A DNA stretch of 46,593 nucleotides from the NCBI GenBank assembly GCA_031425655.1, contig JANPJS010000064.1, positions 1 to 46,593 of the forward strand, given 5' to 3'. Source of the DNA: Abditibacteriaceae bacterium. Its GTDB lineage: Bacteria; Armatimonadota; Abditibacteriia; Abditibacteriales; Abditibacteriaceae. Each line of letters starts with the position of its first letter. The stretch's first letter is position 1. The position numbers were made by a program, and so were the translations under genes. A model generated the notes under the pieces. It saw nothing but the letters and a program-made list of their open reading frames with translations. It was not told where the DNA came from and searched no databases. This document shows positions 1 through 46,593 of this stretch, in pieces.

Positions 1-15
1 GGCAACGCCGCCGTC

Positions 16-48
16 AACCCCCACCTAACCTCCCCCAAAGGGGGAGGA
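16..48. repeat. Half copy of CCCTC/GAGGG-type palindromic element
   Basis: AACCCCCACCTAACCTCCCCCAAAGGGGGAGGA; same architecture as arms at 8643-8709, 11004-11169 and 20166-20315. Confidence 0.6.
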
Positions 49-82
49 ACTATGCTTCGGAACGCCTTAACTTAATGCCATT

Positions 83-138
83 GGGCTAACGCCCTCTTCC
101 AATCCTTCAACCTCAAGATTGGAAGGAGGCGTCAGCCC
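83..138. repeat. Imperfect hairpin downstream of rluD (REP-like or terminator)
   Basis: GGGCTAACGCC..CTTCCAATC / GATTGGAAG..GGCGTCAGCCC inverted repeat. Confidence 0.5.
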
Positions 139-175
139 CGCCTCACCCTATTGAGCCACTACCCTTTAAAGAACG

Positions 176-1126
176 CTATTTCGTGCTGTCCAACGCGGCG
201 ACGATGCGCGTCATGTCGTCCGGCAGCGGCGCCTCGCATTGCAAAATCTCGCCGGAAATCGGATGCGTGAAGGCGATTTTTGCGGCGTGCAGCGCCTGTC
301 CGCGCAGTAGTTGCAGCGCCGCAATAACCTCGGCATCGCCGGCGGAATCGAGAGCGCGTTTGTCGCCGCCGTAAAGCGGGTCGCCGACAATCGGGTGGTT
401 GACGTAAGTCAGATGCACGCGAATTTGATGCGTGCGGCCCGTTAATAAGTTGACTTCGAGAAAAGAGAATTTGCGCCATTTTTGCGTCACGGCGTATTCC
501 GTCACGGCGTCTTTGCCCTGCGGCAGGACAGCGAATTTTTTGCGATGCGTGGCGTGACGCTCAATCGGCGCTTCGATGCGTCCGCGCATCGGAGGCACGC
601 CGCAAACGATGGTGTTATAAGTTTTGGTCAGGCGCCGAGCCGCGAAATCTTCCGCTAATTTCCAGTGCGCCGCGTCGGTTTTGCAGACGATAATCACGCC
701 GCTGGTGTCTTTATCCAAGCGATGCACGATGCCGGCGCGCTCCGGCGGCCCGACGGTCGAAAGCGGCTTGTCGGCGGCGCGCAGCACGTCCACGAGCGTT
801 GCCATGCGCTCACCCGCGCCGGGGTGAACGGTTAAGCCGCGTGGCTTGTCAATCACCATCAAATGCTCGTCTTCAAACAAAACCGGCGGCAGCGGCGGTA
901 ACTTCAAATCGAGCGGCGCTTCAACCATTGGCGCAACTTCCGCGACGGGCGCGAGATGCAGCACATCGCCTTCTCTAAGCGTGTGCGAAAGCTTGACAAC
1001 GCCGCCGTTAATCGTAGCGCCATTTAGCAACCGTTGGGCGCGCGACCGCGAAACGCTAAGATGCGCGGCCAAAAAAGCGTCCACACGCTGCCCGGCGCAA
1101 TGTTCTTCAATGATAATTTCTTGCAT
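176..1126 (-). CDS. rluD: RluA-family 23S rRNA pseudouridine synthase (RluD-like, S4 domain)
   Basis: S4 domain (RVDAFLA..SRSRAQ), KPRGLTVHP, catalytic HRLDKDTSG, GRTHQIRVH, QALHA; start moved to ATG at 1126 because the upstream ORF extension lies in a repeat. Confidence 0.93.
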   Translation of the reverse strand: MQEIIIEEHCAGQRVDAFLAAHLSVSRSRAQRLLNGATINGGVVKLSHTLREGDVLHLAPVAEVAPMVEAPLDLKLPPLPPVLFEDEHLMVIDKPRGLTVHPGAGERMATLVDVLRAADKPLSTVGPPERAGIVHRLDKDTSGVIIVCKTDAAHWKLAEDFAARRLTKTYNTIVCGVPPMRGRIEAPIERHATHRKKFAVLPQGKDAVTEYAVTQKWRKFSFLEVNLLTGRTHQIRVHLTYVNHPIVGDPLYGGDKRALDSAGDAEVIAALQLLRGQALHAAKIAFTHPISGEILQCEAPLPDDMTRIVAALDSTK

Positions 1127-1150
1127 GAATTTTTGACAGTCGAATTCTTT

Positions 1151-1260
1151 CAATGGAACACGGGCTTCGCACACGGAAACGACACAGATTAACACGGTTT
1201 AAAATCAAAAAACCCGTGCAAATCCGTGTCGTTTCCGTGTATGAAATCCGTGTCCCATTG
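1151..1260. repeat. ACACGG/CCGTGT-type palindromic element, copy 1
   Basis: 40-nt arms CAATGGAACACGG... / ...CCGTGTCCCATTG (34/40 match), internal ACACGG repeats. Confidence 0.85.
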
Positions 1261-1276
1261 GACGTTTTACTTTCCA

Positions 1277-2743
1277 TCAACCCCGCAAATCGTAACAAAT
1301 CAGGCGCCGCGATTGGCCGTTTTCGCCTTTGGTGTTCTGCAAAACGTAGAGCAAACCGCGACTGAGCGACGGCATCGTCCACGCTTCGCGGTCGTCGAAA
1401 AGACGCACGCGCTCCAATTCTTTGTAGCCACGCGGGTTCAAATCGAGCCAGACCAAATGGCCGAATTCGCCGAGCATTAAACAGCGATTATCTACCAGAA
1501 TCAGTGAGGCCAAGCCCGGCGGCAGCTTCGATTTGCGCGGCCCGCGCGGCCCAGGCTCGATTTCGTCCCACAACACGTCTTCGCGCCACATTTCCTTGCC
1601 GGTTTTCCATTCGATGCACACAAGGGGCGCGTTATTCGGCCCGTGGCCGTCAATGCCATAAAGATAGCCGTCTTTGTGAATCGCCGTCATAAAATGCGTT
1701 TGCAGCACGTTGTTGCGCCAGACTTCGCGCGCCTGTCCGTTGGGCAAAACATCAAGCAGCGCGCCGCCCGGCCCGTAGCATTCGGAGATATAAACCTGAT
1801 TGCCAATGATAAGCGGCGAAGAAGCGTTGACCGATTCGCGGCGTTCGGCACGCCACGGAAAACTGAAATCTACTTTGCCGTTTTTCGGATCAAGACAAAG
1901 CAAGCCGCCGGTTGATGGCTCGCTGTCGCCTCCTGCGAAAACGAACACGCGACGCTTGCCGTGAACATCGGCGGGAATCGGCGATGCGTAGCTCGGCCCC
2001 CATTCTTTGCCGACACCCCACGCCATTTTGCCGCTGCGCTTATCAAACGCCGCCACGCACGGCCCGCCTGTGGCGCCCACGTTGACGATGAGGAAATCGC
2101 CTTCTAATAACGGCGTGGAGCCGACGCCGAAAAAATTCTGTTCCAACTTGAATTCCCGAAAAAGGTCGCGCTGCCAGAGAAGCTGGCCCGTTGTCAGTTT
2201 CAGGCAAGTCAGTTTCCCGGTGACGCCGAAGGTGTAAACGAACTCGCCATCGCTGACCGGCTGACAGCGCGGCCCGCCATCGAAGCCGTAGCGGTCGCGG
2301 TAGGACATCGCATAAGCGTATTTCCAAAAGCGTTGCCCGGTTTCGGCGTGCAGAGATTCCACGATTTCTTCATTTTCGACGCGATGAAACAAAATCACGC
2401 GCCCGGACACGACAGCGGGCGCGGCATAGCCTTCGCCTTTGTTCACTTCCCAGACAATCGGCGGCCCGGCTTTGCCGAACTGCTTCGCCAGCGGCGTTTC
2501 GCTGGAAATCGCGTTCAGCGTCGGTCCCAAAAAGCTGCGCCACTCATGTGTTATGGCGCCGGGCGCCAGCGGTTTAGGCGCGGCGTGAAACTTTAATTCA
2601 TCGTATTTGCGCGGCTCCGGCAGCGCCACTTCCGCCAACTTTTGCACCGTCGGCGGCGCCGGATCGCTAAAAACCTGCGCCGCCACCGGCAAGACGGCAG
2701 CGGAGAGAGAAAAGGCTACGAGGGAACACGAAATTTTATGCAT
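1277..2743 (-). CDS. Secreted PQQ-binding-like beta-propeller repeat protein (BamB-like)
   Basis: Signal peptide; W..FLGP, GYAAP, repeated TG..(L)W motifs, YASP, C-terminal LICYDL. Confidence 0.85.
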   Translation of the reverse strand: MHKISCSLVAFSLSAAVLPVAAQVFSDPAPPTVQKLAEVALPEPRKYDELKFHAAPKPLAPGAITHEWRSFLGPTLNAISSETPLAKQFGKAGPPIVWEVNKGEGYAAPAVVSGRVILFHRVENEEIVESLHAETGQRFWKYAYAMSYRDRYGFDGGPRCQPVSDGEFVYTFGVTGKLTCLKLTTGQLLWQRDLFREFKLEQNFFGVGSTPLLEGDFLIVNVGATGGPCVAAFDKRSGKMAWGVGKEWGPSYASPIPADVHGKRRVFVFAGGDSEPSTGGLLCLDPKNGKVDFSFPWRAERRESVNASSPLIIGNQVYISECYGPGGALLDVLPNGQAREVWRNNVLQTHFMTAIHKDGYLYGIDGHGPNNAPLVCIEWKTGKEMWREDVLWDEIEPGPRGPRKSKLPPGLASLILVDNRCLMLGEFGHLVWLDLNPRGYKELERVRLFDDREAWTMPSLSRGLLYVLQNTKGENGQSRRLICYDLRG

Positions 2744-2748
2744 ATTTT

Positions 2749-2871
2749 CGGCATTTTCCCCGCTTGAAATCGGGGCCTACAGTTACAAAGTCTGCCTGCG
2801 CAGACTGGTTTCCGAGTCCGCGCAGGCGGACTTCGTAGCGTTAGCTCCCGATTTCAAGCGGGAGAATGCCG
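2749..2871. repeat. REP-like nested palindromic element
   Basis: Outer arms CGGCATTTTCCCCGCTTGAAATCGGG / CCCGATTTCAAGCGGGAGAATGCCG; inner hairpins AGTCTGCCTGCGCAGACT and AGTCCGCGCAGGCGGACT. Confidence 0.8.
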
Positions 2872-2888
2872 GTTAAACTGGCGCCGTC

Positions 2889-3599
2889 ATGAAATCGCTG
2901 CTCAAACTTTCGCTCATCGCCCTGCTCGCCTGCGCTTCGTCCGGCGCGCAAGCTGCGCCCAAACAACCATTTATTGTCTGCATTGACCCCGGCCATCCGT
3001 CGGAAACTTCAGCGGGCGCTTCGGCGCACGGACTCACGGAAAACCGCATGAATTGGCAAGTCGCGCTGCGTCTTGCCACGCGACTGCAAAAGCTCGGCAT
3101 TCCTTATGTAATGACCAAGCAAAGCGAAAAACAACTCGTCACCAACCGCCAACGCGCCGAAATCGCTAACGGCGCCAACGCTTATCGCACGCCTTGCGCC
3201 GCGTTTATTCGCCTGCATTGCGATGCCGGCGGCGGCAGCGGCTTTTCGTGGTATTTTCCCGACCGCGCCGCCACCAAATACGGCGTCACCGGCCCGCCAC
3301 GCGCCGTGCAAATCGCCTCGCGGCAAATGGCGCACGCGCTAAACGAAGCGATGAAGCCCGTTCTCAAAAATTACCTGCGCGCTAACTCCATCAAAACCGA
3401 CGCCGCGACCGGCGTCGGCGGAAAACAGGGCGGCGTTTTAACCGGCTCAATTTTCTCGCGCGTGCCGACCGCGCTCATCGAAATGTGCTTTATCTCCAAC
3501 AAACGCGACGCGCTTTTCATCGGCAGCGCGGCGGGCCAGGAAAAAATGGCCGAAGCCTTAGCCGCCGGACTCGTTGCATGGCAGCAGACGAAATTTTGA
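2889..3599 (+). CDS. N-acetylmuramoyl-L-alanine amidase (Amidase_3)
   Basis: Signal peptide; IDPGH, E, RLHCD and ALIEMCFISN zinc/catalytic motifs. Confidence 0.9.
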   Translation: MKSLLKLSLIALLACASSGAQAAPKQPFIVCIDPGHPSETSAGASAHGLTENRMNWQVALRLATRLQKLGIPYVMTKQSEKQLVTNRQRAEIANGANAYRTPCAAFIRLHCDAGGGSGFSWYFPDRAATKYGVTGPPRAVQIASRQMAHALNEAMKPVLKNYLRANSIKTDAATGVGGKQGGVLTGSIFSRVPTALIEMCFISNKRDALFIGSAAGQEKMAEALAAGLVAWQQTKF

Positions 3600-3657
3600 A
3601 TTTTGAATTTTGAATTACCAGATTGCAATTCTCAATTCAAAATTCAAAATTTCGTCT
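3586..3657. terminator. Heptamer (AATTTTG)n inverted repeat; probable bidirectional terminator
   Basis: Perfect 24-bp inverted repeat 3586-3609 / 3634-3657 between convergent genes; contains both stop codons. Confidence 0.7.
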
Positions 3658-4282
3658 CGCCGTCGCTTCTTTCAACAGCGCCATGAAATCGTCGCGCGGC
3701 ACTTCGCGGGCGCCGAAGCTCTCGAAAAGAGGCGTCATCATTTGGCAATCGAGCCACGTTGCGCCTTGAGACTTTAAGTGCTGCACCAGATGAAACAGCG
3801 CGACTTTCGAGGCGCCGCTGTGGTGAAAAAACATGGATTCACCGGCGAAAAAACCGCCGAAACTCACGCCGTAAAGCCCGCCGACTAATTGCCCGTCAAG
3901 ATAAGTTTCCACGCTGTGCGCGCTGCCAAGCTGATGCAAACAAGCGTAGGCTTCGATCATTGGCTTGGTAATCCACGTTCCACGCTGGCCGGGGCGCGGC
4001 GCCCGCGCGCAATTTTTCATCACGCCGCAAAAATCGGTGTCGAAACGCACGTCCCACGGCTGAGCGCGCAGCAATTTTTGCAGGCTGCGCGAGACGTGAA
4101 ACTCGTCGAAAAAAAGCAGCGCGCGGCGCGGCGGCGCGAACCAGAGCAGCGGCTGCCCGCGCATCGCGCCACGGAAATATGCCGCCGGTGTAAGCCGCGC
4201 ACAGCGTGTCGGGTTCCAAATCGCCGCCCCAACACAAAAAGCCGTCCTCGTCGGCGCTTTCGACCGGCGGAAAAATAACCAT
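3637..4282 (-). pseudogene. aat: Leucyl/phenylalanyl-tRNA--protein transferase, frameshifted (or sequencing error)
   Basis: N-terminus [26 protein letters not shown] is in one frame; [34 protein letters not shown] is in another; one extra base at TGG-CGCG-ATG (4165-4168). Confidence 0.85.
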
Positions 4283-4294
4283 TTTCAGGGTGTT

Positions 4295-4410
4295 CAATTT
4301 TTAATGGAACACGGATTTTCACGGAAAAAGCCACTGGTTTACACGGTTTTTGGATTGATCTGCGAAAATCCGTATCGTTTCCGTGAAAATCTGTGTTCCA
4401 TTAAAAATTG
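4295..4410. repeat. ACACGG/CCGTGT-type palindromic element, copy 2
   Basis: 33-nt arms 4295-4327 / 4378-4410, 32/33 complementary. Confidence 0.85.
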
Positions 4411-4432
4411 GGGTTTCCAATATTTTGCGGCG

Positions 4433-5419
4433 CTAAACCGGCGCTTCGATTTCGCCGGAGCTTTCAACCGGCGGATTTTCGCGCAGCATTTTCGCCTCGC
4501 GCTGCGCCAACGTCCGCCAGAATAATGCGATCACGACCAGTCCCGCGACGGAAACGAACTGCGCTTCGGTAAAGGGCGTGCCGAACAAATAGCGAGCGGT
4601 CGCGCCGGCGCGAAAATGCTCGACAAAGAAGCGCTCGACGGCATAAAGTCCGAAAACCAGCAGCGTCAGTTGACCGGGAAAGCGCGTGAGTTTCGGGTTG
4701 ACTTTGGCGCGCTGCATGAACCAAAAAAGCACCAGCGCCAAAGCCGCCGAATAAAGCTGTGTCGGATGGCTGGGCAGCGTGAAAACGCGGCGATTTTCTT
4801 CGCTCGGAAAGCTGAACGCCCACGGCAAATCGCAGGCGTAGCCGTAACAGCAGCCGTTGAAAAAGCAGCCCAAACGTCCGAAAAAGTAGCCCAAAAACAC
4901 CGAAGGCGCCAATATATCGGCCAAAATGCCGAAGCGAATCTTGCGCGTCAGCGCGAAATAGCCGACGACCGCGATGGAACCGGGAAAAATGCCGTGAAAC
5001 GAGAGACCTCCGTTCCACACTTGCAAAACGTCGCTCAGCGAGTGAAATTGCGAGCGATTGAGCATCACGAAAACCAGCCGGCAACACGCGACGGTTACCA
5101 GCAGCATCGGCAGCATTAAATCGAGCACCAGATTCGGGTCGTAGCCACGCCGCCTCGCTTCCATGCAGGCGTTCCATGTCGCAATGCCAAATCCGAGGAT
5201 CAGAAAAAAGCCGTAGGAATGCAGCGTGATTGAAGTGCGCGACAGCACGATCAGCAGGCCGAACGCAGCACCGCCGAAAATAAGCGGCACCGAAACGGCT
5301 TCCCAGCCGCCGCGCCATTGCGAGGCCACAGCCACTACGGAGAAGAGAAAAACGAGGCCCAGCAACGGCAATAACAGGCTCGGCGAAAGTTGAGGAATGA
5401 CGGCTAATTCAGGACGCAC
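4433..5419 (-). CDS. lgt: Prolipoprotein diacylglyceryl transferase
   Basis: HSYG, GGLSFHG, GRLGCFFNGCCYG, HPTQLY, RFFVEHFR; multiple transmembrane segments. Confidence 0.93.
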   Translation of the reverse strand: MRPELAVIPQLSPSLLLPLLGLVFLFSVVAVASQWRGGWEAVSVPLIFGGAAFGLLIVLSRTSITLHSYGFFLILGFGIATWNACMEARRRGYDPNLVLDLMLPMLLVTVACCRLVFVMLNRSQFHSLSDVLQVWNGGLSFHGIFPGSIAVVGYFALTRKIRFGILADILAPSVFLGYFFGRLGCFFNGCCYGYACDLPWAFSFPSEENRRVFTLPSHPTQLYSAALALVLFWFMQRAKVNPKLTRFPGQLTLLVFGLYAVERFFVEHFRAGATARYLFGTPFTEAQFVSVAGLVVIALFWRTLAQREAKMLRENPPVESSGEIEAPV

Positions 5420-5455
5420 GGGAGAGATTTTAGCGAAGTTGACAAGTCATCCGGC

Positions 5456-6049
5456 TTATTCGACTTTGAGCCGGCGGTTCAACACAACATCTAAGATGAG
5501 CAAAATCACGCCGACCGTCAGCGCGCTATCGGCGATGTTGAAAATGGGAAAGGTGCGAATGAACTCGACGGACGTGCCCAGATCAATGAAATCGGTCACG
5601 GCGCCGGTCACGATGCGATCAATGAGGTTGCCAACCGCGCCGCCTAAAATCAGGCCCAATCCAAAGCGCGCCGGCGCGCTTTGCGGCGCGAATTCGCGCG
5701 CCATCTGCGCTACGATGAACATCACCACGAAGGTAATGCCGATTAGGAAAAACCGCTGCCCGGACAGCATTCCCCACGCTGCGCCGCGATTGAGAATATG
5801 CGAAAAACTCAGCAAGCCGGGCACGATTTCATGTTCAACACCAAGTGGGATCAAGGAGCGAATCCACACTTTCGACGCTTGGTCCGCGATAACCGTGAGC
5901 AGCGCCACAATCATGAAAAAACGCATGGCCCGCGCCGCAGCTAAAACCGGCACGCCGGACGCCGGGGGAACCGCCGCCGATTCCGGCGCCGCGTTTTCGG
6001 GTAATGCGCCGTCCACAGGAAGAGCCGCTTCGGGCAAAGACTCAGACAT
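5456..6049 (-). CDS. lspA: Lipoprotein signal peptidase II
   Basis: DQASK, NRGAAWG, GGAVGNLIDR, VTDFI, FNIADS; start overlaps the ileS stop (TAATG). Confidence 0.95.
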   Translation of the reverse strand: MSESLPEAALPVDGALPENAAPESAAVPPASGVPVLAAARAMRFFMIVALLTVIADQASKVWIRSLIPLGVEHEIVPGLLSFSHILNRGAAWGMLSGQRFFLIGITFVVMFIVAQMAREFAPQSAPARFGLGLILGGAVGNLIDRIVTGAVTDFIDLGTSVEFIRTFPIFNIADSALTVGVILLILDVVLNRRLKVE

Positions 6050-9000
6050 TACGGCAGTTCCTTTTCCAACTTTTCGACGCGCAATCGGATAGTTTCATCG
6101 CCGGCTTCGGCCTCGCTCAGTTCGGGATAATCGTCTCCGACTAAACGCAGTTCCTCGGCCAGAGTTTCATCCTGAAGATAGTCGCCGAAATTTTCCAACA
6201 CGCGCGCAAAGCGGCTCGGCTCCGCCGGTTCGACGACCAAAATAGCGATGTGGTCGCTGACTTCAAAGCCCGCTTTTTTGCGCGCTTCCTGCACCGCGCG
6301 CACGAAATCGCGCGCATAGCCTTCGTCGCGCAAATCTTCGTTCAGCGTGGTGTCAATCGCCACAGCCCAATCGCCTTCGCCCGCGAAGCTGTAACCGCTT
6401 TGCTGTTGCGTTTGCACCAAAATATCGTCGGGCGCCAACTCAATTTCCTGCTCGCCAAGCTGCAACTTCACGCTTTCGCCGCGCCGCACCGCGCTGCCGA
6501 TACGTTTGGCTTCATCGGGCGCGGCGTTTTCCAGTGCCGCGCGAATCGCGCCGATTTGTTTGCCGAATCGCGGCCCCAGCTTCGGCAAATTCGCGCGCAA
6601 CTTGTAAGAAACCAAGTCGCCGGCGTCGTCTAACAATTCCAGCGACTTGACGTTAAGCTCGTCTAAAATCGTTTCGCGCCAATTTTCGAGGCTGCCTTGC
6701 GCTTCGGGCGGCGCCTGAATCAGCACGCGCGGCAGCGGTTGGCGAACCTTAACTTTCGATTCCTTGCGCGCTTTGTGACCCAGCGAAACCGCATTCAAAA
6801 CGCTTTCAACTTCGCTCAGCAATGCGTCATCGCGCAGATTTTCGTCCACGACAGGCCATGCCAAAAGATGCACGCTGTCCGGCGCGTTTCGCAGAGGCCG
6901 CTTCAAATTCAGATACATCGCCTCAGCGGTGAAGGGAATCACCGGCGCGATGAGGCGGCACAACGTCAGCAAAACATGATGCAGCGTTTGATAAGCCGCT
7001 TGCTTGTCGGAATCGCTTTCGCTTTTCCAAAAGCGGCGACGGGAGCGGCGCACATACCAATTGGAAAGGTCGTCGGAGAAGGACTCAACGGCGCGATTGA
7101 TATTTGGCGGCTCAACATTGTCCAGCGCCGCCGTGACTTCCGCAATGAGTTTCTGCAAGCGCGCCAAAATCCATTTGTCCATTGGCGAGGCAGCCTGTGG
7201 CGCCGTTCCACTGGATAATTCCGGCACGTCGAGGTTCGCATAGGTCACGAAAAATGTATAAACATTCCATAACGTGAGCAAAGGCGTGACTAAGCGCCGT
7301 TTCGCTTCGGCTGTCCATTCTTCCAGCGGCATCCGCCCAAAGCGAATGTCCTTCGTGAGCGGATTGCGGCAAAATTCCCAGCGCACCGGATCGGCGCCAA
7401 TGAGAGCCACCGTTTCATCGAAAGGCACGCCGTTTTTGAGAGTTTTGGAAATTTTCTCGCCGCGCTCGTTGAGCATGGTTTCGTAAACCATCGCGCGTTT
7501 ATACGGCGCGCGGTCTTCGAGCGCCACGCTCATAAAGAGCATCGAAAAGAACCAAAGGCGCACCTGCTCGCGCATTTCGCTGATGAAATCCGCCGGCTGC
7601 CAATCTTCGCGCCCGGCGATTTTCAATTCCGGCATCCGAATTCCATCGGCGCCGTTATAACCGACGGTCGCAAAGGGCACAATGCCGGCATCCAGCCACG
7701 CATCGCCGACTTCAGGCACGCGATTCATCACTTTGGTGCGCTCGCGGTTCCAAATCGCCACGCCGTCAATCCACGGGCGATGCAATTCGGGCAAAGCATC
7801 GAACTTTTCAGGTTCGACGGCGCGTTCACGCAATGCGGCCCGCGAAGCAATCACATCCCAATTGCCGTCGTCGTCCATGTAAATCGGCAGCGGCAAGCCC
7901 CAAAAACGCTTGCGACTAATGCACCAATCGCCCATGTTCATCAGCCAGTCGTCCATGCGCTTGCCGGCGTAATCGGGAATCCATTCGACGGTTTGCGCGG
8001 CGCGGCGCAGCCTTTCGCGCGCCGGACGCGGCCCGGCATCGGCGCGGATAAACCATTCTTTCACCGAATAGAAAATCAGTTCCGTGCCGCAGCGCCAGCA
8101 ATGCGGATACGAGTGTTCGTAACGCTGAATACGATAAAGGCGGTCGCGCGCCCGCAACTCTTCAAAAATCGTTTCCACATCGTCTAACGCGTGCAATCCG
8201 GCCAACGGCCCGGCGCCGGGCAAAAAATGCGCGGAGGGCGAAGTCGGCACGATATGGCCCAGCTTTTCACGCTTGCCCAATTCGTAATCTTCCGCGCCGC
8301 AGCCCGGCGCAATATGCACGATGCCAGTGCCTTCGGTTTCGCCCACGTCTTCCCAGGCCACCACGCGGCGCCCAACCGAATTGGTGAGTTCCTGCTGAAA
8401 GGGAATGTCGTCAAGCGGGCCGGAATACGATAGCCCAACCAATTCACTGCCGGGAAACTCATCGAGAATCTCATAGCCGGGCCGCAGCGCACTGGCGACG
8501 GTGCCTTTGGAGAGAATGACCACGTTATCGCCGGTTTTGGCGCGCACATAAGTCAATTCGGGATGCAAAGCGAGAGCGACGTTGGCGGTCAGCGTCCACG
8601 GCGTCGTTGTCCAAACTAAAAAGCGGTCACCGGGCTGAAGACGCCCTCCCCTAACCCCTCCCGGAGGGAGGGGAAACTCCTCCCCCTCCGGGGGAGGCTG
8701 GGTGGGGGCCGTTACCGGCAAAGCAATATAAACGCTGCGGTGCGTGATGTCTTTGTAAGAATCGGCGCTTTCGTGCTGGCTGAGGCTGGTTTCGCAGCGT
8801 GGACACCACGGCATGACGCGATAATCTTGGGCCAGCCAGCCTTCGTCGTGGCATTTCTTGAGAAAAAGCCAGATATGCTCGATATTCGAGTCGTCGAAGG
8901 TGAAATACGAGCGCGGCCAGTCCATCCACATTCCCAGACGCTTCGATTGTTCTTCGATAACGCCCGCGAATTTTTCGACACGTTCGCGGCAGGCACGCGA

Positions 9001-9348
9001 GAAGTTTTCGAGTCCGAAGGCTTCGATGTCTTCCTTGCCTTTGAAACCGAGCGCCTTTTCGACTTCAACTTCGACCCACAAGCCCTGACAGTCGAAGCCG
9101 TTTTGCCAGCGCAAATTCTTGCCGCGCATGGCATGAAAACGGTCGAAAATATCTTTGTAAGTGCGGCCCCAGGCGTGATGCACGCCCATCGGGTTGTTGG
9201 CGGTAATCGGCCCGTCTTGAAAATCCCACCGCTCGCCGTTTTGCGTTTGCTCGCGCAAACGCTGGAAGATTTGAAACTCGTCCCAGAAACTCAGGATTTG
9301 TTGTTCCAGCTTTGGATAATCGGGCACGCCCTCGAATGGTTCAAACAT
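6049..9348 (-). CDS. ileS: Isoleucine--tRNA ligase, type 2, with non-canonical GVHH/KISKT motifs and an in-frame repeat insertion
   Basis: DGP..AN, GFDCQGL, WTTTPWT, GTGIVHIAP, DWCISRKRFWG, LSNWYVRRSRRRFW, IleRS2-type C-terminus (R..Q..RK..GF.VSD.I); ATG at 9348 or TTG at 9372. Confidence 0.96.
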   Translation of the reverse strand: MFEPFEGVPDYPKLEQQILSFWDEFQIFQRLREQTQNGERWDFQDGPITANNPMGVHHAWGRTYKDIFDRFHAMRGKNLRWQNGFDCQGLWVEVEVEKALGFKGKEDIEAFGLENFSRACRERVEKFAGVIEEQSKRLGMWMDWPRSYFTFDDSNIEHIWLFLKKCHDEGWLAQDYRVMPWCPRCETSLSQHESADSYKDITHRSVYIALPVTAPTQPPPEGEEFPLPPGGVRGGRLQPGDRFLVWTTTPWTLTANVALALHPELTYVRAKTGDNVVILSKGTVASALRPGYEILDEFPGSELVGLSYSGPLDDIPFQQELTNSVGRRVVAWEDVGETEGTGIVHIAPGCGAEDYELGKREKLGHIVPTSPSAHFLPGAGPLAGLHALDDVETIFEELRARDRLYRIQRYEHSYPHCWRCGTELIFYSVKEWFIRADAGPRPARERLRRAAQTVEWIPDYAGKRMDDWLMNMGDWCISRKRFWGLPLPIYMDDDGNWDVIASRAALRERAVEPEKFDALPELHRPWIDGVAIWNRERTKVMNRVPEVGDAWLDAGIVPFATVGYNGADGIRMPELKIAGREDWQPADFISEMREQVRLWFFSMLFMSVALEDRAPYKRAMVYETMLNERGEKISKTLKNGVPFDETVALIGADPVRWEFCRNPLTKDIRFGRMPLEEWTAEAKRRLVTPLLTLWNVYTFFVTYANLDVPELSSGTAPQAASPMDKWILARLQKLIAEVTAALDNVEPPNINRAVESFSDDLSNWYVRRSRRRFWKSESDSDKQAAYQTLHHVLLTLCRLIAPVIPFTAEAMYLNLKRPLRNAPDSVHLLAWPVVDENLRDDALLSEVESVLNAVSLGHKARKESKVKVRQPLPRVLIQAPPEAQGSLENWRETILDELNVKSLELLDDAGDLVSYKLRANLPKLGPRFGKQIGAIRAALENAAPDEAKRIGSAVRRGESVKLQLGEQEIELAPDDILVQTQQQSGYSFAGEGDWAVAIDTTLNEDLRDEGYARDFVRAVQEARKKAGFEVSDHIAILVVEPAEPSRFARVLENFGDYLQDETLAEELRLVGDDYPELSEAEAGDETIRLRVEKLEKELP
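8643..8709. repeat. CCCTC/GAGGG-type palindromic element inserted in frame within ileS
   Basis: GCCCTCCCCTAACCCCTCCCGGAGGGAGGGG..CCTCCCCCTCCGGGGGAGGCTGGGTGGGGGC; encodes APTQPPPEGEEFPLPPGGVRGGR. Confidence 0.85.
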
Positions 9349-9396
9349 GATAAGTCGTTCAGTTTCAGTCAAAAATCGTCGTGTTTTGCCTAAAAG

Positions 9397-9405
9397 ATTC
9401 TATCA
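9397..9405 (-). promoter_or_regulatory. Possible extended -10 promoter for ileS
   Basis: TGaTAGAAT on the minus strand about 50 nt upstream of the ileS ATG. Confidence 0.35.
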
Positions 9406-9437
9406 AAATGGGAAAAGTGAGCCGGAAGGAGGGTATT

Positions 9438-9860
9438 TCAGAGAATCAAGCGTTCAAAACCGGCTTGCTCGAAATGGTGGTCGGTCGTGAGAGCTTGGGA
9501 AAGTTGCTTTTGCTGCATCACGATGAAAGAAGCCGCGTCCACCCAGCTCCAATCTTTATCGGGCCGCGTTTGCAGCAGTTGAAAGGCGCGTTGGTGCAGT
9601 TCGGGCGTGATGTGAACAATTTCCAATTCGCGCATGGTGCTAATGCTTCCAATCAACGAGAGAATCTGCGGACGGGAAAGGCGAGTGCGCGTCGTCAACA
9701 ACGGCACCAGTTCGGTTGGAACGTAATTGGTCGTGTCCAACGGGATTCTTTCCTCGATAGCCTCTGCAATAATGCGGCGGCGGCGTGCATAAATCGGCTC
9801 ATTGACAACGAAGAAGCCCATCCAGCCGCTTGTGTCCACAAAGATTTCATTTTTCATCAT
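9438..9860 (-). CDS. vapC: VapC-family PIN-domain toxin
   Basis: FVDTSG, TTNYV..E, WSWVDAASF, LTTDHHF acidic PIN residues. Confidence 0.88.
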   Translation of the reverse strand: MMKNEIFVDTSGWMGFFVVNEPIYARRRRIIAEAIEERIPLDTTNYVPTELVPLLTTRTRLSRPQILSLIGSISTMRELEIVHITPELHQRAFQLLQTRPDKDWSWVDAASFIVMQQKQLSQALTTDHHFEQAGFERLIL

Positions 9861-10116
9861 CGTGGGTGTTCATCATTTCTTCTGCGAGATAGTAATCGTG
9901 CCTTTCAGCCAAATCAGGCACCGTTGATTCCGTGATGCCCGCCAATTGCATCAGCGGATGGCGCTCAACCTCTTCGGGTGTCAATCGGTCTTCGGAATGT
10001 CCGTTTTTCAAGCGGCTCAGGCAGTATTGCGAAACATCCACGCCGAGCGAAGCCGCATTGTGTTCCAGCTCGGCGAAGACTTCGTCCGGCACTTCCAAAG
10101 TCAAGATTTGGCTCAC
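9847..10116 (-). CDS. Putative cognate antitoxin (VapB-like)
   Basis: 89 aa, acidic; N-terminal LTLEVPDE RHH-like start and C-terminal DLAERHDYYL; overlaps vapC. Confidence 0.7.
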   Translation of the reverse strand: MSQILTLEVPDEVFAELEHNAASLGVDVSQYCLSRLKNGHSEDRLTPEEVERHPLMQLAGITESTVPDLAERHDYYLAEEMMNTHDDEK

Positions 10117-10970
10117 TGGTTTTCTCCTGATTTCTCTTCGTAATAGCCGCGCACGTCGTTGAGGCGCACGGTGAAAAGCTCGCGCATCATCTGAATCGGG
10201 GCGGTTAAAGGGTTAACGCGGCTTTCGTCGCGGTGTTCCCAGCGCACGGGGATTTCGTTGATGCGATAGCCGAATTTTTGCGCGAGAAACAGCACTTCCG
10301 GGTCGAAGCCGAAGCCGTCAATGCGCGCCAATCCGAACACGCGCTGCGCCACTTCGCCGCGAAAGGCTTTGAAGCCGCATTGCGTGTCCATGATGCCCGG
10401 CACAGCGATTTTCTGCACGAAACGGTTGAAAGTGCGGCCCATCATTTCTCGATACCACGGCTGATGCACCGACAAAACCGATTCGGGCAAGGCGCGACTG
10501 GCAATCGCCACGTCGCATTCGCCGCGCGCAATCGGGCCGAGTAGCTTGTCCATTTCTTCGATGGGTGTTGATAAATCGGCGTCGGAAAAAAGCACATCAC
10601 GTCCGACCGCATTCAGCACGCCCTGCCGCACCGCGAAACCTTTGCCGCGATTGGCCGGCGCTCCGGCGGCGTCGTAATGCACAAGGCGCACCCAATCGCG
10701 CTCGGCGGCGAATTGGCGCACGAGTTCGCGTGTGCCGTCGCGCGAGCCGTCGTCCACCACGATAAGTTCGTAGGAAAAATCGCGCAGCGCCAGATATTCG
10801 GCGATATGAGTCAGCGTCGGAGGCAGGCGAAGCTCTTCGTTATACGCCGGAACGACAATCGAGAGATAACAGCGAGAGCGTATCGGCGCCGTGGCGCTGA
10901 CAATTACGCCGCCGGAGGATGGTTCAGCGGGCGGTGCATCGGAGGAAGTTTCAAGCGTGGGGCCGGGCAT
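10113..10970 (-). CDS. GT2 dolichyl/polyprenyl-phosphate beta-glucosyltransferase-like protein
   Basis: VVPAYNEE, VDDGSRD, NRGKG, DAD, DTQCGFK, GFGFDPE; start ATG 10970 or TTG 10979. Confidence 0.9.
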   Translation of the reverse strand: MPGPTLETSSDAPPAEPSSGGVIVSATAPIRSRCYLSIVVPAYNEELRLPPTLTHIAEYLALRDFSYELIVVDDGSRDGTRELVRQFAAERDWVRLVHYDAAGAPANRGKGFAVRQGVLNAVGRDVLFSDADLSTPIEEMDKLLGPIARGECDVAIASRALPESVLSVHQPWYREMMGRTFNRFVQKIAVPGIMDTQCGFKAFRGEVAQRVFGLARIDGFGFDPEVLFLAQKFGYRINEIPVRWEHRDESRVNPLTAPIQMMRELFTVRLNDVRGYYEEKSGENQ

Positions 10971-11003
10971 GATAGCCAAAGTCTACCCGCAAAAACGTGA
11001 TTT

Positions 11004-11169
11004 AACCCCGTCCCCAGCCCTTCCCCTTGAAACGGCAAAGGGGAAGGGAGGCCCGCCGCCTTTTTCCTGAGAAAGCGGTAATTCTCCCGAATCAGAAGGG
11101 TAGCCATCTCCCTTCCCCTTTGCCGTTTCAAGGGGAAGGGCCGGCGGGCGCCCTCTGGGCAGGGGGGTT
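11004..11169. repeat. CCCTC/GAGGG-type double-hairpin palindromic element
   Basis: Perfect 34-bp inverted repeat 11017-11050 / 11108-11141; each arm is itself a hairpin; carries a 15-nt insertion at 11146-11160. Confidence 0.85.
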
Positions 11170-11173
11170 CTGC

Positions 11174-12604
11174 TTACAAAATGCCGAGATACCGATCCAG
11201 TTCGTATTGATGAACCTGCGTGCGGTATTTTTCCCATTCGATGCGTTTGTTGGCCAAGAATTTATCGAAGAGCGTGTCGCCCAAAACGCGCCGCGCCAGT
11301 TCGCTGCTTTCGGCAGCGATAATGGCTTCGTTCAAGCTGGCTGGCAGGACTTCGGTTTCACTTTCGGCGAGTTCGCTGGCCGGCGCGGGCAGCGAATACT
11401 TGTTCTTGACGCCTTCCAAACCCGCCGCTAAAAGCAATGCGAAAACCAGATATGGATTGCAGCAAGCGTCCGGCGAGCGATATTCGATGCGGCGACTCGC
11501 TTCCCGACCCGGTTTGTGGCTGGGCACGCGAATCAAATCGGCGCGATTGCGCAAGGCCCACGTTACGCGCGTCGGCGCCTCGAAGCCCGGCACCAGGCGC
11601 TTATACGAGTTCACCCATTGGTTCGTGAACAGGGTCAATTCGCGCGCGTGGCGCAGTAATCCGGCGATGAATTGATAGGCGATTTTGCTCAAATGGTCTG
11701 GGTCTTTGGCATCGTAAAACGCGTTGCGACCGCCGCGAAATAAGCTCATGTTGACGTGCATTCCGCTGCCGTTGCAATCGGTCAGCGGCTTGGGCATGAA
11801 CGTCGCGTAATAGCCGCTTTCGTGCGCCACTTCTTTCACCACGAGGCGAAACGTCATCAGGCTGTCGGCCATTGTCAGCGCGTCGGTGTAGCGCAAATCA
11901 ATTTCGTGCTGGCTCGGCGCAGCTTCGTGATGCGACGATTCGACGCCGATGTCCATTTTTTCCAGCGTCAGCGCGGTTTGGCGGCGCAGTGGGCTGGCGA
12001 TGTCGTCCGGCGTCAAGTCGAAATAGCCGCCTTGATCTAAGCCTTCGGGACGCAACTTTTTGCCGCTTTCGGGCTGGCGAAAATAGAAAAACTCCACTTC
12101 GGGGCCGACGTAGAAGTTGTAGCCCATGTCGCCGGCCAAACGCAGTTGGCGCTTGAGAATAAAGCGCGGATCAGTTTCGGCGGGCGTGCCGTCCGGGTTA
12201 AAAATGTCGCAAAACATCCGCGCGACGGTGCCGCCGCTGGCATCCATTTCCTTGAGATGCGTGGGCGAAACCGCGAAGGTATTCGGGTCGGGCACGGCGA
12301 TCATGTCGCTTTCATCCTGACGCGCGTAGCCTTCGATGGCGCTGCCGTCGAAGGTCACGCCTTCGGCAAGCGCGGCGTCCAGTTCGTCGGCGACAATGGC
12401 GGTGCTTTTCAGCATTCCCAAAATGTCGGTGAACCACAGGCGCACGAATTTCACGCGCCTGTCCTGCGCAGCGTGAATCACGAAATCGCGGCTGCTTTGC
12501 GCTTCGTTATCGGCGCTTTCGGGAGTTGGGGATTCCTCTTCGACAACGGCGGGGGTTTCGCTTTCAACAGCGGTTTTACTATTTTTAGCGCGGCGGGCGG
12601 GCAT
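11174..12604 (-). CDS. glnA: Glutamine synthetase type I (alpha-like)
   Basis: FDGSAI, GPEVEFF, HHEAAPSQHEI, TFMPKP, GSGMH, NSYKRLVPGFEAP, RIEYRSPD; start ATG 12604. Confidence 0.93.
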   Translation of the reverse strand: MPARRAKNSKTAVESETPAVVEEESPTPESADNEAQSSRDFVIHAAQDRRVKFVRLWFTDILGMLKSTAIVADELDAALAEGVTFDGSAIEGYARQDESDMIAVPDPNTFAVSPTHLKEMDASGGTVARMFCDIFNPDGTPAETDPRFILKRQLRLAGDMGYNFYVGPEVEFFYFRQPESGKKLRPEGLDQGGYFDLTPDDIASPLRRQTALTLEKMDIGVESSHHEAAPSQHEIDLRYTDALTMADSLMTFRLVVKEVAHESGYYATFMPKPLTDCNGSGMHVNMSLFRGGRNAFYDAKDPDHLSKIAYQFIAGLLRHARELTLFTNQWVNSYKRLVPGFEAPTRVTWALRNRADLIRVPSHKPGREASRRIEYRSPDACCNPYLVFALLLAAGLEGVKNKYSLPAPASELAESETEVLPASLNEAIIAAESSELARRVLGDTLFDKFLANKRIEWEKYRTQVHQYELDRYLGIL

Positions 12605-12637
12605 AATGGGAAATTCCTTACGGATGAGCGGTATTGC

Positions 12638-12679
12638 AAACAAAACAGGGACGGGTCACGCCGTGCGTGTCCCGTCCCT
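12638..12679 (-). terminator. Rho-independent terminator between the beta-barrel gene and glnA
   Basis: AGGGACGGG..CACGC/GCGTG..CCCGTCCCT stem followed by GTTTTGTTT on the minus strand. Confidence 0.7.
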
Positions 12680-12713
12680 ATTTTAGCGAATAAAGCCTGA
12701 TTGCACCGAGATT

Positions 12714-13514
12714 TTACGGAGTGGCCGGCGGAGTGCCCGTCGCGGGCGAAACCGGCTGCGCTTCCTGTTGTGCGGGCGCGCCGCCGAAGTTGTAATCGAA
12801 GCAAAGATACAATTGATCGTTCTTTGGGGCGCCGCTCGGTTCGCGGTTGATGAAGTAACCGATGCCGAAACTGGCCTTGTCGTTGACGGCGTAATACAAG
12901 GTCGGCTGAATGCCGCTGAGAGGCCCGCGTCCGCTATAAAAGTCGGCGGCGAAGGACAATTTCGATGTGATGGCCTTGTCGTAGCCCAGTTGCAGGAAGG
13001 TTTCCGTATTGCCGCCCTGATCGCGGAAAGCGTGCGCTACTCCGGCGTGGATGCGGCCAAACTTGAACGCCTTCGAGCCGAGCAAATAGCCGACGTTGGC
13101 GGCGCCGCTCCCCTTTGAACCCAGCAGCCAAACTCCGGCAACGGCTTTCAACGTAGATTCCGGATTGTTATAAATTTGCGTTTTGCCGTTAAACAGCAAG
13201 CGGTTGCTGAACTTGTTGGTGCCCGACGAAACGTAGTCGAATCCGATTTCCGAGCGGCCAAACGCCTTGTCGGTCTCGCCGATGCCGTAGGTCAGGCCGG
13301 CGGTGTCGAAGCTGGGGCCGCTGAAATTCTTCAGACGGTAGCTGTCCACGTCAAGGTGAAACGACTTGTCGGCATAAGTATCGGTCGAGGGGAAAAATCC
13401 CAACGTCGCCGGAGTCGCCAGCGCCGGACGCATTCCCATTCCCAACGCGGCCACGGCCACGCCCGCGCCCAAAATGCGGCGCATACGGCTTTTTACGTTA
13501 ATCATGTTGCTCAT
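12714..13514 (-). CDS. Exported protein, probable outer-membrane beta-barrel
   Basis: GGAGGTG Shine-Dalgarno before ATG 13514; signal peptide ending ALA; many amphipathic strands; YLCFDYNF followed by a Pro/Ala/Thr tail. Confidence 0.65.
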   Translation of the reverse strand: MSNMINVKSRMRRILGAGVAVAALGMGMRPALATPATLGFFPSTDTYADKSFHLDVDSYRLKNFSGPSFDTAGLTYGIGETDKAFGRSEIGFDYVSSGTNKFSNRLLFNGKTQIYNNPESTLKAVAGVWLLGSKGSGAANVGYLLGSKAFKFGRIHAGVAHAFRDQGGNTETFLQLGYDKAITSKLSFAADFYSGRGPLSGIQPTLYYAVNDKASFGIGYFINREPSGAPKNDQLYLCFDYNFGGAPAQQEAQPVSPATGTPPATP

Positions 13515-13691
13515 TTGCAACACCTCCAAAGTTCGCGCCCAAATCGCAAGCTGCTGCTGGTCTGTGTCCATGTTTCCAGCCGGCTGCACCGCTCGCGTCA
13601 TTTGGGGCACGTTGCAAATAAAGGTATCTGCCGCGTGTTTCAACAAGATTTCACCGAAGTAAATAATTGGAATTAGAAAATAGCGTCTCAA

Positions 13692-13871
13692 AGTCTGTGT
13701 TCAAAAAGAGTTATTCAGTCCGTTGCCATTGAGTGGCAAAAAATTGAGTGGCAAAAATGGTAAAAAAGTGGGATTTCTCATCCGAAATGCCATGGATGCC
13801 CTTATTTTTTGCCACTCAATTTTTTGCCGTTGGGCCGTTTTTACCCAAATAACTTTATTCGAGCACAGACT
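13692..13871. repeat. Nested element: outer 24-bp IR shell enclosing GGCAAAAA/TTTTTGCC repeats
   Basis: Shell 13692-13715 / 13848-13871 (20/24); inner TTGAGTGGCAAAAA x2 and TTTTTGCCACTCAATTTTTTGCC. Confidence 0.75.
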
Positions 13872-13942
13872 CTCAGCCTCTCGCCGAAACAGACCGATTG
13901 CCGGAAGTTATACTTGCGCCCGTTTGCGTTGCTATCTAAATC

Positions 13943-14365
13943 ATGTCACTCGATACTTTTTTCTCGCCCGCACAAATCGCCGTTTTGCGTGCCGCACTGA
14001 ACCGCGTTATTCCGCCCGACGAGTTTCCCGGCGCTTGGGAAGCCGGTGTCGGCGATTATTTGGCGCAACAATTCGCGCGCGATCTCGTGGTCGCAGTTCC
14101 GATTTATCAAGCCGGGTTAACCGCTCTCGACGCAGAAGCGACAGCCCGTTTCGGCACCGACTTCGCGCAGCTCGGCCCGGCGCAGCAGGACGAAATTCTA
14201 AACAACATCGAGCGCGGCGACGTGCATAGCGATTGGGCAACCGAGCCGCGTCGTTTTTTGGAAATGCTGGTCAACCACGCCGCCGAAGGCTTTTACGGCG
14301 ATCCCGAAAATGGCGCCAACCGCGACAAAACTTCGTGGCAAATGATCGGCTTTCTCGACCGCTGA
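13943..14365 (+). CDS. Gluconate 2-dehydrogenase subunit 3 family protein
   Basis: RVIPPDEFPGA.EAGV..Y, F..L...QQD.IL, EGFYGDP..GAN....W.MIGF; adjacent to a GMC gene. Confidence 0.85.
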   Translation: MSLDTFFSPAQIAVLRAALNRVIPPDEFPGAWEAGVGDYLAQQFARDLVVAVPIYQAGLTALDAEATARFGTDFAQLGPAQQDEILNNIERGDVHSDWATEPRRFLEMLVNHAAEGFYGDPENGANRDKTSWQMIGFLDR

Positions 14366-14372
14366 TACTCCG

Positions 14373-14488
14373 AAAATGGAACGCGAATTTCGCAGAAAAA
14401 ACCACGGATAAACACGGATTCACACGGATTTTTTTGGATTAATCAGCGAAAATCCGTGGCCGTTTCTGCGAAATCCGTGTTCCATTTT
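14373..14488. repeat. ACACGG/CCGTGT-type palindromic element, copy 3
   Basis: AAAATGGAACGCG... / ...CCGTGTTCCATTTT; three tandem CACGGAT units. Confidence 0.85.
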
Positions 14489-14499
14489 AAGTAAAAAAC

Positions 14500-16140
14500 A
14501 TGAAAACATACGACGCGATTATCGTGGGCGCCGGTGCCGGAGGCGGCACCGCAGCCGGAATTTTATGCGAAGCGGGCCAGCGCGTGCTGCTGTTGGAACG
14601 CGGCGCCAATTTGCGCTTTGTTGACGTGCCGCGCGATCATCTGCGCAATCAGCGCATTTCGCTTTACGGGCACAACGCCGGGCCGCATATTGATGGCCAT
14701 CCGCGCGTGATCGAGTTTCAAAACGGCGAATCGCGCACGATTCGCCCGCACGAAGGCGGTTACAACAATAATGCGGCTTGCGTGGGCGGCGGCACGCGCG
14801 TTTACGGCGCGCAGGCGTGGCGCTTCATGCCGCAGGACTTCGGCATGGCGAGTCTTTACGGCACGCCGGAAGGCAGTTCCTTAGCCGATTGGCCGATTTC
14901 CTACGACGATTTGGCGCCCAGTTATGAAAAGGCCGAATGGCAAATCGGTGTGGCCGGGCATGGTGATTTAGCGCACCATTTCACGCCGCGCCGACACGGA
15001 TATCCGTTGCCGCCGGTTCCGGATGCGCCTTCGCGCCGGGTTTTGCGGCGCGGCGCCGAAAAGCGCGGCTGGCACACACAGCCGGTTCCGCTGCTCATCA
15101 ACACGGCGCCGTATAATGGCCGCGCGACGTGCATTAAATGTTCGTATTGCGTCGGCTTCGCGTGTCCCAGCGATGCCAAAAACGGCACGCACAACACCAT
15201 GATTCCCCGCGCTTTAGCGACGGGTTTGTGCGAACTTGTCAGCGATGCCGCAGGGGCGAAAATAGAAACGGACGCGCATGGCAACGTCATCGGACTGAGT
15301 TATTTCACGGAAGAAAACGGCATTAAAGAGCGCCGCGAAGCGCGAGCGAAAAAAGTCATCGTGTCGGGTGGAGCCATCGAATCGGCGCGGCTACTGCTCA
15401 ATTCGGCCAGCGACAAGCATCCGCGCGGCTTGGGCAACCACAGCGACCAAGTCGGACGGCATTTGCAGGGCCATTATTATCCAGCCGCGCTCGGTATATT
15501 CGACGAAATCGTGCATGACGGGCTTGGCCCCGGCGTCACAACCGCCACGGCGCAGTTTAATCACGGCAACGCCGGCATCATCGGCGGCGGAATGCTGGCC
15601 GACGAGTTCGTCAAATTGCCGCTCATTTTCTGGCGCGGCTGCTTTCCGCCGGGCCACAAAAAATGGGGTTTGGAAGCCAAGCATTATATGCGCGACAACT
15701 ACAATCGCTTGCTGCACGTTCAAGGGCCGGTGCAGGAAATTCCTTCGCCCGATGGCCGCGTCCGCGTTGATTCCAGCGTGCGCGATAAATGGGGCTTGCC
15801 GGTCGCGCACTTTTCCGGCACCACGCATCCCGCGACCGTAGACACCGCCAATTTCATGCGCGAACGCGCCGAAGAGTGGCTGCGCGCCAGTGGAGCCACC
15901 AAAGTGTGGAGCTATCCCGCGACTTTGGGACTCAGCGGCGGCCAACATCAAGCCGGCACCTGCCGCATGGGAAACGACCCGCAAACCTCGGTCTGCGATT
16001 CGTTCGGGCGCGTTCACGGCCACGACAATTTATTCGTGATAGACGGCAGCCTGCACGTCACCAACGGCGGTTTCAACCCGGTTTTGACGATTATGGCGCT
16101 GGCTTTTCGTTGCGCTGAAAATATTGTCAGAGGCTTATAA
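14500..16140 (+). CDS. GMC-family FAD oxidoreductase
   Basis: GAGAGG FAD motif, VGGGT, WPISY, C..C..C...C, ESARLLL, HQAGTCRMG, NPVLT. Confidence 0.92.
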   Translation: MKTYDAIIVGAGAGGGTAAGILCEAGQRVLLLERGANLRFVDVPRDHLRNQRISLYGHNAGPHIDGHPRVIEFQNGESRTIRPHEGGYNNNAACVGGGTRVYGAQAWRFMPQDFGMASLYGTPEGSSLADWPISYDDLAPSYEKAEWQIGVAGHGDLAHHFTPRRHGYPLPPVPDAPSRRVLRRGAEKRGWHTQPVPLLINTAPYNGRATCIKCSYCVGFACPSDAKNGTHNTMIPRALATGLCELVSDAAGAKIETDAHGNVIGLSYFTEENGIKERREARAKKVIVSGGAIESARLLLNSASDKHPRGLGNHSDQVGRHLQGHYYPAALGIFDEIVHDGLGPGVTTATAQFNHGNAGIIGGGMLADEFVKLPLIFWRGCFPPGHKKWGLEAKHYMRDNYNRLLHVQGPVQEIPSPDGRVRVDSSVRDKWGLPVAHFSGTTHPATVDTANFMRERAEEWLRASGATKVWSYPATLGLSGGQHQAGTCRMGNDPQTSVCDSFGRVHGHDNLFVIDGSLHVTNGGFNPVLTIMALAFRCAENIVRGL

Positions 16141-16147
16141 TTAAGCC

Positions 16148-17155
16148 ATGAAATTAAAATTGCGCCGCATAGTTTTGGTTGCGATGTTTGGCCTTGGCGC
16201 CACTTGGTATATTCTTCACCAAGCTCAAACCTATGCGTTGCCCGGCCAACCTTCGCCACTAACCGTAGAAAAAATCGCAGTCGTCAGGCGGGCGCCAGTA
16301 GCGGAAGGCTTTACTTCCAATATTGAAACGATCCGTGTGCGCATTGCTATCCGCCGTAAGCGACCTTGGCTGCGTAGACAAGATTTCAATATCTGGCGCT
16401 TCAGTGATAGTTACATTGTTGATAATAAGGGCCAAAAGTTCCCGGCTGCTACTCCATTAATCAATGGGAATCCTTTTTTCGCCCAAGGTATAACAGGGCA
16501 ATATAATTTATCTGACTATCCTACAGGATTGGTTTATTTTGAAACCATAATCCCCACGCGCCAATTCGCCGACCACAGCAATTGGACATATGTAACCCAT
16601 CTTGCCTTGAATCAATGCCAACCTATGACAATTAAGACGCCGCTTTTGAAAGGAATTGAATGGACTCAGCATCGCTCGTCGCTATTGAAAATAACCAACA
16701 TCACTGTGTATCCGCCTAACGTCATTGTGAGCTTTTCTACTACAGGCAAAGCGCCCCTCTCGCTGCGTTCTAACGGCATGGGTTCACCTTGGGGCGATAC
16801 CTATCGTTTTAATGGACGAGATTACCTTCCCATTAAAACCGAGCCAAACAAAGTTCGCTTATTCAGTAGCTGGTCAGAGCATCTTGAAGGTCGTATCGGG
16901 AAGTCCTCCTCTACCACAAAAGTTCACGTTTCCGGCAGTTCGTCCTCTTGGAGTAATCGTGTTTGGACAAAAGATGTGAGTTTCGACGAACAGGCCCGAA
17001 CCGGCTCAATACTCTATGAAATCCAAGAAGTTGAAAGTCTTACTTCCAAAGAGCCGTGGTGGTTCGTAGCCAAAATTGGTTTAGAAGGTGATGGGTTCTT
17101 GCCTATCAAAATTCAAGTGCGCGATGCGGCGGGACATTGGCTGACACGCCCATAA
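16148..17155 (+). CDS. Hypothetical membrane-anchored protein, AT-richer than flanks
   Basis: 335-aa ORF filling the intergenic gap; N-terminal hydrophobic anchor; no recognised motif. Confidence 0.65.
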   Translation: MKLKLRRIVLVAMFGLGATWYILHQAQTYALPGQPSPLTVEKIAVVRRAPVAEGFTSNIETIRVRIAIRRKRPWLRRQDFNIWRFSDSYIVDNKGQKFPAATPLINGNPFFAQGITGQYNLSDYPTGLVYFETIIPTRQFADHSNWTYVTHLALNQCQPMTIKTPLLKGIEWTQHRSSLLKITNITVYPPNVIVSFSTTGKAPLSLRSNGMGSPWGDTYRFNGRDYLPIKTEPNKVRLFSSWSEHLEGRIGKSSSTTKVHVSGSSSSWSNRVWTKDVSFDEQARTGSILYEIQEVESLTSKEPWWFVAKIGLEGDGFLPIKIQVRDAAGHWLTRP

Positions 17156-17167
17156 AAGCAAACGCTG

Positions 17168-19681
17168 ATGAAATTGAAGCACTCTTTCATTTTGCCGCTC
17201 TGTGTAGCGCCTTTTTTATTCCTGCCGGTGGCGTGCGCTCAAACTCCCAACACGCAGGCGGCGCAAACGACCGAAAGCTCGCCACAGTTGAAGGGTTACA
17301 CCTTCATTTATCGCGCCGACCGCAAACTCAACTCGGTGGGCATCGCGGGCAATTTCAACAATTGGAATAAAGACGCGAACCCATTGCAGGCCGACGCCGA
17401 TGGACTCACCTGGCGCGCGACGCTGCCTCTGCCTTTTGGAAAATACGCCTACAAGTTCGTCCTCGACGGCGACAATTGGGTCAATGATCCGGCAACCCTG
17501 AGCGAAACCGACGCTGAGGGCAACGCCAATTCGGTCTTGACGCTGACGGCTGCGGGCAACACCAGTGCTATCTCGAACGAAACCACGCTGGGGAACGCGG
17601 ACAAGATCGTGGTTCTCACGCCGGACAAGGTAAAAGAGGGCGATGCAGTCCCGCACACCTTTGTTTATCGCGCCGACAAAAAACTCGAATCGGTCGCCGT
17701 CGCCGGAGAATTTAACGGTTGGAATAAAGACCAAAATTCGCTAAAAGTGGGCGCCGATGGTCTCACATGGCGCCTCACGTTGCCGCTTGGCGTTGGAGGT
17801 TACCAATACAAATTCGTGCTGAACGGCGACAATTGGGTTCTCGACCCGCAAGCACCGCGCGGCTTCACCGAGGCGAACGGCAACGTCAATTCGCTGTTGC
17901 TTGTGGCTCCGCCCGATTACCGCAAGCCTGCCAGTCCAAGCGACGGACAAACGACCGTAAGCGCCTTGCTCCATCAGCAGCGCGTGCCTTATTTGAACTT
18001 TGACCGGGGAAAACTGGCGTTTTCGCTGCGAACGCGCCCAAATGACCTGCGCGGGGTGCGGCTTCAGATCGGCACGCGCAGTTTGCCGATGAAACTCGTC
18101 AAAAGCGACGAGCTTTATGCCCTTTATCGAACCGAAATCGCGTGGGACGAAAAAACCAGTCTTTCCTACCGCTTTGAACTGCGGGACGGCTCGCGCGTGC
18201 AAACCTTCGGCGCGAACGGCTTGAAGGCGCCGAGTCAACCCTTTCAAATCACCGCCAAAACTTTCCAGCCTTTTGCGGTGCCGGAGTGGGTGGAGAAAAC
18301 GATTTTCTACCAAATTTTCCCCGACCGCTTTGAAAACGGTGATAAAACCAACGATCCGCCGAAACTCGCGGCGTGGGATTCGGTTCCGACGGGCAGCAGC
18401 CGCTTTGGAGGCGATGTCGCCGGAGTGCAAAAGCGTTTGTCATATCTGAAAGATTTAGGGATTTCGGGCGTGTATTTCAACCCTATTTTCAAATCGCCCT
18501 CCAACCACCGCTACGATGCCGAAGATTTCAAGCAAATTGACCCGGAATTCGGCACCAACACCCAGTTCGTTGCCTTAACGAACGCATTAAAGGCCCAAAA
18601 AATCCGCACCGTCATGGACTTTGTCTTCAACCACACAGCGACCACCTTTGCGCCCTTTGCCGATGTGCGGAAAAACGGCGCGGCTTCGCCTTACAAGGAT
18701 TGGTTTCTCATCAAATTCTTTCCCGTGCGGGTGCAAAACCCGCCCAATTACATCGCTTGGGGTAACTTCGCGGCGATGCCCAGGCTGAACCTGATGAATC
18801 CTCAGACCGGCGATTATATGCTGAACCTCGTCAACTTCTGGAAAAAAGAAGTTCCACTCGCGGGACTGCGCCTCGATGTGGCCGATGAAGTTGATATTCG
18901 TTTCTGGCGGCAGCTCCGAACGCGGGTCAAAGCTCTCGATCCGCAAACCTGGATCGTGGGCGAGCGCTGGAACGATGCCGCGCCGTGGCTGCAAGGAGAC
19001 CAGTGGGATGCGGCGATGAACTACCCGTTTCTCTTTGCCAACGTGGATTTCTTCGCCGAAGGCAAAACCTCGGCCTCGCAATTCACGCGGCGCCTGATGG
19101 AAATTTACAATGCTTATCCGCCGCAAGTGTCGCGCAACCTGATGAACCTCTTGTCCAGCCACGACCGACCGCGTTTTCTGACGGTCGCCCGCAACGACGC
19201 GCGTTTGCAGCAATTGGCGGCCACGGTTCAATTCACCTGGGTGGGCGCGCCTTCGATTTACTACGGCGAAGAAATCGGCATGGAAGGCGGCGCCGACCCC
19301 GACAACCGGCGCGGCATGGAGTGGAACAAAGCCACGCCCGACAACCCGATGCTGCGCTTTTACCAGCGCCTCATCGCGCTTCGCAACCAAAGCCGCGCTC
19401 TTCAATCGGGCGACCCGGCCATTCTGCTTGCGGACGACGCCGCCAAAACGCTCGCTTATTCTCGCACGCTGGGCGACGATCTGGCGATTGTAGCCATAAA
19501 TCGCTCGAATCAAGCGCAAACAGTGACCATTGCGCTGCCTCAAAGCGCGGCTCTCACCAAAACTCGCCCGCGCGGTTTGACCGATGCTTTGAGCGGCAAA
19601 GTGATTCCAATAGGAAACGCGGCCACGTTGAAAATAGAATTGGCTCCTTTGTCGTCCGCGATTTTGCTGCCGCTGAAATAA
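17168..19681 (+). CDS. Secreted GH13 alpha-glycosidase (neopullulanase/cyclomaltodextrinase-like) with two CBM48 domains
   Basis: Signal peptide; two GxFNxW..YxYKFV..GxxW..DP repeats; YQIFPDRF, VFNH, RLDVA, GE, SSHD, YYGEEIG. Confidence 0.92.
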   Translation: MKLKHSFILPLCVAPFLFLPVACAQTPNTQAAQTTESSPQLKGYTFIYRADRKLNSVGIAGNFNNWNKDANPLQADADGLTWRATLPLPFGKYAYKFVLDGDNWVNDPATLSETDAEGNANSVLTLTAAGNTSAISNETTLGNADKIVVLTPDKVKEGDAVPHTFVYRADKKLESVAVAGEFNGWNKDQNSLKVGADGLTWRLTLPLGVGGYQYKFVLNGDNWVLDPQAPRGFTEANGNVNSLLLVAPPDYRKPASPSDGQTTVSALLHQQRVPYLNFDRGKLAFSLRTRPNDLRGVRLQIGTRSLPMKLVKSDELYALYRTEIAWDEKTSLSYRFELRDGSRVQTFGANGLKAPSQPFQITAKTFQPFAVPEWVEKTIFYQIFPDRFENGDKTNDPPKLAAWDSVPTGSSRFGGDVAGVQKRLSYLKDLGISGVYFNPIFKSPSNHRYDAEDFKQIDPEFGTNTQFVALTNALKAQKIRTVMDFVFNHTATTFAPFADVRKNGAASPYKDWFLIKFFPVRVQNPPNYIAWGNFAAMPRLNLMNPQTGDYMLNLVNFWKKEVPLAGLRLDVADEVDIRFWRQLRTRVKALDPQTWIVGERWNDAAPWLQGDQWDAAMNYPFLFANVDFFAEGKTSASQFTRRLMEIYNAYPPQVSRNLMNLLSSHDRPRFLTVARNDARLQQLAATVQFTWVGAPSIYYGEEIGMEGGADPDNRRGMEWNKATPDNPMLRFYQRLIALRNQSRALQSGDPAILLADDAAKTLAYSRTLGDDLAIVAINRSNQAQTVTIALPQSAALTKTRPRGLTDALSGKVIPIGNAATLKIELAPLSSAILLPLK

Positions 19682-19742
19682 GCGTTGCAAACGCCCGCGC
19701 GATGCGGCGAGACGTTGGATGACACCATCATAAAGGCAAACG

Positions 19743-20147
19743 ATGACTAAAACCGGCCTGATTCAAAGCATTTCGGAACTGGCGTTGTGGGTAGAAAATG
19801 TCGAGCGCGCCACGCAGTTTTATAGCGAGCATCTCGGCTTTGAAATCGAAAGCGTGGACGCGGGACGCAACGCTTTTTTGCGTAGCGGCGATTTTTTGCT
19901 GGTGCTTTTCAATCCGCGCGACCCCGGCACCGCACTGGCGAGCGATTATCTTGCGCGCACCGGCGGGCCGCGCGGCGGCGTGTATCACGCGGCTTTTCGC
20001 ATCGAAGCGCAAGAATTGGACGGCTTCGCCGATGGTTTGCGCGCAGCCGGTTTGGCCGTCAAAGGCCCGGTCGAATTCGCCACCGGACGCCGCTCGTATT
20101 TCATCGAAGACCCCGACGACCATTATCTCGAACTCACCGACCGCTAA
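19743..20147 (+). CDS. VOC/glyoxalase family protein
   Basis: LAL.VEN.ERA..FY...LG, H.AF, YF.EDPD.H.LEL. Confidence 0.88.
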   Translation: MTKTGLIQSISELALWVENVERATQFYSEHLGFEIESVDAGRNAFLRSGDFLLVLFNPRDPGTALASDYLARTGGPRGGVYHAAFRIEAQELDGFADGLRAAGLAVKGPVEFATGRRSYFIEDPDDHYLELTDR

Positions 20148-20344
20148 GAAGCAGTCTGAGAAGTTCCCTCTCCCCTTTTGGGGAGGGTGAGGGTGAGGGG
20201 TAAGTAGCGAAGCGGCTCGGAGCATCAGGTTTTAAGAACCGCTTCGCGGTTCGACCCCTCACCACCGACATTCTCAACCATACAAAGGCACCCGTCTCCC
20301 CAAAAGGGGAGAGGAGCCACGCTACCCACTTTTCAGACTCTCTC
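20148..20344. repeat. Nested element: AGTCTGA(G/A)AAGT shell enclosing a CCCTC/GAGGG element
   Basis: Shell 20148-20164 / 20328-20344; inner CCCTCTCCCCTTTTGGGGAGGG / CTCCCCAAAAGGGGAGAGG; lies between convergent stop codons. Confidence 0.75.
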
Positions 20345-21652
20345 TCAGGTCACGCCTTCGTTGGCTACGGGGTCTAATGGTGAATTGGCGCAGTTTTGAG
20401 ACAAATTCTTGTCGGGAGCGGGATGAACTTGGCTGAGTGTCTGAAGGGTCTCGTAGAATTGCTTTTCGATGCACGCGATGGAGTATTTCGCCACGCACGC
20501 ACGCCGCGCGGCGGCTCCCATCCGAGCCGCAGTGTCAGGCGAGGCGTGCAAGGTGGAAAGCGCCTCAACCAAGCCGGCAACGTCGCTATGATTGACACGA
20601 ATGCCGCAACCAACTTCTTCCAAAACCTGCGCGACTTCCGAGTCGCGAGCGACTATTGCCACAGTGGGCCGCCCGGATGCCATGATGTTGTAGAACTTAC
20701 TGGGCACTCCCAAACCTTCGGCGCCTGCCTCCAACGCGACCAGCGATACGTCCGCTGAGGCCAGCATATCCGAAAAGTCGTCGTCGGCCACGAATGGGAA
20801 CATTTGAACGTTGGTGATTTCTTCGTTGGCGATGCGCTCAGCAATATACTGCCGGCGCATACCGTCGCCGACGAAAACGAATTGCATGGCTGGTTCCTGA
20901 TCGCGCAGTATTTTCGCGGCGTCTAAAATGGCATCGAAGTTTTGGTGCCAGCCGAAGTTGCCCGCCCACAAAACCACGAAACCTTCGAGGTTCTGAGCCG
21001 CACGAAACCTTGTGTCTTTTTCCAGCGGTGTCACACGCTCGGTGTCGGCGCCCACAGGAATGACCTGGATTCTATCGGCAGAAATGGCGTAATGCCGATT
21101 CAAATAGTCGGCCATGCAACGCCCCAAAACGATGACTTTGGCCGCGCTGTGCAACCACGCTTTTTGCTGGCGCCTGATGATTGCGGCCACGCGCGATTGG
21201 CGCCGCAGCACGTTAACCGCCATGGCAATGTCGGGATACAAATCGTAAATCAAATACGCGTAGGGTTTGCCGGTCAGGCGCTTGTAAAATTTGGCGGCAG
21301 CGGCTAAGGGCGGCGGCGCGGTTGTCACCAAAAGCGCGTCGTAGCGTGGAAGCGACATGAGTTTCCTCAAGACCGACTTGGTGAATCGCATATTGGCCGT
21401 CAGGCGGCGGCGCGTGGTTGAAGTGTTTACAAGAGGCGAATCAACGCGGAAGATACGAATGCCGTTCCAGTCCTCGTAAGCCGGAAGCAAACTCGGCGTC
21501 TCCTGACTTCGATAAAGATGGCGGCTGGTTATCACGTCAATTTCTAAGTCGGGATAGCTATCCTTCAAATGCCGGATGAGCTGTGTTAACACAGTGCCCG
21601 TGCCGCCCGTGCTGTCAGGATAGAAATACTCGCTCAATAAACAAATTTTCAT
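20345..21652 (-). CDS. GT4 glycosyltransferase (WbuB/WcaI-like)
   Basis: SEYFYPD, DLYPD, AGNFG, VPSKFY..MASGRP. Confidence 0.9.
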   Translation of the reverse strand: MKICLLSEYFYPDSTGGTGTVLTQLIRHLKDSYPDLEIDVITSRHLYRSQETPSLLPAYEDWNGIRIFRVDSPLVNTSTTRRRLTANMRFTKSVLRKLMSLPRYDALLVTTAPPPLAAAAKFYKRLTGKPYAYLIYDLYPDIAMAVNVLRRQSRVAAIIRRQQKAWLHSAAKVIVLGRCMADYLNRHYAISADRIQVIPVGADTERVTPLEKDTRFRAAQNLEGFVVLWAGNFGWHQNFDAILDAAKILRDQEPAMQFVFVGDGMRRQYIAERIANEEITNVQMFPFVADDDFSDMLASADVSLVALEAGAEGLGVPSKFYNIMASGRPTVAIVARDSEVAQVLEEVGCGIRVNHSDVAGLVEALSTLHASPDTAARMGAAARRACVAKYSIACIEKQFYETLQTLSQVHPAPDKNLSQNCANSPLDPVANEGVT

Positions 21653-21697
21653 AGGGAAAAGGCGGCCTTGAAATTCCAGCACTCGTCGAGAATTTTT

Positions 21698-22399
21698 CTA
21701 TCGCTGCGCCGGAACGCGAAGCGGCAAAGGCTCCAAACTTGAGCCATTCAAGTCTAAGGCCTCGGTCGCGGTGTTGGCACACTCGTCGGGATCGGCGAAA
21801 CGCGCGTTGATTTGGCTTTGAATGATGCGCGGCTTGATCGCCGTCGCCGGATTGCCGGCGTGGATCATATAAGGCTTGGCATTTTGTGACAGCACCCCAC
21901 CGGCAGCCAGCACGGCATGGCTGGAAACCACAACGCCGGGCAAAACCGTGGCTCCGGCGCCGATCCAGGCGCCGTCCTCGATTTCGATGGGACGCACCAG
22001 CAGGCCAAAGCCCGGATCAGTCCAGTCGTGGTTGCCGGTGCAAAGATAAGCGCCCTGCGAAATGCAAACGTGTGAACCGATGCGGATCTGGACTAAAGAG
22101 TCAAGCCAAACTTTCTCGCCGATCCACACATGGTCGCCGATGTCCAGATGCCAGGGATATTTGACGTTAATGCCCGGTTTCAGCACTACGCCGCGTCCGA
22201 TGCGCGCTCCAAAGCAGCGCAAGGCCCACACTTTCAAACGCGAAGAAACATTCAGAGGGTTTTGCAAGACCACGACATTCACGAGGTGCCATAACATACG
22301 GCAAATGAAGCCGCGCTGTGGCGAATACCAGGAATTGTCGTAAAGCGAGAGATCAACTTGAGGCTTAAGATGGGATTGGCTTGGAGTTTCCGTCATCAT
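21698..22399 (-). CDS. wcaF: WcaF-family polysaccharide O-acetyltransferase
   Basis: DLS.YDN..Y, FGARIG, KYPW.L.IGD.VWIGE, SQGAYLCTGNHD. Confidence 0.88.
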   Translation of the reverse strand: MMTETPSQSHLKPQVDLSLYDNSWYSPQRGFICRMLWHLVNVVVLQNPLNVSSRLKVWALRCFGARIGRGVVLKPGINVKYPWHLDIGDHVWIGEKVWLDSLVQIRIGSHVCISQGAYLCTGNHDWTDPGFGLLVRPIEIEDGAWIGAGATVLPGVVVSSHAVLAAGGVLSQNAKPYMIHAGNPATAIKPRIIQSQINARFADPDECANTATEALDLNGSSLEPLPLRVPAQR

Positions 22400-22500
22400 C
22401 CTCCTGCTTTGCGCCGCGCTTGCGGCGTATGAAATTCAGTTCAGCAATTCCGTGTCTCTAACTCTTCTGCTCGCGCTTATTATAACTGAATGCTCCAAAG

Positions 22501-22523
22501 CTGGCAGGACTTCAGCCTGCCAG
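22501..22523. repeat. Small REP-like hairpin
   Basis: CTGGCAGG-ACTTCAG-CCTGCCAG. Confidence 0.5.
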
Positions 22524-22682
22524 GGCAAACGCATAGGAGAAAGAAAGATATCTGAGTCTCTGCTCCCGAAGGTGGCGACGCCAAGAAGACGAAGTTTCGG
22601 CAAACGCGAGTGCTGCGACTTGTGAGTTGCAACGCTTCAGCAACTGTGCAGTATTGAATTCACAGGGACTAAAAGACAATTA

Positions 22683-22711
22683 AGGTTAAGACGGATTAAG
22701 AGGAAAGTCAA
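22683..22711 (-). promoter_or_regulatory. Putative sigma70 promoter for wcaF-GT4
   Basis: TTGACT-N17-TAACCT on the minus strand. Confidence 0.5.
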
Positions 22712-22725
22712 CAAAACTCGCTGCT

Positions 22726-23769
22726 CTATGCGTCCATCGGCTGGTTGAGAACCTGTTGATAAGCATCGAGATAACGCGGGGCTAAAGTGTCCCAGTGAAA
22801 GCCTTGCCAGGCCCAATCGGCCAGCGAAGCGCGTTGCTCCAACGTCCAGCGTTTCGCCAGCGCGTTTAGCAGCGCTCGCTCGACAGCATCAACGCGCGGC
22901 TCTGCGATAAAGCAGCCTTGCTCTTGCAAAGGGCGCGACCACGGCGTGGTCGTGGTGGACAAAACCGGAGTGCCGACCTGACAGGCTTCCAAAATCGCCA
23001 GACCGAAATTCTCCGAGTGTGTCGGCAGGCAAAACAAATCGGCGCCCTGAAAATACTTCCATCGCTCGTCGCCCCACACCTCGCCGATCCATTCTATGGG
23101 CGGCAACTCGCTTTGCCGGCGGCGCGCCAGTTCCTGCACCGAAGCAATATAAGCCGCATCGCCGCCACCCACTACGGTTAAATGCATATCCGCCGGCAGA
23201 CGGCCTTGCAGATTAGCCAGAGCGTGCAGCAACAAATCCAGTCCCTTTTTGCGGTGAATTCTGGATAAAAACAGCAGGCGCCATTGGTGCGGCTGCCAGC
23301 CCAACGCGGCACGCGCCGCCGCATAATCGGGCCGCGCCTGCCCGGTTAATCCTAAAGGCAGCACCAAAATGTTTTGCCTCGGCGCGAATCGCCGCAGTTG
23401 CTCGGCCTCGCTTTCGCCGGTTGCCATCAGGCATTGTGCAAGGTCGAGGTTCTTTTTTTCCACGCCTTGAAAATAAAGCCATTTTTTCCACCATTTGTGA
23501 CGCCACGCCCATGGCTCCAGCATACCGTGCGGCGAAACAATGTAACGGATGCCCCGTGCGCGGCATTGCCTCATCACAGAGGCGTGAGCCGGCTGCCACA
23601 AGCCGTGAAAATGCGCCAGACACTCATCGCGCGCGATTTTGTCAGGCAGAGGCGCGTTGATTTCCACGGCGCAGCCCGCCGTTTGCAAAGCGGCGCGCAT
23701 TCCCTGAATCGCGGCATCCAACCCGCCGACTTTCTGCGCGGGAGGCGGCTCGTAAAAGTAAATCGTCAC
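22726..23769 (-). CDS. GT4 glycosyltransferase
   Basis: HFHGLW, SPHGML.PW, LSRIH.KKG, ENFGLAILEA. Confidence 0.9.
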   Translation of the reverse strand: MTIYFYEPPPAQKVGGLDAAIQGMRAALQTAGCAVEINAPLPDKIARDECLAHFHGLWQPAHASVMRQCRARGIRYIVSPHGMLEPWAWRHKWWKKWLYFQGVEKKNLDLAQCLMATGESEAEQLRRFAPRQNILVLPLGLTGQARPDYAAARAALGWQPHQWRLLFLSRIHRKKGLDLLLHALANLQGRLPADMHLTVVGGGDAAYIASVQELARRRQSELPPIEWIGEVWGDERWKYFQGADLFCLPTHSENFGLAILEACQVGTPVLSTTTTPWSRPLQEQGCFIAEPRVDAVERALLNALAKRWTLEQRASLADWAWQGFHWDTLAPRYLDAYQQVLNQPMDA

Positions 23770-24974
23770 CGGCGTGCCTCTACGGCGGCTTCGAGGTTTT
23801 GTGCGTAATGCCGCAGCGAAAATCGGCGCGCCGTAAGAAGGGCTTGGCGCGACATCTCGTTGAGCAGGCGGCGGTCGCCGTCGAGCTGCGCGATGGCCGC
23901 AGCCAGCGCCGCACTGTCGCCGGCGGGAACAATTAGACCATCCTCGCCTGCGCTGATCACTTCGCCGCAGTGAGGCGTGGCAACTACGGGCAGGCCGTGC
24001 GCCATGGCTTCCAACTGCGTGATGGCGAAACCGTCGGAAAGTGTCGGCAAAACGAAGACATCGGCCTGTCTGTAAAAGCCGGCAGCTTGATCGCGTGTTA
24101 CGCGGCCCACGAACTTTACGTTGGGCGGCGCACTATTCACGGCTTCGGGAGCAATGTGAATCGGCCCGGCCACGATAAAAGCAACTGTGGGCAATGCTTT
24201 CGCGGCCTCGATGAGATAAGGAATGCCTTTGCGTAAAGTGACGCTGCCCAACCATAACACAGTGAGTGGCCCCGCCAGTCGTTCGCGTGCCGCAACCACG
24301 CCGGCAGACGGCTCGTAGGCCAACGGCACGACGGCGATTTTACTTTTCGGCACGCCCTGACGCACTAAAGCTGCTTGCGACCACGCCGAATTGACCACCA
24401 CGAACGTTGCGGCGTGCCACTCGGCGGCTAATCGCTCCCAGTAGACCTCTGGAACGCGGCCCGGCAAGGTTTCCCAATCCGGCCAGCGTTTGGCTTCTTC
24501 GCGCACGATTTCCTCTTCAACTCGCGCAGGGTCAATTTGATCCACTACGGTCAGCAGTCCGCGTTCTCCAAGCGATTGCAGGGTTTCCAGACAGCCGGTG
24601 TTATAGCCAAAAAACGCAGTCGTGGCAGGATTCGGGGGCTGTTGTTGCAGATGGCGATTGACCCGTTCGGCGAAATCGCGCCCGACGCGTAAATATTCGA
24701 GGTGCGCCGCTTCGACGGTTGGCGGCGCGCTTCGCCGTTGCGCCCGCAGCGCGGCGAACGTGAAGGCGACAACTTTATCGGGCGGCAAATCGGCATGGCG
24801 GCGTGCCGCCAGCGCACGCAACGGCACGGGGCCGCGCCGCAGCAAAGATGCCCCTCGACGGCACCAGGCATCGGTGTAAAGCCGGCACAAGCTGCCTTGC
24901 TGTTCCAGAGCGCGCGGCACCGCGTAATGCTCGCGCGCTCCAATTTGCGAAACGATCCATTGCAAATCAGCCAT
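23766..24974 (-). CDS. GT4 glycosyltransferase
   Basis: GAREHY, RKGIPYL, DGFAITQLEAMAHGLPV. Confidence 0.9.
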   Translation of the reverse strand: MADLQWIVSQIGAREHYAVPRALEQQGSLCRLYTDAWCRRGASLLRRGPVPLRALAARRHADLPPDKVVAFTFAALRAQRRSAPPTVEAAHLEYLRVGRDFAERVNRHLQQQPPNPATTAFFGYNTGCLETLQSLGERGLLTVVDQIDPARVEEEIVREEAKRWPDWETLPGRVPEVYWERLAAEWHAATFVVVNSAWSQAALVRQGVPKSKIAVVPLAYEPSAGVVAARERLAGPLTVLWLGSVTLRKGIPYLIEAAKALPTVAFIVAGPIHIAPEAVNSAPPNVKFVGRVTRDQAAGFYRQADVFVLPTLSDGFAITQLEAMAHGLPVVATPHCGEVISAGEDGLIVPAGDSAALAAAIAQLDGDRRLLNEMSRQALLTARRFSLRHYAQNLEAAVEARR

Positions 24975-25938
24975 GAAAATTGTCCGATTCCTGCCCGGCT
25001 ACATTTCGCAACGGCGGCAGTCGCGCTTCGATTTCGTCAAGAGGCACCGCGCCGCGCTTTTTCAATTCTCTACTGAGACGATACACCTCGCGGCTGACGG
25101 GACGGCGCTTGCGCCATTCGCGCAGGCAAGCGGCATAGCCGCGCAAAATGCCGCGCATGCCCAACCACGGGTGACCGATTTTGATGGTGTGGCGCAGGCA
25201 CAGCACCGTTGTGCCGAGTAAATGGGCCGCGAGATGCGGTGTCGGCACGTGCTGCCATGCATAAAGCACATGATTGCGCGGCCCTAATTCGTGCAGTCGC
25301 CGCAGGTTGCGAATTGGCGATTCATGGTGCTGTAAGGCATCGGCAACGCCCAAGCGCACCACATAACCGGCATCCAACAGACGAATGGATAAATCGGGTT
25401 CCTCAACGTGCATAAAATATAAGGCTTCGTAGCCGCCCACTTGCAAAAACGCCTCGCGACGAAAAGCGACCATGCCGCCGTAAAAATCGTAAGCGGCATA
25501 AATCTTATCTTTAGACGGAGCAGCGGAGAGGGTTTTGGGCGATTGCAAAATGTTGATGAAAGGAATCGTGACCGCGCCAACGCGTGGGTGGTCGAACGCC
25601 TCTAACGTTTGCGCGACGGTGTGCGGCGACGGCATTGTTACGTCGTCGTCAATGGTGAGTAGGATGGCGGAAGTGGCTAAGGCCGCGCCGCGATTGCGTT
25701 GAACCGTTGGCCCACGCGATTGCTCGTCGCGCAACAAACGCACACCCGGAAATTTTTGGCGCACTTCGTCCGCCGTTCCATCCGTTGAGCCGTCATCCAA
25801 CACCAAAATCTCCAACGCCACGCTTTGCCGCAGCAGCGAAGCCAACGTTTCACACAAAATCTCCTTACGATTTTTCGTTGGAATGACCACAGTAGCCGAT
25901 ATGAGGGGATTCATCTTAGGAAATGAACTGGGTGTCAT
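24967..25938 (-). CDS. GT2 glycosyltransferase
   Basis: VVIPTKNR, LDDGSTD, RNRG, IDDD, EEPDL. Confidence 0.88.
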   Translation of the reverse strand: MTPSSFPKMNPLISATVVIPTKNRKEILCETLASLLRQSVALEILVLDDGSTDGTADEVRQKFPGVRLLRDEQSRGPTVQRNRGAALATSAILLTIDDDVTMPSPHTVAQTLEAFDHPRVGAVTIPFINILQSPKTLSAAPSKDKIYAAYDFYGGMVAFRREAFLQVGGYEALYFMHVEEPDLSIRLLDAGYVVRLGVADALQHHESPIRNLRRLHELGPRNHVLYAWQHVPTPHLAAHLLGTTVLCLRHTIKIGHPWLGMRGILRGYAACLREWRKRRPVSREVYRLSRELKKRGAVPLDEIEARLPPLRNVAGQESDNFHG

Positions 25939-26033
25939 AATCAATTTACTTTAGGCATTTATATTGGACGTATGGAACAAGCATTTTATGCTGCAAAAGT
26001 CGGTTTCCATCCGCCAAGTATGCAAATGCCTAT

Positions 26034-26249
26034 GAAGCTGTTTGAGAATAGCTATCACTCCTGGGTTGAGCCGCTTTCAATAGGACGCGGAGCTTCGCTA
26101 CGCAGATTTCATGCGCGGATTTTCGCTGATTTTTCAGTAAAACCGCGCCTTCAAAGCCGTTTCGGGCGCCCTCTGGGCAGGAAAGCGAAGCTCCGTGTCC
26201 TATTGAAAAGTCTTCGATTTGAGGCTTTGACGAATTCTCAGACAGCTTC
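26034..26249. repeat. Three-level nested element: IR shell > ACACGG-type copy 4 > 15-nt insertion
   Basis: Shell GAAGCTGTTTGAGAAT / ATTCTCAGACAGCTTC (15/16); inner TTTCAATAGGACGCGGAGCTTCGCT / AGCGAAGCTCCGTGTCCTATTGAAA; GGGCGCCCTCTGGGC at 26164-26178. Confidence 0.8.
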
Positions 26250-26273
26250 TAAAGTAACAGTAAATTTGATTTT

Positions 26274-27332
26274 TCAAGATAACAACGAACGGTAAATTGC
26301 CTGAGTTTGCCGAGCTATTCGGGGCCAAGCCAATTCCTCGGCGCGCTGTCGCGCGGCTTGGGCCATGCGCCAACGCTGCTCAGGCGCACCGCGTAGCGCG
26401 GCGATAGCTTCGACCAAAGGCGCGGCGCGTCCCGGCTCGGTTAAGATAGCACAATCCTCGTTGACATATTCAGGAATGCCGCCGACACGCTCGGTAACAA
26501 TCGGCACGCCACACGCCATTGCTTCGAGGATCGCATTATTAGCCGTAGCATCAATGGCAGTCATTAAAAAGCACGAAGCATTTTGATAGGCGCTCACCAG
26601 TTCATTGTTGCTGAGTCCGAAGCGAAACTCAACGTTTGGGAGATTCTTGAACATCGGGCCTATCGCTTCAGGAGCTATAATCGTGCATTTCACATCTTGA
26701 GCGCTCAATAAAGAACACACTTCTTGCAGAAGTGGGAAATTGCGTAAATAATTACCAACCGACAAAACCGTAAAGTGTTCCAAGTTCTCGTTCTTCACCA
26801 TACTTGGCTGCATTGACTGAGGAGACAAAGTAGTAAGAGCGGGACGAAAAAAATCAGTATCAATTCCCAGCGGAACAATATGTATTTTATGACTTGGCAC
26901 TCCATAAGCCTCAAAGAAAGCACGCTGCGTATGACTCATCAGGATAATCGCATCCAGCCCACGCAAGCGTGCTGGAAAATTAATATTAGTCGGCAAAGTG
27001 TCATGACAGCAGTGAAAGGTAGCGCAGAGTGGCTGCCGCTGGCGATGACGCACTAAATCTAAAAACCCCAAATCAGAATCCGCCCAAAGAATGTGGGTCA
27101 CGCCTGCAAAGCCTCGTCGTAATTCCTGGCAGCCCTCCCATTCCATATTCGCGGAACCAAGCCTATACCATCGGGTGAAGGTAACTCGGCTCATCAGGCC
27201 AACAACTACGCGCTCAATAGGGGAACGCGGATCGCGGCGGCGCTTTTGAATGAAGTGCACCTTAGAAACGTAATTGGCCAATGTTCCGTAACTGGAACGC
27301 ACCGCAGGATCTCCTGCCGTCGTGCATAGCAT
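26274..27332 (-). CDS. GT4 glycosyltransferase
   Basis: PLGIDTDFF, NAILEAMACGVPIV, GGIPEY; start uncertain (27332 or 27380). Confidence 0.85.
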   Translation of the reverse strand: MLCTTAGDPAVRSSYGTLANYVSKVHFIQKRRRDPRSPIERVVVGLMSRVTFTRWYRLGSANMEWEGCQELRRGFAGVTHILWADSDLGFLDLVRHRQRQPLCATFHCCHDTLPTNINFPARLRGLDAIILMSHTQRAFFEAYGVPSHKIHIVPLGIDTDFFRPALTTLSPQSMQPSMVKNENLEHFTVLSVGNYLRNFPLLQEVCSLLSAQDVKCTIIAPEAIGPMFKNLPNVEFRFGLSNNELVSAYQNASCFLMTAIDATANNAILEAMACGVPIVTERVGGIPEYVNEDCAILTEPGRAAPLVEAIAALRGAPEQRWRMAQAARQRAEELAWPRIARQTQAIYRSLLS

Positions 27333-27345
27333 TAAGACTGGAGGG

Positions 27346-28335
27346 TCAGTAATCACAATGATCGCTCTCCTCGCCGGCACGCAGTATCACGGGTTCTGTT
27401 CTATTCTTCAGGGCGCTCCGAAGTTGCAACAGGCTGCGTATTATAGAGGGGCAAACTCGACTTAAAGTGTAAGCAACCTTAAATGACGCCGTTAAATAGG
27501 GCCAGCCAAGTTGAGCCGCTTTGTGCCGGTCATCTCTATTACCTGTGCTCAGAGCTAAGCTCATTGCTTGGCGAGCTGTAGCACGCAGCAAAATGTCCAT
27601 CTCTTTTGGCGCTTGGGCAAAAGCATCTTGGTTCTTGTGCAACATTCGTAGTGCAAAGTATTGTCGGCTTACCCGGCTCTTAGAAATGCTGCCGGGTGTG
27701 TCAATCCGGTAAGCGGAATGAGGCACAGCGTCAAAGCACCAAGTGTGATCTCGGATAACTCGAATAAACAAATCCATATCATGCACGCGCATTTGCACAT
27801 CATCGAAGGCGCCCACCTCGCACACCCGCTTTAGTCGGTAAAGCACATTGGAATGCCCAAAAGGGCTGTATTCGGTGAGGAACGGCAGAAACGCCTGATG
27901 CAACAAACCTTTTTGCGTCGTAGTAATTGGCAATGATTTGGGTAGAGGTTTGGTGCGACCATTCACATCCATTAAGTCGAAAAGTGCCATAAATGCCACG
28001 TCTTGCCCATTTTGCAACACATGAGCAGCGCGTTCGAGATGTTGCGGATACCATACGTCGTCGGCGTCTAAAAAGGCGATCCAATCGCCCGTAGCGGCGC
28101 GAATTCCGATATTTCGTGCTGCGGCGGCGTTGCGGCAGTTAGCACTCAGCAATTTCACCGGCACGCCGCTGGCCGCGATTTGCGCGTGGGAATCGTCGGT
28201 CGAAGCATCGTCAATTACGATGATTTCGTGCGGCGGCTGCGTTTGCGCGGCGGCGCTACGGAGCGCCTCGCCAATCCAGCGTTCCGCATTGTGGCACGGC
28301 ATGATAACCGACACGCGCAGAGTGTTTTTATTCAT
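27346..28335 (-). CDS. GT2 glycosyltransferase
   Basis: SVIMPCHN, IDDASTD, ARN.G, FLDADD. Confidence 0.9.
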   Translation of the reverse strand: MNKNTLRVSVIMPCHNAERWIGEALRSAAAQTQPPHEIIVIDDASTDDSHAQIAASGVPVKLLSANCRNAAAARNIGIRAATGDWIAFLDADDVWYPQHLERAAHVLQNGQDVAFMALFDLMDVNGRTKPLPKSLPITTTQKGLLHQAFLPFLTEYSPFGHSNVLYRLKRVCEVGAFDDVQMRVHDMDLFIRVIRDHTWCFDAVPHSAYRIDTPGSISKSRVSRQYFALRMLHKNQDAFAQAPKEMDILLRATARQAMSLALSTGNRDDRHKAAQLGWPYLTASFKVAYTLSRVCPSIIRSLLQLRSALKNRTEPVILRAGEESDHCDY

Positions 28336-28351
28336 AGCGAGGAACGGAAGT

Positions 28352-29431
28352 TTAACGTTTCAGACAATCCCGATAGATTTGCGCGGTCATCGTGGCGATG
28401 CGCTCCCAGCTCCACTCTTCTGCCAAACGGCGGTTATGATCGCCCATTCGCGGAAGCTCGTCACATCGCCGCACGGCTTCTCGCAGAGCCGTTAACAGCC
28501 CGTTTTCATCAGCCGGATCGTAAGGAAAACCACCACGCTCGTCTAAAATTTCGCCAATGCAGCCCAGACGCGGCGCGACGCAGGCGCGGCCAAAAGACAT
28601 AGCCAAAACTACGGCGCCCGAAGTCAGAATGTCGCGGTAAGGAAAAATCACCGCATCGGCGGCGTTCATATATTCTTGCAGCCGTTCATCTGGCACAAAA
28701 CCGGGTTGATACTGCACGCGATTGAGTTGTGCGGCCCGTGCGCTAATGATGTGTGAGGACGCTTCGTCCAGTGGCTTTCCAGCGATGAGCAGGCGCGCCT
28801 TTGCGCCGCCATCTTCGCGCGCAAGTTCGTCGAAAGCGTCCAGCAATTCCAACACACCTTTATAAGGGCGAATTTGTCCCAAAAACAAGAACTGGGTCTC
28901 ATCCGCAGGCAGGCGCAACCTCGCGCGTGCCTGCGCCCGCGAGAGGTCATTTGGGTAGCAGCCAATGTAGTTACCGTGGGGAATCACGCTGATTTTGCCC
29001 CTGTGTCGGAGACGAGCAAAGGCCGCCAACTCGCTTTTCGCCGTTTCGCCGTGTGCGATGATAGCATGGCAGCAGCGCACGAATAAACTTAAAAAAAACC
29101 GCTCCAAGCCCGGATGACGACTTTCATGGTGCTTCAAATTGTGCGCCGTCCAGACGATCTTTTGCCCGGCGAGGCGCAAGACTAAAATCTGCGCCAGAAA
29201 TGACAGAGAACGCTTGATTGTGCCGAACGCCGTCGGCGTGGTCATATAGGGGTGCAGCCAATGGAAATGGAGAATACGCGCCTTCCATCGGCGCAGTGCG
29301 GTGCGAAAAAACGTCCCGCCGCCGCCGCCCGCCACAGCATGAAAACCCTGCCCCGCCAAGTGACGCATGAGCAGAGTTTGATAGGCGTTGTCGTCATAAA
29401 ACGGCAAATGCACGACTTTGATTTCGTCCAT
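28352..29431 (-). CDS. GT4 glycosyltransferase
   Basis: NAYQ.LL, HFHW, WTAHN..HHE, IRPYKG, SGAV.LAMSFG. Confidence 0.9.
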   Translation of the reverse strand: MDEIKVVHLPFYDDNAYQTLLMRHLAGQGFHAVAGGGGGTFFRTALRRWKARILHFHWLHPYMTTPTAFGTIKRSLSFLAQILVLRLAGQKIVWTAHNLKHHESRHPGLERFFLSLFVRCCHAIIAHGETAKSELAAFARLRHRGKISVIPHGNYIGCYPNDLSRAQARARLRLPADETQFLFLGQIRPYKGVLELLDAFDELAREDGGAKARLLIAGKPLDEASSHIISARAAQLNRVQYQPGFVPDERLQEYMNAADAVIFPYRDILTSGAVVLAMSFGRACVAPRLGCIGEILDERGGFPYDPADENGLLTALREAVRRCDELPRMGDHNRRLAEEWSWERIATMTAQIYRDCLKR

Positions 29432-29434
29432 GAG

Positions 29435-30346
29435 TTACACGGCAGATTGCAGAAAGCCCTGTTGCTTTAGATGCGCGATGCCTTCACCATACATCAAATG
29501 GCGAATGGAGCCGACATAGTGGCGGCTGGGCGCGCCGTTGAGGCCTTTATCCAGACGGACATTATATTCGGTCGGCAAAAGCTCCGCGCCAAAACGCGAG
29601 CTACACAAGGCGAACAACGTTTGCTCGATGCGCCAGAAATGCCCGACAATTCCGGGCATTGCTAAAAACTCCTCGATCCAATCCAGCTGCATCGAATCAC
29701 GATGAATCAGGCCCAGACCGGAATTGAATCGCGGAATCAATTGCACGCCGGCCAGTTTCTGCGCGGCTTCGGGTTCAACTGTCAATGCGCTGGCGACATC
29801 GGCGTTCACCGTGTTGAGGCGGTAGTCGGAGTTTTCGATGCGCTCCAAAAGTGCCTGAGGCGCGGCGAAAAACAGCACGTCGCTATCGAGCAGCAGCATC
29901 CGCTCGCTTTGCAAATGCGCGATAAAATCGAAAACCTTCGGCGCCAGATGATTGGTGCGGCGAAATTCGGCGGCTCTGGGATAATCGCGCAGGCGCTCCG
30001 CCATCGCAGCGTCGGATTCGACGCGATCAATCAGGCGCGCTGCGGGAAAATGATGTTGCAGCAGGCAGCGGTGCTCGTGGTTCAGCGTGCCGTCGCCGTG
30101 GATGCACAGCGCGTAGCGCCGCTCCGAATAGCGATAAAAAGACTTGAGCGTCCAAAGCAAGTTGATATGGTCTTGTGCCGAAGTCAGCACATGGATTTCG
30201 CAGCTCAAATCGGTGGTGTCAGGCACCGGGGCAGTCTGTAAAATGCGTGGACGCACCACGTCGCGCCAATGCGCCACTCGCGGGCCGTGCTTATATTTGC
30301 AACGCAACTGATAAACGGCAGAGCCTAAAGACATAGTGAATTTCAT
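29435..30346 (-). CDS. Putative GT-A-fold nucleotide-diphospho-sugar transferase
   Basis: HGDGTL, K.FD, LLDSDVLF (DxD), NSGL, EQT. Confidence 0.65.
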   Translation of the reverse strand: MKFTMSLGSAVYQLRCKYKHGPRVAHWRDVVRPRILQTAPVPDTTDLSCEIHVLTSAQDHINLLWTLKSFYRYSERRYALCIHGDGTLNHEHRCLLQHHFPAARLIDRVESDAAMAERLRDYPRAAEFRRTNHLAPKVFDFIAHLQSERMLLLDSDVLFFAAPQALLERIENSDYRLNTVNADVASALTVEPEAAQKLAGVQLIPRFNSGLGLIHRDSMQLDWIEEFLAMPGIVGHFWRIEQTLFALCSSRFGAELLPTEYNVRLDKGLNGAPSRHYVGSIRHLMYGEGIAHLKQQGFLQSAV

Positions 30347-31590
30347 CTTAGGTTGTCTTGCGTGTGCGACTTGGCACTCCCGCGAAATTGTTCAAAAACT
30401 GATTCGTAAAACCTCAGCAGGCGCGGAACAGCCACATCGGGATGCAGGTCGGCGATGCGCGCCTGCGCTTTTTGGCCCATCGCGGCGCGCTGCTGTTCAT
30501 TGAGGCGCCAGCCTTCGATCATCATCCGCGCCAGCGCCGATGCATCGCCGGGCGGCGCCAGCAAGCCGGATTCGCCGGGCGCGATAAGCTGCTCGAAACA
30601 CGATCCAGTAGTCGCCAGCACGGTTTTGCCCAATCCCATCGCTTCGAGACAGGTGTTTGGCAGATTATCCATGAGCGATGGAAGAACTACCAGTCGCGCG
30701 TTTTGCACGATGGGATAAAGGCGGTCGTGGCGCAGTGCGCCTAAAAACTGCACGCGCCGGCTGAATTCGCCGCTCTGTTTTTTTACGTAGTCCACCATGC
30801 CGCTGCCATCGGGCGCGCGGGAATCCGGGCCGGCGAAAACCATTTCCATGTCGGGGCACGCTTTCAACACTTCGGGCAGCGCCTGCGCCAAAATATGCAC
30901 GCCCTTCATTTGCGTCATGCGCCCGAAAAACAAGGCGTATTGTTTGCCGGCGCAATGCCGGCGGTAATCGCTATCATCCACCTGAGCTTCTTCCGGGAAA
31001 AACGGCGATTCCACGACTTCGATGCCGCTCAGCCCGTAATTCTGCTCGACGGCGCGGGCCACATAGGAACTCGGAGCGTAAATGAAGCGCGTCCCGGTGA
31101 TGGCCCTGCGCTCCATTTTCCAGCGCGCCCGCACGCCGGGCGTGATGGGAATGCCGGCAGCGGTGTCCCACACGGGGCGATAACTCGACAAGCGCGTGAT
31201 AACCGGCATCCGCCGTTCGCGACGAAAAAACAAACCGCACGCGCTGACGTTGGCCACCTGCACCAAATCGAAGCTTTGCGCGGCGCTCAATGCCCGCCAG
31301 CGCCGCCACGAGCACCAGGCCGCTTTCAGGTCTTGATAAACGTTGTAATAAATTCTGGGCACGAGCGGGTCGGCATGATCGAAAATCATGCGGCGATCCC
31401 AGAGCGGCACCACGCGATGCACCGTCACGCCGCGATAATCGAGCTGGCCATTTTCCGCCGAGCGCGTAATGACGTGGACTTCGTGGCCTCGCTCGGCCAA
31501 AGCCACCGTGACGCGGCCTAAATAATTGGCTAATCCGCCACTAAACGACGGCTCGGTGATGAATTCGGGAGAAACGAAGCACAAACGCAT
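30343..31590 (-). CDS. GT4 glycosyltransferase
   Basis: MRLCFVSPEF, GGLANY, GR...KG, DNLPNTCLEAMG. Confidence 0.9.
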   Translation of the reverse strand: MRLCFVSPEFITEPSFSGGLANYLGRVTVALAERGHEVHVITRSAENGQLDYRGVTVHRVVPLWDRRMIFDHADPLVPRIYYNVYQDLKAAWCSWRRWRALSAAQSFDLVQVANVSACGLFFRRERRMPVITRLSSYRPVWDTAAGIPITPGVRARWKMERRAITGTRFIYAPSSYVARAVEQNYGLSGIEVVESPFFPEEAQVDDSDYRRHCAGKQYALFFGRMTQMKGVHILAQALPEVLKACPDMEMVFAGPDSRAPDGSGMVDYVKKQSGEFSRRVQFLGALRHDRLYPIVQNARLVVLPSLMDNLPNTCLEAMGLGKTVLATTGSCFEQLIAPGESGLLAPPGDASALARMMIEGWRLNEQQRAAMGQKAQARIADLHPDVAVPRLLRFYESVFEQFRGSAKSHTQDNLR

Positions 31591-31595
31591 AACGA

Positions 31596-32032
31596 TTACG
31601 AAGATTTTACCCAGTCCGTGACACGACGTGTCGCCGTTTCCTGCCCGTCCGCGTTCAGATGATGCGTATCGCGGTAAAAGCGCGCGGCGTTGACAACCGG
31701 CGAAAGTTCGCAAAACGCGATTTGCTTTTCACGACAGAAATCGCCAAGCTGTGCGCTCCATTGGCGCTGCTGAGTCTGAAAAAGCGGCGTTGAAACCTGC
31801 GGCGACGGGTTGACCGGCAAGGCGACGATCATCAAGCGTGCGCCCGCCTTATGGCACGCCCGGCCCATCGCCTGCAACCGCTCGAAGGAGCTGCGTTGCA
31901 CGCGCAAATCTTTGAAAATTAAGCGCAGCTTCGCAGAATCATCTTTTTCGGGGGGCGCGGCCAGTGCGATTGGAATCAGATTCGGATGCCGCATCCAACT
32001 CGCCAGCGTGTCGCGGTAGCGAAACAGATGAA
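31596..32032 (-). pseudogene. 3' remnant of an SGNH/AlgJ-like O-acetyltransferase accessory protein
   Basis: LMIVALPV..FYRDTHHLNADG (DxxH) C-terminus; no native N-terminus. Confidence 0.6.
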
Positions 32033-32191
32033 AGACGCCAGCAGCAATCGCAAAAAGCGCGCATCCCAAACGCCATAAAACACGTAGCCGGCCACTAAAA
32101 GCAGCCGGTTCTGAGCTTTGTGGCCCATCATCAGATAAAGGCCATAGACAACCGCGAAAAAGATCAAAAATGTTATCGAATTAAACAGCAT
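32033..32191 (-). pseudogene. 5' remnant of an AlgI/DltB-like MBOAT O-acyltransferase
   Basis: MLFNSITFLIFF..LLLVAGYVFYGVWD.RFL.LLLAS is the typical AlgI N-terminus; similarity is lost after about 53 codons. Confidence 0.8.
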
Positions 32192-33743
32192 GGTCGCGTG
32201 TCGGATTGCTTATCACTGGCGAACCGTTGCTCAGCACATGGGTGCAGCGCGCAACGAAAGTCTTTTGATTATCAAGATTCTCGGAGCAGATGCGCAAATC
32301 TTCCGGTTCGGGATAGAGCAGCGGTTCCTCAGAGCCTTCCCAAAGCGGCGCCGCACCACATAGACGTTGAGCGAGTCGGCCCAAGCGAACGAGAGGATTT
32401 GCCCACAGCGCCTCGTGCCGCGCCCGCGTTTCGGATTGCAGGCGTTCCATCGCTGTTTTGAGGCGCCCATAGTGCGACGTGAAATCCTGCCCGAACATCT
32501 CAATATTTGCAAAGTGCGGACGCAGCAGTTTTTCAAAATCTTCACGATTGTATTCGCGGATGTGGAATGGGTTTTCCGGTGTCACTTTATCGGCTAATTG
32601 GCGGCTGCGTTTGGCGTTTGGTGTGCTGCAAAAAAACAGGCCGTCCGGCGCCATCAGCGCGGCGCACCGCCGCAGCACATCATGGGGACGATGCGTGCGC
32701 TCCAATACATCGTAAAGGAAAATCACGTCGAACGGGCCGCCGACGTTGACTAAACGCTCGGCATCGTCCATAACGTAACGCACACGCTCATGCGCGAACT
32801 CACTGCGGGCGAGTTCCAGAGCCTGATCGGCGTAGTCAATGGCCATTACTTCGCTGGCACCATGCTCGGCACAGAATTTCGCACCGTAACCAACCCCGCA
32901 GCCCACGTCCAGCACGCGGGCGTTTTTCAAGTGCGGCTCAGCCAACTCATAACGCCCAATGTGTTCGGCAAAGTTGGTGTGCCATTTGGGCTGCGAAGGC
33001 AGCATCCTCTCGCGATAAAAATAAGGAGTGCGCGGTGCTTTGACAGCACTGAGCCGCTTTGTCAGGCTTCCGTCAGCGGCACCGAGCTTTGCTAAACGGC
33101 CTTCGCGCTTGCGAGCGTGCAATTGCGCTATATACGAAGAAGTGCCGCCTGCGACGGCCTCGTCGGAGAAGCCACAGGTGCGCCAACCGCGAAAGGCCGG
33201 GAGCGGCTCATGCTCTTTGCGCCACGGCTCCAGTTTCACGATTTCCCAATCATTTTTCGGCAGTAGCGAGCGAATCGTCTCTAAATCACCGGCGATGAAA
33301 ATGGGATGCCCGTGAAAGTGGATCGGAAAGTTGAGCGACAACAAACCGCCGGGACGCAGCACGCGATGAATTTCACGCATGGCATCGCCGTAATCGCTGT
33401 CAAATTCCGGCCAGTGTTCTAAAGACTGCGTGCCCAACACCACATCGAAATGATGGTCGGGATAAGGAATATCCGTGACTGTGCCCTGCTTAGTGGCGAT
33501 GGTGGGACGGCCCTTGGAGTCCACGATCATGGGATCAATACCATGCCATTCGCAGCCCTCAGCTTCGCACAAACGCTTGGCTAAATCCCAACCGCCACAA
33601 CCGATTTCCAGCACGCGCCCTTGATAGGCGGGGCACTCTTCTTCCAGCAACGCGATAACGCACTTACGGATCGGCGAACCACCGGAAACGGTGCAAATTT
33701 TCTCTTGAGCATCAAAACGATTGCAATTAACGCAGGCGGGCAT
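32181..33743 (-). CDS. Tandem class I SAM-dependent methyltransferase (two domains) with Cys-rich N-terminus
   Basis: VLEIGCG..LEHW..RVLRPGG and VLDVGCGVG..STPN..NPFHIREY. Confidence 0.85.
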   Translation of the reverse strand: MPACVNCNRFDAQEKICTVSGGSPIRKCVIALLEEECPAYQGRVLEIGCGGWDLAKRLCEAEGCEWHGIDPMIVDSKGRPTIATKQGTVTDIPYPDHHFDVVLGTQSLEHWPEFDSDYGDAMREIHRVLRPGGLLSLNFPIHFHGHPIFIAGDLETIRSLLPKNDWEIVKLEPWRKEHEPLPAFRGWRTCGFSDEAVAGGTSSYIAQLHARKREGRLAKLGAADGSLTKRLSAVKAPRTPYFYRERMLPSQPKWHTNFAEHIGRYELAEPHLKNARVLDVGCGVGYGAKFCAEHGASEVMAIDYADQALELARSEFAHERVRYVMDDAERLVNVGGPFDVIFLYDVLERTHRPHDVLRRCAALMAPDGLFFCSTPNAKRSRQLADKVTPENPFHIREYNREDFEKLLRPHFANIEMFGQDFTSHYGRLKTAMERLQSETRARHEALWANPLVRLGRLAQRLCGAAPLWEGSEEPLLYPEPEDLRICSENLDNQKTFVARCTHVLSNGSPVISNPTRDHAV

Positions 33744-33867
33744 AAACGATTTGAACCTTGATCTCGATACGCGCCGAGCGGTCTATTTTATTGAGCAGCG
33801 TGGCTGATTGAACAGCATGGCTATTAGTGAAAACCATTGAAACCTATCACAGTTTGCCGGAGAGGAG

Positions 33868-34770
33868 TTAGCTCCGCTTTAATAATTGGATAAGCCAAGA
33901 GCGAATGCGCTGAGGCACGGCGCGGCGCGCTATAGTGCGTGCATAACCAATATCTAAATATTCCAGTCGTGCTTCTGGGGGCAGCAGTCCTCCATTAGCC
34001 AAACGTAACCGTGTGACGGCAATTTTAATCTGCTTGTTGGACCATTGCTCGTGAGATTGAAAAACCTGTGCTACGAATGGGTTGGAGTAATCAAGATGCT
34101 CTGGAAGAAATTTATCCTGTAAAGCCAGTTCGCCACCCAATGCCGCCAATCCCAGCCGCACATCGTCCGTGCGTAAAAAATGATGCCAAGTATTTTCAAT
34201 ATTATAATAGTGCTCACGCGCCCGTGTGGACATTTGCCGACTCACAGCCTCTTTCACTTTCACGCCTTTATGGACGCCGAAGTGAAACGCCTGCAACAGC
34301 GACGGATTCTTACAATGAATGGCGGAGGGAGCCAAATCGTTCCAATCCCGCACCCGGCGTCCGGGAGTCGAGCGTATGGTTTCCGACGACTCAACGAAGA
34401 CGGCTTCAGCGCTCATGTCCCAGCGCACAGAGTTACGGTAAACATTCATGCCCATGATGAGCTGATCCGTAAAAAAATCATGCACGGCAATTTGGAGGTG
34501 TTCCAAGACAGGATTTTTCTCGAATCTCTCGACGATGGCGGCGAGAAGAAATTCGCTGCATAACACCATGTCAGCATCTACTTTGACCAATAGGTCAAAC
34601 TCACCTGACCGCTCGACGAAGATATTGAACAAGCTCTCGTGTGCTTCTTTGTTGCCTAAGTTTCTCAGCACCAAGTGTTCAAAATCACGATAGCTCTGCC
34701 GTTCAATTGAGGCGACACACTCATCAAATTCGTTTTCAATTGTATAAAGTGTCCCAACCAGAATTCGCAT
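33868..34770 (-). CDS. Putative GT2-like glycosyltransferase
   Basis: SIERQSY, KVDADM (DxD); located in the polysaccharide locus. Confidence 0.6.
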   Translation of the reverse strand: MRILVGTLYTIENEFDECVASIERQSYRDFEHLVLRNLGNKEAHESLFNIFVERSGEFDLLVKVDADMVLCSEFLLAAIVERFEKNPVLEHLQIAVHDFFTDQLIMGMNVYRNSVRWDMSAEAVFVESSETIRSTPGRRVRDWNDLAPSAIHCKNPSLLQAFHFGVHKGVKVKEAVSRQMSTRAREHYYNIENTWHHFLRTDDVRLGLAALGGELALQDKFLPEHLDYSNPFVAQVFQSHEQWSNKQIKIAVTRLRLANGGLLPPEARLEYLDIGYARTIARRAVPQRIRSWLIQLLKRS

Positions 34771-34793
34771 GGAATGAACCTCAATTTTGCAGT

Positions 34794-35654
34794 TCAGGAT
34801 CCGGAAGTGCCATTTGCCAGCGGCACATCTTCACGCCAGAAATGAAACCATGGCCGACGCGCCGAACCACCCTGAACGATTCTATATCCTAACTTGCCGA
34901 ACTTGGAGCTAACGTCTTCTATCTCGCCAAATTCTTTATGCACCATGACTATTAACAACAGTGGGTGAATATTCAATTGAAGCAATTGCGCGCTTAGAGC
35001 ATATTCGCCGCCTTCGGCATTACATTTAACAATGTGCGGCTCTTCGCCCCGCAATATCTCCGCAAGCGTCAGCAGTGATACTTCTTCAGTATCACTAAGC
35101 TGAGCATCGTCTTCATAAAGCGAATTGCCCCACGATCCGCGCCCGCAGCGTTTCAATGTCGCATTGCCTATCTGGTCGGACAATGCTGCTTGAACGATGC
35201 GCGCGCGGTTTGTCCAGCCATTGATATGCAAATTGCGCTGGATATGCACTACAGCCTCTGCACTTGGCTCAACGCAAATCACTCGCGAGCCGGAATAACG
35301 TTCCAGTGCCGCGACTGCATAAAAACCGTGATGCGCGCCAATATCTAAGATGAGAGGACACTCCGGCAACGCAATGGGAATGGGAGGAAAATATGCTTGA
35401 ACTTTCGCAGCCAGCATATCACCAACAATGAGTTCATCCACAGGATCATTGCTGACGTAAAATCGTGCGCCTTGAGCTGACTGCAAGGTCAACGGAAATT
35501 GTAAATAGGGGGCGATGAGCTTCCGCAAAGCCAACTTAGAGTAGCCTTTGCAGCGGATCCCGCGAAGTCCTACCACGGGGAGACGATTGTCTGGCAAACG
35601 ATTGTAAAGTGCATTCAAATAAGCACTGGTTTTTCTTATTTTAAATTTACGCAT
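34794..35654 (-). CDS. FkbM-family methyltransferase
   Basis: DIGAHHG, VEP, AALSD, KCNAEGGE. Confidence 0.85.
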   Translation of the reverse strand: MRKFKIRKTSAYLNALYNRLPDNRLPVVGLRGIRCKGYSKLALRKLIAPYLQFPLTLQSAQGARFYVSNDPVDELIVGDMLAAKVQAYFPPIPIALPECPLILDIGAHHGFYAVAALERYSGSRVICVEPSAEAVVHIQRNLHINGWTNRARIVQAALSDQIGNATLKRCGRGSWGNSLYEDDAQLSDTEEVSLLTLAEILRGEEPHIVKCNAEGGEYALSAQLLQLNIHPLLLIVMVHKEFGEIEDVSSKFGKLGYRIVQGGSARRPWFHFWREDVPLANGTSGS

Positions 35655-35925
35655 AAATTCCTTTTGCGAAATGCCACCGCACACGGCGTTGTTACAATCA
35701 ATTCATACTCATGCATTCGCGTTTCAAGTGATCTACATTAATGAGAAGCAGCGTGTTTCCGATCCCAGTTGCCCCACAGGACGATACATTACTGGTAATC
35801 GAAACGGCGCGACCTTTAGCAGGCACAAAAGTCATAAGGTGAGTCCCTCGACACTGTTGCAGCAACCGTAAATCGCGCGCTGAAATGAAGACAGCGAAAA
35901 CTTTGAATTTCAGCAACTTTTGCAT

Positions 35926-36933
35926 TCACGGCATTAGACAGTCCAGACGCCGACGCACGCGCGATGGCAGGCGGCTGCGTTGACGCCGCCCCTGTTCGGC
36001 AGCGGTCTCGATTCGATCTTTCATTAAATTGGCGGCCTGCCAAGCCTTTTGCGATTGGGAACAAGTTATATGCGATAATCTTTCAGCGCTGATGTTAGCT
36101 CGCACATAATCGAGCGTTTCCGTGAACTTTTCCGGTTCTTCGACCTGCACGCAAGCTTGTTCTAATCCAACCTGCCCCAATAAACACCCTAACTTATGCG
36201 TGTTGCCGAGCGCGACAAAGGGAGTTCGCGCTTGAATCGAGAAGATGATGGCGTGGAACCGCATCGCTACAATCAATTCAGCTCGATGCGGCAGTGTCGG
36301 ATCAAATTCAAAGGTTTCCGATTGCCCTGGCAGGACTTCACGCAGAACGTTTTCATCACGTTCCTTCCCGAAACAAAGCGGCCAAGACTCGGCTCTACCC
36401 TCAAAACGATTGAGGACTTCTGCCCATGATTGCATGCTCCACTGTCGCTTGGGCCATGGGCGAAAGTTGACACCCATTAATCCGGGTTCGCGCGTCAACG
36501 ATAGGGAAGGCGCAAAAGTGTGTGGGTAAAGCCAGGTGATGTCAGGCGCCACAAATGTTTGCTCGAAGCCCAAAAAATCCGCGCTTTTTTGATCGCGTAG
36601 CCAAATGCAACCACCCGACTCAGAGACAACGCGAAGTTCCTCACGCAATTCCGGGTAGTAACTTATCCCCAGCCCAACACCGAAAACCGGCATTCTGGCA
36701 GCGCGAATCCATTTTTGCATCCCGGCAAAAACGCCACTGGCCTGATTCGCAATGCTGCCGCCACCTAAAAGAGCGTAGTCGCACCGCCGTAGCACGTCCA
36801 TCGGCGGAGATTCCATATGTGGCAGGAAAATCAACTCGTGATCGCCCAGCCAGCGCTCGATGCAATGTGCGATGCGGTCGTCGCCGGCATTGCGTTGGTG
36901 ATACCAGCCGAATACTACTCCTCGATAGGCCAT
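35926..36933 (-). CDS. Polysaccharide pyruvyl transferase family protein
   Basis: GWY...NAGD, LGGGS, GVGLG, LRD..S, APD, MRFHA. Confidence 0.88.
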   Translation of the reverse strand: MAYRGVVFGWYHQRNAGDDRIAHCIERWLGDHELIFLPHMESPPMDVLRRCDYALLGGGSIANQASGVFAGMQKWIRAARMPVFGVGLGISYYPELREELRVVSESGGCIWLRDQKSADFLGFEQTFVAPDITWLYPHTFAPSLSLTREPGLMGVNFRPWPKRQWSMQSWAEVLNRFEGRAESWPLCFGKERDENVLREVLPGQSETFEFDPTLPHRAELIVAMRFHAIIFSIQARTPFVALGNTHKLGCLLGQVGLEQACVQVEEPEKFTETLDYVRANISAERLSHITCSQSQKAWQAANLMKDRIETAAEQGRRQRSRLPSRVRRRLDCLMP

Positions 36934-37943
36934 TAATTGGACTGCTCCTTCACATTACTCGTGGTTACTGCATCGCTAAGGGACATAGGAGCAAACTTGC
37001 GGCGACCCCGGCGACCCCATTTTAACAACTCTTCCGCCGCCACCGGGCCGCACACGCGTGCCAACGACTGATACCAGCCACGCTCCGGATAATCGAAATG
37101 GCGCGACAAATTTTGTGCATGCTCAAATGCGATTTTGGCGGTTGCTTCAGCGCCGTTGCGATAAGCGTAAATCGCGTGTTCAAAGATGATCCCTGCCAGC
37201 GCGGCACGTCGGGAGCCAGACATCTCATAGAGATCGCAGCCTTCCAAAACATCCGCCAATTCCAACATAAATTTCACCATATGGTCTGGCAGTTGGGGCG
37301 TGCGTGTAATGCGTAGGCCGTCATGTTCCCGATGCCAGTAAAGCCATTCTTCCAATAAATGCAGCCGGACACCGCTCGCCGCCAAACGAATGTGAAAATC
37401 GAACTCCTGCGCTCTGGGCAAACCCTCGCGGAAGCCGCTAATCCGTTCGACGCAGTTCCGGCGATGCAACGGCCCTTCGGTGCTTAATCCCTGCTTCAAA
37501 CAATAAGCGAACGGATCTTGCCCCACAGGCGACAGAATCGGTCGCTTTTTGGGCCGCGCCGGGCGCCCGTCACCAAAAATATAGCCTTTGCAGAATACCA
37601 AATCGGCTTGCCCAGAAATCAAGAACGGCAGTTGCCGCTCGATTTTTTCGGGCAAAAGAACGTCGTCGGCATCAAGAAACTGTATGAATTCGCCCCGACT
37701 CATTGCCAAAGCACGGTTGCGAGCCGCGCAAGCGCCGCGATTCGGCGCCGCCTCAAATTTGATGCGCTCATCAAAGGATTCCAACACGCGCACGCTGCCA
37801 TCGGTAGAGCCGTCATCTACCACGATGACCTCGACGTGCGAATAAGTCTGCGCCAGCGCGCTTTCCACCGCTTGCGCGACAAAGGCTTCCGCGTTGTGGC
37901 AGGGAATAAGAACGCTGACAAGTGGCGAATTAGTAAAGATAAT
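36933..37943 (-). CDS. GT2 glycosyltransferase (start codon atypical)
   Basis: SPLVSVLIPCHNAE lies in frame upstream of GTG 37868; VDDGSTD, ARN, FLDADD; the only in-frame start candidates before the motif are ATT 37943 and ATC 37940. Confidence 0.85.
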   Translation of the reverse strand: MIFTNSPLVSVLIPCHNAEAFVAQAVESALAQTYSHVEVIVVDDGSTDGSVRVLESFDERIKFEAAPNRGACAARNRALAMSRGEFIQFLDADDVLLPEKIERQLPFLISGQADLVFCKGYIFGDGRPARPKKRPILSPVGQDPFAYCLKQGLSTEGPLHRRNCVERISGFREGLPRAQEFDFHIRLAASGVRLHLLEEWLYWHREHDGLRITRTPQLPDHMVKFMLELADVLEGCDLYEMSGSRRAALAGIIFEHAIYAYRNGAEATAKIAFEHAQNLSRHFDYPERGWYQSLARVCGPVAAEELLKWGRRGRRKFAPMSLSDAVTTSNVKEQSN

Positions 37944-37964
37944 AAATCACGTCCCTCGGCAGAA

Positions 37965-38663
37965 CTACCGTTTATGAAATAGATAATCGTGATGAGAAAG
38001 CTGCTCCACGACACGATATCGCTCTTTTAAGTGTTCCTCTACCTCCATGCGCGCTTCCTCAGTCTGACACTCAATGAGCAGAAAGCTCGGTGCCCAACGA
38101 TCCAAATCCAGCCCCCGTAGCACGCTCAATTCATATCCCTCAACATCTAAGGACAGGAAGTCAATGTGCGTGACGCTTGCCTCCTTAAAGATTGAATTTA
38201 GCGAGCGCGCCGGCACTTCGATTTTGCGTGGCTCAAGCCACTGTTTGACTGCCTGAAGGCGTGCTGTTTCGGCATCGCCCTGATAGGCGCCATTTACCCA
38301 AGACATACGGTCGCCCCATGTCATCTGCATCATATCGTTGGGATAATCGTCGGCCACCAGCGCACAGTTGAAGACGCGCGAGTGCGCCCTTTGCTTTACA
38401 CAGGCTTTGTAGTTGCCGGGTATCGGCTCCACGAGAATGCCACGCCACCTCTTGATTTTTTCTAGGTAATACGTATTGCTATCTGAAAAGCCGTCATGCG
38501 CACCCGCCTCCACAAAAAAACCCTGAGAGGGCAGATATTTTTCGAGCTTCACTTCCAGACCGTTGCGTGCCGGACGCGAGTAAGTGTCGCGGCCCAGTGC
38601 TTCGTAAACACGCCGCCGCAGAGTTGGAAACCTCGCCTTGATTTTTTGCTGAATAATGCTCAT
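37965..38663 (-). CDS. FkbM-family methyltransferase
   Basis: FVEAGAHDG...SNT, WRGILVEP, LSLDVEGYE. Confidence 0.9.
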   Translation of the reverse strand: MSIIQQKIKARFPTLRRRVYEALGRDTYSRPARNGLEVKLEKYLPSQGFFVEAGAHDGFSDSNTYYLEKIKRWRGILVEPIPGNYKACVKQRAHSRVFNCALVADDYPNDMMQMTWGDRMSWVNGAYQGDAETARLQAVKQWLEPRKIEVPARSLNSIFKEASVTHIDFLSLDVEGYELSVLRGLDLDRWAPSFLLIECQTEEARMEVEEHLKERYRVVEQLSHHDYLFHKR

Positions 38664-38679
38664 GAAATAAAGGCGCCCG

Positions 38680-39303
38680 TTAACCCGCCTCCTCCGCCGG
38701 GTTGGGAGTGATAGTGCCTGACGACAAGAACGGCTTACCGAAAGGATCGCTGTAGGCACCGGCTTCATCCAAATGCCGGTAAGCATCCTCGTCGCGCTGG
38801 CCTAACACGCGCCATTTCTGGCTGCCGATGATGCAGCGCGGCGGCACTTCGCCCGATACCGTAGTGCCCAAGCCGATAATCGCGCCGTCGCCAATTACCG
38901 TGCCGGGCGCGATGCACACGTTCATGCCGATCCACACGTTGCGCCCTATGGTCACGGGTTTACGAACGCTACCTTGGTCGTAAGGCAATCGCTCGCCGTC
39001 GTAGCGATGATTCACCGTATAAAGCACCAGATTGCGACTGATAACTGTGTTGTCACCGATCTTCAAGCCACCCTCGGCGCGGATGAAGGCGTTTTCGCCA
39101 ATGAATACATTTTGGCCCACTTCCATTTGCTCGGCGCCGGAAAGCCGCAGAGGGCCTCTCATAATAACGTCGGCGCCGCAGAATTTACAGCGCGCCATGA
39201 TGTCGCGAACCAATTTCTCGCCTTCGCGCATCTCGGTTTCGGCCAGCCAATGGTAAAGTTTGTTAACGCTGCGATCACGCGCGGCGCGGAGCCATTTCAA
39301 CAT
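38680..39303 (-). CDS. Hexapeptide-repeat (LbH) acyltransferase
   Basis: IG.N..I repeats, NH.Y, VWIG..V.I.PG..IGDGAIIG. Confidence 0.88.
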   Translation of the reverse strand: MLKWLRAARDRSVNKLYHWLAETEMREGEKLVRDIMARCKFCGADVIMRGPLRLSGAEQMEVGQNVFIGENAFIRAEGGLKIGDNTVISRNLVLYTVNHRYDGERLPYDQGSVRKPVTIGRNVWIGMNVCIAPGTVIGDGAIIGLGTTVSGEVPPRCIIGSQKWRVLGQRDEDAYRHLDEAGAYSDPFGKPFLSSGTITPNPAEEAG

Positions 39304-40621
39304 ACTCGTTTTCTGCGCCCTCCCGGCGGACTTCCCTATCGGCCCGGTCGCTCGCCGGCAGAGATTCAGACGGCGGCACCATCCGCCATTCCTGTTCGCA
39401 CAAAACCACACCGCCCACGCGCTTGCCGGAATTACCGAAATAATCGGAAGGCAAAACGGTGAAAGTCAGGGCGTTTTCGACTAATTCTCCGACTTCGCCA
39501 TCATCATCCCACCCCAGTTTGACCACATATTGGCCGGGAGCGAGCGCCAATTTGGGCACGCGGCAAACAAAAGAAACCATGCCCGGTGCCGACCGCGCCA
39601 ACAAGTGCGGAGCGCATTTGCTGTGCAGAGTCACGATGCGCACACCACGCTTGTTTTCAATGGCGATGCCCAGCGAAGGCATCACGCTTTCGTTGGGGCA
39701 GGCGCATTGCACTTCGAAAACCAAAGGGGCGCCGATGGGAAACTGGCCGTTTTTGTAATCCGGCTCGGCTGTAACGGTTGCTTTGGCGATGCGGGGCGCG
39801 CGGGCGTTCCGCAGCGATGCTTCGTCGGCAATGTAAACACCTTCCACGCTCGTTTCCTGACCCGCATCGTAATAATGCCGAACGCCGTCGGTCTGTGAGC
39901 CATCGAACTCGACGAGGCCTTGATTGAGCAGAATCGCGCGCGAGCAGAGCGTTTCAACCGCCGCCATGTTATGGCTCACGAAAAGCACGGTGCGCCCGGC
40001 GTGCGCGACTTCGTTCATTTTGCCCAGACACTTCTGCTGAAACGCCATGTCGCCTACGGCCAGCACTTCGTCCACGATCAGGATTTCCGGTTCCATATGC
40101 GCCGCCACCGAAAACGCCAACCGCGTATACATACCGCTGGAATAATGCTTGACCGGTGTGTCTATGAACTTTTCCACTTCCGAAAACGCCACGATTTCAT
40201 CGAATTTGCGCTTGACTTCGGCCCGGCGCATTCCCAGTATCGCGCCGTTCATGAAAATGTTCTCGCGCCCGGTCAGTTCGGGGTGAAAGCCGGTGCCCAC
40301 TTCGAGCAGCGAACCGACACGTCCATGAATCTCGATGCGGCCTGTGGTCAATCCGGTGATGCGCGAAAGGATTTTAAGCAGCGTGCTTTTGCCGGCGCCA
40401 TTGCGCCCGATGATGCCGACCACCTCGCCGCGCTTCACTTCAAACGACACGTCGCGCAACGCCCAAAAAAGGCTTTCTTCGCTCGCCGCGCGGTTTTGCA
40501 GACGGCGCAGCGGCGCCTGCCAGATTCCACTCAAGGATTCCCGCAGCGTCTTGTAGGGATCGCGCTGTCCCAATTGGTAGCGCTTCCCTAAATTTTCGAC
40601 TCGTATCGCTAAATCGCTCAT
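39275..40621 (-). CDS. wzt: Polysaccharide ABC transporter ATP-binding protein with Wzt_C domain
   Basis: GRNGAGKST, YSSGM, ILIVDEVLAVGD, VSH, C-terminal L.PG.Y. Confidence 0.92.
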   Translation of the reverse strand: MSDLAIRVENLGKRYQLGQRDPYKTLRESLSGIWQAPLRRLQNRAASEESLFWALRDVSFEVKRGEVVGIIGRNGAGKSTLLKILSRITGLTTGRIEIHGRVGSLLEVGTGFHPELTGRENIFMNGAILGMRRAEVKRKFDEIVAFSEVEKFIDTPVKHYSSGMYTRLAFSVAAHMEPEILIVDEVLAVGDMAFQQKCLGKMNEVAHAGRTVLFVSHNMAAVETLCSRAILLNQGLVEFDGSQTDGVRHYYDAGQETSVEGVYIADEASLRNARAPRIAKATVTAEPDYKNGQFPIGAPLVFEVQCACPNESVMPSLGIAIENKRGVRIVTLHSKCAPHLLARSAPGMVSFVCRVPKLALAPGQYVVKLGWDDDGEVGELVENALTFTVLPSDYFGNSGKRVGGVVLCEQEWRMVPPSESLPASDRADREVRREGAENEYVEMAPRRA

Positions 40622-40652
40622 GAATTTTTGCTGCGCCGTTTCGCTTTGTTTT

Positions 40653-41555
40653 TTACGCCACGTCAGCGAAAGTGTCCTCCATGCGCCTGAAATAAAACAG
40701 GCCGCCAATCAGGAGAACCAGAGTCGCCACGAAAGAAACCAACATCACTCCCACCGGCGGGGCGGCTTTGCCCAGCAAAGCCCAGCGAAAGCCTTCGACA
40801 ACGCCCGCCATCGGGTTCAGGGCATAGAGCAGTCGCCATTTATCCGGCACCATGCTGCTGGGATACGCGACCGGCGTCACGAAAAGCCAGATCTGCGTGA
40901 GAAAAGGAATGGCGTAGCGAACGTCACGATATTGCACGTTGAGCGCGGACAACCATAATCCGACCGACAGCGCGGCGGTCACGGCGAACAGCAAAAACAG
41001 CGGAACCGTCAGCGCCGCCCAACCGGGGACGATGCCGTAACAAAGCATCATAGCCAGCAGCACCACAAACGCGACGGCGAAATCTACCACGCCCGACAGC
41101 GCCGCCGCCAAGGGAATAATCAGACGCGGAAAATAAACTTTTTTAAGAAGATTGGCGTTGGTCACCAGACTGCTGCCTGCCTGACCCATCGTGTTGGCGA
41201 AGAGCTGCCACGGCAAAAGGGCGCAAAACACGAAAACCGGATACGGCAGGCCATCCGAGGGAATTTTGCCGAATTTGCCGAAGAAGATGCTGAAAACCAG
41301 CATCGTGCATACCGGCTGAATAATCGCCCATGCCAGACCGAGAACCGTTTGCTTGTAGCGCACCTGAATATCGCGCAGCGCCATAAACCACAGCAACTCA
41401 CTGTAATGCCACAACTCGGCGAAATTGATCGGCTGCCAGCCGCGCGCAGGCTCTAAAATGGTGACGACATCGCTTTTTATAGGCGCTTCCAGCGCAGGCG
41501 GAGGCGTTTTTAAGCTCATCGGCCCATCACTCGTCTTTGATTGCAAACTTTCCAT
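40653..41555 (-). CDS. wzm: Polysaccharide ABC transporter permease
   Basis: RDIQVRYKQT.LG..W...QP, KKVYFPR, YRD, LNPM, FAD. Confidence 0.92.
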   Translation of the reverse strand: MESLQSKTSDGPMSLKTPPPALEAPIKSDVVTILEPARGWQPINFAELWHYSELLWFMALRDIQVRYKQTVLGLAWAIIQPVCTMLVFSIFFGKFGKIPSDGLPYPVFVFCALLPWQLFANTMGQAGSSLVTNANLLKKVYFPRLIIPLAAALSGVVDFAVAFVVLLAMMLCYGIVPGWAALTVPLFLLFAVTAALSVGLWLSALNVQYRDVRYAIPFLTQIWLFVTPVAYPSSMVPDKWRLLYALNPMAGVVEGFRWALLGKAAPPVGVMLVSFVATLVLLIGGLFYFRRMEDTFADVA

Positions 41556-41564
41556 GAAATTCAA

Positions 41565-42824
41565 TTATATTCCGGCTTTTTGCCGCTGCGGACAGGCCGC
41601 TTCAAAGATTTTTATCAGTGACTTGGCAGTGGCATCCGAAGTTAGCCGGTCATCGAAGAGACGGCGAGCTGCTTGGCCCATACGCTCTCGTTCCCCCGCA
41701 TTATTCAGCAAACGATCCAATGCTTGAGCCGCAGCGGAGATGTTATGCGGCGGCAAAGCGTAGCCGTGTATGCCGTCTTGAAACACATCGTTCACACCCC
41801 CATCATTAGCGCAAACCAAAGGTTTGCCGGCGGCCATCGCTTCCATGAAAACCGTAGCGAACGGCTCGTCCCATCCAATTAAGGCGAATATATCGCTCCA
41901 CACCATCTCTTGAAGAATCCGCGAATGTGGCTGGAAACCCAGCAATTGCACGCGATTGCCCAGTCCGGTTTCCGCAACAGCCTGCTGCACCAACGAGCAT
42001 TGCGCGCCGTCGCCCGCGATACGCAGAACCGCCTGTGGATATTTGTCGGCGATTTGCGCAAAGGCTCGCACCAAAAGTGGAAACCCTTTGCGTTCGTAAA
42101 ATATACCCGCACTAAAAACAACCAATTTATTCTGGATCTCCACAGGTCGTTTTTCTTTCCATAGCGATACGGGCAAAGGCGCCACGCCATTGTGAACGGT
42201 GCATACATGGGCGTGCGGAAAAAGTTGCCGCAGGCCATCTTCCATACGATGCGCCACGCCTACCGCCGCCGCCGCTTTGTTGGCAATGCGTTCAAAGGCT
42301 TGGCGGCGCTTAGGCAAAACGGCGCAATCGGTAATTTCGCCGAAATCCCAATCAATGGTAATAAAGGGCACACCGTAAAGATCGTGTAGACGCGCGGCTA
42401 TAAAACCGTTAGCTAAGGTATGATGCGCACAAATCACATCGGGTTTGAACTCACGCATTATGCGCCGCAAATTTGCTTTCGCCGAAAGCCAACCGAGCCG
42501 TAATTGCGGTTCGGGATCACGATAAGCCAAGCGTTTCAGCGGTCCTACCTGATAGAGAAACCAATGCGGATAATCCACGCGCAGGCCGTCCCAAGAATGC
42601 ACTCGTGGGCAACACGCATAAGCCCGCGCGCCAGCCGAGAACCGCCCAGCCAAACGCGGCACCCACGAAGTCAGCGACACCACGCGCAAATCAATGCCCT
42701 GCCGCCTTAGCGCCTGCGCCTGCGATAATGCCCATGTGCCCATGAGAGGGTTGCCGGGCTTGGGAAAATACGTCGCCAAAAACAGCACACGCAGACTTCG
42801 TCCTGAATGTTCAAAATCTTTCAT
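41565..42824 (-). CDS. GT4 glycosyltransferase
   Basis: VHNGV, ERKG, EPFATVFMEAMAAGKP. Confidence 0.9.
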   Translation of the reverse strand: MKDFEHSGRSLRVLFLATYFPKPGNPLMGTWALSQAQALRRQGIDLRVVSLTSWVPRLAGRFSAGARAYACCPRVHSWDGLRVDYPHWFLYQVGPLKRLAYRDPEPQLRLGWLSAKANLRRIMREFKPDVICAHHTLANGFIAARLHDLYGVPFITIDWDFGEITDCAVLPKRRQAFERIANKAAAAVGVAHRMEDGLRQLFPHAHVCTVHNGVAPLPVSLWKEKRPVEIQNKLVVFSAGIFYERKGFPLLVRAFAQIADKYPQAVLRIAGDGAQCSLVQQAVAETGLGNRVQLLGFQPHSRILQEMVWSDIFALIGWDEPFATVFMEAMAAGKPLVCANDGGVNDVFQDGIHGYALPPHNISAAAQALDRLLNNAGERERMGQAARRLFDDRLTSDATAKSLIKIFEAACPQRQKAGI

Positions 42825-42889
42825 GGGTCTGTCTAAACCTTCGTGCTCTCGCTAAGGCAATCCTATCCGTGGTCACTCGGCGACTCAGT

Positions 42890-43612
42890 TTAGAAGTCTG
42901 TGAATGGCGTATCCCATTTGCGCTCCGTTTTACCAACTTTACGAAAGACTGTTAGTTGATTTTTACCAAGCCTTGAGGCTACTAAGCGCTTCAAGCGATT
43001 TTTGACATCCGGCAGCTCACTCCTGAAAGGCGTTAAATCAACAATTTGGTAACTTGAAGCGAAGTTTGTCTTTATGAACTGAAGCACCTTCCTCACATGA
43101 GGGTCAGTGCTATCGTCGAAAGCAACTAAAGCGCCTTGTGATAGGAGACGATTAATAAAATAGAAATCAACGAATACATCCTCGAAGAGGTGAGAGCCAT
43201 CAACGTAAACCAAGCCAAAGCGCATCTTGTCTTCCATGAGTTTCGGCAGTTCCTGACTTGAATAAGATTGACGGAAATTCATATATCCACTTAATCCTGC
43301 CCGCTCGACAGCCAACAAGCCAGCGTCATCCCACACTTGGGTCTGAAAGGGATCAATGGCTATATGTTGATTATCATGTGCGGCTCCAAAATCTCGGTGG
43401 CTGGAGGCAAAAGTGAGACAAGACCCTCCAAAGGCCAGCCCTATCTCTAAGGTGCGTTCAGGCTTGAAAGCCATGAGAAGATTACGAAGTATTATCAAAT
43501 TATTTACAGTGGAGAGTGCCCCCAAATTATCAAACTTTTTTCCGGAGCGCCCGACAACCTTTTGAGAAATGAGCATCTCCCGTAATGTTGGACAAAATAA
43601 AAAATCGTTCAT
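42890..43612 (-). CDS. Class I SAM-dependent methyltransferase (Methyltransf_24-like), AT-rich
   Basis: LEIGLAFGGS, IDP, YVDGSH, FDD. Confidence 0.85.
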   Translation of the reverse strand: MNDFLFCPTLREMLISQKVVGRSGKKFDNLGALSTVNNLIILRNLLMAFKPERTLEIGLAFGGSCLTFASSHRDFGAAHDNQHIAIDPFQTQVWDDAGLLAVERAGLSGYMNFRQSYSSQELPKLMEDKMRFGLVYVDGSHLFEDVFVDFYFINRLLSQGALVAFDDSTDPHVRKVLQFIKTNFASSYQIVDLTPFRSELPDVKNRLKRLVASRLGKNQLTVFRKVGKTERKWDTPFTDF

Positions 43613-43679
43613 CAATCCTCCACCCTCCAAACTTGCTTCGCCTCATTCCATTGTAGGAGAAAACAGATTTATGAAATCG

Positions 43680-44801
43680 TCAACGCCGCATTGTCTCGTA
43701 AATTGCTTTGCTTAAACTCTCTCCAAATAAGTCTGGCCCCCACTGCGCGATGATTTCGAGCGATGCGGCACCCATCTTAGTGAGATCACATCCTTTCCCG
43801 GCGATGTGTTCCATCTGCCCGGCTAATTCCTGCGTGTTCGTCGGCTCGAAGGTGAAACCATTACAGCCTTCGCGCACCAGATCGTAAGCGCAGCCACAGG
43901 TGCGACTCACCAGCACCGGTAACCCACAAGCCATCGCCTCATTGACTACCAGCCCCCACTGCTCCTGCAAACTGGCGTGGATGAAGCACGAAGCGAACGC
44001 CATGTAGCGGCTGATCTCCTCCTGCTGAAGAAAACCCGTAAAATGCACGTCCGGCAGGTCGAGCGAATGCGCCAAATCGCGCAAAGCCGCTTCTTCCTCC
44101 CCGCTACCGATCAACACCAGCGACCACGGCGCGTTCTTCACCTTTTGCCGATAAAGTGCATAGGCTTCGAAAACGCACCGCAAATTCTTGCGCGGCACAA
44201 AGCGGTTGACGGTCAGGAAGTAAGGCTTGTCCACAGGACGGTCGCCCGCGCTTCGCATCGCCTCGGCCTGCTGCCGGAAATCGTCGTTGCCCACCACATC
44301 GTAACCGAAAAACACGCGCTCGGCGGGCATTCCCAATTCTTGTAAATACTGCTTCGACTGCGAGCCACCCACCAGTCCGGCGTCGAAGCGGCGCACGATG
44401 CAGCTTTTCAGGCGCTCTTTCCAAGCGGCGCGCGGCGCATCATCGCTCTTGCTCTCCGACATCAGAACCGCAATTTTACCGTTGCGTTTGGCCCAACGCA
44501 GGGCCAAACGCATCTCAGGACGGGCATATCCGCAAATCGCCAGCGCATCCGGCTGCTGCCGGTTGAGATAATCGCGCAACTTCCACGAAAGCCGCGCCGT
44601 GCCTGCTTCTTCCAGCAAACCGTCGTGCAGCGAATCAAGACGCACTTCCAGATCATCACGGTTGGTCGTCCACGGGTAAGTTGCCTCGCGCGTGGCCAGT
44701 TCCAAGCCGATAACCTCATCATTAGGCAAAGCTCGCTGCGCTCCCCGCAGGCGCGCGATATGGTAAGGCCCATAATTTGTAAAGAGTATCAGCAGCTTCA
44801 T
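43680..44801 (-). CDS. GT4 glycosyltransferase
   Basis: GPYHIARL, R...KN, EQWGLVVNEAMACGLPV. Confidence 0.9.
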   Translation of the reverse strand: MKLLILFTNYGPYHIARLRGAQRALPNDEVIGLELATREATYPWTTNRDDLEVRLDSLHDGLLEEAGTARLSWKLRDYLNRQQPDALAICGYARPEMRLALRWAKRNGKIAVLMSESKSDDAPRAAWKERLKSCIVRRFDAGLVGGSQSKQYLQELGMPAERVFFGYDVVGNDDFRQQAEAMRSAGDRPVDKPYFLTVNRFVPRKNLRCVFEAYALYRQKVKNAPWSLVLIGSGEEEAALRDLAHSLDLPDVHFTGFLQQEEISRYMAFASCFIHASLQEQWGLVVNEAMACGLPVLVSRTCGCAYDLVREGCNGFTFEPTNTQELAGQMEHIAGKGCDLTKMGAASLEIIAQWGPDLFGESLSKAIYETMRR

Positions 44802-44838
44802 GGCTTCATTCGCCTCGCGGCGCTTGCCAAGCGGCACT

Positions 44839-46200
44839 TCACGCATGACGGCCCGCCCATACGGCTCCCGAAGCGGCACTGGCAGCCACTGTTTTGGGAC
44901 ACACGAAGCGTAGCATAAAGAAAAGAGGCAAACCGACAGTGGGCAGCCAAAAATTGACTGACCAGCCGCCCGGATGCGTCATTTCCATCGCGCCCAAACC
45001 CGACACCGCGATCATCAAAACGGCGCCCATTTGCTGTAAATGGTCATGCCGCAGCACATATTCCCAGACGGCACGCAATAAGACGCCGCTGATGAAACCA
45101 CCCAACAGCAACCCCGGCCACCCGAAAATGTAAAAGTATTTTCCTACCATCGAAGGCGAGGGGCCAGACAGCAGCCCAGCCAAGTTTTCCACGCTGCTAA
45201 CTCCAGTCTCACGATGAAAGCGATCCCAGGCTTCACCTTCGGGATACGATTTATCTGGCCAGGCAAAGCGTGGTATCACTCTGGTAAAAGGCTCCAAAAG
45301 CATACGGCCATAGTCGTAATTCAGCGAGTTGGGAATGTAATAAGCCGCCGAGAGCACCATGCCGAATTCTGCCCACAAATTGGTTTCGCCCTCATCCGGG
45401 GTCGCATAAAAATCGAGACTCTGTTTGTAAATCTCGCCCCAGGTTTGGTCTTTCGTGTCGAAACTCAGGTTGTGAAATTGACCCCGGTAGGTTGGAATGA
45501 AGGCAAAAAGAAAAATGGTGGCCATGATCACGCCACTCAGCGCCAGAAAACTCGGATTGCGTCGCCATGTGCCGTAAACCGCTCCCAGCAGGATAATGAG
45601 CATAAGCAACGAGCCTTCACGCGTGCCACTATAAATCATCCATACGGTGTGCACCAGCGCTAAGGCCGTCACGGCAATGCGCTGCCCTATTTTGCGCTCA
45701 GCATAAACATGGCAAAGCAGGATTAGCAGTCCCAGCATGTAGAGGCGAGGCAACACATAGATGTAAGCCGAGACATCGAAATTCGTCTTATTGCGCGGCG
45801 AGCTGCTCCAGACCTGCCAGCCGCCGGAGGTTTGGATCACCAGTGCATAACCCAGCAAACCCAGAATCGTCATCACGATGCCGACTCGAAAAATGCGCAG
45901 TGATGATTCCTCCTCACGAACTACAGGTAGCCGCCAGGCCAAACGGACGCCTTGCAGGGAGCGATGCCCTGCGATGACAGCTCCCCCTAACACCAAAAAC
46001 ATCAAGAGCGCCTTGTTGAAGGTTTCCTCGCCAAAGTAGTCAATCCAGTTTTCGCGTTCCAATAGCGGCTGCACAAAGCCGAAGTGAAAATACGCGAGCC
46101 AAAAGGTATGGATGGGATCGAGGAAAAACCATTTCTGGCCCCGCGTCAGGTAAAACAGCAAGGGGACAGCCGGCACTAAATAAAGAAGAAAATCGCTCAT
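44839..46200 (-). CDS. Wzy-like O-antigen/polysaccharide polymerase
   Basis: About 10-11 transmembrane segments, G.R motif, YG......IPRFAWPDK loop, Y..FG..G. Confidence 0.7.
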   Translation of the reverse strand: MSDFLLYLVPAVPLLFYLTRGQKWFFLDPIHTFWLAYFHFGFVQPLLERENWIDYFGEETFNKALLMFLVLGGAVIAGHRSLQGVRLAWRLPVVREEESSLRIFRVGIVMTILGLLGYALVIQTSGGWQVWSSSPRNKTNFDVSAYIYVLPRLYMLGLLILLCHVYAERKIGQRIAVTALALVHTVWMIYSGTREGSLLMLIILLGAVYGTWRRNPSFLALSGVIMATIFLFAFIPTYRGQFHNLSFDTKDQTWGEIYKQSLDFYATPDEGETNLWAEFGMVLSAAYYIPNSLNYDYGRMLLEPFTRVIPRFAWPDKSYPEGEAWDRFHRETGVSSVENLAGLLSGPSPSMVGKYFYIFGWPGLLLGGFISGVLLRAVWEYVLRHDHLQQMGAVLMIAVSGLGAMEMTHPGGWSVNFWLPTVGLPLFFMLRFVCPKTVAASAASGAVWAGRHA

Positions 46201-46391
46201 GAATGATGACGCACCCTAACAAAATCGTCCCTATAAGCTGGCCTTACGCCAAGCACGCGACACCAAACAATAGCAAGACAGGTTTTACATCTCCAAAAAC
46301 CTCCGGGGAGAAAAGGTGGAGCAAATGGATGAGATAACGGCATGGCCATAGTCATCAAGCTAAGACCAAATTGGAGTTCGTGCGGGTAAAA

Positions 46392-46571
46392 AGAGTGTGT
46401 CATTCCGAGCGAAGAACGACGGCGCGACGCGATAAAATCGCGCCGTCGTTCACAGTCGAGGAATCTTTTCTGCGGCCCCGTTGGTAAAAGATTCCTCGAC
46501 TGCGTTGTCCCACCCGCAAGCGGGTTCCCGGACTGCGTTTCGGCCCAACTCCGCTCGGAATGACACACTCT
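46392..46571. repeat. GTCATTCCGAGC-type palindromic element
   Basis: Perfect 20-bp terminal IR 46392-46411 / 46552-46571; inner 17-bp IR 46453-46469 / 46486-46502; further internal hairpin. Confidence 0.85.
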
Positions 46572-46593
46572 CTGGCTCCAATTTGCCTCCAAA

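Follow-up and report, generated by a model that had tools for sequence, protein, structure and literature searches.

Evidence for a 20-nucleotide hairpin element that replaces five nucleotides of its target in Abditibacteriaceae and Chloroflexota

A non-coding hairpin unit of 20 nt, found in about 300 copies in an Abditibacteriaceae genome, is very probably a mobile micro-element with a simple replacement rule: 20 nt enter and five nucleotides of the target are lost. It is likely to be among the smallest mobile elements known. The unit was met in the window, a stretch of 46,593 nt that is contig C64 of genome G000 (5.98 Mb, 97% complete). The initial annotation of the window had proposed a very small mobile or templated unit that is placed in trans by a site-preferring process, and this proposal is supported. 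The reading that we favour, with confidence somewhat short of even, is that the unit is a non-autonomous element served in trans by an enzyme of the HUH/Y1 type.

Results

Size and sequence of the unit

Two copies in the window share a 19-mer at 11145-11163 and 26163-26181, both on the plus strand, which encloses a 15-mer at 11146-11160 and 26164-26178. Each had been assigned to the right arm of a different inverted repeat, and both the positions and the arms were borne out. Within the window alone the excess of the 15-mer was modest, with two matches at up to two mismatches, a number that 2 of 100 shuffles also reached. The genome-wide count that the initial annotation had suggested gave 117 exact copies of the 15-mer and 277 copies of the core GGGYGCCCTYTGGGC, against an order-5 Markov expectation of 0.02-0.08 for each core variant. 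The flanks of the core were nearly constant, with C before it in 261 of the 277 copies and AGG after it. The flanking C and AGG are parts of the element and not of the target, and the unit measures 20 nt rather than the 15 nt first given. Its formula is C-GGG-Y-GCCC-TYT-GGGC-AGG plus one variable base, that is, 19 constant positions and one that changes. In unique contexts this last base was A in 63 of 105 cases, T in 21, G in 19 and C in 2.

Copy 1 (11145-11164, plus strand, last base G) stands in place of a GGATG-type 5-nt spacer; between the same anchors the sister alleles read GGATG in 20 cases and GGGTG in one. It is hosted by a REP-like inverted repeat whose left arm (11014-11050) and right arm (11108-11144, ending at the element's left junction) are 97% complementary, and the repeat is intergenic, downstream of a glutamine synthetase gene. 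Copy 2 (26163-26182, plus strand, last base A) replaces a CCGCG-type 5-nt spacer, which is CCGCG, CTGCG or CCGTG in the sister alleles. Its host is an unrelated inverted repeat between two glycosyltransferase genes, with a left arm at 26075-26099 and a right arm at 26184-26208, directly 3' of the element. Element-free REP-like inverted repeats of the host families were also seen in the window at 1151-1260, 2759-2862, 4295-4410, 8643-8709, 13735-13828 and 14373-14488.

Replacement of target nucleotides

The geometry was read by comparing filled sites with paralogous sister copies of the host repeats. An empty paralogous allele was found for 226 of the 285 long-form sites tested, and in 191 of the 226 the 20 nt stood in place of 5 nt; six nucleotides were replaced in 21 and the remainder were scattered. 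Of 105 unique contexts, 104 had G as the fifth and last base lost. With exact 9-nt anchors, a 5-nt empty allele was recovered for 68 of 144 contexts and ended in G in all 68. By contrast, the empty allele predicted by a pure insertion at C^AGG, as first proposed, was found in none of the 144 contexts and for neither window site, and that reading is therefore refuted. The net gain is nevertheless 15 nt, 20 in and five out, and the insertion preserves frame as the initial annotation had stated. An equivalent description would be that 18 nt replace 4 nt, the fifth base being kept and one base added. The preference for G is valid under either reading, since base 19 of the core was G in 232 of 277 copies although the search pattern did not impose it.

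Target-site duplication is absent, target bases being lost and not duplicated. At the left target end 4-7 bases were replaced among the sites examined, and IS3 sites in metagenome loci imply, by eye, a replacement of 7 nt. The 5-nt geometry agrees with the reading frame of two Calx-beta genes, two ISAs1 genes and an IS1 remnant, and Calx-beta paralogues mostly carry the expected base at the replaced site. Furthermore, the anticodon stem of an interrupted tRNA-Arg requires 5 nt with the same end base.

The last base of the element depends on the next base of the target in three data sets, whose genomes may partly overlap. It was a pyrimidine before a purine in 22/53, 10/33 and 25/42 cases and before a pyrimidine in 2/42, 1/23 and 9/59. 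The variable base was already present in the sister allele, as a mismatch model has it, at only 3 of 82 sites. Since this base depends on the next target base and is rarely present beforehand in sister alleles, it is likely to be made during insertion. The fourth replaced base is the most divergent position nearby (0.16 vs. 0.04-0.11), which gives the mismatch model a weak hint only.

Hairpin, variants and sister forms

The mini-hairpin of GCCC, loop and GGGC that was noticed at the outset was confirmed. Its stem is nearly invariant, with paired positions less than 2% variable while unpaired C positions drift to T, and the closing pair covaries, being G-C in 258 copies, A-T in 31 and other in 6. 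Folding energy alone was unremarkable, with z values of 0.03 and -0.64. The two main C/T variable positions assort independently (p=0.3), and several variant combinations coexist in each of seven other genomes. The 210 strict copies represent 81 sites and 115 site-by-variant combinations. One variant dominates at most sites (20 of 22 copies at the commonest), suggesting that copies multiply within the host repeats.

Sister forms of 19-24 nt follow the same grammar as the 20-nt main form. For the 24-nt sister nine contexts were compared: in eight it stood in place of 5 nt ending in G, and for the ninth no empty allele was found. A 21-nt sister lies in frame in three coding regions of G000 (C28, C86, C145, C211), one of them presumably with a PA14-like motif, and in these regions it always reads GAPSGS. 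When other micro-elements were sought de novo, tandem repeats dominated the output and only sisters of the same family were recovered. The host family of copy 2 bears hairpin decorations of 8-12 nt (GCGAAGC type; 26088-26097 and 26184-26193 in the window, and in sister repeats), which replace about 4 nt directly after the same G and may be products of a related process.

Target sites

Of 270 non-coding copies in G000, 215 touch a repeat, compared with 1579 of 5000 random non-coding sites (32%); by eye, the other 55 are mostly in diverged repeat members. The host repeats belong to many unrelated families and include both long palindromes and arrays of heptamers. Non-repeat intergenic DNA makes up 79% of the non-coding DNA, yet it holds, by eye, about six copies. 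The partner arm was upstream of the element in 154 cases and downstream in 42, compared with 44 and 58 in controls (p=1.5e-9), which is a preference for the 3' arm that G content does not account for. Inside repeats the replaced bases fold as stem and not as loop. No leading- or lagging-strand bias was detected (126/279, p=0.12, with a crude skew estimate), nor any transcription bias among intergenic copies.

The initial annotation had suggested a test for in-frame enrichment in genes, and enrichment in ordinary genes was not supported. Only two copies of the 20-nt form were found directly in unique coding DNA of G000; both belong to Calx-beta repeat genes, and the remaining copies within genes are carried by repeats. 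These two copies and the tRNA copy are antisense. At least nine G000 copies are in frame within Pfam-matched genes, among them those for alanyl-tRNA synthetase, GlnE and PurM; most of the nine are part of a host repeat. A further 32 copies seem to lie in genes, but in many cases this is probably an artefact of crude start calls.

In other genomes and metagenomes, a motif classifier scored 140 of 222 distinct sites as repeat-like; the 222 include two loci of the unpublished genome G067, which enters no other count. From the remaining sites, 131 of 157 listed frames were scanned against Pfam, with duplicates, some second frames and loci that were repeat-like by eye dropped. Among the 39 Pfam-matched non-repeat sites, 26 are IS genes of about ten families, several of them hit, by eye, in conserved motifs, and several of the 13 sites in other genes are probably chance matches of the 19-mer. 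The AGG-tail element is on the sense strand in 24 of the 26 IS-gene sites (about 21 of 23 after duplicates were merged by eye). A second small set, mostly with other tails, was split into four sense and four antisense copies, so this bias is not general. No excess of local hairpins was found at 29 IS-gene sites. Multi-copy targets besides IS genes are Calx-beta repeats, a pilin-like N-terminus and a tRNA array.

That array comprises seven tRNAs (L091:85-845, G000 C61), and its tRNA-Arg(TCG) is interrupted by the element in the anticodon stem; an Rfam scan of six unique-site loci returned tRNAs only. In the alanyl-tRNA synthetase (AlaRS) gene, one loop (L096:1250-1350, L108-L110) is occupied by an in-frame palindromic repeat that differs from congener to congener, and in two cases a micro-element is nested in it. 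No clean empty allele was found among these congeners, each of which has its own repeat, and the loop is without insert in genomes of two other genera. The related, unique-looking sequences L095:1500-1580 and L092:1990-2070, one with two different micro-elements side by side, are possibly structured RNA, and no Rfam match was obtained for them. In locus L398:400-1150 of G066, about 700 nt contain four copies that have three different tails among them; two of the copies lie inside a weakly matched DDE transposase frame. Head-to-tail copies occur in the linker of a biotin-lipoyl/E3-binding protein (L317:280-340), and an AlkZ-like gene is filled at one and the same site by different variants in L307 and in L429.

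Distribution and tail types

The exact 19-mer was found in 10 of 61 relatives, all within the family; the wider pattern reaches 23 of the 27 family genomes, in numbers of up to 282. Identical host sites carry the unit in several genomes, and the copies seen in G012 lie mostly in one host family. In Chloroflexota the 16-nt core occurs 4, 63, 112 and 77 times in G063, G064, G065 and G066, respectively. No cyanobacterial record was present among the 87 loci listed, and five matches in viral contigs were uninformative.

Empty alleles for the Chloroflexota copies were sought in about 0.9 Mb of those genomes, with overlaps. For AGG tails, 5 nt ending in G were replaced in 16 of the 21 contexts with an empty allele. 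For AGCA and GGCA tails, 5 nt ending in C or T were replaced in 22 of 25, and T was the next base in 22 of 22 contexts. AGTA and AGA tails were less regular. The tails thus covary with the target in Chloroflexota, which resembles the guide-dependent site choice and C|T cutting of TnpA-REP.

An IS110 passenger

The initial annotation had also advised a search for longer elements whose ends rebuild the unit. Such an element does exist, an IS110, but it inserts into the unit. In G000 all 9 left and all 10 right IS110 junctions abut halves of the element at its central CT, and the CT core is present at both IS ends. In G016 six full copies of 1280 bp were read, with the CT core on both sides, and a full copy contains the DEDD and Transposase_20 domains. 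The G000 assembly lacks the middle of the IS, and only the C-terminal domain is present.

The left end of the IS110 carries a 9-nt copy of the left half of the target together with the reverse complement of its right half, and these guide-like sequences are conserved across G000, G016 and G018. The left guide was found in all five left ends (three exact, two with one mismatch) and the right guide in four of five. In a remnant in G006, position 4 of the left guide, C or T, follows the C variant of the target. The joined IS ends form a motif resembling a -35 box, 17 nt and a -10 box across the circle junction, in G016 and, by reading, in G000. From these features the IS110 is predicted to encode a bridge RNA programmed for the element core.

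Four copies of the unit have a doubled CT and are likely scars of IS110 excision. A third, interrupted copy in the window holds a remnant of the IS. The left half of the element, with one substitution, lies on the minus strand at 20285-20294 in a third host repeat, and at its CT core it is joined to an IS110 left-end remnant (20257-20284, minus strand; a 47-nt blastn match of 91% to the IS left end). A deletion between two occurrences of a 10-nt sequence common to IS and host (20257-20266) probably removed the remainder of the IS together with the right half of the element.

The IS110 junction is absent from the three congeners G001-G003 and from four of five element-bearing Chloroflexota genomes. 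The IS110 is therefore most probably a user of the unit, a later parasite, and not its maker. The suggestion that the unit is an excision footprint is likewise not supported.

Search for the responsible enzyme

Reverse transcriptase, Argonaute and Y1 profiles were run, and none tracks the distribution of the element. Y1 genes are present in 25 of 27 family genomes, G000 having six such genes, and their presence does not discriminate: G004 combines five Y1 matches with no element, G019 one weak match with 82 copies, and G008 no match with four copies. None of the six G000 Y1 genes has a copy of the element within 2.5 kb, a count in which a collapsed multi-copy gene could be missing. No RVT_1 match was found in G000, G001 or G002, and a broken one in G003, in the copy-rich genus; the element-free genomes G004, G007 and G025 have one match each. 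The Argonaute profile matched 1 of 27 genomes, outside the copy-rich genus. Among 192 small repeat-flanked genes of G000 inspected by eye, none was tied to the element; they include what we take, by eye, to be GxxExxY-like, four-helix-bundle-like and Y1-like genes. A candidate master copy at C45:18854 was discarded, its context not being conserved in congeners. Neither a free intermediate nor a filled/empty polymorphism at one locus was seen in the contigs. As a separate observation, the genus of G000, G001 and G002 is without the reverse transcriptase of about 500 aa that most other family genomes have.

Discussion

HUH-type nicking and strand transfer is put forward tentatively as the mechanism of insertion. 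A HUH/Y1 nicking enzyme would bind the element hairpin as single-stranded DNA, much as TnpA-REP does with REP, and would cut the target 3' of the fifth base. The free 3' end of the element would then resolve the enzyme-DNA link, so that the right junction is fixed, and this step could admit a variable, partly untemplated last base. About five bases (4-7 seen) would be removed from the left target end before it is joined. Inserted copies would multiply further by riding in mobile host repeats.

To our knowledge, the loss of 5 nt and the extra base are not part of IS200/IS605 chemistry. Known HUH chemistry accounts neither for the 5-nt loss and the added base nor for the preference for IS genes, and the guide-pairing scheme fits the tails followed by T but not the G family of G000. 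A HUH enzyme is nevertheless favoured because of the constraint on the hairpin, the lack of duplication, a site rule of one or two bases that changes with the tail, and the resolution of the TnpA-REP link by a 3' OH. In one study, the free 3' OH of an added oligonucleotide resolves the phosphotyrosine link of TnpA-REP (PMC8266576).

An alternative that we consider unlikely is writing by a polymerase, either a reverse transcriptase or a repair polymerase. The 3' end of a nicked target would prime copying from an RNA or DNA template, one untemplated base would be added and a 5-nt flap removed. The variable base lies at the top-strand 3' end and is mostly A (63/105), as untemplated addition tends to be, and the drift of unpaired C positions to T and the sense orientation of the AGG-tail element in IS genes point the same way. 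An RNA intermediate has reportedly been proposed for the small dispersed repeats of Nostocaceae as well. However, RVT_1 is absent or broken in the copy-rich genus and present in element-free genomes, although multi-copy genes can drop out of the G000 assembly, as the IS110 middle did, which qualifies the missing reverse transcriptase. No conserved single-copy master context emerged from the one candidate examined, and the sense bias was not repeated in the second set, the Calx-beta and tRNA copies being antisense.

Rather more doubtful is passive survival of a rare, untargeted insertion with a one-base preference, the present pattern arising from survival in neutral DNA, amplification in mobile repeats and gene conversion. 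The single dominant variant at most sites, the host sites filled in several genomes and the concentration of G012 copies in one host family would all be expected from it. This account has difficulty with the near-emptiness of non-repeat intergenic DNA, with the rarity of in-frame copies in unique genes even though coding DNA is about 84% of the genome, and with a 3'-arm polarity that G content does not explain.

Less probable again is a host system that recognises multi-copy or incoming mobile DNA, stamps the unit on it and so breaks transposases. The share of IS genes among the Pfam-matched sites, the hits in their conserved motifs, the multi-copy nature of the other targets and the fact that IS-gene sites need no local hairpin speak for such tagging. 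Against it, no defence gene was found, Argonaute being confined to a single genome, and most copies lie in non-coding repeats that go on spreading with the insert. The IS110 moreover profits from the unit, and neutral survival in dead IS copies is a simpler explanation of the IS-gene sites.

It is very improbable that the IS110 makes the unit, as a footprint or a self-seeded target of its bridge recombinase. All its junctions in G000 abut element halves and its left-end guides match the element core, but the junction is lacking in three congeners and four of five Chloroflexota carriers (the fifth has a match that may not be an IS), the guides, two pieces of opposite sense that together span only 14 nt, fit one of four variants, and a doubled CT sets the four likely excision scars apart from the unit. 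Two further readings can be dismissed with near certainty, a 15-nt insertion at C^AGG and an artefact of sequencing or assembly such as an adapter: the 15-nt gain and the C and AGG around most copies agree with the former, but its predicted empty alleles do not occur, and the unit, in four sequence variants and sister forms that are always in genomic context, is present in many independent assemblies and studies, including an independently assembled contig of run X1, which may be of the source sample, that covers 11137-11500 without any difference, unique right flank included, and contigs of X2 and X3, runs of two other studies, with the element in the same host repeat.

The small dispersed repeats SDR1-8 of Nostocaceae, which Elhai et al. 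2008 are said to have described, reportedly measure about 21-27 nt, compared with 20 nt for the main form here and 19-24 nt for its sisters. The statement that no named element is this small was accordingly too strong, these repeats reportedly being of the same size class. SDRs are also reported to be dispersed units of about 20 nt with precise placement. Their reported high copy number, their location inside heptamer repeats and small palindromic elements, and a conserved hairpin with compensatory changes are all features found here. SDRs are reportedly confined to Nostocaceae, whereas the present unit occurs in Abditibacteriaceae and Chloroflexota; it also replaces about 5 nt, has a last base that depends on the target, enters IS genes and hosts an IS110, none of which SDRs are known to do. 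The micro-element is real and behaves like an SDR. SDRs are treated in PMC4390886 and PMC5861425. In the former, SDR5 enters a fixed point of the HIP1 octamer (PMC4390886), while the unit described here has no target motif beyond one or two bases.

REP sequences and REPINs, moved by TnpA-REP (RAYT), resemble the unit in several respects (PMC8266576, PMC3116915, PMC3733652): they are small stem-loops with a short tail and no target duplication, they are mainly extragenic with some in-frame genic copies and IS targets, and some tail variants of the present element land at Y|T steps. The guide-paired C|T cutting of REP/RAYT is fitted by the AGCA and GGCA tails of Chloroflexota and not by the G family. 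In contrast to REP, neither GTAG nor CGTC is found in the element on either strand; there is no adjoining Y1 gene and no doublet structure, and the unit lives inside REP-like repeats and replaces bases. It differs from a MITE in that target bases are lost and not duplicated, and from retrons and DGRs in that no linked reverse transcriptase or template locus was found in assemblies with possible gaps. Rickettsia palindromic elements and intragenic REPs are comparable as in-frame palindromic inserts in housekeeping genes, of which G000 has the nine or more cases noted above; unlike those described in PMC3733652, the in-frame insert here is mostly a larger host repeat with a nested 20-nt unit.

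The passenger IS may be compared with IS621, whose bridge RNA targets REP in E. coli. The two share DEDD and Tnp20 domains, a CT core, a long left end, a 9-nt left guide, a reverse-complement right guide and a promoter-like motif at the circle junction (PMC11208160). They differ in that the target here is a 20-nt element nested in unrelated repeats, and the bridge RNA is a prediction from sequence. A search of the main texts of open-access papers returned no account of this family or of its replacement rule.

The junctions are readable at more than 100 site-and-variant combinations and give exact, testable rules of insertion for any candidate enzyme: the loss of about 5 nt, a fixed base at the end of the lost stretch, a target-dependent base that is added, a polarity towards 3' arms, and a covariation of tail type with the choice of target. 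Should the writer turn out to be a new activity that nicks and joins DNA, it would make small, precise replacements without a homologous donor. A bolder possibility, to which we give a low probability, between those of copying by a polymerase and of passive survival, is that an enzyme present in two phyla is directed at multi-copy or mobile DNA of any family and writes a 20-nt hairpin tag over five bases, the 3' tail of the tag choosing the site. If so, bacteria would possess a micro-writer that is programmable and makes no duplications, perhaps their equivalent of repeat-induced silencing, with the bridge-RNA IS110 clade as its hyper-parasite. The genome shows a nesting of a palindromic repeat in gene or intergenic DNA, of the 20-nt unit in the repeat and of IS110 in the unit. 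The predicted bridge RNA is tuned to the micro-element and kept in four genomes of three genera, and the micro-element and its IS110 form a natural pair of recombinase and target.
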